Sequence record: PV037725.1
Reading direction: 5' to 3' (one strand)
Length of the DNA: 64,000 nt
Shown one piece after another: positions 1 through 64,000 of this stretch; the stretch's first letter is position 1; every line of letters begins with the position of its first letter. The notes beneath the pieces were generated by a model. That model was not told the origin of the DNA, did not search any database, and was given only the letters and a program-made list of their open reading frames with translations. Made by a program: the position numbers and the translations under genes.

Positions 1-21
1 TGTACCGAGACACACAACGAA

Positions 22-363
22 ATGGCTGCTGTAACCATTAAGCTGGTTAAAGCTGAAGAAGGACTGGATGACGTAGAAGCTTTAGCCACACGTCTAATGG
101 AATTGTTCTATCGGTCACAGGTTAAGTCTAAACGTCCAGGTGAGTCTATCGATAATACCGAATGGCGCTGCCGCGTTAAAGAAGTCGACCGTACCAAACC
201 AAACAAACCTTCACGTAATGTTGATACCACGTTAGACGTTAAGCAAGCAATCCATCGCTTAGCTACTTCGTTACGCAAGCGTAGCTTCCATGTAGTGTTG
301 ACGCAGAACTGTATCCTACTGATGGACCAGAAAGCGCGCCTATTTGGGGTTACCAAAAAATAA
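22..363 (+). CDS. hypothetical protein
   Basis: 113 aa ORF converging on hairpin 373-392. Confidence 0.75.
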   Translation: MAAVTIKLVKAEEGLDDVEALATRLMELFYRSQVKSKRPGESIDNTEWRCRVKEVDRTKPNKPSRNVDTTLDVKQAIHRLATSLRKRSFHVVLTQNCILLMDQKARLFGVTKK

Positions 364-372
364 CAGCATAAA

Positions 373-392
373 GCCCAGCCATCAGGCTGGGC
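373..392. terminator. bidirectional terminator between convergent genes
   Basis: GCCCAGCC-ATCA-GGCTGGGC; left flank CATAAA gives a TTTATG tail on the minus strand. Confidence 0.75.
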
Positions 393-401
393 AATATGAC
401 G

Positions 402-2330
402 TCAACTTATTAACGTGGTGTTGGAGGCGTTGATAACATAACTGCCATCTTGGCCTTTAACAGTTCGACCCAACCCAAATAGGACGTTGGCTTTAACTGG
501 ATGAAGCTCCCAAGCAATAGTCGCCTCGCTGTAGTAGTAAACATCGTTAGTGGATGCAACAATAACAGCTGATCCAACGGTGTTAACCGCAGTGGCTTTA
601 TTAGCCTCCCATACCGCTGGAGTTGCAGGTACGTACATATTACACTCAGCTAACTGGTAATTGGTGAACCCTAAACGCGCACGCTTCATCTGTTGAAACC
701 AATTGAAATTAGTATTCAATGTACGTTGAGTTGGCGCAGTATAATTAAGGTTACCTGTACGTATAGCGTCGGCATACATAACGCTGTCTGTTAGACCCAC
801 GTAGTTTGGTACAGTACGTAATGCTTTTATAAACGTACTAACCTGACCACTCTTACTATAGACAGGTTCAAGATCAATGATCTTAATTGTAGTGGAAACG
901 TTCCACTCAAAAGGATACGTGATTTTAAACTTAATGACATCATTGTTCTTAACAGGAGTGTTCGAACCTGGACCACTAAAGAAATAATGCCTTAAATCGT
1001 TCTGCCCTACGTATCGGAAGTAACCAACCAAAACGTCATTCACATAAAGGTTACCACTGAATGGCGTACTAGGTGAATAGTCTACGGTGTAGTCAAACAT
1101 CTGTTTATATGTCGACGTGGTGGCACCAGATAACCTACCTAAGTTATCAGAGATATTGATATCAGAAGGATCGATGATAACAAACCTCATGGGTCGCATC
1201 TGAATGACACCCGCTGTGTCCTGGGTCAATACGTTAACGTAGTAGGTACCAGCTGTGGACATTTGAACTACTAGGTCTTCATCAGTGGGTACTTCCTCGT
1301 TAGTATAGATCTTTGGAAAAATAACTGATTCTGATCCACCCGCGTAAATATATTCATCATCCGACAGGTTGTCGAGTAATGGATGTGTCGCCGGTGGCCC
1401 AGGTAACCCTATCTGCCTGCGAATCTCTCCAACCAACATTGGTACCCTGTCAACGTTACCTGAGAAATAGCAATCAAATTTGGTAGCCAGTCTGTTAGCA
1501 TCCGGCACAAAACCATCACCATGCGACATCGCATCTTCCACGCTGGTAAGGTTATAATTGGTGTGGTCAGTTATAATTATAACACCACCGCCTAAAGCCC
1601 TGTATGCCGCGACGGCTGCCGCAAAGTTTTCAGTGGTGCGCCATGCCCCAGGTATCTCTGAGCCACCCTGACTAGAGATAAACACAATGTGTGTGTATTT
1701 CTGAAGTTCAGTCAGGGGTATATCAATCATTGAACCATTATACGTGTAATAAGTTGGTTCCCAATTACCTATTTTACTGATTGCGTCAAAGGTATCTCTA
1801 AATCCACAAATTTCATTAATGGCGGGTTGGCCCGGATAAGGTTTAAAGTGCGAGCCGAGTATATAGTAATCGTAGTTTTTGTCAGCGTTATTAATCAAGA
1901 GAACCTTTCGGTTACCGTTAGCCACCTCACGTGGATTCGCGCAAAAATTAAATGCATTGTACATATATTTCGACGCGCCTGTGAGGGCAGAAAAGGTGGA
2001 CGGTAACGCTGCGGGCCACTGACCGTTAACCTTCAATTCCGAGTTGTAGAATTTCGGGAAGCCTCCATCGTATACCACATTCCCTCGACCGTCCTGGGTA
2101 ACCACTAAGAACGGCCTTTGAATATCTGGCCCAACTGGACCTGTGCCACCCTGCGAGTGCGGCGGGTTTGGAGTGATGGGACCAACGTCGTAGGCTAAAA
2201 CTTCCGTAAGCACGGGGGCTTTATCTGTACGGGTAACAATCGCTTTACGAGTACCAGGTGGAAACTTAACCGTCAACGTCTGACCGGTTGTATATTGACC
2301 GGGTTCGATTGATGTAATGATATCAGCCAT
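402..2330 (-). CDS. probable virion structural / tail-fibre-like protein
   Basis: 642 aa, G/T/N/P-rich; YDGGFPKFYN motif recalled from phiKZ-like virion proteins (not verified by search). Confidence 0.5.
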   Translation of the reverse strand: MADIITSIEPGQYTTGQTLTVKFPPGTRKAIVTRTDKAPVLTEVLAYDVGPITPNPPHSQGGTGPVGPDIQRPFLVVTQDGRGNVVYDGGFPKFYNSELKVNGQWPAALPSTFSALTGASKYMYNAFNFCANPREVANGNRKVLLINNADKNYDYYILGSHFKPYPGQPAINEICGFRDTFDAISKIGNWEPTYYTYNGSMIDIPLTELQKYTHIVFISSQGGSEIPGAWRTTENFAAAVAAYRALGGGVIIITDHTNYNLTSVEDAMSHGDGFVPDANRLATKFDCYFSGNVDRVPMLVGEIRRQIGLPGPPATHPLLDNLSDDEYIYAGGSESVIFPKIYTNEEVPTDEDLVVQMSTAGTYYVNVLTQDTAGVIQMRPMRFVIIDPSDINISDNLGRLSGATTSTYKQMFDYTVDYSPSTPFSGNLYVNDVLVGYFRYVGQNDLRHYFFSGPGSNTPVKNNDVIKFKITYPFEWNVSTTIKIIDLEPVYSKSGQVSTFIKALRTVPNYVGLTDSVMYADAIRTGNLNYTAPTQRTLNTNFNWFQQMKRARLGFTNYQLAECNMYVPATPAVWEANKATAVNTVGSAVIVASTNDVYYYSEATIAWELHPVKANVLFGLGRTVKGQDGSYVINASNTTLIS

Positions 2331-2341
2331 TTGTTAATACC

Positions 2342-2707
2342 TTACTTCTTAACAGGTTTAGTAATCCGAATGTGATATGTCACCACCGCGTTAAAGTTAT
2401 TCAGGAGCGTAACTTTACCGTCAGCAGCGATTTGATACGCCAGAATAGCCTGCGCATCAATGACTGGTGGATTGGTAGTAATGGCCGGATCTACACAACG
2501 TAGTTCAATACCTAGTGAATACACATAGTAATCCGCAGGGACAAAGTCGAGTACAGTGGGTGCGTCTATAACGAGACTACCATTAGCTGGGACGGTACCA
2601 GTAATGTAATCAAACGACGATGCCCCACCCGATGTGATAGCCGATTTCACTTTAGCGAAATAGGCATTCATCTGGGTTAACATGTATTGCTTAGCAGTAG
2701 CGCTCAT
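2342..2707 (-). CDS. probable small virion protein
   Basis: 121 aa, beta-rich, co-oriented directly upstream of 402-2330. Confidence 0.45.
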   Translation of the reverse strand: MSATAKQYMLTQMNAYFAKVKSAITSGGASSFDYITGTVPANGSLVIDAPTVLDFVPADYYVYSLGIELRCVDPAITTNPPVIDAQAILAYQIAADGKVTLLNNFNAVVTYHIRITKPVKK

Positions 2708-2725
2708 TTGTATTACCTTTCATGT

Positions 2726-4882
2726 TTAACGGAGCCATGCAGGCACCATTGGTTTAACGGGTTCTTGAACCACGAAGTTGTTAAAGTCGATTGGGATATC
2801 ATAAGCTTCGAACGCTCTGGTTAATGCACTATGCAAGATACGGTTCTCATCAAAGTATTCAACCTTAAAGTCTTCAGCTGCCACATTAGTGAAAACGTCA
2901 CCCTCGACAACCGGTGCAGTTACACCAGTAATCTCAGCAACCTGTTGGGTAGACCAGGCTAAGATGTCAGCACTACGGGTTGAGATATTTGGAATCTCGC
3001 CAGTATCAAGCGTACACTGATAGACATAGGTTTGTGAATCTTGACCCAGTCGATAGATACGTGAGATAGCCTGTTCCAGAATGTAAGCCCGGAATGGAGA
3101 GTTCAACAAGATCATGGTGTCAGCAATAGTTAACCGTACACCAGTCGACAGTGAGGCGTAAGTCGCAATCAAAGGGTTAAGTTGTTTGTCATTGTCGAAG
3201 CGCTTGACATGGTTAGCCAGGTCATTAGTGTTCTTACCGTAGACGACTAGGGGTTTCATACCCAACTTGATTACCTGAGCTTCAGCGGCATCGACGGCCT
3301 CAACGAAACTGGTAAACATGATTGTCTTCTTGAGCGTAGACTCAGTGATACCCACCCAGTCGATATATGGAATCATGGCCACGTGAGCCTCAATTCGCAT
3401 ACCGCCAACAATACGACCTAACGTTTCACCTTGGATCTTGAGGTTGACGTACTTAACAACTGACTTAACATCACGGAACTGCTTGATCATGGTCTGTGGC
3501 AATAGCTTCTCAAAGACATTCTTCTCGAAGGCGTTAGCTCGTTTCATTTCGTCACCTAAGTAACGAGGATCAGGGGTTCGTGAGATTAAATGTACGAGGT
3601 GCAAGTACTCATCGAATTCAATACGTGCCTGACGGTCCTTGAGGCCACTACGAGCGATCTTAATGCATTCCTCCCAGAACCGCATGTCTTGATCACGACG
3701 CTTCTGGTAATAGGCTGTACGCTCTTTAATGAAGGCTTCCATTACTTTACGAATAGCTGGAAGGGTGAAGCGTTCGCCATCTGGAATCTTGATTGGGTAA
3801 GGTCGCATGATTGGTGGCAGTAGTTCATCAGAGATCTCAGACTTCTCAATCTTGTAACTTACCAACCCCAAGCGGTGCCGAATAATGTCAAGACCCTTAG
3901 AGGCTTCTTTACCGTAGATCTTCTTAAAGATAGCTTCCACGTTCGGTGTGAACAATGGATCGACTACACGCAGTAGAGTAATGATCTCTGCGCCCAGTGC
4001 TTTGACGGGTGTACCGGAACCTTGAATGTTGTTTTCTGAACCAAGGAACTTCACCAGACTTTGATACAACATCGACCTCGCTGAGTTAGGGTCGTTCATG
4101 TTGTGGGATTCGTCAAGGATCGTAGTGACCTTCTTACCTTGATAGATAGTCGGATCTTCCAGTAGCTCCTGTAACTTGTTCATCGCGTCGTAGTGACAGA
4201 TAATCCAACGTTGCCCGGTATAGGCCATTGGTGATCCAGTGTGCCAGATCGATTGAGGGGTTTTGAACATCTCATTAACCGACTCGACCCAAACCGTTTC
4301 AAGTACCGACTTAGGACAGAATACAACAATGAGTTCAGAACCCAGCATCTCGGCAATAGCCGACATCATGTAAGTCTTACCAGAACCTGGGGCACCCGCG
4401 ATCAAGTCACCTTTTAGACCATACTGATCCAAGCGATAGCTATAGTTCTTGAAGTACTCCATCTGGTAAGGTTTAACAGTGAGGTTCATGTTAGACAGTT
4501 TACGGAAGTCCAATCGACCTACAACCGATGCGGTATCAGGTGGAATGGTATTCTTCAACCATGTCTTTTCCATCATCCCTTCAATGATGCCATTGATAGC
4601 ACGAATGCTCGTCCAACGGTGACGGTAGTTCTTGATGTTCTCAAGGATGTAAGTAATCTCAGGAGCAAAGAACTTATAGAAGCTAAATGACCCACCACTC
4701 ACGGTGTTGAAGATGTTCTGTGAGATCCGTGTAGTCTTCCAATACTTATCCATGTCTCGGACAATGTCTTTGGCTCGAATACCAGATACCACGATCTCAG
4801 TGCTAGTCTCCTTAATAGTGACTCCACCGAACAGTGTTCTGAATTGATCAATCATGTTGGTTGCTCTTGAGTTAATAATCAT
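2726..4882 (-). CDS. SF2 (SNF2/DEAD-like) helicase
   Basis: Walker A GAPGSGKT, Walker B LDESH, SGTP, motif V STGVRLT, motif VI QAISRIYRLGQ; start may be a few codons downstream. Confidence 0.9.
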   Translation of the reverse strand: MIINSRATNMIDQFRTLFGGVTIKETSTEIVVSGIRAKDIVRDMDKYWKTTRISQNIFNTVSGGSFSFYKFFAPEITYILENIKNYRHRWTSIRAINGIIEGMMEKTWLKNTIPPDTASVVGRLDFRKLSNMNLTVKPYQMEYFKNYSYRLDQYGLKGDLIAGAPGSGKTYMMSAIAEMLGSELIVVFCPKSVLETVWVESVNEMFKTPQSIWHTGSPMAYTGQRWIICHYDAMNKLQELLEDPTIYQGKKVTTILDESHNMNDPNSARSMLYQSLVKFLGSENNIQGSGTPVKALGAEIITLLRVVDPLFTPNVEAIFKKIYGKEASKGLDIIRHRLGLVSYKIEKSEISDELLPPIMRPYPIKIPDGERFTLPAIRKVMEAFIKERTAYYQKRRDQDMRFWEECIKIARSGLKDRQARIEFDEYLHLVHLISRTPDPRYLGDEMKRANAFEKNVFEKLLPQTMIKQFRDVKSVVKYVNLKIQGETLGRIVGGMRIEAHVAMIPYIDWVGITESTLKKTIMFTSFVEAVDAAEAQVIKLGMKPLVVYGKNTNDLANHVKRFDNDKQLNPLIATYASLSTGVRLTIADTMILLNSPFRAYILEQAISRIYRLGQDSQTYVYQCTLDTGEIPNISTRSADILAWSTQQVAEITGVTAPVVEGDVFTNVAAEDFKVEYFDENRILHSALTRAFEAYDIPIDFNNFVVQEPVKPMVPAWLR

Positions 4883-4920
4883 AAAATGGTGGGTGTTTAG
4901 TGTATTAAGGCATTGGCTAG

Positions 4921-4965
4921 ATTATACTTGAAAAGCTTATGCTAATGAGGGGGAGGTACCCTCCC
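4921..4965 (+). promoter_or_regulatory. candidate second-class promoter with leader hairpin
   Basis: ATTATACTTG (also at 5704) ... CTAATG, then hairpin GGGAGG-TAC-CCTCCC; same layout at 63909-63956. Confidence 0.35.
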
Positions 4966-5014
4966 TAAGTTTATTTTAATAAACTATTAGCGTTAGCTAA
5001 TACCCTTATTGCTT

Positions 5015-5052
5015 ATTAGAACTCCTTTAGGGAGTATATTACACTGGTGAAT
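5015..5052 (+). promoter_or_regulatory. early promoter
   Basis: ATTAGAA-N4-TTT-N6-TATATTAC-N4-GTGAAT. Confidence 0.85.
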
Positions 5053-5082
5053 ACTCAAGCCTTATATAGAGGAGCAATTCTT

Positions 5083-5445
5083 ATGGAATTGAAAATCAAA
5101 CAGTTACGTGAAGACACGACTGTAGCGATATTCACCTGGCTGTCTAACCAAGTAGGTCAGACTGACATCGTGATGGATCGTGAGCACTTTGATAATCCAT
5201 TGAAGGATTACATCACATTCACGAACCCCCGTACAAAACGGGTAGTTAAGCTGCGGGCCAAGACGTACCATTATTTGGTGCACTTCATGGACCACACTAA
5301 TGAGAACGGTTATTTCCACTTGGAACTGGACTATGGTCGCCCAGTATCGGAAGCGGCTGAGATCATCCTGAAATACCTCACGAGTGATCTTCAACCCGCA
5401 CCATTTAAAGAATGGGTTAAAGCACTCATTTCAACGATGGACTAA
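5083..5445 (+). CDS. hypothetical protein
   Basis: GAGGA RBS before ATG 5083; flanked by promoter and terminator. Confidence 0.8.
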   Translation: MELKIKQLREDTTVAIFTWLSNQVGQTDIVMDREHFDNPLKDYITFTNPRTKRVVKLRAKTYHYLVHFMDHTNENGYFHLELDYGRPVSEAAEIILKYLTSDLQPAPFKEWVKALISTMD

Positions 5446-5451
5446 TAGCGC

Positions 5452-5490
5452 GCTCCCTTCGGGGAGCAGCCTACTTATTTCTTTTTTTAC
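5452..5490 (+). terminator. intrinsic terminator
   Basis: GCTCCC-TTCG-GGGAGC followed by T-rich run. Confidence 0.8.
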
Positions 5491-5515
5491 AAAGATATAC
5501 TCTTAGCATGATATT

Positions 5516-5692
5516 ATAGTCATGAAGGCAGTCCGTGCAAATACGCACTGCATACGAGGGGGTGATCCAGCCATAGGTGACCTGGTACGTAAAAGCATCG
5601 GCGAGAGCTAACGCGAGTACCTAACTACGAGCCTTGTGACTATCGTCAACACTAATCTAGTTGACGGGTATCTGGCCTCCCTTCGGGGAGGC
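5516..5692 (+). ncRNA. candidate structured non-coding RNA
   Basis: 13-bp closing helix 5516-5529/5631-5643, internal hairpins, hairpin 5644-5666, terminator 5675-5692; no credible plus-strand ORF. Confidence 0.5.
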
Positions 5693-5698
5693 TTTATG
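5675..5698 (+). terminator. intrinsic terminator
   Basis: GCCTCCC-TTCG-GGGAGGC-TTTATG. Confidence 0.85.
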
Positions 5699-5703
5699 CC
5701 GTA

Positions 5704-5728
5704 ATTATACTTGGGTGGATATGTTGTG
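5704..5728 (+). promoter_or_regulatory. candidate second-class (middle-type) promoter
   Basis: TACT-N5-GGATAT-N4-TG, matches 9664 and 14013. Confidence 0.45.
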
Positions 5729-5763
5729 TAGGTAATGTTGCCTACGCTAATAGAGTAATCAAA

Positions 5764-6489
5764 ATGAATGATGTTACTACAATCAATGACCAAGCTCTGG
5801 CTTTGATACAAGTAGCGTTAGATCCGGCTAACGTACCGTTCTTCGCTACCAATACACCTGAATATTACATGCAACATCGCACCGCAGGGTTTACAGTCCC
5901 AGATAAAATGGTTGACTATACCCTGTTCAGAGACGTTCTTACCGATCAAGATTGTGTTGCGCGCATTATCGTACCCAACATTGACGGCTGGGCTATAATG
6001 CGGGATACGTTCAATCATGAGTTGGGTCAAGTATCTAAATTCCGAGTGCATAATAGTGAAGGGCATGTGATTGATGCGTATACCCATGGAAGTAAACCAC
6101 ATCTAAAGTTAGCTAAGACTTTAGGTATTGATCCTAATCATAAAGACATAATCAAGTTATCACCCATTACTTTTATGGTAGAGGGAGTGACTAAAGAAAC
6201 ACCTCGCGGCTTTAGCTTCGAGGGTCAGGCTGAACGTAATGGTTTCGTAGTAAAGCAACTGATGGCTAAATATCTAGGTAAAGTAGAGATGTTTAATCAT
6301 ATCGCACACTCGATCGAACATGATCGAGAAGCCATCCCATTATTGAGGAAGACTGACGAACGTGTCCCACTTGATCTAGTGGTGATCTACGAAGCGCGTA
6401 GGTTCTTTGATCGTGTACGACGTAACAAGTTCTATACATGGCTGGCTACCCAGGCACATTCCAAAACCACAGTCATCCTGATCAACTAA
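5764..6489 (+). CDS. hypothetical protein
   Basis: 241 aa ORF ending at terminator. Confidence 0.8.
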   Translation: MNDVTTINDQALALIQVALDPANVPFFATNTPEYYMQHRTAGFTVPDKMVDYTLFRDVLTDQDCVARIIVPNIDGWAIMRDTFNHELGQVSKFRVHNSEGHVIDAYTHGSKPHLKLAKTLGIDPNHKDIIKLSPITFMVEGVTKETPRGFSFEGQAERNGFVVKQLMAKYLGKVEMFNHIAHSIEHDREAIPLLRKTDERVPLDLVVIYEARRFFDRVRRNKFYTWLATQAHSKTTVILIN

Positions 6490-6495
6490 TAACTG

Positions 6496-6520
6496 AGCCC
6501 AAGCAATGCTTGGGCTTTAT
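6496..6520 (+). terminator. intrinsic terminator
   Basis: AGCCCAAGC-AAT-GCTTGGGCT-TTAT. Confidence 0.8.
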
Positions 6521-6525
6521 ACCGC

Positions 6526-6563
6526 AATACAAATAAATTCAAATTTATATTACTACTGTGAAT
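6526..6563 (+). promoter_or_regulatory. early promoter
   Basis: AATACAA-N13-TATATTAC-TACT-GTGAAT. Confidence 0.85.
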
Positions 6564-6568
6564 ATTAA

Positions 6569-7018
6569 ATGAGGTTACTCACAGTGTCTAAATTTAAAGA
6601 TCGATCTTTTCAAATCCTGCTAGCCATAACCCTAGCTTTGTGTAGTTTGTCAGTTTACATCAATCAAAACAATGACTATCTGACGTATCGCGATGTCAAC
6701 GTAACCTACATTGATCGACATGCTTCTAACAGTTGTCATAAAGGTAGTTGTCGTGATAACCTTACTGGATTATTCAGGACTGATGAAGGTTACTTCTTTG
6801 AACGGCCTATCGGTCTATACACGTACAGTCAAATGCACCTAGGTGAAAAGTTTCCTTTGACCCTACGGCCCATGGACATTAAACAAACCTCGTACGATAA
6901 CATCGTGTGGATGATTGGACCTATTATTCTTTACGCAATTAGTTTCGTACTGAGCTGTTTGACCATTTACTGCTTTTTCGAAAAACCTACCCCAGAGGAC
7001 AAATACAATGGATATTAA
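6569..7018 (+). CDS. hypothetical membrane protein
   Basis: N- and C-terminal hydrophobic helices. Confidence 0.75.
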   Translation: MRLLTVSKFKDRSFQILLAITLALCSLSVYINQNNDYLTYRDVNVTYIDRHASNSCHKGSCRDNLTGLFRTDEGYFFERPIGLYTYSQMHLGEKFPLTLRPMDIKQTSYDNIVWMIGPIILYAISFVLSCLTIYCFFEKPTPEDKYNGY

Positions 7019-7355
7019 TAGCAAACTCGATGTACAGTTCTTCAACTATGGCCTTGATCGTAGTGAAGACGATAAAGTCGATGCTAGTAAATACATGCGC
7101 GTAGATCGCTGTTGGAATATTTACTTCCATGGTTTCATGGATCAGTTCGATGACATTGCTTATGTAAAGGTACCTACTGCAATTGAGCCGGGTATCTACG
7201 ATGTAGTTACTTACGGTATCCCGGCAGTACTGTTCGTATGGAAGTACACCAAAGAACACGATCGTGACCTCAAGGGTTTGATCGTAAAAGCTGATGATGC
7301 TGAGATGCTTGAGAATGCTCGCGTTAAATACACCAACAACCAATACTTTATCTAA
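7008..7355 (+). CDS. hypothetical protein
   Basis: coupled ORF. Confidence 0.75.
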   Translation: MDINSKLDVQFFNYGLDRSEDDKVDASKYMRVDRCWNIYFHGFMDQFDDIAYVKVPTAIEPGIYDVVTYGIPAVLFVWKYTKEHDRDLKGLIVKADDAEMLENARVKYTNNQYFI

Positions 7356-7768
7356 TGGAATCCAACATGAGTATCGAAAACGAAACAATGAATGACCGTG
7401 GTTTCAAAGGTGGTAAGTTTACAGACCGTTATGGCGCACAATGCTCGATCAGTGAGTCGTCCTTAGCCGTTTGTGAAGGTGAAGACAAGGGTGGTTACTG
7501 TATCTGGTTGGGTGTCGACAAGCCAGAATGCAAAGTAATGGTACCTGGTCAAGGTTGGACTGACCACGTGATCCCTGAAGATGCAGTACACTCTGGGCGA
7601 ATGCACTTATCTCAAAAGACTGTAGCTGAGCTGATTCCACACCTCCAGTATTTCGTGGAGACTGGTTATCTGCCAACTCCCGGTCAACATGACGAGTTCG
7701 TTAAACATCTTGATGAAAATCGGGTGCAAGATATCGTCAACGAATTCTTTGCCGAGGTATCAACGTAA
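7355..7768 (+). CDS. conserved phage hypothetical protein
   Basis: RGF..F.DRYG..CS..ESSLA...IWLG...RMHL pattern recalled from many phages. Confidence 0.75.
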   Translation: MESNMSIENETMNDRGFKGGKFTDRYGAQCSISESSLAVCEGEDKGGYCIWLGVDKPECKVMVPGQGWTDHVIPEDAVHSGRMHLSQKTVAELIPHLQYFVETGYLPTPGQHDEFVKHLDENRVQDIVNEFFAEVST

Positions 7769-8193
7769 TGCTATTTACACCGAACATCGTCAGCCGTTCT
7801 GGGTTCCGCATTGAAGTGGCACCCACTACTAAGTTGGGCAAGCAACTCAAATCACTGAGTGTGTATCTACGTAATCGTTCTGACGCAGTCGGGCCACTGA
7901 CACGAAAGACGTGGGTTAGTGGACCAATGATTGGATTCGTATCAGGTAAGTGGACGGTAAGACCTAGTGGAGCAATTAGCTTCAAAGGTACGTCATCGGT
8001 AGCTGGTGATATCGAATACCTCTATGGTAGGCTCACAATTGGCCATTTCCTAGATAAGCCTGGGCATCAGGTTTGTCTGAGTCGTGATAAGGCCATCAAG
8101 TTTATGTCAACCATTATTCAGGCAATGTATCCATACGTGGGTAGTAACCTGACTGAGAAAGACCTTAACCTCAAAATGACAGTAGGGAAATAA
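7768..8193 (+). CDS. hypothetical protein
   Basis: coupled ORF (TAATG). Confidence 0.7.
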   Translation: MLFTPNIVSRSGFRIEVAPTTKLGKQLKSLSVYLRNRSDAVGPLTRKTWVSGPMIGFVSGKWTVRPSGAISFKGTSSVAGDIEYLYGRLTIGHFLDKPGHQVCLSRDKAIKFMSTIIQAMYPYVGSNLTEKDLNLKMTVGK

Positions 8194-8194
8194 A

Positions 8195-9103
8195 ATGGGC
8201 TGTGATATCCACCCAAACTTCGAAAAACGTGTAACTCGTGAAGATGGTACAAAGGTCTGGGAAAAGATCGATCACCAATACGAGGCGAATCGGCACTACT
8301 TCCTATTCGGTTGGCTAGCTAACGTCCGTAATGGTTACGGTTTTGCTGGGTGTGATACTGGTGATGGTATCAAACCACTGGCCCTACCGCGTGGCTTACC
8401 AGATGACATCGCTTGTAGCGACCCTGAACCACCATACGTCGATGACTGGAAAAGTCCAGAATACAAACGTTGGGAAGAATGGTACCGTGACAATGACTAC
8501 GGTGATCATTCCCAGAGTTGGTTGACTGGCGAAGAGATCATGAAAGGTCTTGAGGAAGTTGGTGGGACACGTAAACGTGGCGTATTAACTTTGGCACAGT
8601 ATGCTGCGTGGGACCGTAAAAGCCAACCTGAAAGTTGGTGTGGTGCTATCAGTGGTGGGCGACAGATCACCATTGACTTTAATAAAGCCAATCAGATTGA
8701 TCCTAAGGTGCTGAACAACATCAAGGGTATCGCTGATGCACTTACTGTGGTAGGTAAGTCGGGTCGTTGGACACGGAAACGTAAGACGGTTGAAGTGCGC
8801 CCGCGCCATGGTAAGTGGCATAGCGATTACTATGTTACAGAGAAAAACCCTAAACGGGGTTGGGCTGACATTACTGAGTTCAAGCAAGAATGGGTCAGCG
8901 AGTACAAAATAAAGCCATCGAAAGCTAAACAGCAGAAGAAGCTTGCTAAGTACGCTGATCGTTTCGGTAGTATTAATGTCGCAGTACAATGGACATTGGA
9001 TAACAAAGCTGTACGCGAAGAGTTTGCATACTTCACTGATGAAGTTGCACGTCTCATGAAAGAACACGGTGAAATCCGTATGGTATTTGGTTTCGATTCT
9101 TAA
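8195..9103 (+). CDS. conserved phage hypothetical protein (MGCDIH-start family)
   Basis: MGCDIH, R.Y.LF..LANVR, PRGLPDD, HSQSWLT, C-terminal RMVFGFDS. Confidence 0.8.
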   Translation: MGCDIHPNFEKRVTREDGTKVWEKIDHQYEANRHYFLFGWLANVRNGYGFAGCDTGDGIKPLALPRGLPDDIACSDPEPPYVDDWKSPEYKRWEEWYRDNDYGDHSQSWLTGEEIMKGLEEVGGTRKRGVLTLAQYAAWDRKSQPESWCGAISGGRQITIDFNKANQIDPKVLNNIKGIADALTVVGKSGRWTRKRKTVEVRPRHGKWHSDYYVTEKNPKRGWADITEFKQEWVSEYKIKPSKAKQQKKLAKYADRFGSINVAVQWTLDNKAVREEFAYFTDEVARLMKEHGEIRMVFGFDS

Positions 9104-9115
9104 TTGGAGGCGGTA

Positions 9116-9658
9116 ATGAGTAAGTGGGTAATTGTTAAGTTAACAGTCGGTCAAGTACTGATGTTGACCAAGACCGGTACGTCTTTTACTGACAATGTAA
9201 AAGAAGCAATGCACTTTGATAGTGAGACGGATGCTATTCTGTTTTCGGCTACTATTAAAACACCAACACTGGTTCATCAACTGGCTGATGATCTTGAGCC
9301 TGAGCCTGAGTTCTATTTCCCTAAACCAGACTTCTTTGAATCTTCGCCAGATCTAATGGATCTCAAAACTTTGGTTGAAATGATTCGAGCACCTGACTTA
9401 CTGGAATTCTTCGTCCCGGTAGATAAAATTACTGGTGCATGCCAGATGACCGGCGGGGGTATTAGTGATCCAATCACTGGTCGCATTAGTGGTCGATACT
9501 ATCAGTTCAGTTTCGATCAATGCTTGAGTGATTCTGATACAGTTCGGTTAAACGATATTGTTCGCATTACTGGCGGGTGGGACTACATGGAATACAAGCG
9601 TATTCGTTTGGGGTTCACTGAGTATGCGGTATTGACCCTCAAGGTTAAAATGCCCTGA
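9116..9658 (+). CDS. hypothetical protein
   Basis: GGAGG RBS before ATG 9116. Confidence 0.75.
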   Translation: MSKWVIVKLTVGQVLMLTKTGTSFTDNVKEAMHFDSETDAILFSATIKTPTLVHQLADDLEPEPEFYFPKPDFFESSPDLMDLKTLVEMIRAPDLLEFFVPVDKITGACQMTGGGISDPITGRISGRYYQFSFDQCLSDSDTVRLNDIVRITGGWDYMEYKRIRLGFTEYAVLTLKVKMP

Positions 9659-9663
9659 TTAAC

Positions 9664-9684
9664 TACTGGTTGGGATATCCTATG
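9664..9684 (+). promoter_or_regulatory. candidate second-class promoter
   Basis: TACT-N5-GGATAT-CCTATG. Confidence 0.45.
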
Positions 9685-9710
9685 ATGTTCACTTAATTTA
9701 AAGGTGCTTA

Positions 9711-10079
9711 ATGGCTATCCCAACTCCCGAATCACTTAAAGATATTGTAAAAGTTACAGCTGACACTGCCGATGCATTCATTGGTAAACTCTCCGCCATG
9801 ATGGCCGACCCCGAACTCGTTAAGAACGGCTACCGTACCGGTGGGTTCTTCAGCTTCTATGTTCCTGGTGCCATGTGGAGTGGTGGGTTTGACAGTGTCC
9901 GCAAACAACTTGAAGACGCTGGTTATACTGTGAAGATCATGGAACAAATTGTTGGTTATATGCCACCAAACTTGGTTGTAGATTTCATGTCGGCGGGACC
10001 TTATGATCCTGAAGTAACTGGACCATCTACTTTCCCATGGGTTCACGTACAGGTAAAGCCAGCTCCAACTGAGGAATAA
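9711..10079 (+). CDS. hypothetical protein
   Basis: AAAGGTG RBS; MAIP start and L.DAGYT segment shared with 51909. Confidence 0.75.
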   Translation: MAIPTPESLKDIVKVTADTADAFIGKLSAMMADPELVKNGYRTGGFFSFYVPGAMWSGGFDSVRKQLEDAGYTVKIMEQIVGYMPPNLVVDFMSAGPYDPEVTGPSTFPWVHVQVKPAPTEE

Positions 10080-10081
10080 AG

Positions 10082-10363
10082 ATGACTGGTATCATTTCAC
10101 GACTGTGGAATCGTACACCTAAAGTAGTTGAAGTACCCACCGATGATCGTCAACAACTTGAAGGGTTGGAGACATGGTGTGTTGTATGGATGGCACGTAG
10201 TGGCATTTGGCCCGACCGCCCTGACCTGTGTACATGTACATCGGTAGCACAGGCATTCACGAATGAGGTTGACGCTAAGGAATTCGAGAAAGCTCTGCGC
10301 GATGCTTATGCATTGGTGAGGGATACTATTACCCCGCGTAGCATCAAGTGCTTCAAGATGTAA
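10082..10363 (+). CDS. hypothetical protein
   Basis: tiled ORF ending at terminator. Confidence 0.7.
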   Translation: MTGIISRLWNRTPKVVEVPTDDRQQLEGLETWCVVWMARSGIWPDRPDLCTCTSVAQAFTNEVDAKEFEKALRDAYALVRDTITPRSIKCFKM

Positions 10364-10370
10364 ACATAAC

Positions 10371-10408
10371 GCCCTCCCTTCGGGGAGGGCTTATGCCTTT
10401 TCTTTTTG
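10371..10408 (+). terminator. intrinsic terminator
   Basis: GCCCTCCC-TTCG-GGGAGGGC-TTATG plus T-run. Confidence 0.85.
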
Positions 10409-10411
10409 GTC

Positions 10412-10449
10412 AACTCAAAATATTTCAAATTTATATCATGTAGATGTAC
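10412..10449 (+). promoter_or_regulatory. early promoter (variant core)
   Basis: ATTTCAAATT-TATATCAT-N4-ATGTAC. Confidence 0.7.
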
Positions 10450-10468
10450 ACTAACCGGAGGTACACCA

Positions 10469-10954
10469 ATGACATATCCTAATCTTAAAGAACCTGGCTT
10501 CCCAGTAGATACTCAGGGTGCTACAGCTTTGATTTACGAGAAGGTATTGACACCACAAATGGCGGAGCGCTTTGATCTGATTGCCGCTAACTTTCTTAAA
10601 CGTTACATGTCGCAGTGCTGGATTGAAAACGACGAACAAGGTTTCACTGGTTGGCGCTGGGATAAGTATAACCACCCACGTGTGATTGCAGGTGTAGCTA
10701 ATCGCTATGGTGGGATCATCGTAATGGGTACACGACACTATTCCAATAGCATGCGTATGGCATTGGATGCATTGGCTGGTAATGAAGTTCTAACTCAATG
10801 GGCTGGAGAAGAAAACTGTGAGCAAGGATTCGTTGATCAATTTGGCACTTTCCTGGATCGCAAAGAAGCGTGGGTTCTCGCTGAAGCCTCTGGACAAATC
10901 CGTCACCGAGACGGCCTCCCCACAGGCACGCTCTATTCCGAGCACCTCTGGTAA
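10469..10954 (+). CDS. conserved phage hypothetical protein
   Basis: GGAGG RBS; QGFVDQFG.FLDR.EA...A...GQ...LYSE.LW pattern. Confidence 0.8.
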   Translation: MTYPNLKEPGFPVDTQGATALIYEKVLTPQMAERFDLIAANFLKRYMSQCWIENDEQGFTGWRWDKYNHPRVIAGVANRYGGIIVMGTRHYSNSMRMALDALAGNEVLTQWAGEENCEQGFVDQFGTFLDRKEAWVLAEASGQIRHRDGLPTGTLYSEHLW

Positions 10955-11000
10955 ACAGCACGCTTACAACTTGTGGTTGAGTAACGCGGTTAAAGGCGAC

Positions 11001-11372
11001 ATGCCATTACGGTTCTGTGGTCAAGGTACAGTTGAGCAAAACCTAAATGAGTTGATGAAGATTGCTAGATGTATCGTTAGTATCACTAGTCAACCAGTGA
11101 CGATACACCGTCAGTGTATCAATGGGCCAAAAACTGAACAAGCCATTTTCCAAGGCAGCTTACCAATAACGTTTAATGTATCTATGACCGCAATCGTCGA
11201 GGGTAAAAAGCGAACTCGAACCAAACACTTCATTTCTTGGATCGAACTACTCGTATACTTAATTAAAAACTATCCAGGTTTAGCTACGGTTAAACTGGCG
11301 TATCATGCGGAGCACATCAATGGCGGACGACCTTTCTACTTTCAAACCTACAACGGTGGAGTTGTAATGTAA
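11001..11372 (+). CDS. hypothetical protein
   Basis: start trimmed from 10818 to avoid a long overlap; start uncertain. Confidence 0.6.
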   Translation: MPLRFCGQGTVEQNLNELMKIARCIVSITSQPVTIHRQCINGPKTEQAIFQGSLPITFNVSMTAIVEGKKRTRTKHFISWIELLVYLIKNYPGLATVKLAYHAEHINGGRPFYFQTYNGGVVM

Positions 11373-11806
11373 TGAGTAAACCACAGAAGTTCAAAGGTAA
11401 GCAGGGTACATTCAATATTACCTTCGAGGGGATTGATCTGGTGATCCCTAACGTAATGGTTAAAGAAGTAGATCGTGGTGAAGGTTCTAACTGGGCAGCC
11501 TTAGATGAGAGCAAAGGTCGTTGGAAGTTACTTACGACCCCAGGTTATCTCATCGATGTAGATGACACTGAACCGCAAAGTATCACGTTTGATCGGACAG
11601 ACCCATCACACCCACAGCTAGTTGACGCGTTCAATGATGCTTGGACTATCGCTGTCCACACCGTGTTGCATCTTGGACCAGAGAAGAAGATCTACTCCAT
11701 TGATGAATGTGATGTAGGTATGCGACTCCAATACACCGATGCAGTTATTCCAGATAACCAGCATGATTTAATTACCCGAATCATTTTCGAGAAGGTATCC
11801 AAATGA
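11372..11806 (+). CDS. hypothetical protein
   Basis: coupled ORF. Confidence 0.75.
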   Translation: MSKPQKFKGKQGTFNITFEGIDLVIPNVMVKEVDRGEGSNWAALDESKGRWKLLTTPGYLIDVDDTEPQSITFDRTDPSHPQLVDAFNDAWTIAVHTVLHLGPEKKIYSIDECDVGMRLQYTDAVIPDNQHDLITRIIFEKVSK

Positions 11807-12282
11807 GTAACATGGATCGCATCATTAAGTTTGCAAGACGACTTGACACCTCAGTTACTTTTGGTGGGTGTCCAGTAGATCGTCTGTTTATGACCGACAC
11901 TCTAAGCTACTCAGATATCTTCATCGTTAAGATGGGTGAGGAGTTCGATAAGACCGTCAGTGCAGCTAACCACGTACACAAGTTGCGGGTTGAAGTTGTA
12001 ATGCAGCGGGCGCGACATGACCACGAGTCTAAATGGCGCTGGGACCCAAACCAATACAGTGCCGGTATGCTAGCGTTCTATCACACTGACTTCGATGAGC
12101 TACTGAAGTTCGCAGCCGATTACCTTGAAGCACACCATGATCCACGTCCAGGTCTTTATGAAGTGTGGAAGGCTAACGGTAATCGTAAGGCAACTTTCAT
12201 TAAGTGTGTGAAGCATGAACCAATTGGTCGTGTAATCCATATCAGTGAGGACCCAGACTATGCCAAGTACGAACTCGAATAA
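11803..12282 (+). CDS. hypothetical protein
   Basis: ATGA coupling. Confidence 0.75.
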   Translation: MSNMDRIIKFARRLDTSVTFGGCPVDRLFMTDTLSYSDIFIVKMGEEFDKTVSAANHVHKLRVEVVMQRARHDHESKWRWDPNQYSAGMLAFYHTDFDELLKFAADYLEAHHDPRPGLYEVWKANGNRKATFIKCVKHEPIGRVIHISEDPDYAKYELE

Positions 12283-12460
12283 ACCCGAAGACGTTCAATG
12301 GGAACCCTTGTGTCGTTTGTCACCACGCGATTGGCAATACTTCATCCGTGGTAAACTGCGTACAGCCTGGGTCACATTTACGCCAGAGCAACAAGCCTTA
12401 CTCAAGGCTAATGCTGAATCGTTGGTCAGCGAAGGGCTTACTTATGCTGACACAGAATGA
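12260..12460 (+). CDS. small hypothetical protein
   Basis: GAGGA RBS; W..TFT.EQ...L..NA pattern. Confidence 0.6.
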   Translation: MPSTNSNKPEDVQWEPLCRLSPRDWQYFIRGKLRTAWVTFTPEQQALLKANAESLVSEGLTYADTE

Positions 12461-12495
12461 CCTAATCAAAACTATTCGTGAACGGAGGGCTACCA

Positions 12496-13155
12496 ATGGA
12501 TTCCAAAGGGTACGTCGCTATTGTGGGCTCAAGAGAAGTCCCGGAAGATGAGCTAGAATTACTTATCCGCCTTGGTCGCACGTTTACTGATCTGGGCTAC
12601 GAGGATAGCTCAGGAGACGCGTTCGGTGCTGACCGAGCCGGTTGGGTGGGTGCAAGGCAGTCGGACCGCTATGACCCACAGGCGGCTCGTATCTACCTAG
12701 TAGACTCTAATAGAAATCGGATGCGAGCAAGAGAATACGAATTTAAGATTGCACAGGACTATGCTGAGAACTGGGTGACTGCTGAAGCCATTGCGTTAAA
12801 GGCTCGCGGTAGTTGGAATGGGATTGATGGTCCCAACAACCAGTTCAAACGTGATCTTCATATTCGTAACGTTTTCCAGATCCTAGGTCACACTCTCGTC
12901 GATCCAGTTAAAGCACTAGTCTATTACGCACCTGTGGTAGGCAGGCCAGAGCGGGAACAAGTAAAGGGTGGGACTAACACGGCCCTTCAGATTGCTAAGA
13001 CTGTTAACATCGAGAAACGTTACAACCTGGCTACTAAAGAAGGTTATGACTGGGCAAATGAATTCCTTAAGCAATACGAGTCTGATAAGGAATACGAAGA
13101 AATTGATTGGCGTGAGATTCTGAAACCAGATGACCCACGTCTAGAATACCTCTAA
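12496..13155 (+). CDS. SLOG / DprA-like Rossmann-fold protein
   Basis: VAIVGSR, SGDAFGAD, RN..QILG, GGTNTA motifs; GGAGG RBS. Confidence 0.7.
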   Translation: MDSKGYVAIVGSREVPEDELELLIRLGRTFTDLGYEDSSGDAFGADRAGWVGARQSDRYDPQAARIYLVDSNRNRMRAREYEFKIAQDYAENWVTAEAIALKARGSWNGIDGPNNQFKRDLHIRNVFQILGHTLVDPVKALVYYAPVVGRPEREQVKGGTNTALQIAKTVNIEKRYNLATKEGYDWANEFLKQYESDKEYEEIDWREILKPDDPRLEYL

Positions 13156-13165
13156 GGAAATAAGT

Positions 13166-13633
13166 ATGCACTACAAGATGGTTAAAATGGGTTTGGGTGA
13201 ATTCCAAGTCGACTTACCCGTTGAAAGTCAGTCCAGTCTTCACGTAGTAGGTATAGTTGGCCTCAAAGAACGTTTCTTGGTGACACATGTGTCGATGGAC
13301 GAAATGGCCGATTTTACCGGTATCATGAAGACTATCGAACTTCGAATTAAGTTTGATCACAATGTCCCAGCGGGTATGCCATCCGATAGTTATTTCAGTA
13401 TCAACAATACTCAACATCGTGAACATACTAACGGCAACCCAACTTGCTGGGTAGCCTGGTTTGATAACAATCCTGACCATTTGTTCTTTATTCCACATGA
13501 CTTCTGTAAGTCACCACACTTTCAATTGAAGGTGGAACGCTACGGTGTATTTGATGTCACGAGCGGTGAACCTGTATTGAAAGCGGCATGTAACGCGAAT
13601 ACCACTTTACGAGAAATCACGGAGTCCCTGTAA
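13166..13633 (+). CDS. hypothetical protein
   Basis: AAGGA RBS. Confidence 0.75.
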   Translation: MHYKMVKMGLGEFQVDLPVESQSSLHVVGIVGLKERFLVTHVSMDEMADFTGIMKTIELRIKFDHNVPAGMPSDSYFSINNTQHREHTNGNPTCWVAWFDNNPDHLFFIPHDFCKSPHFQLKVERYGVFDVTSGEPVLKAACNANTTLREITESL

Positions 13634-14007
13634 TGCGCACCAACCCAATCAAAACACGTGAATCAGAAATCCGTGAAGTAATCAAAGCTACCTTTGTTCG
13701 ATTTATCCCTAAAGTCTGGTATGCTTGTTATCAACTACCTAAGCACCTCATGGGTAACTACCAGGCGATTCAGGTCCCTGTAAAAGACGACCCTAAGATG
13801 TTGATCACTCTGCACCGTAGTCGGCTTGAGGTAATGTACAATGAAGAACTGTACATTGTTGACTTTGCACTATGTGGTCAAACTGCTCAGTTCTCCGACT
13901 TCTTGATCTCGTCTAACTGGGGTAATGGCTCAGGTAGTATGTTTGTATTCCCTAAGGTCATTACGGCTTTGACAACGCATATGGCTGACGTAGCACAACG
14001 CCTCTAA
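13633..14007 (+). CDS. hypothetical protein
   Basis: coupled ORF. Confidence 0.7.
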   Translation: MRTNPIKTRESEIREVIKATFVRFIPKVWYACYQLPKHLMGNYQAIQVPVKDDPKMLITLHRSRLEVMYNEELYIVDFALCGQTAQFSDFLISSNWGNGSGSMFVFPKVITALTTHMADVAQRL

Positions 14008-14012
14008 GGTTT

Positions 14013-14034
14013 TACTCGGGTGGGATATTTAATG
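14013..14034 (+). promoter_or_regulatory. candidate second-class promoter
   Basis: TACT-N6-GGATAT-TTAATG. Confidence 0.45.
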
Positions 14035-14054
14035 AATCTAACAGGAGTATCCCC

Positions 14055-14441
14055 ATGACGTTTGAAACCACAGCTAAAGGTAACCTTTGGACACACAGCC
14101 CTAGATACAAAGACGGTAAGTTAGTCCAAGGGGCTAAAGGTGGTCGCCGCGATAAAGTAGCTAAAGGTGTTTACGTGATTGACCACCGACCTACTGGGCG
14201 ATTCATCATTGGATCGTCTAGCGATGTTTCAAAAGAGGTTGATCGCCATATTGCCCAATTGACCAATGGTAAACATCCAAACAAACTATTGCAGACCGTG
14301 TATCAGATACCAGGTGATAAACATGGTAACCCACCAGCAATCGTGGTTACCGAGTACCCACTGAATGATGATCGTGCAATCAAGCGAACTCTTAAAGAGA
14401 TTCGTGAGACTAATACAACAGACTACTGTCTACTGAACTGA
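14055..14441 (+). CDS. degenerate GIY-YIG-like protein
   Basis: GVY-VI...FIIGSS...H.N..LQ; catalytic Arg position appears to be Glu. Confidence 0.6.
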   Translation: MTFETTAKGNLWTHSPRYKDGKLVQGAKGGRRDKVAKGVYVIDHRPTGRFIIGSSSDVSKEVDRHIAQLTNGKHPNKLLQTVYQIPGDKHGNPPAIVVTEYPLNDDRAIKRTLKEIRETNTTDYCLLN

Positions 14442-14448
14442 GGTTGTT

Positions 14449-15252
14449 ATGAAAGACACGCTTGGCGATCGGATGAAGCTTTATGAAGGTACCTACGCAC
14501 AACAGCGATTCCTACCCGGCTTACCGATCGTAGCCCGAATCGATGGCCGCGGGTTTAGTAAGTTTACCCGTGGTATGGAACGACCGTTTGACCAGACCAT
14601 GTCAGACGCAATGATCCACACTACACGTGAGCTAGTTAAGCATACCCAGGCTTCAGTGGGCTACACTCAAAGTGATGAGATTACCTTGGTATGGTACTCG
14701 AACGACTTTAAGTCTAAGGTTTGGTTTGATGGCCGTGTACAGAAGATGACCAGTCTCTTGGGTGCGCACGCTACACTGTACTTTAACCAGTACGTGAATA
14801 AGCACATGCCCCAGTATGCCAAACGTAACCCTACCTTTGACGCGCGGGTTTGGAACGTTCCTACATTGCAGGAAGCGGTTAACGTACTGATCTGGCGTGA
14901 GTGGGATGCTAGCAAGAACTCCATTCAAATGGCTGGTCACACCTACTTCTCTAACACTCGTCTGCACAAGAAAAATACGAGTGAGATCCAAGAGATGCTT
15001 TGGTCTGAGCACGGCGTGAATTGGAACGACTATCCTCGGTTCTTTAAACGTGGTACGTATATCGGTTGGCATCGTCTAGATGGTGGTCGACAACTAACTG
15101 CGGATGAAGTGGCAATGCTACCACCAAAGCACACTGCCCGGAGTAACGGTGGTTTTATCGAGAAGTCTACACGAGCCTTGATCGAACACGATATCCCACC
15201 AATCACGAAATTGGACGACCCAATCAAATTCTTCTTTGGTAATGAGGTGTAA
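14449..15252 (+). CDS. thg1: tRNA(His) guanylyltransferase Thg1 / Thg1-like protein
   Basis: RIDGRGFSKFT, KPFD-like RPFD, YTQSDEITL, FDARV, WR..DA.KNSI. Confidence 0.92.
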   Translation: MKDTLGDRMKLYEGTYAQQRFLPGLPIVARIDGRGFSKFTRGMERPFDQTMSDAMIHTTRELVKHTQASVGYTQSDEITLVWYSNDFKSKVWFDGRVQKMTSLLGAHATLYFNQYVNKHMPQYAKRNPTFDARVWNVPTLQEAVNVLIWREWDASKNSIQMAGHTYFSNTRLHKKNTSEIQEMLWSEHGVNWNDYPRFFKRGTYIGWHRLDGGRQLTADEVAMLPPKHTARSNGGFIEKSTRALIEHDIPPITKLDDPIKFFFGNEV

Positions 15253-15253
15253 G

Positions 15254-15868
15254 ATGGAACGTAATAACAATCCACAAACCGTAACACTGGCAACCGAAAT
15301 GTACGAAGAACTGGTTCGTATGGCGGATAGTTCTGAACGCTATACTACTCGTCGTATCCGCCGACATGCGCGCAAGTTCAATCCACACCTCCAACCCGCA
15401 CATCAGGAACTGGTGCGTAAGAATGAAGCGTTCCGTAGCAAAGGTATTGTCGATGCTCGGCACATACTGGCAAAAGCTGCTGGTAAAGTAGTATTCGCTC
15501 GTACTGAGGTCAACTACCACGAGTCGCTTGAAGATCTAATCTTCACCCCGATGGTTGTCAAGCGCATCAATAAAGACAACCGCCGCCTCTTGGACGTATA
15601 TAAAGAAGGTGAACTTAAGTTTGGCTACTACAACAAAGCCACAGTTAGCCCAGATTGCATTTATTTCGAACTACCACCTTATTACCATCAGATCTGTAAT
15701 GGTCCATACCGGACACTGTGGGTAAAGATTGGTAGTCCGTTGTACTGGTATTCAATCGAAGATGAGGCATATGACGAGAACTTTGCGCGAGATGAATACA
15801 ATCTTAAACTCAAACGTGAAACTGAGACAGATCGCGTTCATTACCATGACGTAATCGGTGGCCATTAA
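15254..15868 (+). CDS. hypothetical protein
   Basis: GAGG RBS. Confidence 0.75.
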   Translation: MERNNNPQTVTLATEMYEELVRMADSSERYTTRRIRRHARKFNPHLQPAHQELVRKNEAFRSKGIVDARHILAKAAGKVVFARTEVNYHESLEDLIFTPMVVKRINKDNRRLLDVYKEGELKFGYYNKATVSPDCIYFELPPYYHQICNGPYRTLWVKIGSPLYWYSIEDEAYDENFARDEYNLKLKRETETDRVHYHDVIGGH

Positions 15869-16050
15869 TGCGTAGACATCCATTTAAGCAACGGCACTTT
15901 AAGACCAAACTTAAACACCGTCTTAAACTGAATGCGCGTTATAACCCGCGCTGTCGTATCCGTATGACCTTTACTGAAATCGAGTCACCCGCAATGACTC
16001 GGTTCCTTGAGGCGTGGACTCAACTTATTTTCGAGGGTACCAGAACATGA
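15868..16050 (+). CDS. small basic hypothetical protein
   Basis: coupled at both ends; R/K-rich. Confidence 0.6.
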   Translation: MRRHPFKQRHFKTKLKHRLKLNARYNPRCRIRMTFTEIESPAMTRFLEAWTQLIFEGTRT

Positions 16051-16694
16051 GAACACCAGCTCCATTACAGTACAGCTTGTTGGACGTTGCCCGTGCGTTT
16101 ATGGTGGCAGCACACTGTAGCGTAGGGCAAGTTCGTAAGTACACGGGTGAGGATTACTTCCATCACCCTGAAGAAGTCCTCCAGTTGTTGTTGACCTATG
16201 ATGAACCTACGTTGGAGATGCAGGTAGCTGCATTGCTTCACGACGTCATCGAAGATACTAATGTCAAGATCGAACAGATCCGTCGTATCTTTGGTATGGC
16301 TATCGCTCAGATGGTTGACGATCTTAGCGATGTGTCTAAGCCAGAAGACGGCAACCGTGAAACTCGTAAGCGGCTGGATCGGGAACACATTGGCCAAGCA
16401 CTAAAGGCCAGTATGCGGATTAAGTGTGCTGACTTGTTGTCTAACTCTAAGTCGATTGTTGACCGCGATGTTAATTTCGCTAAGACCTATCTGGTTGAGA
16501 AACTCCTGATCCTGGCTGAGATCCGTTCGGAGATCAGTAACACCATGATTTGGAAGCAAGCTTTCATGGTTTGCTGTGAAGGGATTGATAAGATCTGGCC
16601 AGATGTAGCTGACCGTATCAAGATTTATTCTACGAACGGTTTCCCAGAGGTGGCACACGCACTGAAAAAATCACTCGAGGCTGAGAAATCATGA
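16047..16694 (+). CDS. HD-domain hydrolase, RelA/SpoT-hydrolase (SAH/Mesh1)-like
   Basis: RKYTGEDYFHHP, AALLHDVIEDT, V..LSD, IKCADLLSN. Confidence 0.8.
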   Translation: MRTPAPLQYSLLDVARAFMVAAHCSVGQVRKYTGEDYFHHPEEVLQLLLTYDEPTLEMQVAALLHDVIEDTNVKIEQIRRIFGMAIAQMVDDLSDVSKPEDGNRETRKRLDREHIGQALKASMRIKCADLLSNSKSIVDRDVNFAKTYLVEKLLILAEIRSEISNTMIWKQAFMVCCEGIDKIWPDVADRIKIYSTNGFPEVAHALKKSLEAEKS

Positions 16695-17098
16695 GTCATG
16701 CATTTGCAATGACGGCAAGACACCTAATGTCTATCCGACAACAATTTGATAATGGCGTACCTTACCACTTCACTGACCCTAAGACTGTCGATGACATCAA
16801 AGCGTTGGTGAAGCGGGCTGCCACTCAACTTGACTACAGCTTACCTACTAGTGGTACAGCTCATCTGCGAATGAACACCATCGTAAAAGAATCCCCTAAT
16901 AAGGAATCTTGGCAATACGGTGGCGGTGTGTTGACGTCTGGAGATGTTGATGCCCAGATTGCGGATGCATGTAAGCGTACTCTGGCAGCTAATCCAGGTA
17001 AGGTAGTTAAGGGTACGACATTGGCTTGTCATATCCTGAATGAATGGGAACGTTATTCCTTGGTGTTCGAATTGGTAATTACGGTAGGTTTGGAATGA
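16691..17098 (+). CDS. hypothetical protein
   Basis: ATGA coupling. Confidence 0.7.
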   Translation: MSHAFAMTARHLMSIRQQFDNGVPYHFTDPKTVDDIKALVKRAATQLDYSLPTSGTAHLRMNTIVKESPNKESWQYGGGVLTSGDVDAQIADACKRTLAANPGKVVKGTTLACHILNEWERYSLVFELVITVGLE

Positions 17099-17487
17099 GT
17101 GATCTGTGTTCAGCTACGGATGCTCTAAAGGCACTGTTGTCGCGTAGCCAAGACTTCTATGAGTGGCTTCCTAAGATGGATGCTACGTTGGTAGCGTACA
17201 GTTGTGAGGATACCTTCCAAAGGTTCCAGGCTAGCTTCTATGCTGAACATGGTGACCATTACTGTTACACCATCAGTGACTGGTTAGCTTTGGATTTGGA
17301 AGCCAAGACTGAGTTAGTAGGTAAGAAAGTGATGTTGATTAAACCACGTAGTGAACTAGTCGGTATTGCTGGGTCACTACTGTTTAACTCCAAAAGGTTC
17401 TACTCCCAACGCGGAGATGAATTCGCTACATTAAAAGACGTGCTTGGTCTTACCGGCCAACCGTATATCCCTTCGCACAGTTATTAA
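17095..17487 (+). CDS. hypothetical protein
   Basis: ATGA coupling. Confidence 0.7.
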   Translation: MSDLCSATDALKALLSRSQDFYEWLPKMDATLVAYSCEDTFQRFQASFYAEHGDHYCYTISDWLALDLEAKTELVGKKVMLIKPRSELVGIAGSLLFNSKRFYSQRGDEFATLKDVLGLTGQPYIPSHSY

Positions 17488-17496
17488 GAGGTTACC

Positions 17497-17997
17497 ATGG
17501 AAATTCCAGTTTATCCAAATGAACAAGATGGCTTCATCAACCATGAAGCTAGACTCAGTGCTGATGTACCCATTCCAACTGAGCTACCTGAACTCAAGCA
17601 AGTATTCAATCGAGTAATTGTGATTGCACCGGATATCGAATCGGTAAAACCTTTGCAGGCTTTGCTACCGGAGTTCTTTCAGGCGCTTGAGCCGATCTCG
17701 CTCACTGAGGCTATTGCTAGCGACATTCGTCCAGAACCTAATCGTCTACTGCAAGCCACTCGTGAAGAAATGAATGTTTTCCGTGATAATAAACGCGGAC
17801 GAATATTCTTCTTAGCGTACTCGATCTTTGAGTACATCGAAGGGTATGGTGGTTGGGTTGATCTACGTGACCACTATGAACAATGTAAGTGGGGTCGTCG
17901 ACCAGTTACCCATGCTCCAGGTTGTACACGCTCGTTCCAGATTCTCCAAGGCGAAACCACCATCGCTAAAGTAAAATCTGACTGTGGATTCAAATGA
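17497..17997 (+). CDS. hypothetical protein
   Basis: GAGG RBS. Confidence 0.75.
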   Translation: MEIPVYPNEQDGFINHEARLSADVPIPTELPELKQVFNRVIVIAPDIESVKPLQALLPEFFQALEPISLTEAIASDIRPEPNRLLQATREEMNVFRDNKRGRIFFLAYSIFEYIEGYGGWVDLRDHYEQCKWGRRPVTHAPGCTRSFQILQGETTIAKVKSDCGFK

Positions 17998-18140
17998 AGA
18001 CCTCGCAATCAAAACTGTTTCGCAAACTAGCTATTAACCGTCGTAGCAACCGGGCTGATCCGGTTGCACGCACCCCATCCAATCTGAGTGAGCCTATCCC
18101 TTTGTGGTGGAAGGCTCGAAACGTTAAGGACTCTCCATGA
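17994..18140 (+). CDS. small basic protein (48 aa, not in ORF track)
   Basis: MKTSQSKLFRKLAINRRSNRADPVARTPSNLSEPIPLWWKARNVKDSP; ATGA coupling at both ends. Confidence 0.6.
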   Translation: MKTSQSKLFRKLAINRRSNRADPVARTPSNLSEPIPLWWKARNVKDSP

Positions 18141-18478
18141 GTGCAGGCGTATATAAACAAGTTCCACGTGAATGGACGCAAGATGTAATTCACAAAATGA
18201 TCCAATCGGTTTTCCATCTCAAGTACTACCTACCTCGGCGTGATCGTCAAGAGGGCTTTGAGATTACCTACAATGGGGTGGCCATTAACTTCTTTCCCAA
18301 TGGGATTGATTACGGTATTGGTCAGGGTGAGCACAACTACCTGAAGCAGATCAAATGGGAAAACATTACCTATGGTGATGCCATCGTCCCAACAGTAAGC
18401 AACCTCACCCCGTTGGATGAAGACATTCGTAACGGTTTGGGTCCCGTCCTCAGATACTGGCTGGATACTACAGAATGA
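18137..18478 (+). CDS. hypothetical protein
   Basis: ATGA coupling. Confidence 0.7.
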   Translation: MSAGVYKQVPREWTQDVIHKMIQSVFHLKYYLPRRDRQEGFEITYNGVAINFFPNGIDYGIGQGEHNYLKQIKWENITYGDAIVPTVSNLTPLDEDIRNGLGPVLRYWLDTTE

Positions 18479-18942
18479 TCGAACATAAATTGCCAGAAGG
18501 CATGACTCTTCCTGAGTCTAAAGCTTGTATGACTGAACATAAGTTTCCTCTTCACATACCTGAGCATGACACACGTGTGAAGTTCATTGCACATGCCCTA
18601 AGTGACCCTAGATATAAAGGTATGTCTTCCGATGAGTTGGGCGCACTTCATGACATGCGTAGTCCATCTTTCGCACAGCGCTTGTTCGACATCCGAAACC
18701 AACATCTAAGTGAAGCCAAAGAGAGTTACACTTTTAGTGATGTTCAGAACATCACCGATAGTGTAATGACATCGGTTATTCAACTGGTAGGTCCGGGCGT
18801 AGAGCAGATTGACACAAAGTATCAACTGCATGATTACTATGCTGCCCCAACTGTGGATGGTGAAGGTAATACAGTGTATGATCATCGGTCAGCTGAAGCA
18901 GAAGTAAGTGTCCTGGACTACTGGGCATTGGTTAACGGATAA
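18475..18942 (+). CDS. hypothetical protein
   Basis: ATGA coupling. Confidence 0.7.
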   Translation: MIEHKLPEGMTLPESKACMTEHKFPLHIPEHDTRVKFIAHALSDPRYKGMSSDELGALHDMRSPSFAQRLFDIRNQHLSEAKESYTFSDVQNITDSVMTSVIQLVGPGVEQIDTKYQLHDYYAAPTVDGEGNTVYDHRSAEAEVSVLDYWALVNG

Positions 18943-18990
18943 TCTACTACCGTAGCTAATAATGTACACAAACCATTCAAAGGCACCCCG

Positions 18991-19602
18991 ATGACTATCC
19001 TAGCTGACTGGCAGATCAGAGATCTGTGCACCGGTGAAACACCAATGATTCACCCGTTCTACCCAAACAAAATGCGTTACCTTGCACAAGACGCTAACGA
19101 TGACCTGGCACCATTCATTCGTGTACCATCGTTTGGTCTGTCGAGTTACGGTTACGACATCGGGTTGTCGGATGTAGGTCTGAAGTTGTTCACTGACGTA
19201 AACTGTGGTGAAGTAGATCCACGCAATATTGATCCGGGTATCTACATTGAACCTAAGATCAAGTTTGCCGACGATGGTGCGCCATACGTACACCTACCAC
19301 CGAATGGCTTCCTTCTGGGCCACACCCCTGAATGGTTCGATATGCCTAACAACGTGTTGGGTAACTGCCTAGGTAAGTCTACCTACGCTCGTGGTGCTGT
19401 ATCCGTAATTGTTACACCGTTGGAGCCGGGTTGGAAAGGTAATCTGGTTGTTGAAGTAGTAAACAACTGTAACCTCCCAGTACGGATCTATCTGAACTGC
19501 GGTATTGCTCAAGTACTGTTCCTTCAAGGGGAACCGTGCGAGTCACCTTACGGTGATGGGAAGTACCAGGGACAACGTGGTACGCAAGACGCTTTGGCAT
19601 AA
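18991..19602 (+). CDS. dcd: dCTP deaminase
   Basis: SSYGYDI, GKSTYARG, TPLEPGW.G.LVVE, IAQVLF, KYQGQ. Confidence 0.93.
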   Translation: MTILADWQIRDLCTGETPMIHPFYPNKMRYLAQDANDDLAPFIRVPSFGLSSYGYDIGLSDVGLKLFTDVNCGEVDPRNIDPGIYIEPKIKFADDGAPYVHLPPNGFLLGHTPEWFDMPNNVLGNCLGKSTYARGAVSVIVTPLEPGWKGNLVVEVVNNCNLPVRIYLNCGIAQVLFLQGEPCESPYGDGKYQGQRGTQDALA

Positions 19603-19608
19603 CCGATT

Positions 19609-19635
19609 GGAGGTTCTTCGGAGCCTCCCTTTATT
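19609..19635 (+). terminator. intrinsic terminator
   Basis: GGAGGTTC-TTCG-GAGCCTCC-CTTTATT. Confidence 0.8.
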
Positions 19636-19658
19636 CCGTATTTTATTTGGAGTTACTT

Positions 19659-20216
19659 ATGGACTTTTTCGTTACCGATCCTAAAGGTGTTTACATTCTC
19701 AACCACGATGGCCCAATTCGAGTTGATCATCATGAAAATAGTTTGTACATACTAAACAACTACCACAAATCTGAGTACACTCAAAGCCTGATTGATATCA
19801 CTTTGGTAAGTAGTGGAAACGAAAGTGAAGTTGAGCACCGCCTGGAAGAGCTAACTAAGTTAAAACGTTTTGACTTTTTACTAGTTAAGAATTACCCAGA
19901 GACCAGTCGTATAAACTCAATGGGTTCGTTGGGGTCTCAGGATCACTATACACGGGCATCTAGAATCGCCCTGGCCTATGTGAAAGACGCTAAGGTCGAT
20001 CACCCGGATACCTTTAGATCGTTCACCATCGCTGACGATGATACACGTAAAGTATTGGCTCGCTTACCAAAGATTACCCCAGAAGTAATGGATGCATTGG
20101 TAACAGCCGGCGTTATACGTAGTTGGGAATACTACGAATATCCATGGGTGAATAACTTTACATTCACACAACCCAAAGGTAGTCCTGCGCCTGCGGACTT
20201 GAGGACTTACGCATAA
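19659..20216 (+). CDS. hypothetical protein
   Basis: GGAG RBS; coupled to ligase paralog. Confidence 0.75.
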   Translation: MDFFVTDPKGVYILNHDGPIRVDHHENSLYILNNYHKSEYTQSLIDITLVSSGNESEVEHRLEELTKLKRFDFLLVKNYPETSRINSMGSLGSQDHYTRASRIALAYVKDAKVDHPDTFRSFTIADDDTRKVLARLPKITPEVMDALVTAGVIRSWEYYEYPWVNNFTFTQPKGSPAPADLRTYA

Positions 20217-21160
20217 TGAACGATCACGAGGCTAGACACTGTGTCAGTATCCGAGCTGTAAAGGAAATCCAAAAGCTTCGTGATGAGATTCATTTTCATG
20301 AGCTAGCTCGAGATATCTTTAAGAGTGGTGAGTTTGACGAAGTAGCTTATCAAGAAGCACAAGCAGCTTTGTATCGGTTGTCAGAACGCTTTGGTCGTGA
20401 GGCATTGATCACCACTAAGGCTAGGCCCATCGCTGAACAGATAAAATCGTTTGGCGCTGTGGCTAAACATGACTTCCCGGTGCTAGATTACAAACCTGCA
20501 CGCACATTGATGCATATCCGTAATTGGTTAGGTATGGTTGATAGTGACTATACCGACAGCATTGATATTGTCATGACACCTTACTTTAATGGGTGCCGTG
20601 TCGAACTAGTGTATCAGGGTGGATCACTTCATAAAGCCATCACTAAGGGTGGTGGTTTGACTGGTACTGACTTCACCATGAACGCCTACCTGATCGAGGG
20701 TATTCCACAGCAGATCAATGAAACTGAACGTGTAAGTATTCGTGGAGTTATTACCTCTACACTTAAAAACACTAAGGGTGTGGATGAGAAGAGATTCATC
20801 GCTGCAAATCTGATCTCAAATGAACCCACTAACATTTATTTGAATCATCTCGTATTCGTGCCAGATGACTGGCATATTCCTGGTACAACATTCAACTCAA
20901 CAGATCTCAGATCTATATCACTAGCTTGGAATATCGAACCGGGGTACGCAATGACTTTCCCCGGTCAGTATAAAGAGCTTGGGTATCTTGAAGAGAAGAT
21001 TGCTGAATTCAGACATGCCGCTAAATGTAAGATTCCCTTCACGGGGATTTTGTTTACAGTTAACACTCTCGCTAGGAAGATGGAGCTTGGCTATACGTCA
21101 GTTCATCCCGAGTGGGCAATTTTGTTAGAAGAGGAACAATCCAATGGCGTCAGCACTTGA
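20216..21160 (+). CDS. LigA adenylation-domain paralog, catalytically degenerate
   Basis: collinear with LigA N-terminal half; KxDG replaced by YFNG, TRGDG by TKGGG, RGE by RGV, DGIV.K by TGILFT; ends before the OB fold. Confidence 0.8.
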   Translation: MNDHEARHCVSIRAVKEIQKLRDEIHFHELARDIFKSGEFDEVAYQEAQAALYRLSERFGREALITTKARPIAEQIKSFGAVAKHDFPVLDYKPARTLMHIRNWLGMVDSDYTDSIDIVMTPYFNGCRVELVYQGGSLHKAITKGGGLTGTDFTMNAYLIEGIPQQINETERVSIRGVITSTLKNTKGVDEKRFIAANLISNEPTNIYLNHLVFVPDDWHIPGTTFNSTDLRSISLAWNIEPGYAMTFPGQYKELGYLEEKIAEFRHAAKCKIPFTGILFTVNTLARKMELGYTSVHPEWAILLEEEQSNGVST

Positions 21161-23231
21161 ATACGCTGAATTAGTAAAACGGATTCGACACTACAACTAC
21201 TTCTATTACGTGTTGGACATCACACTGGTACCGGACTCTGTCTATGATCAGTTGTTCAAGGCGTTGAAGTTAATGGAGGAAATAAACCCGGAGTGGGTAT
21301 CCAAGAACTCTCCAACTCAAACAGTCGGTCATCTTGCGTATGAGTCGCACTTTGAGTTGGTGAAGCGTGCCATACCAATGCTCAGCCTAGACAACGTGTT
21401 TACTCCAGATGAAGCGGTTGATTGGGGCACCGATGTTCATGGTGACATCCTCGACTCCAAGACCGATGAATCCGCTGAGATCGTAACTGAGTGGAAGATG
21501 GACGGCCTCAGTCTGGACGTAGATTACACGTACGACACGATGAATATTGCTACAACACGGGGCGATGGCACTACCGGTGAGAACGTTACGCCTAATGCCA
21601 TGATGGTTGAAGGTATCCCACGTGTACTGAAAACACCACGTCATGGCGGGGTGTCCATTCGGGGTGAAGTCGTTGTACGGTTGGCCGACTACAACCAAAT
21701 AAATGCAGAGCTGGAAGCAGCTGGTAAGAAAACCTTCGCCAACCCACGTAACTATGCTGCGGGCAGTTTGCGGCAAAAAGACCCACGTATTACACGTGAG
21801 CGCAAGTTGGTGTTTGTAGCCTACAGCATCGAACGTGCTTTTGGTGATCCTGAAGCTGATTGGTATAAAGACCAAGAGTGGTTGAAAGAGAATGGCTTCT
21901 TTACGGCGGATACTGGTAAACGTCTGAATCACTCCAGACCGGGCATGACTACAGGCGTACCTAAATTACTTGAAGAATGCCAGGCTGAGCGACCTAACTA
22001 TCCATTCGAAGTGGATGGTATTGTGTTCAAGGTCGTAAAGCATGCGCACCGTGAGAAGCTGGGGTTCACTAGCCGATTCCCAAGATGGGCTCGGGCTTAT
22101 AAGTTCCCTGCCTCTAAAGGTGAGACTCGTTTACTAAGTGTTGACCGTCAAGTAGGTCGGACAGGTAAGCTGACTCCGATGGCGCGTATTGAGCCAGTAC
22201 ATGTTCACGGTACCACTATCTCTAACGTGACTATCCATAACCTGAAGGAACTGGATCAACACCAGTTGTTTGAAGGTTGCTATGTGGAGATCTCTCGTGC
22301 GGGTGACGTAATCCCTTATCTGGAACGACGTATTACGGACAACCCAGGCTTGCCTGTTTATGGTGAGGTCGAATGCTGCCCTACCTGTAATACAAAAGTA
22401 GTGGTGATAGTCGGTAAGAAAACCAAAGACAATCCTGAAGGGTCACGTACTGAGTACTGTCCTAACTCGAAATGTCCTGGTCGTCAGATTGCCCACCTTA
22501 AGTATTGCACTCACCGCGATGTGTTGAACATTAAGGGTCTGGGTGATGAAACCGTAGTTAAGCTGCATGAACAGGGCGTGGTGGACGTAACTCGACCATT
22601 GAGTTTACTGCTACTCAAGCCAGAAGACTTCCTGAAGATTGGTGAGTCTGATCGAATGGCAGAGAAGCTGGGAACCGCTGTAACGATTGCTAAGCTTACT
22701 TTGGACTTACCTCGAGTCGTTACAGCCTTGGGTATTTCTGGCGCGGCAGATGGTACAGCAGAGCGCTTGTCGCGGGTCATCAGATCACTCGAAGAGATCT
22801 CTAAAGCCAGTATCGATCAGATGCGTGCAATCCCTGATATCGGTCCAGTTACTGCGGAAAGTATCTTCGAGTTCTTTGATGAAGATAACCGTAAGCCTGA
22901 TGCTGAGTCTGCATGGAAACCTTTTGTGGGTGAACAACACCTTAAGGCTCCTGAGCCATTGAGTGGGTTATTCCAACACGGCACTACTTTTGTCGTCACC
23001 GGTAGTAAGTTCGGTGGTAAGGCCCGTAAGGACTTGGAGAAATGGTTTAAGCAAAATGGTGCAACCGTATCGAGTACCGTAACTAAATCGACCACCACGT
23101 TGTACTGCGGTACCAAATACACTGCACACAAACTTGAGACGGCTAAGCAACTGGGTATCCCCTACGTCATCTATAACGAAGACGGAATTGCTGAAACCAA
23201 TATCGAAAATTCAATTGACTTAAATTTCTGA
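21144..23231 (+). CDS. ligA: NAD-dependent DNA ligase
   Basis: KMDG, TRGDG, RGE, NPRNYAAGSLRQ, DGIVFK, RWARAYKF, OB fold, C4 zinc finger, HhH, BRCT. Confidence 0.97.
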   Translation: MASALEYAELVKRIRHYNYFYYVLDITLVPDSVYDQLFKALKLMEEINPEWVSKNSPTQTVGHLAYESHFELVKRAIPMLSLDNVFTPDEAVDWGTDVHGDILDSKTDESAEIVTEWKMDGLSLDVDYTYDTMNIATTRGDGTTGENVTPNAMMVEGIPRVLKTPRHGGVSIRGEVVVRLADYNQINAELEAAGKKTFANPRNYAAGSLRQKDPRITRERKLVFVAYSIERAFGDPEADWYKDQEWLKENGFFTADTGKRLNHSRPGMTTGVPKLLEECQAERPNYPFEVDGIVFKVVKHAHREKLGFTSRFPRWARAYKFPASKGETRLLSVDRQVGRTGKLTPMARIEPVHVHGTTISNVTIHNLKELDQHQLFEGCYVEISRAGDVIPYLERRITDNPGLPVYGEVECCPTCNTKVVVIVGKKTKDNPEGSRTEYCPNSKCPGRQIAHLKYCTHRDVLNIKGLGDETVVKLHEQGVVDVTRPLSLLLLKPEDFLKIGESDRMAEKLGTAVTIAKLTLDLPRVVTALGISGAADGTAERLSRVIRSLEEISKASIDQMRAIPDIGPVTAESIFEFFDEDNRKPDAESAWKPFVGEQHLKAPEPLSGLFQHGTTFVVTGSKFGGKARKDLEKWFKQNGATVSSTVTKSTTTLYCGTKYTAHKLETAKQLGIPYVIYNEDGIAETNIENSIDLNF

Positions 23232-23239
23232 GGTGCGCT

Positions 23240-24406
23240 ATGGGTTGGTTTAAAGATCTTTTCTTTGGTAAACCGCAAAATGGTATTGGCGGCGATGAAC
23301 CAAAAGTGAAAAATAAGGTGTCTACGACCGATGAACTTTACGAACACCTGATCCGGGATTTCAAGGAGTACCCTAGTCTAATCGCAGATCTTGAGGTAGA
23401 CCACCATTGCCCTGATACTGGGCGTTTAATATCGAAGAAACTTTACCTTAAGTTAGTAGATGGTGTGATATGTCCATTTACCATAGATCTAAATTACACT
23501 ACCTTTTGGAACCATAGGTCATTTTCTCGGGAGAACATGTTAACGCTCATTGCTGACGATTATAGTAATTATCATCGCACTGTGACCCTTAATCTCGATT
23601 TCCGAATCAAGTGGATCACACCAAGTTCAATCACTAGGGTAACTGAAGCCTTAACCACTAACGCGATCGCCAGTGCGGTACCGTACACAGCACGCCAGGT
23701 TTTTGACGGTTTCTACGCTAGCGAGAAGTGGGGTAATGATAGTGTTCGGTATTATGTTAAAAATATGGAGGGTGGCAATAACGATTACGTTACCCGTGAC
23801 TTACCATATTGGTTTACCGATCTGGCGTTGAGTCTAGGAACCATTAAACTGGCTGAAGACCCTAATAAATACGTCGTCACTGATCCACTTCAGGTTGATC
23901 GCAAGCTCCTTCCTAATACGTATTGGCGGCGCTGGGTAAATGTGACCAAGGCAGTGAATAATTCCAAGGCTGCGGTTAAATATGTCCCACGTGACTCAGG
24001 TCGTGGTTACGTTCAGTACTTCGATGTAGCCTTTATATTCGATGATCCTGAAACGGCAGGTATGGCCTTCGATGCAGGTGAGTTACTCGGTTATGCAATC
24101 ACACAGTTGAAAAAGCAGCTCGACGTAACGATCCCAGATAAGCCTACGCATTACCACGAAGGTACTGCTATTTCGTACGGTAATATCAAGTCGAATATCT
24201 ACATCAACCCAGACCACATCAAAGTTAGCTGGCAAGATAAAGAGGTCTCATTGCAAGATTGGCTTGACCTACAACGTGAATCAGAGACAAATTTGGAGAG
24301 ACCTTATTTCTCACCCAATCTACCGGTAACAAGCATCCACGGGAATAAATTCTCGATCGATGCGGACTATTACATCAACCATACCCCATGGACACCACCG
24401 AAATGA
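23240..24406 (+). CDS. hypothetical protein, paralog of 24403-25428
   Basis: shared C-terminal domain PNT..RW...T..V.N. Confidence 0.8.
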   Translation: MGWFKDLFFGKPQNGIGGDEPKVKNKVSTTDELYEHLIRDFKEYPSLIADLEVDHHCPDTGRLISKKLYLKLVDGVICPFTIDLNYTTFWNHRSFSRENMLTLIADDYSNYHRTVTLNLDFRIKWITPSSITRVTEALTTNAIASAVPYTARQVFDGFYASEKWGNDSVRYYVKNMEGGNNDYVTRDLPYWFTDLALSLGTIKLAEDPNKYVVTDPLQVDRKLLPNTYWRRWVNVTKAVNNSKAAVKYVPRDSGRGYVQYFDVAFIFDDPETAGMAFDAGELLGYAITQLKKQLDVTIPDKPTHYHEGTAISYGNIKSNIYINPDHIKVSWQDKEVSLQDWLDLQRESETNLERPYFSPNLPVTSIHGNKFSIDADYYINHTPWTPPK

Positions 24407-25428
24407 CTATCCGTAATTACCTGAAACAAAAGTGGCAAGAAAGCTTTGTTGAACCCGCTGTTTTCGCAGCTGTTGCAAAGATGTTGCGCGATGGAATCCC
24501 AATCGTAAAGGTTCGCTACCGTAGTCATCCAGAACCACGTTACTATACAGGTACTGGTCTACCTTACGGTAACGGTAGTGGGAAACGCGCACGCTGGATG
24601 ATGGAAGTAACCCACTTTGAAGAGCTTCATGATGGTATCAGCGAACTTGCACCTAAGATCCTACCGTGGATGGATGCTACGGAATTGGATCTTCTAGTCA
24701 AGTGGGATAACAGTCACGTCTACATGATCGAGGCAGTTTTCGTTTCAGCTGTAACCCATGACGATCAACTGGATATCATCAAAGATATCGTTCGTCGATT
24801 GAAGCCAGGACAGGGCTACAACTACAGTGGCTCTGAGATCAAACAGGACTTCATTCAACCAGATGGCTACCTCGTACACACCGGTAACACTAAACGCTTA
24901 GTATCTGAAGAATATCTCAATACTGGCGTAGTTTTCCCACGTGATGCCTTCGGTAGTGACTTCAAGGTTAAGAACCTATTCATCGCGGATGAGAAGAAAA
25001 TCAAACGTCAGCATCGACCTAACACTGATCTTAAGCGTTGGACTGTGTTGACACATCTCGTTAGTAATGAAGATCCATGGGTTATCAAGTATACTCATGA
25101 TAACACCGCTGGTGCACCCGTGCATTACTACGGTTTGGCAATTGATATCGACTCTAAGTTGATGAAAGGCCATCCGTTCTATATCACTGAGTTAGTCGAA
25201 AGTGCTGCAAATGAAGTGTTTGCCAAACACGGTGCCGGTAACTACACCCTGAATACAGATCGCATCTTTATTCAGTGGGAAGGTCACAGTGACCGTCTTC
25301 CTAATTGGTTGGAACACGCTAAAAAGTTTGAGGGTTTTGTAGATACCGCCCCGGTGATCGTCTATAAGAAACTTGAATCACGTATTGCTCGGCGATACAA
25401 CGGTAAACTCGAAGTAACGGAGGCTTAA
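24403..25428 (+). CDS. hypothetical protein, paralog of 23240-24406
   Basis: ATGA coupling; shared C-terminal domain. Confidence 0.8.
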   Translation: MTIRNYLKQKWQESFVEPAVFAAVAKMLRDGIPIVKVRYRSHPEPRYYTGTGLPYGNGSGKRARWMMEVTHFEELHDGISELAPKILPWMDATELDLLVKWDNSHVYMIEAVFVSAVTHDDQLDIIKDIVRRLKPGQGYNYSGSEIKQDFIQPDGYLVHTGNTKRLVSEEYLNTGVVFPRDAFGSDFKVKNLFIADEKKIKRQHRPNTDLKRWTVLTHLVSNEDPWVIKYTHDNTAGAPVHYYGLAIDIDSKLMKGHPFYITELVESAANEVFAKHGAGNYTLNTDRIFIQWEGHSDRLPNWLEHAKKFEGFVDTAPVIVYKKLESRIARRYNGKLEVTEA

Positions 25429-25665
25429 ATGTCTGACCGCTTAATAAAGAAAGAAGCTAAGTTGTATCGTGACGTCCAATTGTTCTGCGAGTGGTTGCAA
25501 GACTTTCGTGGGGCACTATTGGAAACCCTGGAAGAGAACAACGATCCCCGTGTGATTGTACGACAGTTTAAAAATCGTATGATCAAGCGTGGTAATCGCA
25601 ACGTTCTGTTCCGACGGAGTAATCTGGCAAACTATGCCAAAGTTGCATTGGATCTCGATCTGTAA
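25429..25665 (+). CDS. hypothetical protein
   Basis: GGAGG RBS. Confidence 0.7.
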   Translation: MSDRLIKKEAKLYRDVQLFCEWLQDFRGALLETLEENNDPRVIVRQFKNRMIKRGNRNVLFRRSNLANYAKVALDLDL

Positions 25666-25671
25666 CCTAAT

Positions 25672-25690
25672 CCTGTAGTCCAACTACAGG
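25672..25690. other. intergenic hairpin without U-tract
   Basis: CCTGTAG-TCCAA-CTACAGG covering the RBS region of 25700. Confidence 0.45.
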
Positions 25691-25699
25691 TGACGTACA

Positions 25700-26107
25700 A
25701 TGACTTTCCATGTAACTGAAACAGTGGTTGATCTGAACTATCGGTTCAACCACTCGTATTACGAGCATGGTGACAATCTTACTAAGGTAGGTAATCTCAA
25801 TTGGGGGTTTACCGACGCTGACATTGTGGAGATCAAACTCTACGGTTGGCAGGAACGCGAGCAGAAGCTCAAGTTCTATAAAGAGCGTTGCTATGCACAA
25901 CCTGATCGATTGATCTTTACGATATTCGATGAGTACGAGAATTTAATACAGACAGAACTTCACGTAGTGTTGTCTGAGAAGCGAACGTATTGGCGAGAGA
26001 ACCGTGAGACTAGAGGTCGTACGTTTCCTAACTTCTCGTTGAAACTTAAGATCACTCAAGATCCGAATAAGAAAACTTATGCCTGGACTGGGGAGTATTG
26101 GGGATGA
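25700..26107 (+). CDS. hypothetical protein
   Basis: tiled ORF. Confidence 0.7.
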   Translation: MTFHVTETVVDLNYRFNHSYYEHGDNLTKVGNLNWGFTDADIVEIKLYGWQEREQKLKFYKERCYAQPDRLIFTIFDEYENLIQTELHVVLSEKRTYWRENRETRGRTFPNFSLKLKITQDPNKKTYAWTGEYWG

Positions 26108-26532
26108 AATCATCTACACGCATTACCATACCGATAGTCCACACAATCCATGGCTCTATTCGGGAATATCCTTTCACCCAACATGGTCAGGATCGGATGC
26201 AGGTCATTAAATGGATCACACCCATCGAGATTGAGTTTCCAGATGGTTGGGCGATATTTAAGTTGAAGATCGTACCTACATTGATTTCCTTTGAGGGTTA
26301 TAAGGAATTCAAGATCTGGGACCAATACATGTTGGCTAAACCCAAACTGATCGGGACTGTAAAGATTGACTGCGAAACAGAAACATATGAAGTCGAACTA
26401 GAACCGAAATACCGTTGTTATCGACTAAGTATGATCTTGTTGGCAGTCCATACTCCACAAGAACCTTTTTATACGAATGCCTTCCGTAACAATACGCCTT
26501 ACGGTGAATGGCGCTATAAGGATGTAATCTAA
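26104..26532 (+). CDS. hypothetical protein
   Basis: ATGA coupling; weak similarity to 25700. Confidence 0.7.
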   Translation: MKSSTRITIPIVHTIHGSIREYPFTQHGQDRMQVIKWITPIEIEFPDGWAIFKLKIVPTLISFEGYKEFKIWDQYMLAKPKLIGTVKIDCETETYEVELEPKYRCYRLSMILLAVHTPQEPFYTNAFRNNTPYGEWRYKDVI

Positions 26533-26765
26533 TGTGGAACGACCCATTGGTCACACCAAAGCCTGTGAAGAAACCACCGGCGGCAAAAGCTCCACCAGCT
26601 AAGAAACCCGCGAAGAAGAAACCAAAGCCACGTCCTAAATCAACTAATAAGTTGGAGAAAGACGTAGCTGCTTTAAAAGAACTAACCAGAGCCCAAGGTA
26701 TCACGATCGCCCGGCTGAACGAGATTGTTTCGTCAATCCAAATGGAAAAGATCAATCAAATTTAA
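26532..26765 (+). CDS. Lys/Pro-rich protein with C-terminal coiled coil
   Basis: KKPPAAKAPPAKKPAKKKPKPRPK tract. Confidence 0.7.
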   Translation: MWNDPLVTPKPVKKPPAAKAPPAKKPAKKKPKPRPKSTNKLEKDVAALKELTRAQGITIARLNEIVSSIQMEKINQI

Positions 26766-26773
26766 GGTGACTC

Positions 26774-27115
26774 ATGAAAAGCTTCATTGAACTACTGGAC
26801 AAGGTACTTGGACCAAGACGTAAGCCTAAGCATGTATGTGACGAGGAACTATACTCAAACGTCAATGGGTGTCTAGATCCTAACTGTCCAGTGAAACGTA
26901 CCCGTAAACCATTGCCTTCGGTTCCACCGCCTGGGCCACCACCAACCCCTAGTGAGCAGCTTGCCTTGAAAAAGAAAAGTCGCATTATTGAACTGGAACA
27001 GGAAGTTAAGGGACTAAAAGAACAGTTCACTGAACAGACTGAACTCCTAGAACGACTGGTTCGTGAACTCAGTACATTACGGCGCGATGTCGTCCATCTA
27101 CTCCCGGAGAAATAA
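26774..27115 (+). CDS. Pro-rich coiled-coil protein
   Basis: HVC...CLDPNCP, poly-Pro, heptad C-terminus. Confidence 0.7.
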   Translation: MKSFIELLDKVLGPRRKPKHVCDEELYSNVNGCLDPNCPVKRTRKPLPSVPPPGPPPTPSEQLALKKKSRIIELEQEVKGLKEQFTEQTELLERLVRELSTLRRDVVHLLPEK

Positions 27116-27116
27116 A

Positions 27117-27902
27117 ATGGCAGTTGCAGTAATTGATCACGCAGCACTCGTCCAATTTACGGATGACCTAGGCTTCCCTAAGTACACCAAAGTAAAGTTG
27201 GCTGTGGGTGGCATTGGCCATCAGTACTACGATAAGTTCATTCGTGATAACGTGAAGTTCGTCAGTCAGATCGATGTTGATCCAGATAAGCACGTCCGCA
27301 TTACCGAGTCGGCACAACTTACTGGTGAGATCCCTGAGCATTGGGGTCTGCGCCACCAACAGTATCTTGAAGGTACCGATGAGTGTAATTCATTTAAAGC
27401 GATGGGTACTGATGTTGATGGTGAGTGGATGGAGATCGGTACGCATGTTAACCGTAATGCCATTCGTATTGCAGTCGGTACCGCTGAACTCAAATACAAA
27501 GTTGAATACGCTTTGGATACGTCGGGTGCTGTGCTGAATAACAACCACCTGGCGATCGCGATATTTGATACTCCAGCTGATTCCAGTCTGAGCTACACCA
27601 CTGAGTTGGTTGTGGAATCGATTTGGACCACTAAGGTGGAGATGCTACCGAACGACGATGACACTTACGTACCACAGTTGTTCAAACGGGTTTACTACCA
27701 TGACCCAGTTAAAGAAGAGTCTTACCCATGGATCTACGTTGGTCGCTTGACCGATGAAGAATACGAGATCTGGCGTGAGCACAACATCAAACCAGCTGTT
27801 GAACAAAACTGGGCTAATGTTGACTTCCGTAGTATCACTGAACCAACACCTAAAGACTTGCTGAAGTCGTCTGGTTTGAATATCGCACACTTGGCTAGCT
27901 AA
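27117..27902 (+). CDS. hypothetical protein
   Basis: GGAG RBS; ends at terminator. Confidence 0.8.
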   Translation: MAVAVIDHAALVQFTDDLGFPKYTKVKLAVGGIGHQYYDKFIRDNVKFVSQIDVDPDKHVRITESAQLTGEIPEHWGLRHQQYLEGTDECNSFKAMGTDVDGEWMEIGTHVNRNAIRIAVGTAELKYKVEYALDTSGAVLNNNHLAIAIFDTPADSSLSYTTELVVESIWTTKVEMLPNDDDTYVPQLFKRVYYHDPVKEESYPWIYVGRLTDEEYEIWREHNIKPAVEQNWANVDFRSITEPTPKDLLKSSGLNIAHLAS

Positions 27903-27906
27903 TATA

Positions 27907-27934
27907 GTCCTCCCCACGGGGAGGGCTTTATGTC
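27907..27934 (+). terminator. intrinsic terminator
   Basis: GTCCTCCC-CACG-GGGAGGGC-TTTATGTC, near-identical to 52282. Confidence 0.85.
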
Positions 27935-27958
27935 AATTATTCACAAGAGGGTAACACC

Positions 27959-28201
27959 ATGTTTGATTGGTTTGACGATCTTAAACGACCGGGATTCTTT
28001 CGTCGTCTACTATCAGAATGGCGTGTTCGTCGGCTTCAGATAATCGTCGAAGAGCGGTTGAAATGTGTTAAGCGTGTTGCCGAACTTAACACCCTGGCTG
28101 CAACTAACCCAGGTATAGACTACACAGGTCAGATCGTAGCTTACTGTGATATGATCGTGTTCTATGAACGTAAACTAATCGCCGCAGGTATTGAAATATG
28201 A
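27959..28201 (+). CDS. hypothetical protein
   Basis: GAGGG RBS. Confidence 0.7.
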   Translation: MFDWFDDLKRPGFFRRLLSEWRVRRLQIIVEERLKCVKRVAELNTLAATNPGIDYTGQIVAYCDMIVFYERKLIAAGIEI

Positions 28202-28416
28202 CACAACTTAATACGCTCTTTTTCTGTGTGATTCTACCGCTATGGGTAGTCGCCGTAACCGTTAACCTTGGTACGCTTTATAAACGTAATCGTGCAAAAG
28301 GTGACTTTACTAAGTGGGGCCGTTATCATTTTATTCACAGCTTAAGTCAGGCAGCCACTATCGGTTTAGGTGTTGCACTTGGCTTCTTCGGTGCAGAAGT
28401 CGTTAGGCAGTGGTAA
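28198..28416 (+). CDS. small membrane protein
   Basis: two hydrophobic helices. Confidence 0.7.
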   Translation: MTQLNTLFFCVILPLWVVAVTVNLGTLYKRNRAKGDFTKWGRYHFIHSLSQAATIGLGVALGFFGAEVVRQW

Positions 28417-28437
28417 TCTACTAGAGGTCGCAATATA

Positions 28438-28788
28438 ATGATTAAACTACCGTGGGAACCTGGCCGTCAGGGTACCGGTTATGACAAACTGAAGATAGCC
28501 AATCATTGGAAGTTCTTCAGTCGGTTCAAGTGGGATATCTATCTACTAAGGTATCCGACTGGCTCAGGTATCCCTAAACACCGTGACCCTGTACCTAATC
28601 ACCAACACTATCGGCTTAACATCTATCTTTGGAATGCTAAGGCTGGCGGTGTACCTGAACACGATGCCGTGATCATCGGTAATCGTTTCTTTACGTTGTT
28701 CCGCCCAGACATTAATACACACAGCGTTAGTACCGTTACTGAGGGTACACGTTACGTATTGAGCTTTGGGTTATCGAAACGCAATTAA
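28438..28788 (+). CDS. 2OG-Fe(II) oxygenase
   Basis: LLRY, HRD (HxD), distal H in NTHSV, RYVLS. Confidence 0.85.
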   Translation: MIKLPWEPGRQGTGYDKLKIANHWKFFSRFKWDIYLLRYPTGSGIPKHRDPVPNHQHYRLNIYLWNAKAGGVPEHDAVIIGNRFFTLFRPDINTHSVSTVTEGTRYVLSFGLSKRN

Positions 28789-28818
28789 TAATCTCTTTCC
28801 ATCCGCGTGAGGTTTTCA

Positions 28819-30063
28819 ATGTCTTATCTGAATCTGAATGAAACTGGTACTCCAATCAAAGCTTGGGTTAAAGGTGTTCCTGTAGAACCCGAAGCTGTAA
28901 AGCAACTCAAGAACATTGCGGGGTTGCCTTTCATTTATAGCCACATTGCAGTAATGCCTGACGTTCACGTCGGTAAGGGTGCAACCATTGGTTCTGTAAT
29001 CGCTACACAGGGCGCTATCATCCCCGCTGCGGTGGGTGTTGACTTGGGTTGCGGAATGGCCGCTCAACTCACTAACTTCGTCGCTAGCGATCTCCCAGAC
29101 GACCTCTCGGGTCTGCGTAGCCTAATCGAGGCAGCAGTTCCACATGGCCGTACTAACAATGGTGCTCCTGGTGACCGTGGCGCTTGGGGTAACTTCGAAG
29201 ATGCGGTATATAAGAAGCTTGACCCCGCTTTGCAAGAAGAAGTGAAGTCCATCAAGGAACGGTTTAAGCGTTTGGTTGACCGTTACCCTAAATTGAAGCG
29301 TGCTGTTAACGGCGCATTCAACCATGCTGGTACTTTGGGCACTGGTAACCACTTCGTTGAAATCTGTCTTGACGAATATGATCGTGTATGGATCATGTTG
29401 CACTCGGGTTCTCGCGGTGTAGGTAATGCCATCGGTCAGACCTTTATTAACCTGGCTAAAGAAGAAGCTGTGCGTCAAGGTCTGGATCTCCCAGATATGG
29501 ATCTGGCTCACCTGGAACGTTACACTGGCTTCTATGATGACTATTGCTTCGGTGTAAGCACTGCACAAGACTTTGCTCGTCTGAACCGCACCATCATGAT
29601 GCGTAACACCATTGAAGCTTTTGCTAAGTTCATGGGTCGTCCATTGACTACTTCGCTCTCTGCTGTTAACTGTCACCACAACTACGTTTCGTTTGAAACC
29701 CACCTAGGTGAGGATGTCATCGTTACACGTAAAGGTGCAGTATCTGCTGCTGAAGGTCAAATGGGTATCATCCCTGGCTCAATGGGGGCTAAGTCTTTTA
29801 TCGTTCGTGGTAAGGGTAATCCTGATTCGTTCTGCTCGTGTTCCCATGGTGCTGGTCGAGTGATGTCACGTACGGCGGCTAAGAAAGTCTTTACGTTGGC
29901 TGACCACATTCGTGACACTGCTGGTGTCGAATGCCGTAAAGATGAATCCGTACTGGATGAAACCCCTAAGGCTTATAAGAACATCGATGACGTCATGGCT
30001 GCTCAAGCTGACCTAGTCGAGATTGTTCACACTCTCCGTCAAATCGTTTGCGTTAAGGGGTAA
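28819..30063 (+). CDS. rtcB: RtcB RNA ligase (3'-phosphate/5'-OH)
   Basis: MPDVH, GVDLGCG, GTLGTGNHF, HSGSRG, HHNY, RKGA, PGSMG, SHGAGR, DETPKAYK. Confidence 0.97.
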   Translation: MSYLNLNETGTPIKAWVKGVPVEPEAVKQLKNIAGLPFIYSHIAVMPDVHVGKGATIGSVIATQGAIIPAAVGVDLGCGMAAQLTNFVASDLPDDLSGLRSLIEAAVPHGRTNNGAPGDRGAWGNFEDAVYKKLDPALQEEVKSIKERFKRLVDRYPKLKRAVNGAFNHAGTLGTGNHFVEICLDEYDRVWIMLHSGSRGVGNAIGQTFINLAKEEAVRQGLDLPDMDLAHLERYTGFYDDYCFGVSTAQDFARLNRTIMMRNTIEAFAKFMGRPLTTSLSAVNCHHNYVSFETHLGEDVIVTRKGAVSAAEGQMGIIPGSMGAKSFIVRGKGNPDSFCSCSHGAGRVMSRTAAKKVFTLADHIRDTAGVECRKDESVLDETPKAYKNIDDVMAAQADLVEIVHTLRQIVCVKG

Positions 30064-30065
30064 TT

Positions 30066-30266
30066 ATGAAAGCTTGGTTTCGAGTAAACATTCTGGGTCC
30101 GTGGCTGCGTAAGCGCCGTATGGCCCTAGCTCAAGAGATCCTTGAAGAGATCGAAATGTATCAATGGGCTTATGGTAATCGGGTGCCAGACAAATTCTCA
30201 GAGTTCTGCACTAACAAAATTAAAGAACTCAAATCCGAATTGAAAGACGTTTTGTCTAAGGGGTAA
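30066..30266 (+). CDS. hypothetical protein
   Basis: tiled ORF. Confidence 0.65.
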   Translation: MKAWFRVNILGPWLRKRRMALAQEILEEIEMYQWAYGNRVPDKFSEFCTNKIKELKSELKDVLSKG

Positions 30267-30267
30267 T

Positions 30268-30678
30268 ATGCAATACGTAATTGATTTGACCGGCAAAGAA
30301 CGGGGTTATAAAGAAGCTCTTGCGGCATACTTTAAAAAGGTTGAGCTGACGGGAATCTACTTTGAATTTGGTTATCCACCTTTCGGGAATCTAAAAACTG
30401 AGGAGGAGAAACTGGGTCGCATTTCAAGGGTAGAGCACTCGAGAGTCTGCGCACGGGCTTCCAAGTTTTTGATCTTTGACGATAAAGCGATAATTGACGT
30501 AGAACCATTTGGTCCGTATGCGCCATATGTAGCCGATCTAGATCTGTATGCCCCAGCTACACGTGCTCTTACTAGTTATACGCCGGGTGTAACGAAATCT
30601 ACCTTTGTAACCCAGATCCTTTCGATGGATCTTATTCCTAAGTTGGATCACATAGACTATCAACCGAGTGTAAGCTAA
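30268..30678 (+). CDS. hypothetical protein
   Basis: tiled ORF. Confidence 0.7.
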   Translation: MQYVIDLTGKERGYKEALAAYFKKVELTGIYFEFGYPPFGNLKTEEEKLGRISRVEHSRVCARASKFLIFDDKAIIDVEPFGPYAPYVADLDLYAPATRALTSYTPGVTKSTFVTQILSMDLIPKLDHIDYQPSVS

Positions 30679-30872
30679 TGGAATACCATATCGGCATTTG
30701 GCTGTTCTTTATTGTCACCAGTCTGACTCTTTGGTTAGTGCAAAGCTATAGTACCCAAAGGAATACATTTTACTTGGTATTGTACGTTAGCTGGATTATC
30801 AGTCTCTACGGTATTGCGTTTAGTATCTTTGCAGGTATCGTAAAACTGTTCCTAAAACTTATCGGTATTTAA
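30678..30872 (+). CDS. small membrane protein
   Basis: two hydrophobic helices. Confidence 0.65.
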   Translation: MEYHIGIWLFFIVTSLTLWLVQSYSTQRNTFYLVLYVSWIISLYGIAFSIFAGIVKLFLKLIGI

Positions 30873-31220
30873 ATGATCTCAGAAACAGCGGTCGAACTTT
30901 GGCGAATAGCTAATGGTTATCTAACTAATGCTGCTATTAATACAGGTGGCTGCGAGAGATTTGCCAAGGCTATGTTACACTATTTCCCAACAGGTGAATT
31001 AGTTTGGACTGAAGACTATGTCTGTTGGGATCATTGCGAACCATGGCCTGGTGGCCACTGTTGGATTCTCTATGAAGGTAAACACTACGATAGCTGTGCC
31101 TTAGATGGTGTAGCTAACTGGTTCGATCTACCATACTTCAAAGAATCCGTTAACCCTACAACCATTGAAAAATGTAATCAGTGCTCGGGTGAGCATTCAT
31201 ACGTCAAGGTATCTAAATGA
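30873..31220 (+). CDS. papain-like Cys-His-Asp protein, paralog of 62014
   Basis: N.GGC..FA, GHCW, HYDS..L.GVA.W.DLPYF. Confidence 0.65.
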   Translation: MISETAVELWRIANGYLTNAAINTGGCERFAKAMLHYFPTGELVWTEDYVCWDHCEPWPGGHCWILYEGKHYDSCALDGVANWFDLPYFKESVNPTTIEKCNQCSGEHSYVKVSK

Positions 31221-31606
31221 ATAAAGTAATTGCAATCGCGCTGGCTTTGATGGTTCCTACAGCTTATGCTGGTGAAAGTGTAACGGCGTTGGTAGAACAA
31301 GCTAACTGCGTTCAAGTCGGTTCTAACGAATCGGTTGTGGGTGGTGTAATTGGTGGTGCTGCTGGTGGTATCGGTGGCGCATTGGTTGGTAGCCTGTTTG
31401 GTAAGACGGGTAAGAAACTGGGGGCTATCGCTGGTGGTATCGGTGGTGCTGCTTACGGCGCTTCTGGCGATAAGATCTACAATTGCAATATCCTGACTAA
31501 GGTTGGTGGTGAAGCAGTTATGGTCAGCAAACAATCCAGTCAAGTAATCGTTCCAGGTAACTCGGTTACTCTGGTTAAGAACGGTACCCAGTGGCAAGCT
31601 ATCTAA
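31217..31606 (+). CDS. glycine-zipper exported protein
   Basis: signal peptide; GGVIGGAAGGIGGA and GAIAGGIGGAAYG. Confidence 0.8.
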   Translation: MNKVIAIALALMVPTAYAGESVTALVEQANCVQVGSNESVVGGVIGGAAGGIGGALVGSLFGKTGKKLGAIAGGIGGAAYGASGDKIYNCNILTKVGGEAVMVSKQSSQVIVPGNSVTLVKNGTQWQAI

Positions 31607-31618
31607 CAGAGGTTTAAC

Positions 31619-32476
31619 ATGATCGAGTTTAGTACGTACAAAGGTTGGTCACTTGTAGAGGGTACCGTCTTTAAAGATGGTTGCCCCAATCCACGCTTGA
31701 CTAAATACCAAATCTGTCAAGTAGAAGAACAAGTCACCGTTACATTGAAGGCACACATCCCAGACATGACTGAGATGTTTAGTCTGATCCTTACCGTTGA
31801 TGCTGTTCGACGTATTCGACCAGATGCCAAGATTAAGCTGATCCTTCCATATCTACCATACGCTCGACAAGACCGTGTGTGTAATCGTGGTGAGGCAAAC
31901 GGTATAGCCGCCTTTGCGCGAGTATTGAATAGCTTAGATTTCGCCAGTGTCGAACTACTGGACCCGCACAGTGATGTTGCCGTTGGTGTCATTGATCGTA
32001 GCATTACTACCAATATGGCTGAGTTCATGAACCGCCAGACCAGAATGGGTTGGATGGACTTCGGCAATACTTGGCTGGTGGCACCTGATGCTGGTGCAGT
32101 AAAACGTGTAAAGGAACTCGTTAAAGAACTTGGTGCGGCGGGTATGATTACCGCGACTAAGGAACGGGATACGGAAACTCGTGAACTCACTAAGACCAAA
32201 CTGGACGAAGACACCACCGGACGTAATATTCTGGTTGTGGACGATCTGTGTGATGGAGGTCGTACGTTCATCGCCTTGGCTAAAGCAATCCGTGAACATG
32301 GTGAACCCGAAACACTTCGATTGTGGGTAACTCACGGTATCTTCAGTTATGGTACTGAGGTGGTGACTGAACACTTTGATGGCGTTTACACCACTAACAG
32401 CTTCCAACATGAAGCGATCGGGCATACCGATGGTCAGGGCAACCACGATCAGAAGATGCACTGGTTCCAAGTTTAA
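31619..32476 (+). CDS. prs: ribose-phosphate pyrophosphokinase-like enzyme (NARP1 Adps candidate)
   Basis: PYLPYARQDR, DPHS, APDAGA, KERD, VVDDLCDGGRTF, THGIFS. Confidence 0.9.
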   Translation: MIEFSTYKGWSLVEGTVFKDGCPNPRLTKYQICQVEEQVTVTLKAHIPDMTEMFSLILTVDAVRRIRPDAKIKLILPYLPYARQDRVCNRGEANGIAAFARVLNSLDFASVELLDPHSDVAVGVIDRSITTNMAEFMNRQTRMGWMDFGNTWLVAPDAGAVKRVKELVKELGAAGMITATKERDTETRELTKTKLDEDTTGRNILVVDDLCDGGRTFIALAKAIREHGEPETLRLWVTHGIFSYGTEVVTEHFDGVYTTNSFQHEAIGHTDGQGNHDQKMHWFQV

Positions 32477-32505
32477 TTCATTCAATCTAAATAGAGGTTT
32501 CAAGT

Positions 32506-34230
32506 ATGTCGACTAATTTCCAACTGTTTGGCCCTACCACTGCTGATGTCTACAAAATGGGTCACGGCCCACTGTATCCACGTGGTACTAACTTCGCTTA
32601 CGGTAACGGTACCCCACGTGCTGATCGTTTGTTTATCGGTTCGAAATCCCAATCGCAGTTCTGGGATCACAAAGTAGTTTGGTTTGGTATCCAAGCAGTA
32701 ATGCGTGAAGTTGCTGGTATCTGGGATACTAGCTTCTTTAAGCGTGACAAGGCTACTGTGATCCGTCGTTACAAACGCCGCATGGACACCTGCATTGGTC
32801 CAGGCATGGTTGACATCGATGCCATGGCTGCACTGCACGATCTGGGTTACCTGCCAGTGACAGTACTGAGCATTCCAGAAGGTGCTCGCCTGAACATGAA
32901 CGTTCCGGGTTATGTTATCTACAACACCAAGCCCGAGTTCTACTGGGTTGTCAACTACCTCGAAACCATCATGTCTTCGTTGATCTGGGCCATGATCACC
33001 AACACTACGATTGCTTATGAGTATCGTCGTGTGTTGGAACACTTCGCACATCTGACTGGTTCGCCAATTGAAGGTGTTGACTTCCAAGGTCACGACTTTG
33101 CACTGCGTGGGATCAACAACCCAACGGCTGCCGCATTCTCGAACTCTGGTCACTTGGTATTCTTCAAAGGTACTGACACTCTGCCAGCGATTGACTTCGT
33201 TGAAGACATGTACTTTGCTGATGCTGAGAAAGAGTTCCTTGCAGCTTCCGTAGTTGCAACTGAACACGCCGTAGCTACCTCCAACATTCTGTATCGTCTG
33301 GCTCTGAAGATCAAAGCTCTGGGTAAAACCGAAGCTGAGATTCCTAAGGAAGAACTCGATGCACTGAAGCTGGAAGCAGAACGTGAGTTCATTATTGAAG
33401 CCATTACTGAGAAAGTACCAACCGGTATCATCTCTCTGGTTTCCGATAGCTTTGACTTCTGGGGTGTGTTGACCCGTGTGTTCCCTTCTATTAAGGAAGA
33501 GATCCTGAGTCGTAAGCCTGATGCTAACGGTTTGGCTAAAGTCGTAGTTCGTCCAGACTCGGGTGATCCGGTTGAAGTGATCTGTGGTCGTGAAATCCTC
33601 ACCTACAAAGAATGGCAGACTGGTTCCAAAGTAAATGGTCAACTGGTTTACCATTATGACCAAGTTTGTAAAGTGACCCTAGAACGAGAAGGTTATGACT
33701 TCACCCCGTATGTACTTAGTGCCGAAGAGAAGGGTGCTGTTGAAGTACTGTGGGAAACCTTCGGTGGTACTGTGAACGAGAAGGGCTTCAAAGTCCTGCA
33801 CGAACGTATTGGCCTGATCTATGGTGACTCCATCACCGTAGCCCGTACCGAAGAGATCATGCGCCGCCTGATGAAGAAAGGTTTCGCATCCTCTAACTGG
33901 GTACTGGGTATCGGTTCTTACACCTATCAGCACAACACTCGTGATACCTTTGGCTTTGCGGTTAAAGCAACCGCCATTCAGGTAGACGATCTGTTTGTTG
34001 AACTGTTTAAGGCACCGAAGACTGAAGGTGAAACCAACAAGAAATCTGCTAAGGGTTTCCTGAAGGTGGTTCGTGATGAGGCTGGTAACTACGTCCTCGA
34101 GCAAAACCAAACGTTCGGTATTGATGAGATTGATACTTCGTCGGGTGAACTGAAAGTCGTCTTCAAAGACGGTAAGTTCCCTAACCCAGTGACTTTCTCT
34201 GAAGTCCGCGCACGCGCCGCATTGGCATAA
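32506..34230 (+). CDS. nadV: nicotinamide phosphoribosyltransferase-like enzyme (NARP1 Namat candidate)
   Basis: D.YK.GH, HDFALRG, ATEHAV, SLVSDSFD, VVRPDSGDP, LIYGDSIT, GIGSYTYQ, KKSAKG. Confidence 0.93.
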   Translation: MSTNFQLFGPTTADVYKMGHGPLYPRGTNFAYGNGTPRADRLFIGSKSQSQFWDHKVVWFGIQAVMREVAGIWDTSFFKRDKATVIRRYKRRMDTCIGPGMVDIDAMAALHDLGYLPVTVLSIPEGARLNMNVPGYVIYNTKPEFYWVVNYLETIMSSLIWAMITNTTIAYEYRRVLEHFAHLTGSPIEGVDFQGHDFALRGINNPTAAAFSNSGHLVFFKGTDTLPAIDFVEDMYFADAEKEFLAASVVATEHAVATSNILYRLALKIKALGKTEAEIPKEELDALKLEAEREFIIEAITEKVPTGIISLVSDSFDFWGVLTRVFPSIKEEILSRKPDANGLAKVVVRPDSGDPVEVICGREILTYKEWQTGSKVNGQLVYHYDQVCKVTLEREGYDFTPYVLSAEEKGAVEVLWETFGGTVNEKGFKVLHERIGLIYGDSITVARTEEIMRRLMKKGFASSNWVLGIGSYTYQHNTRDTFGFAVKATAIQVDDLFVELFKAPKTEGETNKKSAKGFLKVVRDEAGNYVLEQNQTFGIDEIDTSSGELKVVFKDGKFPNPVTFSEVRARAALA

Positions 34231-34239
34231 CGACATATC

Positions 34240-34280
34240 GCTCCTACCTTCGGGTAGGAGCTTTATTCAATTCTTTTTTG
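34240..34280 (+). terminator. intrinsic terminator
   Basis: GCTCCTACC-TTCG-GGTAGGAGC-TTTATT. Confidence 0.9.
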
Positions 34281-34287
34281 GTGACCT

Positions 34288-34485
34288 ATGTCTATTTGGT
34301 ATATGTTAATTCCGACGGCGTTCCTATTTGGTGAGTTTGGTTTCTGTGAACTATGGCTCAGATCCCGTAAACCGGTATACAACAATCCAGTGATTTTCAA
34401 AGATGACGGCAACTTCTGGTTATTTTGGATGCAGTGGGTTTGTATGATTGGATTTGGTGCAAGTCTGCTATGGGTGGGGCATTAG
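34288..34485 (+). CDS. small membrane protein
   Basis: two hydrophobic helices. Confidence 0.6.
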   Translation: MSIWYMLIPTAFLFGEFGFCELWLRSRKPVYNNPVIFKDDGNFWLFWMQWVCMIGFGASLLWVGH

Positions 34486-34518
34486 ATTTTATTTCAGATT
34501 TATATCATGGTTGGGTAT
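34481..34518 (+). promoter_or_regulatory. early promoter
   Basis: ATTAGAT-N4-TTT-CAGATT-TATATCAT-N4-GGGTAT; 19 nt identical to the 46742 copy. Confidence 0.75.
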
Positions 34519-34551
34519 TAACCCATTCAATTCACCTAAGAGGCTAAATCC

Positions 34552-35499
34552 ATGAGTATCCAACGTCTGACTTTTGAAGGCATTCTGAACTACCTCTCGA
34601 CTAAGAAAGGTACTGTATGGAACATGGTTTTCCAAGCATCCCAATTGGAGCTGGAAGACTTCAATGATTCCATCACATACGGTAACATCACACTAAACCT
34701 CAGCCCGAATGCTACTCGTGATATGAAGTGCTATGATGATCACGTGTATTTCAAAATGCGTAAGCATGGTATCGTGCACGAGATTATGGCACCGTATACT
34801 GCACTGATGATCATCCAAGATCCTGATGATCCATCTCAGTCGATGGCGTGGCCATATTTCTTGGACCATGGCGACGACTACATTCCGGACGAACCAGACC
34901 GTAAGTCTAACGTTTTCCATCTACCCAATTCGGGCATTAAGGTTGAGCTGCGCGTACCAACGCTGGCAGATTACAATAACCTGAAGCTGGATAACGTTAT
35001 CCACTTCCCAGGCGGCAGTGCTCACGTCGGAGAAGAAATCCAAATGGACAAACCGCTTACCTTGGGTGAGCTGATCAAAGCTAACCAACAGGCAGCTTTT
35101 GCTAAACAGTTTCCAGATCTGGTTGGCAATGACGGTAATATTGATCCGGGTAAGGTATACGAGAAGTCCCAGTCAATGCGCGAACCTACATTGTTGGAGC
35201 GTATTGAACTGCGTGGTTGGACTGTCATCGAAGGCGGAGGTCATAAGCCTGAAGCCAGTATGCCATTCATCGATGAGGTGTACCGTGCTAAACGTGCCAA
35301 GCGTGAATCCGATGCTACCTTGGCGAAGATCACGATGAACGCTGAAGTCAAGCTGGGTGGTTTTGAAATCCGTTCAGATGGCTCCAATGGCAATTCGGTT
35401 TACTTCCCCGACCTGGATGTATCTAAGTGCCACTTCCCAGTTCGCCGTATTAACCGCCCTACATGGGTATCTGTAATAGAAGGTGGTAAACGTGACTAA
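34552..35499 (+). CDS. sspB: SspB (ClpXP adaptor) homolog with long C-terminal extension
   Basis: ITLNLSPNATRDM..YDDHVYF...GIVHEI.APY.AL aligns by eye with the SspB core IVLNIAPRAV.NL....DEVRF...G.P..V.VP..AV. Confidence 0.8.
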   Translation: MSIQRLTFEGILNYLSTKKGTVWNMVFQASQLELEDFNDSITYGNITLNLSPNATRDMKCYDDHVYFKMRKHGIVHEIMAPYTALMIIQDPDDPSQSMAWPYFLDHGDDYIPDEPDRKSNVFHLPNSGIKVELRVPTLADYNNLKLDNVIHFPGGSAHVGEEIQMDKPLTLGELIKANQQAAFAKQFPDLVGNDGNIDPGKVYEKSQSMREPTLLERIELRGWTVIEGGGHKPEASMPFIDEVYRAKRAKRESDATLAKITMNAEVKLGGFEIRSDGSNGNSVYFPDLDVSKCHFPVRRINRPTWVSVIEGGKRD

Positions 35500-35905
35500 A
35501 CCTGCACCTGTCAACATCGGTCGAAACATCGCTATCCGTTTAATGATCGAGAAAGCGTTTGATGTGTTGGAGATGATTAAAGATCCACTGGAACTCTGGT
35601 GTGTCGCAGAACTGGCGCCGGAGGTACGTAGCTCCCTCCCACCCAGTGACGAAAAGTTGATGTCGATTGAACTCGGACCATTGACGCGTAATACCCGTAT
35701 TGAACTGTATCCAGATCACTTGAAGGTAGCACTAAGCGCTGATACACCCAAAGTAAAATTACCATACGTTGCTATCTATTGCATGGTGACTTCAGGTGAC
35801 TTGGCAAAGGATCTTAACTGGTTGCGTGGTGACACTGAAGGTCGTGATGTTGCATACGTCAACTTGGTAGAAGGTTTCCACGGGATTCCTAAACACGCCA
35901 AGTGA
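35492..35905 (+). CDS. divergent SspB-like paralog lacking a tail
   Basis: MSIELGP...IELYPDHLKV......V.LPYVAI; GTG start coupled to upstream stop. Confidence 0.55.
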   Translation: MTKPAPVNIGRNIAIRLMIEKAFDVLEMIKDPLELWCVAELAPEVRSSLPPSDEKLMSIELGPLTRNTRIELYPDHLKVALSADTPKVKLPYVAIYCMVTSGDLAKDLNWLRGDTEGRDVAYVNLVEGFHGIPKHAK

Positions 35906-35912
35906 CGCTATA

Positions 35913-35944
35913 GGGGATTACAGTAGTAGTCCCTTTTCTTTTTT
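35913..35944 (+). terminator. intrinsic terminator
   Basis: GGGATTAC-AGTA-GTAGTCCC-TTTTCTTTTT. Confidence 0.8.
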
Positions 35945-35958
35945 GACAGAGGTTTAAA

Positions 35959-36297
35959 ATGTCCGAAACATCTTTGTATGGTAAAATCACATCTCACGTT
36001 GGTGGTCCATGGGTTCTACATTTGGTCGATGATCAACTGAATGGTAATGTTTCTATCCGTGAGATCAATGCCTTTCTAGCTGAACTGAGTCCAGAGGAGG
36101 CTACAACCTTCTGGAATCAGTATCCTAACCTTGGTGAACAACTGGCCGTAATCCAGCGCGTAGTGATTATCAACAACGCTGACTTCACTGATGCAAAAAC
36201 TACATTGACCGTCAGTGCAAAAGAATATGCCTTCGGTGAAGAATGTTTGCATCGTATCCACCGTTTGGTCTTCAATAAAGAATACGAGGGCGAATAA
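35959..36297 (+). CDS. hypothetical protein
   Basis: GAGG RBS; coupled to thyA. Confidence 0.75.
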   Translation: MSETSLYGKITSHVGGPWVLHLVDDQLNGNVSIREINAFLAELSPEEATTFWNQYPNLGEQLAVIQRVVIINNADFTDAKTTLTVSAKEYAFGEECLHRIHRLVFNKEYEGE

Positions 36298-37679
36298 TGC
36301 ATCAGTATCTACATACCGTCGATATCGTTAAGCGCTTTGGTGTACACAAAGGTGACCGTACTGGCACTGGTACCCAGAGTCGGTTTGGTCATCAGGCACG
36401 TTACAGCCTGCGCAATAACCAACTCCCAGTAGTGACCACCAAGAAGGTTCACCTAGCATCTGTAATCCATGAGCTGTTCTGGATGCTGTCGGGTTCTACA
36501 CGTGTAGATTACCTTATCGAGAACGGCGTACGGATCTGGAACGAATGGGTTAAACCCGAGACTGCGGTGTATCGGCAGCTTACTCTGGATGAACAAACCT
36601 TAGCTGTAAAGAAAAAGATTGGTGGTGGATATGTATTTAACCATCACAATAACCCAGCGCAACGCGGTGCCCAGATTGTTCCTATTAACGAACATCTGAA
36701 AACACTCACCCCTGATGAGGTAGTTAACTTTAAGTCTAACTGCTTGATCGTTAACGCCGATACCCAATATGTGGTATATGCCAACGTTCTCGACTGGGGT
36801 AAGGTTTGGAGTAAATATAACTCTAACGGTAATGACTTTGATGACTCCGTCATTTATACCCTTTATGAACTGTTGATCGGTGAAGCCACCAAGTTGGTAG
36901 GAGGTGATCTGGGAGCCGTCTATGGTAAGACATGGCGTGATCTTGAGGACACTCGAGTAATCCGTAAACAAGAGTGGGCTGACTACGAGAAGCGTAAGTT
37001 TGATTTCGTGGTTGACATCCCTGGCAGCAGCATGGAAACCGATCGTTGCGTAGTAACTCGACGCATTGACCAGATCCAAGACATCATCGATCAACTCAAG
37101 AACAATCCTGACTCCCGTCGGATAATTGTTTGCGCTTGGGCTCCACAATTGGTTGATGAACAAGCTCTCCCACCATGCCATAGCTTCTTCCAGTTCTGGA
37201 CTCGTGAACTGGCACGCCAAGAACGCGAAGATTGGCTGGAGTCAAATCGACCTGAAGATTACGAACTTTATCTTAGTGGTCTAGCATGGACTGAGTACTC
37301 GGAAAAAGATCGAATTGAATCGCTTGACGAACAGAATGTTCCACGACGTACCATCAGTTGCCAGCTCTACCAGCGTTCAACTGATACATTCCTCGGTTTG
37401 CCATTCAACATCATGTTCTACAGTTTGCTGACTCACATGTTGGCTAATCAACTGAACATGGTTGCAGATGAGTTTATCTGGACTGGTGGCGATACCCACG
37501 TTTACAGTAACCACCAAGAGCAGACTACTCTTCAATTGACCCGTGAGCCAAAGGTACTCCCTACTATCCGCTTCGCACCAGAAGCCAAAGGTAAGGATAT
37601 CCGTGATATTGGTATCACAGACTTCACTATTGAAGACTACGAGTACCATCCACATATCGCGGGTAAGGTAGCCGTATGA
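36297..37679 (+). CDS. thyA: thymidylate synthase with two large insertions
   Basis: DRTGTGT, TTKKV, IWNEW, GDLG.VYG, PDSRR, ALPPCH, YQRS.D.FLGLPFN, GGDTHVYSNH. Confidence 0.97.
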   Translation: MHQYLHTVDIVKRFGVHKGDRTGTGTQSRFGHQARYSLRNNQLPVVTTKKVHLASVIHELFWMLSGSTRVDYLIENGVRIWNEWVKPETAVYRQLTLDEQTLAVKKKIGGGYVFNHHNNPAQRGAQIVPINEHLKTLTPDEVVNFKSNCLIVNADTQYVVYANVLDWGKVWSKYNSNGNDFDDSVIYTLYELLIGEATKLVGGDLGAVYGKTWRDLEDTRVIRKQEWADYEKRKFDFVVDIPGSSMETDRCVVTRRIDQIQDIIDQLKNNPDSRRIIVCAWAPQLVDEQALPPCHSFFQFWTRELARQEREDWLESNRPEDYELYLSGLAWTEYSEKDRIESLDEQNVPRRTISCQLYQRSTDTFLGLPFNIMFYSLLTHMLANQLNMVADEFIWTGGDTHVYSNHQEQTTLQLTREPKVLPTIRFAPEAKGKDIRDIGITDFTIEDYEYHPHIAGKVAV

Positions 37680-38026
37680 CCAGAGTACTCACTTTGGATG
37701 AACGTGTTAAATGGTTAGTTCAACGCGATCTCAATGAAGAGAATGCAAATCTTGAAAAGGGTATTGTGACACGTGTCATGGTAACATACGGTACAGTGGA
37801 AAGCTTTAAAAGTACCTTGGCTATATGGCATCCAAATGTCGATATGACGGATGACTGGGTGCATAATCGTCTTGATCAAGCCGGGGTACCTCGAGACCAA
37901 TTGGGTGCTAGGTTAGCACAGCTTGAGGCCAACGATCCAGAGTTGTATATTCAACTACAGAACTATCGCTGTGTTTCGGACGGCGATATTGAACAGTGGT
38001 TGGATGACAACAACGTTCCAAAATAA
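37676..38026 (+). CDS. stand-alone protein resembling the second ThyA insertion
   Basis: TRVLTLDER...LD..GVPR...LEANDPELY...LDDNNVPK versus ThyA TRELARQER...LESNRPEDY...LDEQNVPR. Confidence 0.7.
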   Translation: MTRVLTLDERVKWLVQRDLNEENANLEKGIVTRVMVTYGTVESFKSTLAIWHPNVDMTDDWVHNRLDQAGVPRDQLGARLAQLEANDPELYIQLQNYRCVSDGDIEQWLDDNNVPK

Positions 38027-38028
38027 AT

Positions 38029-38055
38029 AGGGGTTCCTTCGGGAACCCTTTTATG
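38029..38055 (+). terminator. intrinsic terminator
   Basis: GGGTTCC-TTCG-GGAACCC-TTTTATG. Confidence 0.85.
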
Positions 38056-38063
38056 GAGTAGTT

Positions 38064-38549
38064 ATGAAACAATACGTAATTAGTTACCTCAACTTCCCAG
38101 TTACCGATATTAGCTCGTACGGTTATGTGAAAGCTATTAATAAAGCTGAAGACAACACGATCGATCTTGCATTGACTAATAATCCTAAGGTCGCGCAGAA
38201 GTTCGGAGCTGAGGCAGGTGAAGTCGCGGGATGGTTGGCCAACATGACTGATGCCAACATGGCATTTCGTGTACTAGAGTTCGAAGAGCGTGTCGTCGAA
38301 CCACAACCCACATCCGGTTTGTTAGTTATCGACCAAGCAACGTACCACGTCATTGGATCTACCATACCACCTATGCCTGGCGCAACTAGCGTTGAGTATT
38401 ATCTGGGTGTGGACATAACTGATAAGTCAAAACGTCTTGATGTCAAGCATCATACCAATGAATTACTGGCTGGTGATTTCGTCACGCAGGTACATTTAGA
38501 TGATGAGCGGTTCATTGGCGCCAATAATCTACTTATCCGTTTCAATTAA
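38064..38549 (+). CDS. hypothetical protein
   Basis: GGAG RBS. Confidence 0.75.
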   Translation: MKQYVISYLNFPVTDISSYGYVKAINKAEDNTIDLALTNNPKVAQKFGAEAGEVAGWLANMTDANMAFRVLEFEERVVEPQPTSGLLVIDQATYHVIGSTIPPMPGATSVEYYLGVDITDKSKRLDVKHHTNELLAGDFVTQVHLDDERFIGANNLLIRFN

Positions 38550-38566
38550 ATAAAAGGTAAGATACA

Positions 38567-39943
38567 ATGGCTAGTAAGTTTGCAGCAGTTCGTGAGGAAA
38601 CGCGGGCTCTGGTTAAAGTAGTTGCAGTTGATTTCTTGACCGCGATCAAGAAGGCTGACTTCGTAGAGTTGGCACATGTTGGTGGTTGGCAGTGCGTAGT
38701 TAAGAAAGGTGAGTTCCAGCCTGGCGATCGTGCGATGTATATCGAGATCGATTCGTTGCTACCGGTTAGTCAGCCTGAGTTTGCATTCCTCGGTGAACGC
38801 AGTGAAGGTCTCAGGACTATCGACGACGTATTGTACTCGCGGATTCGAACCATCAAACTTCGTGGTGAGCTTTCGCAGGGTCTGTTGCTCCCGCTACCTG
38901 GACGTTTTCGTGCGGAGAAGATTGGTGCTAACTTGACCAACAAACTAGATGTCCGAAAATTTGAGGAAGTCATCCTCAATAGTAACGGTCTAGATGCACG
39001 ATTGAATACTGAGTCTAAAACTTGGCACGAGCGCCTGATCAAGTGGGTTGCTGGTAAGCCTGCACCATCTCAGTTTAGCCCATGGCCTGCACACCTATCT
39101 AAGTCCGATCAGGAACGCGTTCAGAACATCGGTAACCGCTTCGCAGAATCCGCTAACAATGGCGAACTGTTTGAAGAGACCGTTAAATTGGATGGTCAAT
39201 CGATGACTGTCTTCGATGTCAATACTGGCATTGACGATGGGCGTCTGACTGGTGTCTGCTCGCGGAACTATCAGTTGTCGTTGAACGACATCCACTTTAC
39301 TTGGGAACAAACTATCCGTCGCTTCTTCGCACAGAACCTGTTTGCTTTGGTTAGTGGTGTAAGTGGTGTCTGGCGCAGCATTCAACAAATTTCTGGCTTG
39401 GTGCGTAATAAAGAATTGACTCCGATTGAAGGGATCAAAGAATTCTTCGATCGTAAGTTCTTCTGGTTCACTGGGCCTAAGCGTATGATCTCGGCACGTG
39501 ACGAATCGTGTGTGGCATACACCTTGGACAACCTTGTTCTGCACAATCTGGTTAAGTGGAACACCCTCAACAACGAACGTATCTCTGTCCAGGGTGAACT
39601 CGTCGGTCCGGGTATTCAGAATAACTACGAACAAGTTGAAGAACGTCAGTTCTATGTGTATCAGGTGTACCGCGATGGTAACAAGAAGGTCTTACCTGCT
39701 GAAGCCCGGCGGATCACCAATGAACTGGGTCTGAAATACGTACCACTGTTGAACTCTGCAACTCCACTCCCCAACACGATCAAAGACGTCTTGAAACGTG
39801 CAGCAGGTAAAGGGGCATTGAACCCCGAAGTGAAGCGTGAGGGTATCGTGTTCAAGTCGGTAGACCGTGACTTTAGCTTTAAGGTAATCAGTAATGACTA
39901 CCTACTACAGAAAGAGAAAGCACTGGACGCTGAAGAAGCTTAA
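38567..39943 (+). CDS. ATP-dependent RNA ligase, DRB0094-like (Rnl2 superfamily)
   Basis: GWQCVVKKGEF, EIDS, GELSQGL, motif I KLDG, QGELVG, EGIVFK, FKVISNDYL. Confidence 0.9.
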   Translation: MASKFAAVREETRALVKVVAVDFLTAIKKADFVELAHVGGWQCVVKKGEFQPGDRAMYIEIDSLLPVSQPEFAFLGERSEGLRTIDDVLYSRIRTIKLRGELSQGLLLPLPGRFRAEKIGANLTNKLDVRKFEEVILNSNGLDARLNTESKTWHERLIKWVAGKPAPSQFSPWPAHLSKSDQERVQNIGNRFAESANNGELFEETVKLDGQSMTVFDVNTGIDDGRLTGVCSRNYQLSLNDIHFTWEQTIRRFFAQNLFALVSGVSGVWRSIQQISGLVRNKELTPIEGIKEFFDRKFFWFTGPKRMISARDESCVAYTLDNLVLHNLVKWNTLNNERISVQGELVGPGIQNNYEQVEERQFYVYQVYRDGNKKVLPAEARRITNELGLKYVPLLNSATPLPNTIKDVLKRAAGKGALNPEVKREGIVFKSVDRDFSFKVISNDYLLQKEKALDAEEA

Positions 39944-39951
39944 TCTAATGT

Positions 39952-39976
39952 GGGTTCCTTAGGGAACCCCTTTATG
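39952..39976 (+). terminator. intrinsic terminator
   Basis: GGGTTCC-TTAG-GGAACCC-CTTTATG. Confidence 0.8.
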
Positions 39977-39984
39977 GGGGTTAT

Positions 39985-40356
39985 ATGTGGCATGAGATCT
40001 TGTCGCGTTATGAGGGACTATCTGTAACAGATGCATTTAATCAATGCCTCAAAGACCGCGTGGGATTTCTAAGAGGGTCTCTACAGGTAGGACATCAGTG
40101 GTTTGGTATTGATGGCTATGGGTTACTACACTACGGTAGTCTAGATGTGGTAAAATACAATCTTTACAAACCGGTAGTTAGTTTTGGACGACACTTCACC
40201 ATTCATTGGACTGACCGTGTATTTGACCATCGTAGAACACTACCTGGCTTCACAGATGTGAGCCAACTCGATGGTGTGGAATTAGACTCGTTCAATACCC
40301 AACTTGAACATTGCCGTGAGCAGTACAGCGAACAAATAATCGGTAGGAGTTTCTAA
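39985..40356 (+). CDS. hypothetical protein
   Basis: tiled ORF. Confidence 0.7.
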   Translation: MWHEILSRYEGLSVTDAFNQCLKDRVGFLRGSLQVGHQWFGIDGYGLLHYGSLDVVKYNLYKPVVSFGRHFTIHWTDRVFDHRRTLPGFTDVSQLDGVELDSFNTQLEHCREQYSEQIIGRSF

Positions 40357-40907
40357 TGGACCCTAAATCTGGGCTGCGCCCTTACTTGCAAGACGACGTT
40401 GAGGATATTGTCAACGCATTGATTGATGATCAAGGGAATGTAAATTCACAGATCATGATTGTGGTCAATGGTCGTAACCGTTGGGTAAACGTGGGGTTGA
40501 TTCTGAATACAGCCAAGTTTATTTGGGATCGTTGTGAGCCAACACCGATTGCAGATACCTTACATGAGATGTTCACTACCGCCTTCACCGACTACGTACC
40601 ACCCGTAGATATCATCGATGGGTTTGGTGAGGCCCCACGTAAGTTAATCCGTGCAGGCTTGACTAAACGTGATGGCATACTGACAGCTTCTTTGACGTAT
40701 AAGCGTCAGTTCGGTACACAGACCTTTGGGCGTGATCGTACCGAGTACTACGTTTCTGGACCATTGACTAAATACCAGCAAACTTATCTGATGCACCTAC
40801 TACTGGCTCACGGTACTGGTGGCCATGTAGGCCACGGTATGGTAGACTGGGATCTTTATGCTGACATCGAGACAGGTGAGAACCGTTTCGAATTGAGGAA
40901 CCAATGA
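40356..40907 (+). CDS. hypothetical protein
   Basis: coupled ORF. Confidence 0.75.
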   Translation: MDPKSGLRPYLQDDVEDIVNALIDDQGNVNSQIMIVVNGRNRWVNVGLILNTAKFIWDRCEPTPIADTLHEMFTTAFTDYVPPVDIIDGFGEAPRKLIRAGLTKRDGILTASLTYKRQFGTQTFGRDRTEYYVSGPLTKYQQTYLMHLLLAHGTGGHVGHGMVDWDLYADIETGENRFELRNQ

Positions 40908-41122
40908 AGACAGTTACTCGTGACATTATCTTGCTTAGTGCCGGACAGTTTCTAGGTGACACCCAATACCTAAGGTCAATGATCGAGGGTTACCCGGCAT
41001 TGTTTGTAACTCCAGCAAAGCGAGGCGATTGCAAGAACGATCATGGAGATCGCACTAACCACCGATTGAAAGACCAACCCTTCTACGCACGTAACAAAAC
41101 TGGGAAGATGAAATCATGGTAA
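40904..41122 (+). CDS. hypothetical protein
   Basis: ATGA coupling. Confidence 0.65.
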   Translation: MKTVTRDIILLSAGQFLGDTQYLRSMIEGYPALFVTPAKRGDCKNDHGDRTNHRLKDQPFYARNKTGKMKSW

Positions 41123-41598
41123 ACTACCTGCGTGAGCTTCACGATATTGTTGATCCACATTACAGTGACGAAATCGTTGCTGAAGTAACTGGTAATGACT
41201 ACATCGCTGCTGTAAATGGTTTGATGGTTAACGTCCGATTCACTTTGGACCGTCTGGTCCGTGAAGCTATTCAACAAGCTGCCGATCAATTTCGTGAAGA
41301 GCATAAAGTCGTTCAAAGCGAAATCAAGTACATGGCGCTGACCGGCAAACTAGTGCTATGCTCACCGTTTGTTGAAAGCATCATTGAAGATAAGCGTTGT
41401 AACTTCATCATCTCTAATAACGAGCAGATGGACAATAAAATGGTAGTACTGTCGAAGATCAAGCCATTCAACATCGGCGACTACGCACTGATGCCCTTTG
41501 CTGCTGGCGAGGATAAAGTCGGTATTCGTTTCGCAGTTAAGTTTGATCTTACTGATGTCGTGGGCGGTGCTACCTACACGATTAACGAGGGTTACTAA
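41116..41598 (+). CDS. hypothetical protein
   Basis: tiled ORF. Confidence 0.75.
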   Translation: MVNYLRELHDIVDPHYSDEIVAEVTGNDYIAAVNGLMVNVRFTLDRLVREAIQQAADQFREEHKVVQSEIKYMALTGKLVLCSPFVESIIEDKRCNFIISNNEQMDNKMVVLSKIKPFNIGDYALMPFAAGEDKVGIRFAVKFDLTDVVGGATYTINEGY

Positions 41599-42378
41599 AT
41601 GCGCAGGGAACAATGGGTTGAGACCGAAGAGTGGGCTCGTATGGAAATGCGGATGTACGGCTATGGTGAACACTTGATGTTGCCAGAGGCTGAACTGGAG
41701 GCATACACCAGCAGTTTGTTAAAACGTCTTGGGTCTTACGTACGTGTGAATACTGCCACACCAATGGCTAACGACCCTAAGGTGCGTACACTTTGGTGGG
41801 TATGGTTGCACCTTGACGAGGATCAGCGCACATTTGTAAAAGAATGTGATATCGACGATGTGATTGGGCGTTCGACTAAAGCGATGGCTTACCATCCGGC
41901 ATTACTGAAAGACATGCTCGCACCGAGGAGCTTCCTTTATTACTGGTCCGCAGGTAAATGGGTTGAGGCTGTACATGGTCAGACCCCTAAATGCATCAAG
42001 TCAGTACCACGTGAGATTACACTCAAGTTGTTCCATGAGATGCATACTGATCCGAAGTATGCTCGTCACCAGAACTTGGCCATTTGCTACCTGGATAACC
42101 TTGAAGACGTCATGGCGTACTTGGGCGAGGGTTACGTATTTCTGGCAGGTAACGATGAACGGTTGATAATCTCCACATCTAAAGGTAATGCCCAGATTCT
42201 GAAAGACCAATGGATCTGGTTTACCAAAGAAGGTTTGAAACATGGGAATCTAAAAACATTCGCATCGTATCGTGCATCAGTAGTTGACCCGCGCGACGCA
42301 CCTGGGTATTGGGTTAAGCCCACAAAACCAGTAACGGATGTATTGCCGACGATCTGTCCAGAGATTAACTATGCCTAA
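41599..42378 (+). CDS. hypothetical protein
   Basis: GAGG RBS. Confidence 0.75.
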   Translation: MRREQWVETEEWARMEMRMYGYGEHLMLPEAELEAYTSSLLKRLGSYVRVNTATPMANDPKVRTLWWVWLHLDEDQRTFVKECDIDDVIGRSTKAMAYHPALLKDMLAPRSFLYYWSAGKWVEAVHGQTPKCIKSVPREITLKLFHEMHTDPKYARHQNLAICYLDNLEDVMAYLGEGYVFLAGNDERLIISTSKGNAQILKDQWIWFTKEGLKHGNLKTFASYRASVVDPRDAPGYWVKPTKPVTDVLPTICPEINYA

Positions 42379-42571
42379 GGATCTTGATCCGCCCGTTAAC
42401 TTTGATCTTGAAAGAATGAAAGCCTCATTGGCCAGTGGGACTATTAGTTTCCCACGTGGTCTGGGTCGAGCAAGACAGCAGTACCTACGTGATAACAATA
42501 AACGGTTTGAGGCACCACCTGTAAAAGAATTCCATGGTGCTGAATGTGTCCGCGGTTTGATACTTGGTTAA
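42371..42571 (+). CDS. small hypothetical protein
   Basis: FDLERMKASLASG..FP.GL segment; overlaps upstream stop. Confidence 0.65.
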   Translation: MPKDLDPPVNFDLERMKASLASGTISFPRGLGRARQQYLRDNNKRFEAPPVKEFHGAECVRGLILG

Positions 42572-42609
42572 CCCATTGTATGAAACTAACCTAAACAAGG
42601 AATACTGCT

Positions 42610-42696
42610 ATGAAAGTTAAAGAACTGGTTATCGGCTGTGACGAAATCAAATTCGGTGAAGAGTACGAGGGTTTCGATGAATACGAGGGCTTCTAA
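42610..42696 (+). CDS. 28 aa acidic peptide (not in ORF track)
   Basis: AAGGAA RBS; MKVKELVIGCDEIKFGEEYEGFDEYEGF. Confidence 0.65.
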   Translation: MKVKELVIGCDEIKFGEEYEGFDEYEGF

Positions 42697-42698
42697 CT

Positions 42699-42737
42699 AT
42701 GACGTACGTCCAGACATCTGAAGAGGAATGGGTATGA
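42699..42737 (+). CDS. possible 12 aa peptide
   Basis: MTYVQTSEEEWV; ATG 2 nt after upstream stop, ATGA-coupled downstream. Confidence 0.35.
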   Translation: MTYVQTSEEEWV

Positions 42738-42823
42738 GCAAAGAAACTATCATCGACGAGCGCCCAGATATCATCACCGATGAGCACGATGATCTCGGCA
42801 TTCGTGAAGAAGACTGGATCTAA
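42734..42823 (+). CDS. 29 aa acidic peptide (not in ORF track)
   Basis: GAGGA RBS; MSKETIIDERPDIITDEHDDLGIREEDWI. Confidence 0.65.
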   Translation: MSKETIIDERPDIITDEHDDLGIREEDWI

Positions 42824-42831
42824 CCATAGGT

Positions 42832-42860
42832 GAGTCCCTTCGGGGACTCCCTTTTATTTC
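42832..42860 (+). terminator. intrinsic terminator
   Basis: GAGTCCC-TTCG-GGGACTC-CCTTTTATT. Confidence 0.85.
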
Positions 42861-42880
42861 ATTTTTAGCTAGAGGCTTAT

Positions 42881-43573
42881 ATGTCATTCAATCTTAACAT
42901 CATCAAACGTCTGAAGAAAGCTGGTTACTCGGAACTCAATCTCGATACACCAACCACGGGTAAAATAGCTCATCTGGTATATCTCACCAATGAAGACGAA
43001 GGCGATCGGATCTATTTCCAATCCACTCGTGCTATCCCAAGTGCGTTTGGGTTGTTTCAACGTTTCTTGAGGACAGGTAAAGCCACATATCTGCCCGCCC
43101 CTGTAGAACACGCAATGACTTGGTCTAAAGTCCAGTTTGCTGAACTGCATGTAAAAGTATTCTACAAGAAGAATATCTTTGTTGATCCGACACTGGTCAA
43201 GCAACTTGCTAAAGAGTTCCACGTTGTTGAACGTAAACCACGTGCAGTAGGTGGTGCCACCTCAGTTCTGAAGTTGTCTATTAAAGGTGTGAAGGGTTAT
43301 AAGCTAGTAACTACTACTGGGACGCACGCTAAGGCCATTTCTAACTTCATTAGCAGCTCTAAGGCACTTGTAGGTGCAACTTACAAAGTCGCTGCTGTAT
43401 CGCATCGTGAGTGGGCTATTCGCAATCAACTCCATTTGTCAACGGCTAACGTTGAATGTCAAGTGTTGGCTGAGAATCTGCTGGGTGGCGCTGCCGGTGT
43501 GATTGTCCGAATGACTATGGACACTGAACCTAACAAATCACTGCTGTTGAATCACCACGGCGTACGAGGCTAA
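42881..43573 (+). CDS. basic hypothetical protein
   Basis: GAGG RBS. Confidence 0.75.
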   Translation: MSFNLNIIKRLKKAGYSELNLDTPTTGKIAHLVYLTNEDEGDRIYFQSTRAIPSAFGLFQRFLRTGKATYLPAPVEHAMTWSKVQFAELHVKVFYKKNIFVDPTLVKQLAKEFHVVERKPRAVGGATSVLKLSIKGVKGYKLVTTTGTHAKAISNFISSSKALVGATYKVAAVSHREWAIRNQLHLSTANVECQVLAENLLGGAAGVIVRMTMDTEPNKSLLLNHHGVRG

Positions 43574-43574
43574 T

Positions 43575-43973
43575 ATGGACCCATATCCACACGGAACGAA
43601 ACACCTTAAAGGTAAGGAATGGATCGTTGCACAGTTTCATTGTGCTGGTTTTCTACTACTGCTATTAACCGTCTGGTTGATCCATGTACTGTTCGTTGGT
43701 TGGTATCAATACCTTTTCAAAGCTGAAGGGTATTTGATCAAGGCGCATGACATCACCGAGGATGTCGAACACAACAATTACAAATGGTGGAACAAGCATC
43801 ATTGTGAAGCTGCTTTCAAAGCGACTGTGTTAAACGATCCAGATGACCTGGTATTGTTTACATGGCGAGTTCACCCACTGTTCCTCAGTAACGATATTCT
43901 TTACATCAAGTCTAAAGGTTATTCCGCCAAGATCTTTAACGAGAAAGAAAAGATTTACCACGCGGATCAATAG
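43575..43973 (+). CDS. hypothetical protein with one membrane helix
   Basis: GFLLLLLTVWLIHVLFV segment. Confidence 0.7.
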   Translation: MDPYPHGTKHLKGKEWIVAQFHCAGFLLLLLTVWLIHVLFVGWYQYLFKAEGYLIKAHDITEDVEHNNYKWWNKHHCEAAFKATVLNDPDDLVLFTWRVHPLFLSNDILYIKSKGYSAKIFNEKEKIYHADQ

Positions 43974-44007
43974 TCTGTAACACGTTCAATTACTTAAGAG
44001 GTTCACC

Positions 44008-44628
44008 ATGAATGCAATCGTAGGAACTAAGTTGGCACCACAGGGCGTATTTAACCTTGTTGGCCTACTACCAAAAGAACTTCAAGATCGGTTCCGTAAG
44101 GAATGCTGGGTTGAAGAGAAACAAGATGAGACTGAGTTCGTAGCTGACCCGGTTATGAAGTACGACCATGTACTAGGTTTGACTTGGTTGACCAATGAGG
44201 GTATCCCTAATACCCAAGAGGAACTGGATGCTCAACGTGAGTTCCTTTTCCAGACCATGATCTCTGGACCTGAGCGCTACAACATCGGTGAGTTCTTCGT
44301 ACTGTTCCCAAACATCGTCTACACAAGTAGCGACATCGGTGACAAACTGATGATCGTTGAAGTCATGGACGAGTTGGAATTCCCAGCGAATATCGACTTG
44401 ACCACTCAAGCTCTGGCTGAGTATAACCAGTACGGTTATATGAATCGTGAAGCTCTGGCTATCAGGGCAGCACTGCGGTCTTACATCACTGAAGGTAAGA
44501 TCAAGATTCACGAAGGTAACATGCGCATGTACGCTTGTTCGGAACAATACAAGTTCGAAGCGAACTATAAAAACCCGGACGAGAAACCACTGTCATTCAA
44601 AGAACTAGCGCGACGTCGTCGTAGCTAA
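44008..44628 (+). CDS. hypothetical protein
   Basis: GAGG RBS. Confidence 0.8.
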   Translation: MNAIVGTKLAPQGVFNLVGLLPKELQDRFRKECWVEEKQDETEFVADPVMKYDHVLGLTWLTNEGIPNTQEELDAQREFLFQTMISGPERYNIGEFFVLFPNIVYTSSDIGDKLMIVEVMDELEFPANIDLTTQALAEYNQYGYMNREALAIRAALRSYITEGKIKIHEGNMRMYACSEQYKFEANYKNPDEKPLSFKELARRRRS

Positions 44629-44638
44629 GGGGTGACCC

Positions 44639-44749
44639 ATGCGTTTTGCGATTAGCCTGATTTTTTCAATCGTTATCGTTGGTGGCATGGGTTACAGTCT
44701 TAACCAAACTGTAATTCAAAGACACCATTTGGAGCACAGCAATGAGTAG
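44639..44749 (+). CDS. 36 aa membrane peptide (not in ORF track)
   Basis: MRFAISLIFSIVIVGGMGYSLNQ...; GGGGTG RBS. Confidence 0.55.
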   Translation: MRFAISLIFSIVIVGGMGYSLNQTVIQRHHLEHSNE

Positions 44750-45164
44750 CACACAACATACTCACGCTATGCTGTTGGCATTACAACTAGCTAGCGTGTT
44801 CAAACACGTAGACGATCTAGGAGTCCACCGCGAGAAGTTCAGTGGATTCACTCAGATCGAAGGGGAACACGGGGACGTCATAACTACTCAGTACATCGAG
44901 GGTTCCCGTAAAGGTAGAAATTACGTAGAGGCGATTGTTAATGCCGAGCGTAATGGTTTCAGGTTTCGTCAGCAATATAACTTCGGTATCCTACTGGAAC
45001 TTGAGGTCTGCTATCTACATTCTAATGGTGATTATCGATCACTGTTGGAAGCCATTAAGTACGGGGCAGAGGAAGATGCGGATCTAACCGAACTCATGAT
45101 TGATTTTGAGTATTGCATTTCAATCTTCACTGAACACGTTGCAAATAACCTGAAACTCGCTTAG
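44742..45164 (+). CDS. hypothetical protein
   Basis: GGAG RBS. Confidence 0.75.
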   Translation: MSSTQHTHAMLLALQLASVFKHVDDLGVHREKFSGFTQIEGEHGDVITTQYIEGSRKGRNYVEAIVNAERNGFRFRQQYNFGILLELEVCYLHSNGDYRSLLEAIKYGAEEDADLTELMIDFEYCISIFTEHVANNLKLA

Positions 45165-45172
45165 GTATTCAC

Positions 45173-45754
45173 ATGACTAACGTAGTAGATCAACTGATTC
45201 AGGATGCCATTGCTGGTGGCCGTGATGTAGAGGTAGCTGTAGGGGATTACGAATTACAGTTCGAAGTCTGGTTCAACTATTTCCATAGCCGAGTTGGCGT
45301 AAGAACCTTGTTTGAGAAAGCGACGATCTACGATGATCTAACCTTTAACTTAGATGGTTATGAGCCAACCCTGTTCCCAGTAGTAAATCAACTGCTCAAA
45401 GGCATGACTACTATTGGTATGGATTTCATTAAGCCTTCAGTAACTGGTCCTGTACCAGACGAGCTTAAAGAAACATTCGGTGCAATGATTGCCGATGACA
45501 TGGATGATCTTTACTGGGTGTTGTTTACTATCGTTGAGCAAGGACATCCTCTTAAGGGCGTGAGATATGCCACGGCTTACCGTGAGGGTGAATTGATCTA
45601 TCCACCGGTAGATCCAACCTTTACGGAATCCTACGAGGATATGCACGTCCATGAAATGGCGCGTGGGATCTTCATCGACAAACGTGAACGCTTCTTCAAG
45701 ATGGTTCGTCCTGAACTATTCAAGACTGACGAAAAGGGAAACCTACTACCATGA
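45173..45754 (+). CDS. acidic hypothetical protein
   Basis: tiled ORF. Confidence 0.75.
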   Translation: MTNVVDQLIQDAIAGGRDVEVAVGDYELQFEVWFNYFHSRVGVRTLFEKATIYDDLTFNLDGYEPTLFPVVNQLLKGMTTIGMDFIKPSVTGPVPDELKETFGAMIADDMDDLYWVLFTIVEQGHPLKGVRYATAYREGELIYPPVDPTFTESYEDMHVHEMARGIFIDKRERFFKMVRPELFKTDEKGNLLP

Positions 45755-46365
45755 CTGACGCAGAACTGTTTAATAAGATCCAGCACATCGTAGATTCCTT
45801 TGGCGTTGATGCTGGTGATTTCAAAGGTAATCCTGTTGACACAGCCGCATTTGTAATGGGTGTCAGTAGCGTAAACGCCTATGTCGACTTTGATGGACCA
45901 CTTCGACCTTGGACTCGCGCATTGCAGATGGGTCGACTGATGCATCTGTTTTACGATGCACCAGGCCCAATCAGTATTGCTATGGCGCTTTACACCATCG
46001 AGGGCGCGTTGTCCGAGCCGATTCATGTACGTAACAATCTGATTAAAGGCATCGGCTTTACCATGTCAGCTTATGCCCACCGCATCTTCAAGGCAGCTTT
46101 GGATGGGATCGAGTGTCATACCACACGCACCTATCACATCTTGAAGCATATCCAACAGTTGGCTGTTACACGTCGTATTCTCCTTACCCCAGGTATGAGT
46201 ATGGAACTCGACTTTATCCAACACCAAATCGGTCAAGCCAATATGGGATTGATCCCATTCTGTAACGAAGATGTGGATGCCCACCCAGTAGCCCGCGAGA
46301 TGCTTCGTCAGTACATCGAAGAGGTACAGCGACTTATCCAACCGGAGGTTAAAGATGCTGCATAA
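45751..46365 (+). CDS. hypothetical protein
   Basis: ATGA coupling. Confidence 0.75.
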   Translation: MTDAELFNKIQHIVDSFGVDAGDFKGNPVDTAAFVMGVSSVNAYVDFDGPLRPWTRALQMGRLMHLFYDAPGPISIAMALYTIEGALSEPIHVRNNLIKGIGFTMSAYAHRIFKAALDGIECHTTRTYHILKHIQQLAVTRRILLTPGMSMELDFIQHQIGQANMGLIPFCNEDVDAHPVAREMLRQYIEEVQRLIQPEVKDAA

Positions 46366-46699
46366 AGTTTTAGCTGTGTTCGGCATTCTGGCATTGGTTA
46401 GTTGTAATCCTTCCTATGCTGCTGAACAACCCCTCGAGATGACTGCAACGAACTGCACTAAAGTCAAAACAATGGCTCGCCAAATCGTCATAGACCTACA
46501 ACAAGGCGCTAGTCAATATCAAGTCATGCGTTCTTTGAATACACGTCCCATGGGTGATTATGGGACTAATGGCGAGATAGTCAAACTGTACTTGCAAGTT
46601 AATACCAGCGCACTTACCCGCAATGTCTTTAAAGGCTATCGTTTGGGTGAGATTCTAAAGGTTGTAGAGAAAGACTGTCTGGCACAAGTTAAGACATAA
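46355..46699 (+). CDS. exported / lipoprotein-like hypothetical protein
   Basis: signal peptide with LVSC; GGAGG RBS. Confidence 0.7.
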   Translation: MLHKVLAVFGILALVSCNPSYAAEQPLEMTATNCTKVKTMARQIVIDLQQGASQYQVMRSLNTRPMGDYGTNGEIVKLYLQVNTSALTRNVFKGYRLGEILKVVEKDCLAQVKT

Positions 46700-46704
46700 T
46701 AGAA

Positions 46705-46730
46705 CCCTCCCGCAATGGGAGGGCTTTATG
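46705..46730 (+). terminator. intrinsic terminator
   Basis: CCCTCCC-GCAAT-GGGAGGG-CTTTATG. Confidence 0.8.
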
Positions 46731-46735
46731 CAGTC

Positions 46736-46773
46736 AACACATTTTATTTCAGATTTATATTACTACTGTGTAT
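46736..46773 (+). promoter_or_regulatory. early promoter
   Basis: TTTCAGATT-TATATTAC-TACT-GTGTAT. Confidence 0.85.
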
Positions 46774-46791
46774 AAATTTAAAGGTGTTCAG

Positions 46792-47256
46792 ATGGACCAT
46801 ACAAAATTATTAATCGACGGAAGCTGGATAAATCGGGGTACCACGGATGAACCTAATTGGGAACTCATGGTATTCCCGGTTGTAACTAAGATCGACGAAC
46901 AAGGTCACGTAGCTGGCTCGTTTCTATTAATAGAAGAGCAAACGCTTGGCCGGGTCAGTCCTTGGGCTAGTACCCTGAATAAACTGTTCAAAGAAAATGA
47001 ACCATCTAAGAATGTAACCTTGCACAGTTTGGGTGAGTATTTCGATGATGAAGGTTGGTGTTGGAGGTTGTTCCTCACCACCAAGATCCCATTCATTAAA
47101 GACAATGCCTTCGGTGCACAGGTCCACGATGGATATATGTTCCTTGACCACATCAAACCAAAAGATACTGAGGACGATCTCGATATGTGGATCTACGAAT
47201 CGCTTTGTGGTCTGACAGGTCCTCGCACAATAACATTCACACAGGAAACTAACTAA
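46792..47256 (+). CDS. hypothetical protein
   Basis: AAAGGTG RBS; first gene after promoter. Confidence 0.75.
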   Translation: MDHTKLLIDGSWINRGTTDEPNWELMVFPVVTKIDEQGHVAGSFLLIEEQTLGRVSPWASTLNKLFKENEPSKNVTLHSLGEYFDDEGWCWRLFLTTKIPFIKDNAFGAQVHDGYMFLDHIKPKDTEDDLDMWIYESLCGLTGPRTITFTQETN

Positions 47257-47612
47257 TGACTATCTTCTTTGAAGGTGACGGTAAATCTCGCCCAGTAACC
47301 ATTTCAGAATGCCGCGATCAATTCGTACATGCACTCAAAGAGATGCGCGATGAGATTCTGAATGACCCAACTCTTGAGGCGTATGAGGATACCCCTCAAC
47401 GTGATCGTGTAATCGCTGACCGTGTTATTGGTGGGGTACTGGATATCGCTGATGGCAATAGCCCTAATTTCCCGTCCATCAATCTGATCCCAACTGAAAA
47501 CCCTGAAGACATCGAAGAAGCTAAAGCCGCAGGTGCTAACTACTTCGACACTACAGAGTTCGCTGACTTTGGTGGTGGCCTTGGCGAATACTGGCGCCAG
47601 GTATCTAACTAA
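47256..47612 (+). CDS. acidic protein, possible paralog of 50137
   Basis: RD.....IGGVLD shared. Confidence 0.75.
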   Translation: MTIFFEGDGKSRPVTISECRDQFVHALKEMRDEILNDPTLEAYEDTPQRDRVIADRVIGGVLDIADGNSPNFPSINLIPTENPEDIEEAKAAGANYFDTTEFADFGGGLGEYWRQVSN

Positions 47613-47875
47613 TGGCAAGTCTCGAAGAGGATGTTGTTTCACATATCGCATTCGATCTCTATCAAATTCGTAATACCTTGATTAATGACGAACTGCATAG
47701 ACTAACCCCAGTACAGTTAGTTGATAAAGCTATCGGTATGACTACTGAAACTATTCAGAAAAGTTTTAAGTTAGAAGCCATAGGCGCGTGTGAGTCTAAC
47801 GGTGATCCACATTACTGCGCTGATATCGCTACTTATTACTGGGACATCGTTAACGATACTAGTGGGGATGTCTGA
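47612..47875 (+). CDS. acidic hypothetical protein
   Basis: coupled ORF. Confidence 0.7.
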   Translation: MASLEEDVVSHIAFDLYQIRNTLINDELHRLTPVQLVDKAIGMTTETIQKSFKLEAIGACESNGDPHYCADIATYYWDIVNDTSGDV

Positions 47876-47877
47876 GC

Positions 47878-48099
47878 ATGGGTCAGATTGAATGGTCTAT
47901 CAAGAACGGTCAGTTGGTGATGTGGCTCTCGTGGGAACAGGAAAACGAAACTAGTACTGGAACCAGCGGTACCGCAACCTGTTACAGTGAACCACTAACT
48001 GATCTAGAGGCGTCGGCAAAAGCACTACTTAAGAAAGTGGGTAGTACCTTTAACCTACGTAACTTCAACGGTGTAGCTGACTGGAGTAAGTTGGCATGA
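47878..48099 (+). CDS. hypothetical protein
   Basis: tiled ORF. Confidence 0.65.
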   Translation: MGQIEWSIKNGQLVMWLSWEQENETSTGTSGTATCYSEPLTDLEASAKALLKKVGSTFNLRNFNGVADWSKLA

Positions 48100-48464
48100 A
48101 AACGGCAGCTATCATCAATGACCCCCTAACTACGACTTTGATGGAAGTCAGTGCTGAACTGACATTGGCCCTCGAAGACTATGAACGTCATCTTGTGCAC
48201 CAGACTTCGTGTCGCATGGGCATCGCCGCTGTGAACCTTTACGATGAACTGGTTGAACACCTTGGTCCGATTCCTGAAGGCAAGGTTAAGGGTGTACGTG
48301 AGATAATTACTCGTGGTGTTGTAGCTGTTGCTACTGAAGCCAATACCTGTTCATTGATCCATGAACGTGCTCTAGGTATGACTGGTGAGCAAGCCCCAGC
48401 TGAGATCGTCAAGAAGGCTATCGGTAAGTTCCAAGATCAATTGGTTTACTGGAGTGATGTTTGA
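48096..48464 (+). CDS. hypothetical protein
   Basis: ATGA coupling. Confidence 0.7.
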   Translation: MKTAAIINDPLTTTLMEVSAELTLALEDYERHLVHQTSCRMGIAAVNLYDELVEHLGPIPEGKVKGVREIITRGVVAVATEANTCSLIHERALGMTGEQAPAEIVKKAIGKFQDQLVYWSDV

Positions 48465-49060
48465 TGGCTTTCCCAATTTTTACATTACCTCTAGTTAAGC
48501 AAAGGCAGACGATTGTGAAAAAACCAGAAATGACTTATGAATTCATCAGCCATAAGAACCGTGCTCGGTTCATCCAGTTCGCTAACCAAGCGTGGCTGTT
48601 GGGGTTACATGAGGATGGGTATCTTCGTGACACCCTGCTGGCCATTTGGTCGTGGCGCGATAAGATCACTGATTCTAATTTAGTTGACCTGTATGACTTT
48701 GTCGTTGCGCGTGCAGATGGGGCCATCGTCGGTATCATCATGCTTGAGCATAGTGTGTCTACCATCGATACCTATGTTATCCCAAGCTGGCGTAAGCGCG
48801 GTGTGGCTTCCGGGTTGGTAAAAGCCCTCCGTGGGTTTGTTGGTGACAAGAAAGTATTGTGTGGTTGGACAGGTGTTAAAGGTCAAGGTTGGGAGAACTA
48901 TTATGCACGTAACTTCATCCTCCACCTCGGGCAAGACGCACCTAAAGAGCTAGTTGAACAACACGGTGATAAGTATACCGCTAATAAAGTGTATATCAAA
49001 TCACTCAAGTTGAAGATGTCGGCCGCTTACCGTAAATCTAAAACCGAAGGTGTTAAATGA
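48461..49060 (+). CDS. GNAT acetyltransferase
   Basis: IVGIIML, YVIPSWRKRGVASGLV (motif A). Confidence 0.8.
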   Translation: MMAFPIFTLPLVKQRQTIVKKPEMTYEFISHKNRARFIQFANQAWLLGLHEDGYLRDTLLAIWSWRDKITDSNLVDLYDFVVARADGAIVGIIMLEHSVSTIDTYVIPSWRKRGVASGLVKALRGFVGDKKVLCGWTGVKGQGWENYYARNFILHLGQDAPKELVEQHGDKYTANKVYIKSLKLKMSAAYRKSKTEGVK

Positions 49061-49365
49061 GTACTGTAGAAGAACGTGTAATCACTTTGGAACTCGATGC
49101 CGCAACATACGCCAACGTACTACGTGGCGTGTCACTGGATACTACCATGTCCAGGTGTAAAGAGCTGTTGGTGGGTATTGAATCGATTCATGAACAGGCC
49201 GAGACAGCTGACGTGATTGGTCAAGTGTTGGAGGTAGTAAGTCATGAGTACTACCTCGTACCTAAGATCGCTGTTGATCAGGAAGGGGCATTCATTGAGA
49301 ACCCAGTCCCTGAGAACGCGCTCACCCAATCACTGTCTGAGTTGTGGACATCCGTATCTAACTAA
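49057..49365 (+). CDS. acidic hypothetical protein
   Basis: ATGA coupling. Confidence 0.7.
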   Translation: MSTVEERVITLELDAATYANVLRGVSLDTTMSRCKELLVGIESIHEQAETADVIGQVLEVVSHEYYLVPKIAVDQEGAFIENPVPENALTQSLSELWTSVSN

Positions 49366-49378
49366 CTGGTAGCCTGCG

Positions 49379-49924
49379 ATGATTACCGTAAGACAAGTAA
49401 AACATACCGACACCAAACACTATCGTCGTGTACTAAGAACCTTGCTGACTGGTGGTTATTACGAACGCTCGGGGTCATTACAATACCGACTAGCCCAAAC
49501 GCTAGACGATGGTGGTTGGGCAACCCCGAGCGTTTGGGATATTTTTGTAGCTTATGTTGATGGTCGCGTCGCGGGCTACTGTGTATACATTCCAAAGAAC
49601 AATGGCGTTGAGTTCTATGTAACACCACGTTATCGTCGGCAAGGTGTTGCAACTAAGCTCGTAAGCGCCGTGCGTAAAACTACCGGGTTGTCGGTACTAT
49701 GTGCTCAACACGGTTTTGATGGCAGTGACAAGTTCTTTGCTCACGCCCTGATCTACGTCGAGAACCATGATAGCGTTTACAACCAGATGAGTAAATGGGC
49801 TGGTCCGCACTACAACGCGCTACCAGCTGATCAATTCATCAAGTTATACAAACGTGCAATACGAACTGTAAAACTTCGACTACACCACGCATTGAGAAAA
49901 CAAAATGCAACTGCAACTAGCTGA
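49379..49924 (+). CDS. GNAT acetyltransferase
   Basis: VAGYCVY, YVTPRYRRQGVATKLV (motif A). Confidence 0.8.
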   Translation: MITVRQVKHTDTKHYRRVLRTLLTGGYYERSGSLQYRLAQTLDDGGWATPSVWDIFVAYVDGRVAGYCVYIPKNNGVEFYVTPRYRRQGVATKLVSAVRKTTGLSVLCAQHGFDGSDKFFAHALIYVENHDSVYNQMSKWAGPHYNALPADQFIKLYKRAIRTVKLRLHHALRKQNATATS

Positions 49925-50135
49925 ACTGATTCTGTTGGCAATGTGGACATTGGCTAGCGTTACGATCGCCATTGGCTGTATTACGCTACATCCTAAGTGG
50001 TATGTCACAAGTCTGTTCGGTACAGAAAATCGTTGGGGTAAGTTAGCTATCGCTATTGCTTTGATGGCATACGTAGTTTTACGTTTAACCCAATGGTACA
50101 CTTCGAGCAATCCAACTATTTATTGGGGTATCTAA
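49905..50135 (+). CDS. small membrane protein
   Basis: two hydrophobic helices. Confidence 0.65.
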   Translation: MQLQLAELILLAMWTLASVTIAIGCITLHPKWYVTSLFGTENRWGKLAIAIALMAYVVLRLTQWYTSSNPTIYWGI

Positions 50136-50136
50136 G

Positions 50137-50415
50137 ATGAGCACTGAATCCTTTATCGGTTCCGTAAAAGTAAAACGTGACGAAGCAGTTGAATACTTCC
50201 TGTCTGGCGACTTCCTTCAGGCAATGGCTGGAGATGAAGAAACACCTGAAGCTGTCGTGCAGAAAGGTATTGACACTCTGATCGGTGGCGTACTGGATGT
50301 ACTGAATGAGCAATACGACGAGATCATCACTGCTGAAACAGAAGACGGTACTCCAGCTTTGATTAGCTGTGTATCCGATCTGTCCACCATCTACTTCGAA
50401 GAGGTATCTAGTTAA
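50137..50415 (+). CDS. very acidic small protein
   Basis: about 20 D/E versus 4 K/R in 92 aa. Confidence 0.75.
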   Translation: MSTESFIGSVKVKRDEAVEYFLSGDFLQAMAGDEETPEAVVQKGIDTLIGGVLDVLNEQYDEIITAETEDGTPALISCVSDLSTIYFEEVSS

Positions 50416-50711
50416 TGGATGCTGTTAGCGAATACCCTGAGATCAATAAACTGATCTTGGGTAAGCTCCGTGAGGTAGCTGAAACAGTATTGGGCTACCC
50501 AGTACTGGACGACGGACCTGCTGAAGTTAAGTTGGTTCATTCGGCTATTCACGAAACCCTGAAGGTTGTAGAAAACCATCTTGACCTCAGCTTTAAAGAT
50601 TCCGATCTCATCGAGGTTGGTGAAGGTCCTGATATCCAAATGGCTAAAGTCTTCGTCAGCACCCCAGTAAGTGGTCTGGCTACTCAATACTTCGACATGG
50701 TAAGTAACTAA
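50415..50711 (+). CDS. acidic hypothetical protein
   Basis: coupled ORF. Confidence 0.75.
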   Translation: MDAVSEYPEINKLILGKLREVAETVLGYPVLDDGPAEVKLVHSAIHETLKVVENHLDLSFKDSDLIEVGEGPDIQMAKVFVSTPVSGLATQYFDMVSN

Positions 50712-51064
50712 TGCGCACTCATGCCTTCAAATGCGGTCAATACGTTCAAGCTGTTAACCAACTGGTAATTGAAAAGACTGGTGAGGTTTATCTGGAACAA
50801 GGTGAAATTGCACGGATAATGGTTATTGATCCTGCCGGGCATGAAGGTAATCCATACGGACTACGTAAAGAATACAATCCTGTGACTGGCGCTCCAGCGG
50901 AGCACATCACTAAGAACTTCTTTACCGCTGAACAGCTCTGTGCCTCGCCAGCCCATCCGGCGAAGCCTGATGTTTGGACAGATAAACCAGAAGAGCGGTA
51001 TAGCCATCCTAAGCACCCACGTCATGAAGAACTGCGTGCTTGCGGTTGGCGCGTAACCCCTTAA
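50711..51064 (+). CDS. hypothetical protein
   Basis: coupled ORF. Confidence 0.7.
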   Translation: MRTHAFKCGQYVQAVNQLVIEKTGEVYLEQGEIARIMVIDPAGHEGNPYGLRKEYNPVTGAPAEHITKNFFTAEQLCASPAHPAKPDVWTDKPEERYSHPKHPRHEELRACGWRVTP

Positions 51065-51145
51065 TCATTGAGGACAATGCAATGCCTGTTTACGTACAAG
51101 TTTGGCCACGGTTTAATACTGTTAACCCTGGAGGGGTAATAAACC

Positions 51146-51322
51146 ATGGCAAAGTCTCGTCGCAACAATTACCACGGTGCAGGTCGTGACCTGTGGGCTA
51201 AAGATCGACCATTGAGCTGGACACCGTCCAGTAAGTGGTCGAAGACTAAAAGTCATCGCATCGAACGCGCATGGGTACACGAACGTATCCATCGTGAATT
51301 GGTGCAGTTGGGCTACAGATAA
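51146..51322 (+). CDS. 58 aa basic protein (not in ORF track)
   Basis: GGAGGG RBS; MAKSRRNNYHGAGRDLW...HRIERAW; ends at terminator. Confidence 0.65.
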   Translation: MAKSRRNNYHGAGRDLWAKDRPLSWTPSSKWSKTKSHRIERAWVHERIHRELVQLGYR

Positions 51323-51329
51323 TTCAATT

Positions 51330-51355
51330 GCCCTCCTTCGGGAGGGTTTCTATTT
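51330..51355 (+). terminator. intrinsic terminator
   Basis: CCCTCC-TTCG-GGAGGG-TTTCTATT. Confidence 0.8.
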
Positions 51356-51370
51356 CGTGGAGTGATTTAA

Positions 51371-51862
51371 ATGTTGGGATTGGAATGGCGTGTTTGGGCG
51401 TCTCTTGGATTGGTACTGATAATCCTGTACTTCGCATTCGTACCCTCTAAAGGTAAGCGTACCGAATACTTCGAACAGCTGAAGCGCCAGAAGCGCCGTG
51501 ACGAACGTAATCAAGCTCGCCCTAAGACGTACGCCTCTTTGGCTGTTACGGGTATTACAGCGCGTCGTGGGGACTCTGCGACACTAGTTATTAATGACTT
51601 CAGCAAAGTGATAATTGCATTCAATGGTATTGCGCAAGGTCATTACTCTGAGACAGTTTACATCGTGGTGACTGGTGACGGCGAAGTCAAGCAACACAGT
51701 ACCGAGTCTTTGGCTCAGAGCGATTACAAGAAAGGTGACTATGGCATTCTTGCATTGACAATGGCGCCTGGAGCTATTACCCAACGTAGTATCGTTCCTG
51801 AGATCGTACACAAAGACAACGCTTTTGCTCTGGAGTTTAGTGTGCGCGTTAGTGCTAAATAG
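51371..51862 (+). CDS. membrane-anchored hypothetical protein
   Basis: N-terminal TM helix, beta-rich C-terminus. Confidence 0.75.
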   Translation: MLGLEWRVWASLGLVLIILYFAFVPSKGKRTEYFEQLKRQKRRDERNQARPKTYASLAVTGITARRGDSATLVINDFSKVIIAFNGIAQGHYSETVYIVVTGDGEVKQHSTESLAQSDYKKGDYGILALTMAPGAITQRSIVPEIVHKDNAFALEFSVRVSAK

Positions 51863-51908
51863 TATAGGTTTGCAATTTCGCAATCCCATCTAGATAGGAT
51901 TAATACTC

Positions 51909-52277
51909 ATGGCTATTCCAAGTATTGAAGAAGTAAAAGTAAGTGTTATCGCCAAAGAGATCGCGCCGTTCGAAGCCAAGATCATCGATCATCTCGAAAC
52001 CGTTAGTACTGTAGCATACGCTGAAAGTGAAGTAGCTGTTAAACCGGTACTCGTTGTGGTACGTGGCTCGGAGATTTCTGAAGCTGGTATTCTTGCTCTG
52101 ATGGAATCCATCGAAGCTGGTGGCTACACCGACGTTGACGTTAAGAATGCTCGTGCACCTAAGCCAGATGGTTTGGGCTCCAGTGCCAACCCTACCCCAG
52201 CTGAGAAGCAAGTTGAAATCTCCTTTAAGATTCCAGCTGCTCCAGTTACCCCACCTACTGGTGGTGGCGGTGCATAA
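51909..52277 (+). CDS. acidic hypothetical protein
   Basis: MAIP start and EAGGYT resemble 9711. Confidence 0.75.
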   Translation: MAIPSIEEVKVSVIAKEIAPFEAKIIDHLETVSTVAYAESEVAVKPVLVVVRGSEISEAGILALMESIEAGGYTDVDVKNARAPKPDGLGSSANPTPAEKQVEISFKIPAAPVTPPTGGGGA

Positions 52278-52281
52278 ATAG

Positions 52282-52309
52282 GTCCTCCCCTCGGGGAGGG
52301 CTTTATGTC
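52282..52309 (+). terminator. intrinsic terminator (plus strand)
   Basis: GTCCTCCC-CTCG-GGGAGGGC-TTTATGTC. Confidence 0.85.
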
Positions 52310-52337
52310 GACATAAAGCCACTCCTTCGGGAGTGGC
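52310..52337 (-). terminator. intrinsic terminator (minus strand)
   Basis: GCCACTCC-TTCG-GGAGTGGC with a GCTTTATGTC tail on the minus strand. Confidence 0.8.
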
Positions 52338-52356
52338 GATTATGCGGTTTCTTTTT

Positions 52357-52572
52357 TTATTGGTCCTTGAAACCTTTTGGCCCAGCTAAAGTAGAAGTAG
52401 TGGTGTAGGTTTCTTTAGCCACACGATCAGGGAGTTTCTTTGTACGTTCTTTAGAATCCTTCTCACTCCACTCTTTGGCAGTACCTTGCTTGATACCTGC
52501 TTTCTTAGCGAACTCTGGATTGTGTGCGGCAGCTTGCATAAACTTGGCTTGGGACTTACTTACTGATGGCAT
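52357..52572 (-). CDS. small basic conserved phage protein, probably late/virion
   Basis: MPSVSKSQAKFMQAAAHNPEFAKKAGI; GGAGG RBS; TATG about 27 nt upstream. Confidence 0.75.
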   Translation of the reverse strand: MPSVSKSQAKFMQAAAHNPEFAKKAGIKQGTAKEWSEKDSKERTKKLPDRVAKETYTTTSTLAGPKGFKDQ

Positions 52573-52609
52573 GATAGCCTCCAAATAATGAGTTGGTACA
52601 TATGATCGT

Positions 52610-52647
52610 ATTAGAAGCTATTTAAAGAGTATATTACTGTTGTGAAT
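52610..52647 (+). promoter_or_regulatory. early promoter
   Basis: ATTAGAA-GCTA-TTT-AAAGAG-TATATTAC-N4-GTGAAT. Confidence 0.9.
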
Positions 52648-52665
52648 TAACTGAGAGTAATCGCT

Positions 52666-53025
52666 ATGCTATTTCGCAAGAAACCTAAAGTCGACATTCG
52701 ACTTAAAGCGGCAGATGCCATTGAGCAGGTGCTGGTCAGTGGGATGTACTACGATGATGACTGGTTGGGTAGTCGCTATATGTGTATCAACCTTTACACA
52801 TTGGTCGACCAGGGTATGCTTACCACTAAAGAACGGTTGGAAATAACTGACCTCATCATGGCTAGGCTCTGTGGCAAACATACATTAGCCGCTTACCTTG
52901 GCCTGTGTGGTATCGACGTCTTCGCGATGGATGAATTCGAACAACGTATCACCTTGAGCAATAACTGGTGGCGTTACATTCGCATCCTCCGTGGTCAACC
53001 ATTCCTGGATACTCGTTATGATTGA
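52666..53025 (+). CDS. hypothetical protein
   Basis: first gene after early promoter. Confidence 0.75.
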   Translation: MLFRKKPKVDIRLKAADAIEQVLVSGMYYDDDWLGSRYMCINLYTLVDQGMLTTKERLEITDLIMARLCGKHTLAAYLGLCGIDVFAMDEFEQRITLSNNWWRYIRILRGQPFLDTRYD

Positions 53026-53353
53026 AGTATACGATGCCTGGATGACACTCCCGTGGAAAGTCCAACTATTGTGTTTGACACCACTGTGTTTATTACCCAT
53101 GCTTTGGTTACTTAGTCCTAAACGGCAACATCCATGGATGTATCGCTGGGAACGTCATATCGATAATGAGATTGCCTATACCCGCAAGAAGTTTAAAGGT
53201 CTCAAGCGACCGGACGCATTACGTGATGCATTCGCACGATTGATCACTGAGTTGGAACGTGAAACCGGTGGATGTAATTTCATATTGATGTCCAATGCGG
53301 AGCATAGGATGGTCTGGATGTACCTTTACCGCAAGATCCACTATACGCTTTGA
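53018..53353 (+). CDS. hypothetical protein
   Basis: overlaps upstream stop. Confidence 0.7.
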   Translation: MIEVYDAWMTLPWKVQLLCLTPLCLLPMLWLLSPKRQHPWMYRWERHIDNEIAYTRKKFKGLKRPDALRDAFARLITELERETGGCNFILMSNAEHRMVWMYLYRKIHYTL

Positions 53354-53354
53354 T

Positions 53355-53391
53355 ATTAGAACCCATTTAAAGCGTATATTACAAAAGTGAT
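53355..53391 (+). promoter_or_regulatory. early promoter
   Basis: ATTAGAA-CCCA-TTT-AAAGCG-TATATTAC-N4-GTGAT. Confidence 0.9.
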
Positions 53392-53428
53392 ATTCATAAG
53401 AGTATCACCAACCCTGAGGAGATTTACC

Positions 53429-53599
53429 ATGAAACTTGATATGTCTGATGCAGCTGCTGTAGTCGTAGTAGTCGCTGCGACCGTAGGTTTCTACTTCGTG
53501 GGCCGTTACCATGAAGATTACCTGAAAGAAAAAGCTGAGAAGGTTGTCGATGATATCGTTGAACCGCCAGTGGTTGACGAGCCTGGCCCAACCGAGTGA
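53429..53599 (+). CDS. single-pass membrane peptide with acidic tail
   Basis: GAGGAG RBS; monocistronic between promoter and terminator. Confidence 0.75.
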   Translation: MKLDMSDAAAVVVVVAATVGFYFVGRYHEDYLKEKAEKVVDDIVEPPVVDEPGPTE

Positions 53600-53605
53600 C
53601 TCAAA

Positions 53606-53632
53606 TGGGTACCCTTCGGGGTACCCAGTTTC
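53606..53632 (+). terminator. hairpin terminator
   Basis: TGGGTACCC-TTCG-GGGTACCCA. Confidence 0.75.
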
Positions 53633-53639
53633 ATGTAAC

Positions 53640-53677
53640 ATTAGAAACCGTTTTACCGCTATATTACATCTGTGAAT
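53640..53677 (+). promoter_or_regulatory. early promoter
   Basis: ATTAGAA-ACCG-TTT-TACCGC-TATATTAC-N4-GTGAAT. Confidence 0.9.
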
Positions 53678-53711
53678 CAAGCACCATCAATCTTATCTAA
53701 AGGGTAATACC

Positions 53712-53954
53712 ATGCAACTGACTAACACTGTAACAGCTTGGACCAATCAACTGAACCACGCTGTTGGCATCAAGCTGGAAGAGATGATCGTAGCTGAGCT
53801 GCCATCCTTCGAAGCCGATGAAGAACTCCGTGGGTTCTTCGATCAACTCTACCTCGACCTGTACAAGCACGAAGCTTGCCCACTGGTTCGCAAAGACGTC
53901 ATCGCTGAGATCCAAAAGCTTGATGACCGTCTCTGCAAAATCACCCTGCACTGA
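53712..53954 (+). CDS. acidic helical protein
   Basis: first gene after early promoter. Confidence 0.75.
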   Translation: MQLTNTVTAWTNQLNHAVGIKLEEMIVAELPSFEADEELRGFFDQLYLDLYKHEACPLVRKDVIAEIQKLDDRLCKITLH

Positions 53955-53964
53955 GGTATCGATC

Positions 53965-54204
53965 ATGGCATCTGCATTCAACCCAGTTAAAGAAGGTAAC
54001 AAGTTGGTATACGCCGCTCGTAATCTGCGGATCGTCCCAGCTAAAGAAATCTGGCCTAACATCGAAAATGCCGACGACGTAACTGTACTGGTTGGTGAAC
54101 ACTATGTTCACGACGAGTGGTATCCGCTGCGCAGTAGCTCGGTGGTAAGCGTTGTCGGTAAAGATCACGAAACACGTAACTCGGTTTATCGTGCGATAGA
54201 CTGA
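53965..54204 (+). CDS. small conserved phage protein
   Basis: GAGG RBS; RSS.VV......ETRNS.Y pattern. Confidence 0.7.
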   Translation: MASAFNPVKEGNKLVYAARNLRIVPAKEIWPNIENADDVTVLVGEHYVHDEWYPLRSSSVVSVVGKDHETRNSVYRAID

Positions 54205-54234
54205 TTCAACCAAATGACTTGAAGGACTCATCTC

Positions 54235-54570
54235 ATGAAATTCGAAGACATCTATAACTCCGTCGTAACTGCTGCCTGTGTAATCGCTGTGGCGGTTGAA
54301 GGTAAGCGTCTATATGACGAGATCCAAGATCAGAATGCGCGTAACGCTGCTGAAGATTGGGAGATGGAAGCTGGTGCCCGTCTGAACGCCATGCTGCATC
54401 ACGCTAAAAAGAACCGCATCTCCAAAGCCGGTTACATCCAGGCTATGGAAGCTGCAAAGAACGTACTCAGCTTTGAAGTTGATGATGTTCTTGCCGGTAA
54501 CCCATACGCTGGTCGGACTCTGCGTAAACTGCATCAGTCCCTCGACAACGAAATCGCAACTGTTAAATAA
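54235..54570 (+). CDS. hypothetical protein
   Basis: AAGGA RBS. Confidence 0.75.
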   Translation: MKFEDIYNSVVTAACVIAVAVEGKRLYDEIQDQNARNAAEDWEMEAGARLNAMLHHAKKNRISKAGYIQAMEAAKNVLSFEVDDVLAGNPYAGRTLRKLHQSLDNEIATVK

Positions 54571-54583
54571 GGAGTTCTTTGTA

Positions 54584-54817
54584 ATGTTTGATACTACCCA
54601 TATCGGCGATATCATGATCCTCACACCAGATGTTGTTCGTATGAACGACCAGCGTGAAAAGGCCATTCGTGATTTTGCTAAAGCCAATGGTTCCGTCGTC
54701 TGTGCATCCATCGACACTCACGTCGATGGTAGCCTTAAGTCGGTCGACCTGTTTGGCGGTACCCCTGTTCAGCGTGAATCCTTCAAGGATGGTCTCGCTA
54801 ACGTGGTACTTGGTTAA
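54584..54817 (+). CDS. hypothetical protein
   Basis: AAGGAG RBS. Confidence 0.7.
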   Translation: MFDTTHIGDIMILTPDVVRMNDQREKAIRDFAKANGSVVCASIDTHVDGSLKSVDLFGGTPVQRESFKDGLANVVLG

Positions 54818-54825
54818 CACGTTAG

Positions 54826-54864
54826 TTGGGGACCTTCGGGTCCCCAATCGTAACTTTATTTTTT
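54826..54864 (+). terminator. hairpin terminator
   Basis: TTGGGGACC-TTCG-GGTCCCCAA, T-run downstream. Confidence 0.75.
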
Positions 54865-54876
54865 CGGAGGTTAGGT

Positions 54877-55584
54877 ATGGAGCTATACAGGGACTTAATG
54901 TTTAAGCGTAACCTACATGGTTACGTTGAGGAAACCCAAGTGCAGGTATATAAAGCGCATTTTCGCCAAATACCGCTATGGGTTGTTTATCACCCACATA
55001 ACGGTGAGCATGACAGGCGTCACGCTGAACGCCATGGTTTGTACTTCCTGACTGGTAAAGGCGTTATCGATTACTTCGATGCCTTTAAGGATGCTTGGGT
55101 AACGGGTGGTGAGTACATTCCTTCAATCGACCTTTGTCACGACGTTTTAGAGGCCAATCGTGAGGGGAAACTCGATCCGTCTGGGTTGATGTATCGGGTT
55201 GTCTATCGTTGCCCAGGTGCTGACATCGCTGAATGTGTCATGGGTCATGCACCGTTTGATGAAGACCATCCTTGGTTTGTCAGCAGTCAACCTAACACTG
55301 ATGGTATCGGGCGCTGGTGTATCTATCCCGAGAACATCGCTATGGCCTTAGCCCGTATGCTTTCTGTAACACCATTCGGCGGATACGTCTATGATCGTGT
55401 TCGCGATAACCCGAACGGTGGCAAGTTCATCGTTCAATCCACCCCATACAACATCACCGGCTCTCCAGCTGAAGGTGAAGTATGGACTGATGTAACTGAG
55501 ACTGACCATTGGAACCATCGCGTTATTCTGGATTTCAATGCGGACATGTCAAAAATCATCACCACCTACGATGTAGAACAGTAA
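54877..55584 (+). CDS. hypothetical protein
   Basis: GGAGG RBS. Confidence 0.75.
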   Translation: MELYRDLMFKRNLHGYVEETQVQVYKAHFRQIPLWVVYHPHNGEHDRRHAERHGLYFLTGKGVIDYFDAFKDAWVTGGEYIPSIDLCHDVLEANREGKLDPSGLMYRVVYRCPGADIAECVMGHAPFDEDHPWFVSSQPNTDGIGRWCIYPENIAMALARMLSVTPFGGYVYDRVRDNPNGGKFIVQSTPYNITGSPAEGEVWTDVTETDHWNHRVILDFNADMSKIITTYDVEQ

Positions 55585-55593
55585 GGACTTAAC

Positions 55594-56064
55594 ATGCAAC
55601 AATATTACGGCGTTGTGAATGACTCGTTCAAAAACTACGAGTCTAAGATTACTCATCGTGCACTGGACCTTCAACAATATGTTGTTGCCCGTTTGACCAG
55701 TTGTGACAAGTTCTATAATGTCACCTCTGAACTGGAAGGGCTCCCGAATTTCATGGTTTGGTATGATAGCCAGTTGGACCTTTCCAACTATCTGCCATTG
55801 CCACCCAAGATGATCCTCGACGCATTGGCTAGTTATCTTGCCAACATGACTGACGAGGAACGTGAACTGTTTGACCCGACACTCGAGCGACTGATTTCCT
55901 ATAAGGAGATTACGCGTATCACGTGTCTTAGTGACAGCTTCGAAATTCACACCTACGTGGCCGGTAAACCAAAACTGTTACTGGTTACCGTAATGAATAT
56001 GATTGATACTTCGGCTAGCAGTCCAGATCTTTCACATTGGCGCAGTCGCTCTACTTTGAACTAA
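55594..56064 (+). CDS. hypothetical protein
   Basis: AAGGA RBS. Confidence 0.75.
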   Translation: MQQYYGVVNDSFKNYESKITHRALDLQQYVVARLTSCDKFYNVTSELEGLPNFMVWYDSQLDLSNYLPLPPKMILDALASYLANMTDEERELFDPTLERLISYKEITRITCLSDSFEIHTYVAGKPKLLLVTVMNMIDTSASSPDLSHWRSRSTLN

Positions 56065-56065
56065 C

Positions 56066-56081
56066 GGAGACCTAGGTCTCC
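56066..56081. other. perfect 16-bp palindrome / hairpin without U-tract
   Basis: GGAGACCTAGGTCTCC. Confidence 0.55.
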
Positions 56082-56092
56082 ATTGAGGGACC

Positions 56093-56362
56093 ATGGAATC
56101 TACCACTATCTACAAGCATGAGTCTGGGGATTGGGTTACTGATTGGTATGGTCACAAACATCATATCACATTTAATCCAGTTGACGAGGATTATTTTATC
56201 TCGTTGGGGTTACTCGAACAAGCTGCCGTGAAGTTTGAGGTGAATCAAAGAGGAGTCATCCTCGGCGTTTACAACAACCGCACGGGTGAAGCATTGGACA
56301 ATGTAACCATCCCAACTCGTCATGCTCTTCAACGGGAGCTGAACATAGGTCGCCCAGTATGA
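56093..56362 (+). CDS. hypothetical protein
   Basis: GAGGG RBS. Confidence 0.7.
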   Translation: MESTTIYKHESGDWVTDWYGHKHHITFNPVDEDYFISLGLLEQAAVKFEVNQRGVILGVYNNRTGEALDNVTIPTRHALQRELNIGRPV

Positions 56363-56811
56363 AAACTCGTTTCGCTAAAAGGGAAGGTTGTGTACCGGAT
56401 ATGTCAGCCGCAATGCGCGCTAACATGATCCCACCACACTTCCAACGTAATCCAGTCATGGTAGAACTGGACGATGCTCAGCTCGTCAAGAGTTGTCACC
56501 TACATACCGACGGTCGCAAGTTCGACTTCCGTCAAGTGTATGGTGAACCAGTTGGTAAAGAATGGGAATACCTGTTCATCACCCAATTGAGTTATACCGC
56601 TGAAGATGGTAGTACGCAGATCGTAGAAGTAGATCCACGTAACCCGCACATCATCAATAAGACTCAGGTCATTACCCAACTCGGGTATGTCACTGGGATC
56701 AATGGTAAGCGTTGGGGTATACACGTACAGCTTAACTGGCGTACTGGTATTACCCAAATCATCACCGATGAAGGATCGCCCATCGTGGGCGCTCTGATTC
56801 AACTGATCTAA
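56359..56811 (+). CDS. hypothetical protein
   Basis: ATGA coupling. Confidence 0.7.
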   Translation: MKTRFAKREGCVPDMSAAMRANMIPPHFQRNPVMVELDDAQLVKSCHLHTDGRKFDFRQVYGEPVGKEWEYLFITQLSYTAEDGSTQIVEVDPRNPHIINKTQVITQLGYVTGINGKRWGIHVQLNWRTGITQIITDEGSPIVGALIQLI

Positions 56812-56813
56812 AC

Positions 56814-56839
56814 GGTCTCCCTTCGGGGAGACCTTTATA
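56814..56839 (+). terminator. intrinsic terminator
   Basis: GGTCTCCC-TTCG-GGGAGACC-TTTAT. Confidence 0.85.
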
Positions 56840-56855
56840 ACCCTAAGGTGTTAAA

Positions 56856-57200
56856 ATGTACGTTGAATTTCGCAATACATCCACCGGTCAGTTCTACTAC
56901 CTGTGCGGTGCAGAAGAAGATCCATGTGCCATTATCTACAATCCGAACATCCGTGGTGCAATGATCGAACTCGATCAAGAGCTACGTATCCGGGAAGTAT
57001 TCGATATGATCCGTCCAGTGGTCGATCGTCTGACTGAAGGGAATACCGATAAATGGGAGGTGAACATTTTCAAGTTCTCTAACCTCCCACTCAATAGTCT
57101 TACCCAGGTTGATCTGGCACGAAGCTATGGGTTATGGAGTGTAGGTGAACCAACATTCGTTGATGGTGTCAAGCGTCCAACCTTGTTCCACCCTAAGTAA
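56856..57200 (+). CDS. hypothetical protein
   Basis: AAGGTG RBS. Confidence 0.75.
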   Translation: MYVEFRNTSTGQFYYLCGAEEDPCAIIYNPNIRGAMIELDQELRIREVFDMIRPVVDRLTEGNTDKWEVNIFKFSNLPLNSLTQVDLARSYGLWSVGEPTFVDGVKRPTLFHPK

Positions 57201-57237
57201 TTACAACTGATTTAAGATTTACATCATGACTGTGAAG
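57200..57237 (+). promoter_or_regulatory. early promoter (variant core)
   Basis: ATTACAA-N4-TTT-AAGATT-TACATCAT-N4-GTGAAG. Confidence 0.7.
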
Positions 57238-57314
57238 CACCGTGTCGTTATTAATAGTATCCTCGATCAATCGTGGAGAAAGTCTATCGTAGAACCTAAA
57301 GCTAAGGGCGCGAA

Positions 57315-57590
57315 ATGAGTTGGTTTAGAGAAGTCGTCGGTCTAATTGACCATGTAGCAAAAACTGATGTAGTGCGTGGCATGATTCTCCAGGCTTCTAG
57401 TGACATCTATATGCACAAGACCGATCGTGAAACAGGCTACACCGAAGTGAAGTATGCAAACGAGGGTGACGATCTTGAGATCCTAGGCGAAGACCTGGAG
57501 ATCGAAGGTGGGTTCCGCGTAATCAATCGCGATAACTACGACCAGATCGAAACCGTAAAACTAACTGATCTAGACGACGGGATGCACTGA
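57315..57590 (+). CDS. acidic hypothetical protein
   Basis: tiled ORF. Confidence 0.7.
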   Translation: MSWFREVVGLIDHVAKTDVVRGMILQASSDIYMHKTDRETGYTEVKYANEGDDLEILGEDLEIEGGFRVINRDNYDQIETVKLTDLDDGMH

Positions 57591-57784
57591 TGAAATCTGG
57601 AACACTGTTGTGTGAAATCGTTAACACCGTGATGGACATCGATTGTGTAATGGCTCCAGCTGGCGCCAAGATCACGATCCTGGAAGACCATGGTAATGTG
57701 TACGAAGTGGCTTACTATGATGGTGAATCGCCATCGACCACCTTCTGGGTGCGAGCGGATCAAGTGAGGGTACATCATGAGTAA
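57590..57784 (+). CDS. small beta-barrel-like hypothetical protein
   Basis: coupled ORF. Confidence 0.65.
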   Translation: MKSGTLLCEIVNTVMDIDCVMAPAGAKITILEDHGNVYEVAYYDGESPSTTFWVRADQVRVHHE

Positions 57785-58364
57785 TGTGCCATCTACATCG
57801 GCTCACGTTATCCACGAACAAATTGCACATGCTATTCAGAACGTAAAGGACCGTGTCGACGTATATGGCTTTGCGGTATGGCCATTTACACCGGACCCAG
57901 AACATGGTATCCCACCGGGCTTTAGCACCATTGGGTTTACCAAACTGAATATGCCTGAGTTCTATGTCTCAGGCATTCCTGCACATAGCCAACAGGCTGA
58001 TGAGATTATCAAAAGCCTCCGTGAGTTATACGCTTACGCACGTGATACGTCTACCAGCATTACTGCGCAAGAACTGTGTAATCAGATTAACTCCGAACCA
58101 ACCCCAGAAGGGCGTGTTGGGGTTTATCAATGGCGGCCAGTCGATCCAACGCGCATGATGTATGGTCAGTGCACAACACTGCGTTACTGGGCTGAGGATG
58201 TTGGTTTGACTTCACTGGTATCTGGTATTCAAATCGTTCACCGTCCTAGTGGGGAGGCTGACTTCCCGATGGTATCCACGCCGATGCAATTGCTTTTGGA
58301 TTGGATTCCGTACGGTACCAAACCGTATTTCACTGCTGACCCTAAGTTGGCTGAAGTCGCGTAA
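57777..58364 (+). CDS. DUF4262-like protein
   Basis: GFAV...P.F.TIG......PEF.V.G.P and C-terminal Q.V.....FP....QLLL pattern (recalled, not searched). Confidence 0.5.
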   Translation: MSNVPSTSAHVIHEQIAHAIQNVKDRVDVYGFAVWPFTPDPEHGIPPGFSTIGFTKLNMPEFYVSGIPAHSQQADEIIKSLRELYAYARDTSTSITAQELCNQINSEPTPEGRVGVYQWRPVDPTRMMYGQCTTLRYWAEDVGLTSLVSGIQIVHRPSGEADFPMVSTPMQLLLDWIPYGTKPYFTADPKLAEVA

Positions 58365-58382
58365 CATTGCTGCGAGGTTAGA

Positions 58383-58727
58383 ATGGTACTCGAGGATATC
58401 AACTCCGCACGACCCCGGTATTTGCACTGGACCTTGTTCAGGGATTACCATTACGCAGTCTTTAATAAGGCTGGTGACTTAGTTACGATACTTGTGACTG
58501 AGAAAGGTGAGAAACGTAGTTACTGGGTGACAAAGCCTGACTTCCGTAAGGAGTCAATCGTTTACGAGAACCATGAGATCGTTGGTCGTCTAATGATGTG
58601 CCGTTACATTACTGACGAGAAAGATCTCACTGAGTTTCTGGAAGCCAATCAACCAAGTGGCGAGTATGCCTTGTCACTGGTAGACGCTTCGGGTAAACGG
58701 CTTTACAGTATCAGTATCTGGATCTAA
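58383..58727 (+). CDS. hypothetical protein
   Basis: GAGG RBS. Confidence 0.7.
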   Translation: MVLEDINSARPRYLHWTLFRDYHYAVFNKAGDLVTILVTEKGEKRSYWVTKPDFRKESIVYENHEIVGRLMMCRYITDEKDLTEFLEANQPSGEYALSLVDASGKRLYSISIWI

Positions 58728-58776
58728 TATTTACCGACCAAACCCATTGTGTGTATAAACTTGCGAGGCTGGACGA

Positions 58777-59328
58777 ATGACTCAAGTATTGCGCGTTAAC
58801 CGTTTCACTGGTGAATTTGTTTTTCTGGACAAAGACGGTCGAGTAATCGATACCAATGACTCGGCGGGTTTGATTGATAGTGATGACGCGGATGTTTTGA
58901 TTGAGCGGATTCGTCAAGGGTACCAGTACATTTCAACTGGGAACTATGTGATCCGTCTGGAAGGTGTAGGTCTGTATGACACAGGTTACTTTGAGTTCAC
59001 TGAGCTGGTGACGTTTGGGGTGGACGACGATGGTTACTCCGTTCCGAAGCATACACAGCTAGTTTCACGTGAATCGTTTGAGCACCCTACTGCTGATCAC
59101 AGTAAGATCCTGACCGGTAATGCATTCATTGATTACAAAAATCACCGCGTGGCTTGGATGGATAATCCACTCGCAGATAACCCTTATGTCTATGATCCAA
59201 TTAAAGTTGATTGGGTTTGTGATGTTGACGATGATATAGCTATTCTGTTGGAAGTGGGTGGGCGATTCCTCATGCGAGGTAAGCCCGATGGTTTTGATTT
59301 GATACCAGTGCGTCTCTACGCGGAGTGA
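58777..59328 (+). CDS. acidic hypothetical protein
   Basis: GAGG RBS. Confidence 0.75.
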   Translation: MTQVLRVNRFTGEFVFLDKDGRVIDTNDSAGLIDSDDADVLIERIRQGYQYISTGNYVIRLEGVGLYDTGYFEFTELVTFGVDDDGYSVPKHTQLVSRESFEHPTADHSKILTGNAFIDYKNHRVAWMDNPLADNPYVYDPIKVDWVCDVDDDIAILLEVGGRFLMRGKPDGFDLIPVRLYAE

Positions 59329-59331
59329 GTT

Positions 59332-59847
59332 ATGGAAACACCTAAGGTTCTCTACCATGGGTCGCTGTATAAACAGAACGAACTCATGCCGGGTATTAAA
59401 CGGTCGGGTGAGTTAACTGTTTGGGATGGGGTAGAAACCAACCAGAACCTCTACGCTACGACCGATCGCCAAGCAGCAGCACTGCTTGGCATTGGTTCAG
59501 CGACTGAGAAAACTTTCGATACGGATCGGTTTATCGAGAACGAAGGTGATATCTGGCTATTTAGTCAGAAGCCCATCGAACTTGATGACTTCCTTAAGAT
59601 GGTCATCTACCGTTACACCATTCCAGTTCGTCCACAAGATGGCTGGAAGAAAAATAACAACCCGTACAACAACATTGATACCGAGTGGATCACACAGAAA
59701 ACCATTAATGGGGTGAAGTGTGAGCAACTTGATATCCGTGAGGTTATGAAGGGTCACAAAGTAACGGTTACGAAAGCTCCTGTAGATGTCGCACTACATG
59801 AGATCACTACCCGATACGGTTCAGATACAAAAGTGTATAAACTGTGA
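59332..59847 (+). CDS. possible ADP-ribosyltransferase-fold protein
   Basis: LYHGS...LYATTD...EWIT (H-Y-E pattern). Confidence 0.45.
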   Translation: METPKVLYHGSLYKQNELMPGIKRSGELTVWDGVETNQNLYATTDRQAAALLGIGSATEKTFDTDRFIENEGDIWLFSQKPIELDDFLKMVIYRYTIPVRPQDGWKKNNNPYNNIDTEWITQKTINGVKCEQLDIREVMKGHKVTVTKAPVDVALHEITTRYGSDTKVYKL

Positions 59848-59885
59848 GTGGCTAGTCCACTCACTTATGCGGGTTAGGAGGATTT

Positions 59886-60134
59886 ATGGATCTGTTGTCG
59901 TTTATATTTTTCTTGATGTTGGCAAGCTGCATCTTCCTAATTGGTTTGGGTATAATCTGGGAGATTCGCGGTATCTTAGAACCCTATCCAGTTGGGGTAT
60001 TCTTGCGTGAGCAATATGGCACGCTGGGTACGACGATGTTCATCACGATGGCAGTGTCGGCTATATTACTGGTGCTACATATCACTAACGTTATTACCAT
60101 GTGGGAGGTGGGGTATGCGCTCGCCAAGTTATGA
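59886..60134 (+). CDS. small membrane protein
   Basis: two hydrophobic helices; GGAGGA RBS. Confidence 0.7.
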   Translation: MDLLSFIFFLMLASCIFLIGLGIIWEIRGILEPYPVGVFLREQYGTLGTTMFITMAVSAILLVLHITNVITMWEVGYALAKL

Positions 60135-60252
60135 CTTGAATGACGAGGACTATGACCGCTTCATATTGGGTGATCCAGGTAGTCTTGATCCGGTGCCGTT
60201 GATCATTCTCGTGATTGCCGTCGTGGGTGTAGCGCTCTGGTGGTTCCAATGA
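60115..60252 (+). CDS. 45 aa membrane peptide
   Basis: GGAGG RBS; C-terminal TM helix. Confidence 0.55.
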   Translation: MRSPSYDLNDEDYDRFILGDPGSLDPVPLIILVIAVVGVALWWFQ

Positions 60253-60515
60253 CAAAATGGACACTGGGTGACATCCTCTGGATTGGGTTGCTGGTGACGG
60301 CTGGCTACTTCATCGTCAAGAGTGACATTGATTCGGATAAACGTGCCGACTACATCAAGTATGTAGAAGACCCACGTAACGGTTGCATGCTGCAACGAAC
60401 CACACCTTTGGCTAACCATCAAGTACACGTAGTCAAGTCAGAATACAAATCTAAGATCCTACGCGTTTATCAATGCGCCAATGGATTAACTGCGGCTAAC
60501 ATCAGCGAGGAGTAA
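60249..60515 (+). CDS. membrane-anchored hypothetical protein
   Basis: ATGA coupling; N-terminal TM helix. Confidence 0.7.
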   Translation: MTKWTLGDILWIGLLVTAGYFIVKSDIDSDKRADYIKYVEDPRNGCMLQRTTPLANHQVHVVKSEYKSKILRVYQCANGLTAANISEE

Positions 60516-60517
60516 CT

Positions 60518-60814
60518 ATGCACTTTTTTGAAGGGTTGTCTAAAGAAGCACAAGCATTGATCTCGATATTGGGTCAACCGAAACCTCTGACACCTGTTTA
60601 TCGCCTCAGCATCGATGCGCGACTTATGGTACTGGGGGATGAGTTTGTCAAACAAGTCCAGCTGCCTTATGAATACCCGAACTACACCAACGTTGCACTG
60701 ATGTGCAATGAACTTAAGAGTCTGTCCAATGATGACATTCTCTGGGTGCTGAAGGATTCCAATATGGTTATGGATACTATCAGTTCGTTCGATGTATCAA
60801 TCGTCCGCTGCTAA
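60518..60814 (+). CDS. hypothetical protein
   Basis: GAGGAG RBS. Confidence 0.7.
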   Translation: MHFFEGLSKEAQALISILGQPKPLTPVYRLSIDARLMVLGDEFVKQVQLPYEYPNYTNVALMCNELKSLSNDDILWVLKDSNMVMDTISSFDVSIVRC

Positions 60815-60823
60815 GGAATTAAG

Positions 60824-61126
60824 ATGGCTTACAAGATCGAACTGAAGGTCCAGCAGTCGCCTGAGTACTGGTTTGTGACCATGCACAACGATGGACCAGG
60901 TCTGACCCGTCGGGATCGTTATGCCACAGAGTTCACCACCGTTGCTGAGGCAAAGGCTATGGTAGAGCAACTGATGGCTAAAGAGCATAAGCAGATGCGT
61001 AAGTTCCTTAACAAGGACTCCGACTTTGTAACCCCGGTATCGTTTACTGCGCATGGCATTAAAGCTGGGGAGATCGAATCCACTCGGGTATTGCAGAAAC
61101 TGTATACCTTCATCAAACAGGACTAG
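60824..61126 (+). CDS. hypothetical protein
   Basis: AAGGA RBS. Confidence 0.75.
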   Translation: MAYKIELKVQQSPEYWFVTMHNDGPGLTRRDRYATEFTTVAEAKAMVEQLMAKEHKQMRKFLNKDSDFVTPVSFTAHGIKAGEIESTRVLQKLYTFIKQD

Positions 61127-61132
61127 TTAAAA

Positions 61133-61969
61133 ATGAAATCAGTACCCGCATACCGTATCGCCGAAGATACCCCGGCTGACGTTTGGGCTAAGATCAACGC
61201 TATCATCTCTGCATTGAACGCTGGTAGTAAACCCGAGTTTAAGCGAATCGATATCGTGACTCATCGCGATTCTCGGCAGGGTTGGAAAATACGCGAATAC
61301 GTTGTTTCGTATGACTGGAAAACAAGTAATAAGTTCTGGCAGCAGTGTCGCTTTGAGGACATCCTAGCTGCCATTGAAAGCTTCTACCCCGGTGAGCCTG
61401 ATCGTCACTATGTCGATGTCCAAGAATCCGGCATGATTAAGGTGCATTGGCATCCAAAAGACAGCATGCTGATGGTTCCAGCTGATAAGGTTAATAGACG
61501 CGAGCTGATCGGACCTAGTTACATGGCTACAGGTATCGTACCGAAACATGTATTCTTTGTTGGACCTAATCGTCAGACTCAGAAAGCCTATCGTCGCTAT
61601 CTCAATGTGTCCCACCGCCTGTCTACGTTCAGCTTCGGATTGGGGGTAATGCAACTTCAAGAAGTACTCAAACCCATCGTAACACCGGGTGAGTGTCATG
61701 GTTGTGCGATGTACATCGTCACTGAGTCTGGTTTGGTGGCACGGCTAACACCTGATAAGTTTGAATGGGTCGTGTGTCGTGAACCTAAGGGTCCTGAAGA
61801 GTACCTTCGACGGACATTGCACAGTTACAACGAGATGATCGTTGACGTAGGTAAAGAGTACCGTAATATCCGTCAATTACGTGGTGGTGGTTCGAATCAG
61901 GGTAGTAAGGCTTTCCTGGAATCGTTTGGAATAGCGGCCCTAGTTCAAGATGCCTACCTGAAACTGTAA
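61133..61969 (+). CDS. hypothetical protein
   Basis: 278 aa, ends at terminator. Confidence 0.8.
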   Translation: MKSVPAYRIAEDTPADVWAKINAIISALNAGSKPEFKRIDIVTHRDSRQGWKIREYVVSYDWKTSNKFWQQCRFEDILAAIESFYPGEPDRHYVDVQESGMIKVHWHPKDSMLMVPADKVNRRELIGPSYMATGIVPKHVFFVGPNRQTQKAYRRYLNVSHRLSTFSFGLGVMQLQEVLKPIVTPGECHGCAMYIVTESGLVARLTPDKFEWVVCREPKGPEEYLRRTLHSYNEMIVDVGKEYRNIRQLRGGGSNQGSKAFLESFGIAALVQDAYLKL

Positions 61970-61974
61970 CCCCT

Positions 61975-62000
61975 GTCTCCCTTCGGGGAGGCTTTATTTC
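61975..62000 (+). terminator. intrinsic terminator
   Basis: GTCTCCC-TTCG-GGGAGGC-TTTATTT. Confidence 0.85.
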
Positions 62001-62013
62001 GTTAGGAGCAAAC

Positions 62014-62430
62014 ATGTTAGATTTGGCAAAAGTAAAACAGTGGTTGAAGGACAACGATATCCCAGATCAGTATTCCGTTAATAGCGGGATGTGTGAGGAG
62101 TTTGCACAACACTTCAAGCAGTATATCCCCAACTCGGAGATGTATGGTGCAGAGGAGTTTGATGGTCCCGATACTGACCTCGCAGGGCATCTTTGGTTAT
62201 ACGACGGTTCGCTGCATTATGATAGCGAATGCCTTGAGGGTGTAGCCGACTGGAAAGATCTTCCGTACTACAAGCGCCGCGTCATGTGGGAAATTCTGCG
62301 TGAAGCAAATGCCGCCAACCCAACCAAACATACCGTGGTAGTGGCAAGTATGCCACGAGACTGCGATGGCTCAAGTTCGGTAATGCGTGGACACTGTGAT
62401 GGTATCTACCCAATTCGTCAAGGAATCTAA
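62014..62430 (+). CDS. papain-like Cys-His-Asp protein, paralog of 30873
   Basis: NSGMCEEFA, GHLW, HYDSE.LEGVADW.DLPYY. Confidence 0.65.
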   Translation: MLDLAKVKQWLKDNDIPDQYSVNSGMCEEFAQHFKQYIPNSEMYGAEEFDGPDTDLAGHLWLYDGSLHYDSECLEGVADWKDLPYYKRRVMWEILREANAANPTKHTVVVASMPRDCDGSSSVMRGHCDGIYPIRQGI

Positions 62431-62432
62431 TC

Positions 62433-62855
62433 ATGAAAAAGCATAACCCCACTATCGTTTCTGTAACTGCCTCCAAAATCGACCCACGTGAAACCGATGC
62501 CCGTAATCAGATCATGTGGTTGAAGACCCTGCCGGTCAATGCCGTACATAACAAAACCGCCTTCCTACAGATCCTGGGTGAAGACCAGCGGCGAGCTGTA
62601 GACCGCTTGAAGACTTTGGCTGAAATGACACTGGGTGTTACAGTACCTGGTGTAACCAAAGACTTCCTGCGCGTGCGGGCCACTGAGGACGGTGTAGCTG
62701 TTTCCTATATGGAGCACTTCCCTAAGGTCGAAGAGGATGAGGAGGAGCACTACAGTTCTATGTGTACCCAGAATTATCCACATGTAGTGGATGCTTTCCG
62801 TTGCTTCCAAATGCGCATCGAGTCTGATCGACCGTCTCAGTCAGTACGGGTGTAA
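62433..62855 (+). CDS. hypothetical protein
   Basis: AAGGA RBS. Confidence 0.75.
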   Translation: MKKHNPTIVSVTASKIDPRETDARNQIMWLKTLPVNAVHNKTAFLQILGEDQRRAVDRLKTLAEMTLGVTVPGVTKDFLRVRATEDGVAVSYMEHFPKVEEDEEEHYSSMCTQNYPHVVDAFRCFQMRIESDRPSQSVRV

Positions 62856-62856
62856 T

Positions 62857-63039
62857 ATGAAAGACGTCATTCTGGTGATGTTGGTACTGATCACACTGTG
62901 TGGTTGGGGTGTATGGGTATGTTCGTTGTTTACAACTAAATACGAATGGGATACCAGTAAAAAGGGTCTATGGTTATTTTTAGTTGCTGTGGGTCTTACA
63001 GCAACTACAATGACATGGTCGATTATCTACGGAGCTTAA
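62857..63039 (+). CDS. small membrane protein
   Basis: two hydrophobic helices. Confidence 0.65.
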   Translation: MKDVILVMLVLITLCGWGVWVCSLFTTKYEWDTSKKGLWLFLVAVGLTATTMTWSIIYGA

Positions 63040-63040
63040 A

Positions 63041-63268
63041 ATGATCAAGAACCCAGGAGATGGTATCTATCAATCGCGGTGTACTCATGGACCTAAGACG
63101 TTCTTTGAGCACCGCAACATCTATATCCAAGGGAATACCGTAAGGTTGGTTAACTCTGAACCTAAGGGTAGCCACATGTACAACTTCAGCTTTTGGTTTG
63201 AAGTAAATCAACTAGGTGAACGCCTGGGTGATCTTCCAGCCAACTTCGATATCCACAAGGACGCCTAA
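63041..63268 (+). CDS. hypothetical protein
   Basis: GGAG RBS. Confidence 0.65.
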   Translation: MIKNPGDGIYQSRCTHGPKTFFEHRNIYIQGNTVRLVNSEPKGSHMYNFSFWFEVNQLGERLGDLPANFDIHKDA

Positions 63269-63726
63269 TGAGTTTCTTCCTTAAGATTAATGATGACAAG
63301 ATGGCCTTTGGTGGGATTCAGTCCATCCCTCAGGACTACGGTTTCATCTCTCAGACGCGCGGAAGAGTGTTTGTAGGTGACGATGGGGAGATCACTTCAC
63401 CAATAGGTATCTGGTCTATCGGATCGTCTGTACGGGCCAATCACGCGCTTGGTTACCTTCGACCGTTGAGTGTTATCCATGAGGATAAACTACTCTATCT
63501 TGCTGATAGTCGTGCAGATCTTCAGATCCTTGTAGCAACTGAAACTAAGTTGCATATTTACCAAGGTGGCAATCATACATGGTTACCTATTGAAGATGGG
63601 TTTCTTTACTTCGGGTTGAACGTACCGCGTGTAGACGCTGAGCAGTACATTGCCAGTATCGAGTGTGGTTGCTGCACACCAAAAGGACCTTGGTCTGTTA
63701 CTACCACCTACATCGAGCGTTACTGA
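63268..63726 (+). CDS. hypothetical protein
   Basis: coupled ORF. Confidence 0.7.
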   Translation: MSFFLKINDDKMAFGGIQSIPQDYGFISQTRGRVFVGDDGEITSPIGIWSIGSSVRANHALGYLRPLSVIHEDKLLYLADSRADLQILVATETKLHIYQGGNHTWLPIEDGFLYFGLNVPRVDAEQYIASIECGCCTPKGPWSVTTTYIERY

Positions 63727-63733
63727 GGTGACT

Positions 63734-63910
63734 ATGCATCCACTTGTGATACTGTTCTGGGGTATTTGTATAGCTTGTTGGTTGACATGGTTAGGGTTAG
63801 CGTTTAAGTCTAACCTTCAAGGTAATGTACGTCGTGATGTACTATTGGCAGCCTTATGTTCAACAGGTGTGGCTACGTATGTTACATTAATCAGTCGACT
63901 ACCAACTTAA
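63734..63910 (+). CDS. small membrane protein
   Basis: GAGGTG RBS; two hydrophobic helices. Confidence 0.65.
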   Translation: MHPLVILFWGICIACWLTWLGLAFKSNLQGNVRRDVLLAALCSTGVATYVTLISRLPT

Positions 63911-63956
63911 TTCTACTGGGTAGGTAGATCTAATGAGGGAGGGATGCTTTCCCTTC
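63909..63956 (+). promoter_or_regulatory. candidate second-class promoter with leader hairpin
   Basis: AATTCTACT...CTAATG-AGGGAGGG..TTTCCCT, same layout as 4921. Confidence 0.35.
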
Positions 63957-63986
63957 TTTATTCTTCTTTAATTAGGAATAGGACTA

Positions 63987-64000
63987 ATGCAACTACCACC
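63987..64000 (+). CDS. ORF start truncated by window edge
   Basis: AGGA RBS then ATG CAA CTA CCA. Confidence 0.4.

Follow-up and report, generated by a model that had tools for sequence, protein, structure and literature searches.

Several nucleic-acid-binding proteins carry an acidic C-terminal tail. In bacterial SSB, T7 gp2.5 and T4 gp32, this tail is both a docking site for partner proteins and, in cis, a competitor of the binding surface; the bacterial SSB tail is defined by its terminal Pro-Phe. Phage annotation routinely leaves out micro-proteins of fewer than 30 residues. Here we describe a cassette of micro-genes in a Pseudomonas phage whose predicted products resemble these tails in being disordered and acidic, in ending on a hydrophobic or aromatic residue and in having, in relatives, a basic domain attached. 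They differ from them in lacking Pro-Phe, in the nature of that domain, for which helices and a Cys knuckle are predicted in place of an OB fold, and in being encoded as separate peptides.

The micro-gene cassette of phage Viktualia

Record PV037725.1 is the genome of Pseudomonas phage Viktualia (322,655 bp; host P. syringae), and the window, the whole 64,000-nucleotide stretch analysed, corresponds to its bases 1–64000 (100% identity). Viktualia belongs to the 201phi2-1 group of jumbo phages, with genes for a PhuZ tubulin and a nuclear shell protein. The cassette (42610..42823, + strand) lies at the 3′ end of a long run of plus-strand genes and is an array of tail modules spread over four ORFs in three frames, here called P1, P1b, P2 and P3. 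P1 and P2 are separated by a 2-nt gap, and P2 and P3 overlap by 4 nt. An intrinsic terminator comes next (42832..42859, + strand), with a 7-bp GC-rich stem, a TTCG loop and a T-run (hairpin 42832–42849), and it is kept in 201phi2-1 and in L044, a 323-kb metagenome scaffold. There are no tRNA genes within the 64-kb window.

An earlier note on this DNA had pointed to three coupled micro-ORFs before a terminator, and the sequence agrees (P1, 28 aa; P2, 12 aa; P3, 29 aa). The same note held that the cassette had been missed by the ORF track, which is true of P1 and P2 in this record but not of P3, annotated in GenBank as CDS0073. To these three we add P1b, a 14-aa ORF in another frame, and count three micro-genes in the cassette, with P1b probably a fourth. 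The six frames of the window contain 6741 stop-to-stop segments; the end motifs described below close only the four cassette ORFs, and these ORFs are more than chance. BLAST-level searches found no second copy of the cassette in Viktualia, and a motif-level scan for other tail carriers covered the first 164 of its 323 kb.

P1 (42610..42696, + strand; unannotated in this record) has nine Asp/Glu among its 28 residues and consists of an IGC[DE]EI..FG module followed by two EYEGF units, so that it ends EEYEGF-DEYEGF. The two EYEGF copies are written with different synonymous codons, an observation of the earlier note that proved correct on checking. The note had also credited the first and third ORFs with good ribosome-binding sites, and this holds for both: a Shine–Dalgarno (SD) core, AAGGA (42597..42601, + strand), lies 8 nt 5′ of the P1 start, with the same core and spacing in L043, L044 and L050, and GAGGA lies 6 nt upstream of P3. 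P3 (42734..42823, + strand) has 11 Asp/Glu in 29 residues and comprises the modules DERPDIIT, DEHDDL and, at its end, REEDWI. CDS0073 has its start two codons upstream of this, at 42728, a position without usable SD spacing; 42734 is the better start, matching both the SD spacing and the homologues more closely. As free peptides, the two longer products would have net charges of −6 and −8 within 28–29 residues.

Variation among related cassettes (below) has the pattern expected of coding sequence. Across six motif blocks (38 codons, 7–18 copies each), the variable nucleotide columns number 28 at third codon positions, six at second and five at first, and third-position variation also dominates among the genomes that lack the N-terminal domain described below. 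Nei–Gojobori counts for P3 of Viktualia against its relatives give 4–9 synonymous and 0–4 non-synonymous differences (pS 0.25–0.75, pN 0–0.06). For P1 against L043, L044 and L050, the counts are 6, 7 and 6 synonymous and 1, 0 and 1 non-synonymous, respectively. Pairwise pN/pS is ~0.03–0.1, and all length differences between homologues are multiples of three. An SD core, defined as a 4-mer at −16 to −4, precedes 41 of 45 micro-ORF or internal starts, compared with 14% of all ATGs in the window, although SD-like strings arise in part from Glu and Gly codons; because the loci share ancestry, the SD and codon statistics overstate the independence of the observations. The earlier suggestion of protein-level selection is thus borne out by the third-position excess and the low pN/pS. 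Given this excess, the Nei–Gojobori counts, the in-frame lengths and the SD starts, we see no reasonable doubt that P1 and P3 code for protein, and it is very likely that both are expressed, selected peptides. Translation of the micro-ORFs is what we infer from these sequence patterns.

At the RNA level, the fold of 42600–42870 is not unusual (z = −0.57), and the single Rfam match is a sub-threshold chance one over the terminator. Leader peptides lie upstream of a regulated gene, form alternative RNA structures and are unconserved beyond their regulatory codons. We rejected a leader peptide or attenuator here, on the position of the cassette at a 3′ end before a terminator, the fold score and the selection at the amino-acid level.

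P1b (42677..42721, + strand) is a putative ORF with a GAGG core 6 nt upstream; its presumed product ends YDVRPDI and, in another frame, it runs from the last part of P1 into the first part of P2. The YDVRPDI-type C-terminal module closes free ORFs of 12–16 aa in phages RVTF4 and D6 and a domain-bearing protein in 201phi2-1, L053 and L056. P2 (42699..42737, + strand) ends SEEEWV, has a GAGG core 10 nt upstream, and its stop codon shares bases with the start of P3 (ATGA). In L050 and L043 all variation in the EEEWV codons is synonymous, and in L056 this end reads EEDWI; among the seven genomes with the Viktualia-type arrangement, changes in this end are synonymous or conservative only. EEEWV also terminates Phabio gp354, a 31-aa ORF of L045, and the proteins P0011, P0014, P0019 and P0020. 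Judged by these comparisons, EEEWV at the end of P2 is a genuine module that recurs at C-termini. Residues 1–7 of P2, by contrast with this end, come from reading the YDVRPDI module out of frame, and across the same seven genomes this module closes either P1b or the domain-bearing protein. The earlier note had allowed that P2 might be only a coupling spacer; this suits its first seven residues but not its genuine EEEWV end. The EEE codons were also said to double as the ribosome-binding site of the next ORF, and indeed they form the P3 SD.

Where the P1b and P2 frames overlap, a near-invariant block (42698..42724, + strand) has one variable nucleotide column in seven genomes. This sole change is synonymous in the RPDI frame and replaces Thr with Ile in P2. 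Third positions are variable at one of seven sites in the block versus five of eight for the same motif elsewhere, both small numbers. Within the block lies the 10-bp palindrome GACGTACGTC (42701–42710), which occurs once in the window and is not over-represented there. Dual coding would explain the invariance of 42698–42724, and a role at the DNA or RNA level could be an alternative; these counts are too small to choose between the two, and one stretch of the cassette is probably dual-coded. Two recoding events at the end of the RPDI frame, programmed +1 frameshifting and UGA read-through, were considered and judged unlikely: the P-site codon cannot re-pair in +1, there is no stimulatory SD, and a frame shared with P3 is expected by chance in one case in three.

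Free peptides and the tails of a Cys-motif protein family

The earlier note had proposed a search for conservation in related phages by tblastn, and cassettes do recur: blastn, tblastn, phmmer and contig look-ups together place related cassettes at 15 distinct loci (Viktualia, L044, 201phi2-1, Phabio, RVTF4, Psa21, D6 and eight further metagenome contig groups). All named carriers are Pseudomonas jumbo phages, and the rest are phage-like metagenome contigs. At the nucleotide level, a megablast of a 2-kb query against 201phi2-1 matched only 85 nt (window 42693–42777; 92.9%), in a syntenic position. Scans of IMG/VR returned 201phi2-1 and Phabio only, besides weak unrelated matches to a neighbouring gene. 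Several homologues are already annotated as ‘hypothetical protein’: 201phi2-1 gp358 and Phabio gp353, both homologues of P1; Phabio gp354 and gp355, which complete the annotation of all three ORFs in that phage; RVTF4 XDJ14548.1, a 36-aa CDS; and CDS0073 itself. Full-text literature searches found no publication on the cassette and no published ribosome profiling or mass spectrometry of these phages. The ‘gp358’ of a paper on phage-nucleus interactions is a PhiPA3 protein and not the 201phi2-1 cassette gene.

The cassettes are built from a small repertoire of modules. A head module, IG[CS].EI..G or [RK]E[IL]D[LW][GD][LF], recurs, as do EYEG[FLY], KEW[TS], D[EV]RPDI(IT), DE[HW]DDL, EEEWV and REEDWI, and lineages vary in the count and order of these modules and in whether they lie in a single ORF or are split. 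In almost every ORF a stop codon directly follows a module, and each peptide stops right after EYEG[FLY], EE[DE]W[IV] or D[EV]RPDI. Side by side, these modules resemble copies of a single unit, D/E-E-x-[D/E/P]-[D/G]-hydrophobic, that have since diverged. An acidic stretch with a hydrophobic or aromatic end, the feature that the earlier note had stressed, is conserved and adjacent to the stop, which is the pattern expected of a C-terminal docking motif.

A phmmer search with P3 against 1.84 billion representative sequences returned two 30-aa orthologues and P0003, a 104-aa protein (E = 3.7e-5 across the whole peptide); a fourth match, P0004, is an unrelated repeat protein and was discarded. The final 28 residues of P0003 are homologous to P3 and continue, in frame, a conserved domain of ~77 aa. 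With two more searches, the family reached 18 members of 85–120 aa (alignment A5); proteins of this type include Psa21 gp319, D6 WDS62122.1, an 86-aa ORF of 201phi2-1 and proteins in the series P0003–P0021. The domain matches phrog_4499 (E = 2e-8), where its function is given as unknown, and no Pfam family. Its core, C-x-C-x-x-C-R-x-W, is invariant in the 18 members, and its net charge is +9 to +13, with tails down to −8. AlphaFold predicts two long helices around a Cys knuckle and a disordered tail for the fused protein (pLDDT 58–62), and a Foldseek search of the domain model, which is of low confidence, gave no matches in the PDB; sequence searches of the PDB with P1, P3 and the family profile likewise gave no credible match. 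Because the model is of low confidence and no fold matches, ‘nucleic-acid-binding basic domain’ would be only a guess from charge.

Family tails end in REEDWI, EEEWV, D[EV]RPDI, EYEGF or EEYDG[IL], apart from two short non-acidic tails that end KEELV or SKELI. P1-type modules occur in the tails of P0017 and P0021, and the 117-aa protein of L052 contains every module type in one frame. A homologue search with the 40-aa tail of P0007 returned only P0007 itself. Given the homology of P3 to the P0003 tail and the presence of the P1 module in P0017, P0021 and the L052 protein, we take it that P1 and P3 are detached tail modules of the phrog_4499 family; sequence alignments (A1, A2 and A5) are consistent with these shared tail modules. 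Compared with its one-frame relatives, the Viktualia cassette is split by three stops and one frameshift and is without the domain. By tblastn, the domain is found in 201phi2-1 (the unannotated 86-aa ORF, between gp358 and gp360), in Psa21 (gp319) and in D6. The same search found no domain in the Viktualia genome, where the P0003 query matches with residues 73–104, the tail, only. Genome-wide tblastn found just the tail, and no domain, in RVTF4 and nothing in Phabio, and on inspection of the locus the domain is absent there in L044 and L045. All five of these domain-less lineages retain intact peptides. On this distribution, the N-terminal domain is judged lost in Viktualia and the tails kept.

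Fused genes appear to have a second route to a free tail. The junction between domain and tail reads Q-L-[E/R]-K-x-G-M, with the Met invariant, and in nine of the ten loci with DNA examined, GAGGA or GGAG lies 8–9 nt before the junction ATG. The junction Leu codon ends in G in all ten, the junction Glu is GAG in five of five, and the junction Arg is AGG in four of five, a codon that makes up 5% of Arg codons in the long ORFs of the window. L054, the sole locus without a junction SD, encodes a tail that is short and not acidic, followed downstream by an acidic micro-ORF of its own. The SD and invariant Met at the junction suggest that fused genes also release a free tail peptide by internal initiation.

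Alternative readings of the cassette

Some alternatives grant the homology and dispute what the pieces do. If only the ends of the cassette matter, P1 and P3 would be functional, and P2 and P1b would be by-products of a frameshifted spacer that couples ribosomes and supplies the P3 ribosome-binding site. The out-of-frame reading in P2 residues 1–7, the EEE codons that form the P3 SD and the single change in the overlap, which is non-synonymous in the P2 frame, would all fit. We nevertheless consider this unlikely, if far from negligible: EEEWV varies synonymously or conservatively in four nucleotide versions and ends larger proteins elsewhere, P2 is retained in L043 and L050 without an intact P3 directly after it, and the RPDI end also closes the free 12–16-aa ORFs of RVTF4 and D6. 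Alternatively, the whole cassette might be neutral debris, the functionless remnant of a decaying domain-plus-tail gene from which the N-terminal domain was deleted. Its modules are indeed scattered over ORFs and frames and its domain is absent when it is set against one-frame relatives such as the 117-aa L052 protein, but the low pN/pS and the third-position dominance extend to the domain-less genomes, each piece retains an SD start and a stop right after its module, and five domain-less lineages have kept the peptides, which makes debris very unlikely. It is highly unlikely, in our view, that the 27-nt block with its 10-bp palindrome is the functional part, as a DNA site, recombination anchor or RNA signal, and the ORFs are incidental. 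One variable column in seven genomes, in a motif that elsewhere varies at most third positions, would be explained in this way, and the domain gene and an upstream hairpin are placed differently beside the block across genomes; against this, the palindrome occurs a single time in the window, without enrichment, the fold is unremarkable, Rfam offers no match, the invariance is accounted for just as well by coding in two frames, and the third-position contrast is small in absolute numbers.

Others concern the target of the peptides. The earlier note had suggested decoys of the host SSB tail, free peptides that would imitate its C-terminus and occupy its pockets on repair or degradation enzymes. 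P1, P2, P3 and all their homologues do have an acidic stretch followed by a final F, L, Y, I or V with a free carboxylate, and copies that differ slightly at their ends could each suit a different pocket. However, two of three testable features failed: none of the ~60 collected termini has the terminal Pro-Phe (they end W-I, W-V, G-F/L/Y or D-I), and no sequence or profile link to SSB or an OB-fold protein was found in Pfam or the PDB. The tails descend instead from a helical Cys-motif protein, so the idea is not supported and we hold it to be very improbable. Polyanionic peptides might instead act by charge, as nucleic-acid mimics on the DNA- or RNA-binding surfaces of host nucleases, RNase E or restriction enzymes, or by neutralizing a basic phage protein. 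DNA-mimic anti-restriction proteins of the Ocr and ArdA kind are folded proteins whose surface carboxylates copy the phosphate pattern of B-DNA; the cassette peptides are far shorter (12–29 aa), are predicted to be disordered within the fused protein and match no such family. The net charges of P1 and P3, and the tethering of the tail to a +9 to +13 domain in relatives, as in tail-autoinhibited DNA binders, would suit a charge decoy, but selection acts on more than charge, singling out W, Y, G, P and the final residue, and we rate this reading as quite improbable. Extremely unlikely is a set of RiPP-like precursors processed by a neighbouring enzyme: the tandem small ORFs do have conserved Tyr, Trp and Cys, yet Pfam and PHROG reveal no maturation-enzyme domain in nine neighbouring proteins, the conserved part is the extreme C-terminus, with N-terminal parts variable or absent and no conserved leader, and the same sequence serves as the tail of a larger protein. 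Mimicry of the PhuZ or chimallin tail was also considered and rejected, the termini of the Viktualia PhuZ and shell protein being without the motifs.

A proposed docking-tail model and its relation to known systems

In the reading we prefer, the cassette closes an operon with a group of translationally coupled micro-genes, each of whose products would be an intrinsically disordered acidic peptide of reiterated D/E-E-x-[D/E/P]-[D/G]-hydrophobic units. The acidic stretch, together with the hydrophobic or aromatic C-terminus, would dock on a partner at a surface that is both basic and hydrophobic. Within a fused protein, the tail would operate in cis and either cover the basic domain or bring a partner to it. 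Made as separate peptides, tails would operate in trans, either competing for that interaction or regulating it. Taken as a whole, we regard this mechanism as tentative, close to evenly balanced and slightly on the doubtful side. A broader generalization is possible but rather unlikely: that this group of nucleus-forming jumbo phages makes ‘tail-only’ micro-proteins, by gene fission and by internal SD-ATG starts, as tunable competitors for basic pockets of phage or host, that these come in several C-terminal flavours (W-I/W-V, EYEG-aromatic and RPDI), and that part of the set is encoded in two overlapping frames. If true, bacterial viruses would have their own form of short-linear-motif mimicry, and these micropeptides would constitute a new class of phage regulator.

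Several consequences follow at other levels. Two of the four micro-proteins, and possibly three, are missed in this record. The cassette is a clean example of such micro-proteins established by comparative genomics, with 15 loci, strong purifying selection and modules that are shuffled, fused and split while stops are kept after the end motifs. The tie between the free peptides and the tail of a basic protein offers a concrete handle for finding partners, and suggests that a phage can dose a docking motif apart from its carrier domain, by fission or internal initiation. Were the partner a host or phage-nucleus component, the system would be a compact model of linear-motif competition in infected bacteria; otherwise, it would serve as a benchmark for micro-ORF callers and for the detection of dual-frame coding.

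The closest described sequences include the phrog_4499 proteins, which sister jumbo phages encode at this same locus and whose C-terminal tails are homologous to P3 and in some cases to P1 and share their ends, the difference being that the Viktualia tails are free peptides. The annotated homologues in related phages occupy a common locus, 3′ of RNA ligase or thymidylate synthase genes, and share modules, end motifs and coupling with Viktualia; each phage has its own number and order of modules and its own pattern of fusion. Two further likenesses are by analogy only. HMGB1 also joins a basic domain to a polyacidic tail of opposite charge, but it is a eukaryotic protein with no homology to the phage ones, and its tail consists simply of Asp and Glu, with no hydrophobic motif at the end. 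The tails of tubulin and EB1 are read by CAP-Gly domains, which recognize the last aromatic residue and its free carboxylate after Glu, and the EYEG[FLY] ends are similar in kind; no CAP-Gly-type reader domain is known in Pseudomonas, and none was found near the locus. Acidic docking tails and phage micro-proteins are each already known. What is unusual at this locus is that shuffled modular tails are laid out as separate micro-genes, that relatives have a conserved internal start, and that one stretch is probably dual-coded.

The domain gene of 201phi2-1 and its upstream unit

Between gp358 and gp360, at 259769–260029 of the 201phi2-1 record (L002:2769–3029 in the locus compared), we found an 86-aa ORF that is not annotated, and at that place the numbering has no gp359. 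This ORF clearly belongs to the phrog_4499 family of basic Cys-motif proteins. Homologues of the acidic micro-ORFs P2 and P3 lie 3' of it, likewise without annotation in the record.

The domain gene is accompanied by a conserved upstream unit (L002:2705–2768), which also lies directly 5' of the gene in loci L043, L050 and L052. The unit consists of the end of a short ORF, a hairpin of high GC content (GCCCCT..AGGGGC) and the start region. Gene and unit move together, and their place relative to the micro-ORFs varies between genomes. This varying placement suggests that the domain gene and its unit are moved by recombination between repeated tail modules, or as a small mobile cassette.

Sequence features of the Viktualia cassette

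The GenBank start of P3 (CDS0073, window 42728–42823) is probably two codons too early, because the ATG at 42734 has a GAGGA at 6 nt and agrees with the homologue starts and with the junction Met, the invariant residue between domain and tail in fused phrog_4499 genes. One stretch of 27 nt is invariant across seven genomes, and inside it positions 42701–42710 form a perfect 10-bp palindrome, GACGTACGTC; the codons of the same peptide motif in its other copies do not form it.

The terminator stem-loop (42832–42866; GAGTCCC TTCG GGGACTC followed by a T-run) gave short, near-identical blastn matches in unrelated phages, namely Erwinia phages Phobos and pEa_SNUABM_38 and Pseudomonas phage PHB09. 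This likeness probably reflects convergence on a stable TTCG-loop hairpin.

Similar motifs and small genes elsewhere in Viktualia

CDS0068, a 183-aa hypothetical protein encoded 2 kb 5' of the cassette (40356–40907), carries VDWDLY near its C-terminus, resembling the IDWDLF head module of tail peptides in RVTF4, D6, Psa21 and the phrog_4499 family protein P0014; the likeness may be due to chance. The hydrophobic 36-aa micro-ORF CDS0077 (44639–44749), 1.8 kb 3' of the cassette, overlaps the start of the next gene and probably encodes a membrane peptide. With homologues in loci L045, L054, L056 and L057, it is a further small gene kept across Viktualia's phage group and has no relation to the acidic cassette.

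At its C-terminus, the PhuZ tubulin of Viktualia (L059:9826–10773) has a run of acidic residues and then hydrophobic ones (..DEDCMVV). This tail is similar in character to the ends of the cassette peptides, whereas the motifs themselves are not common to both.
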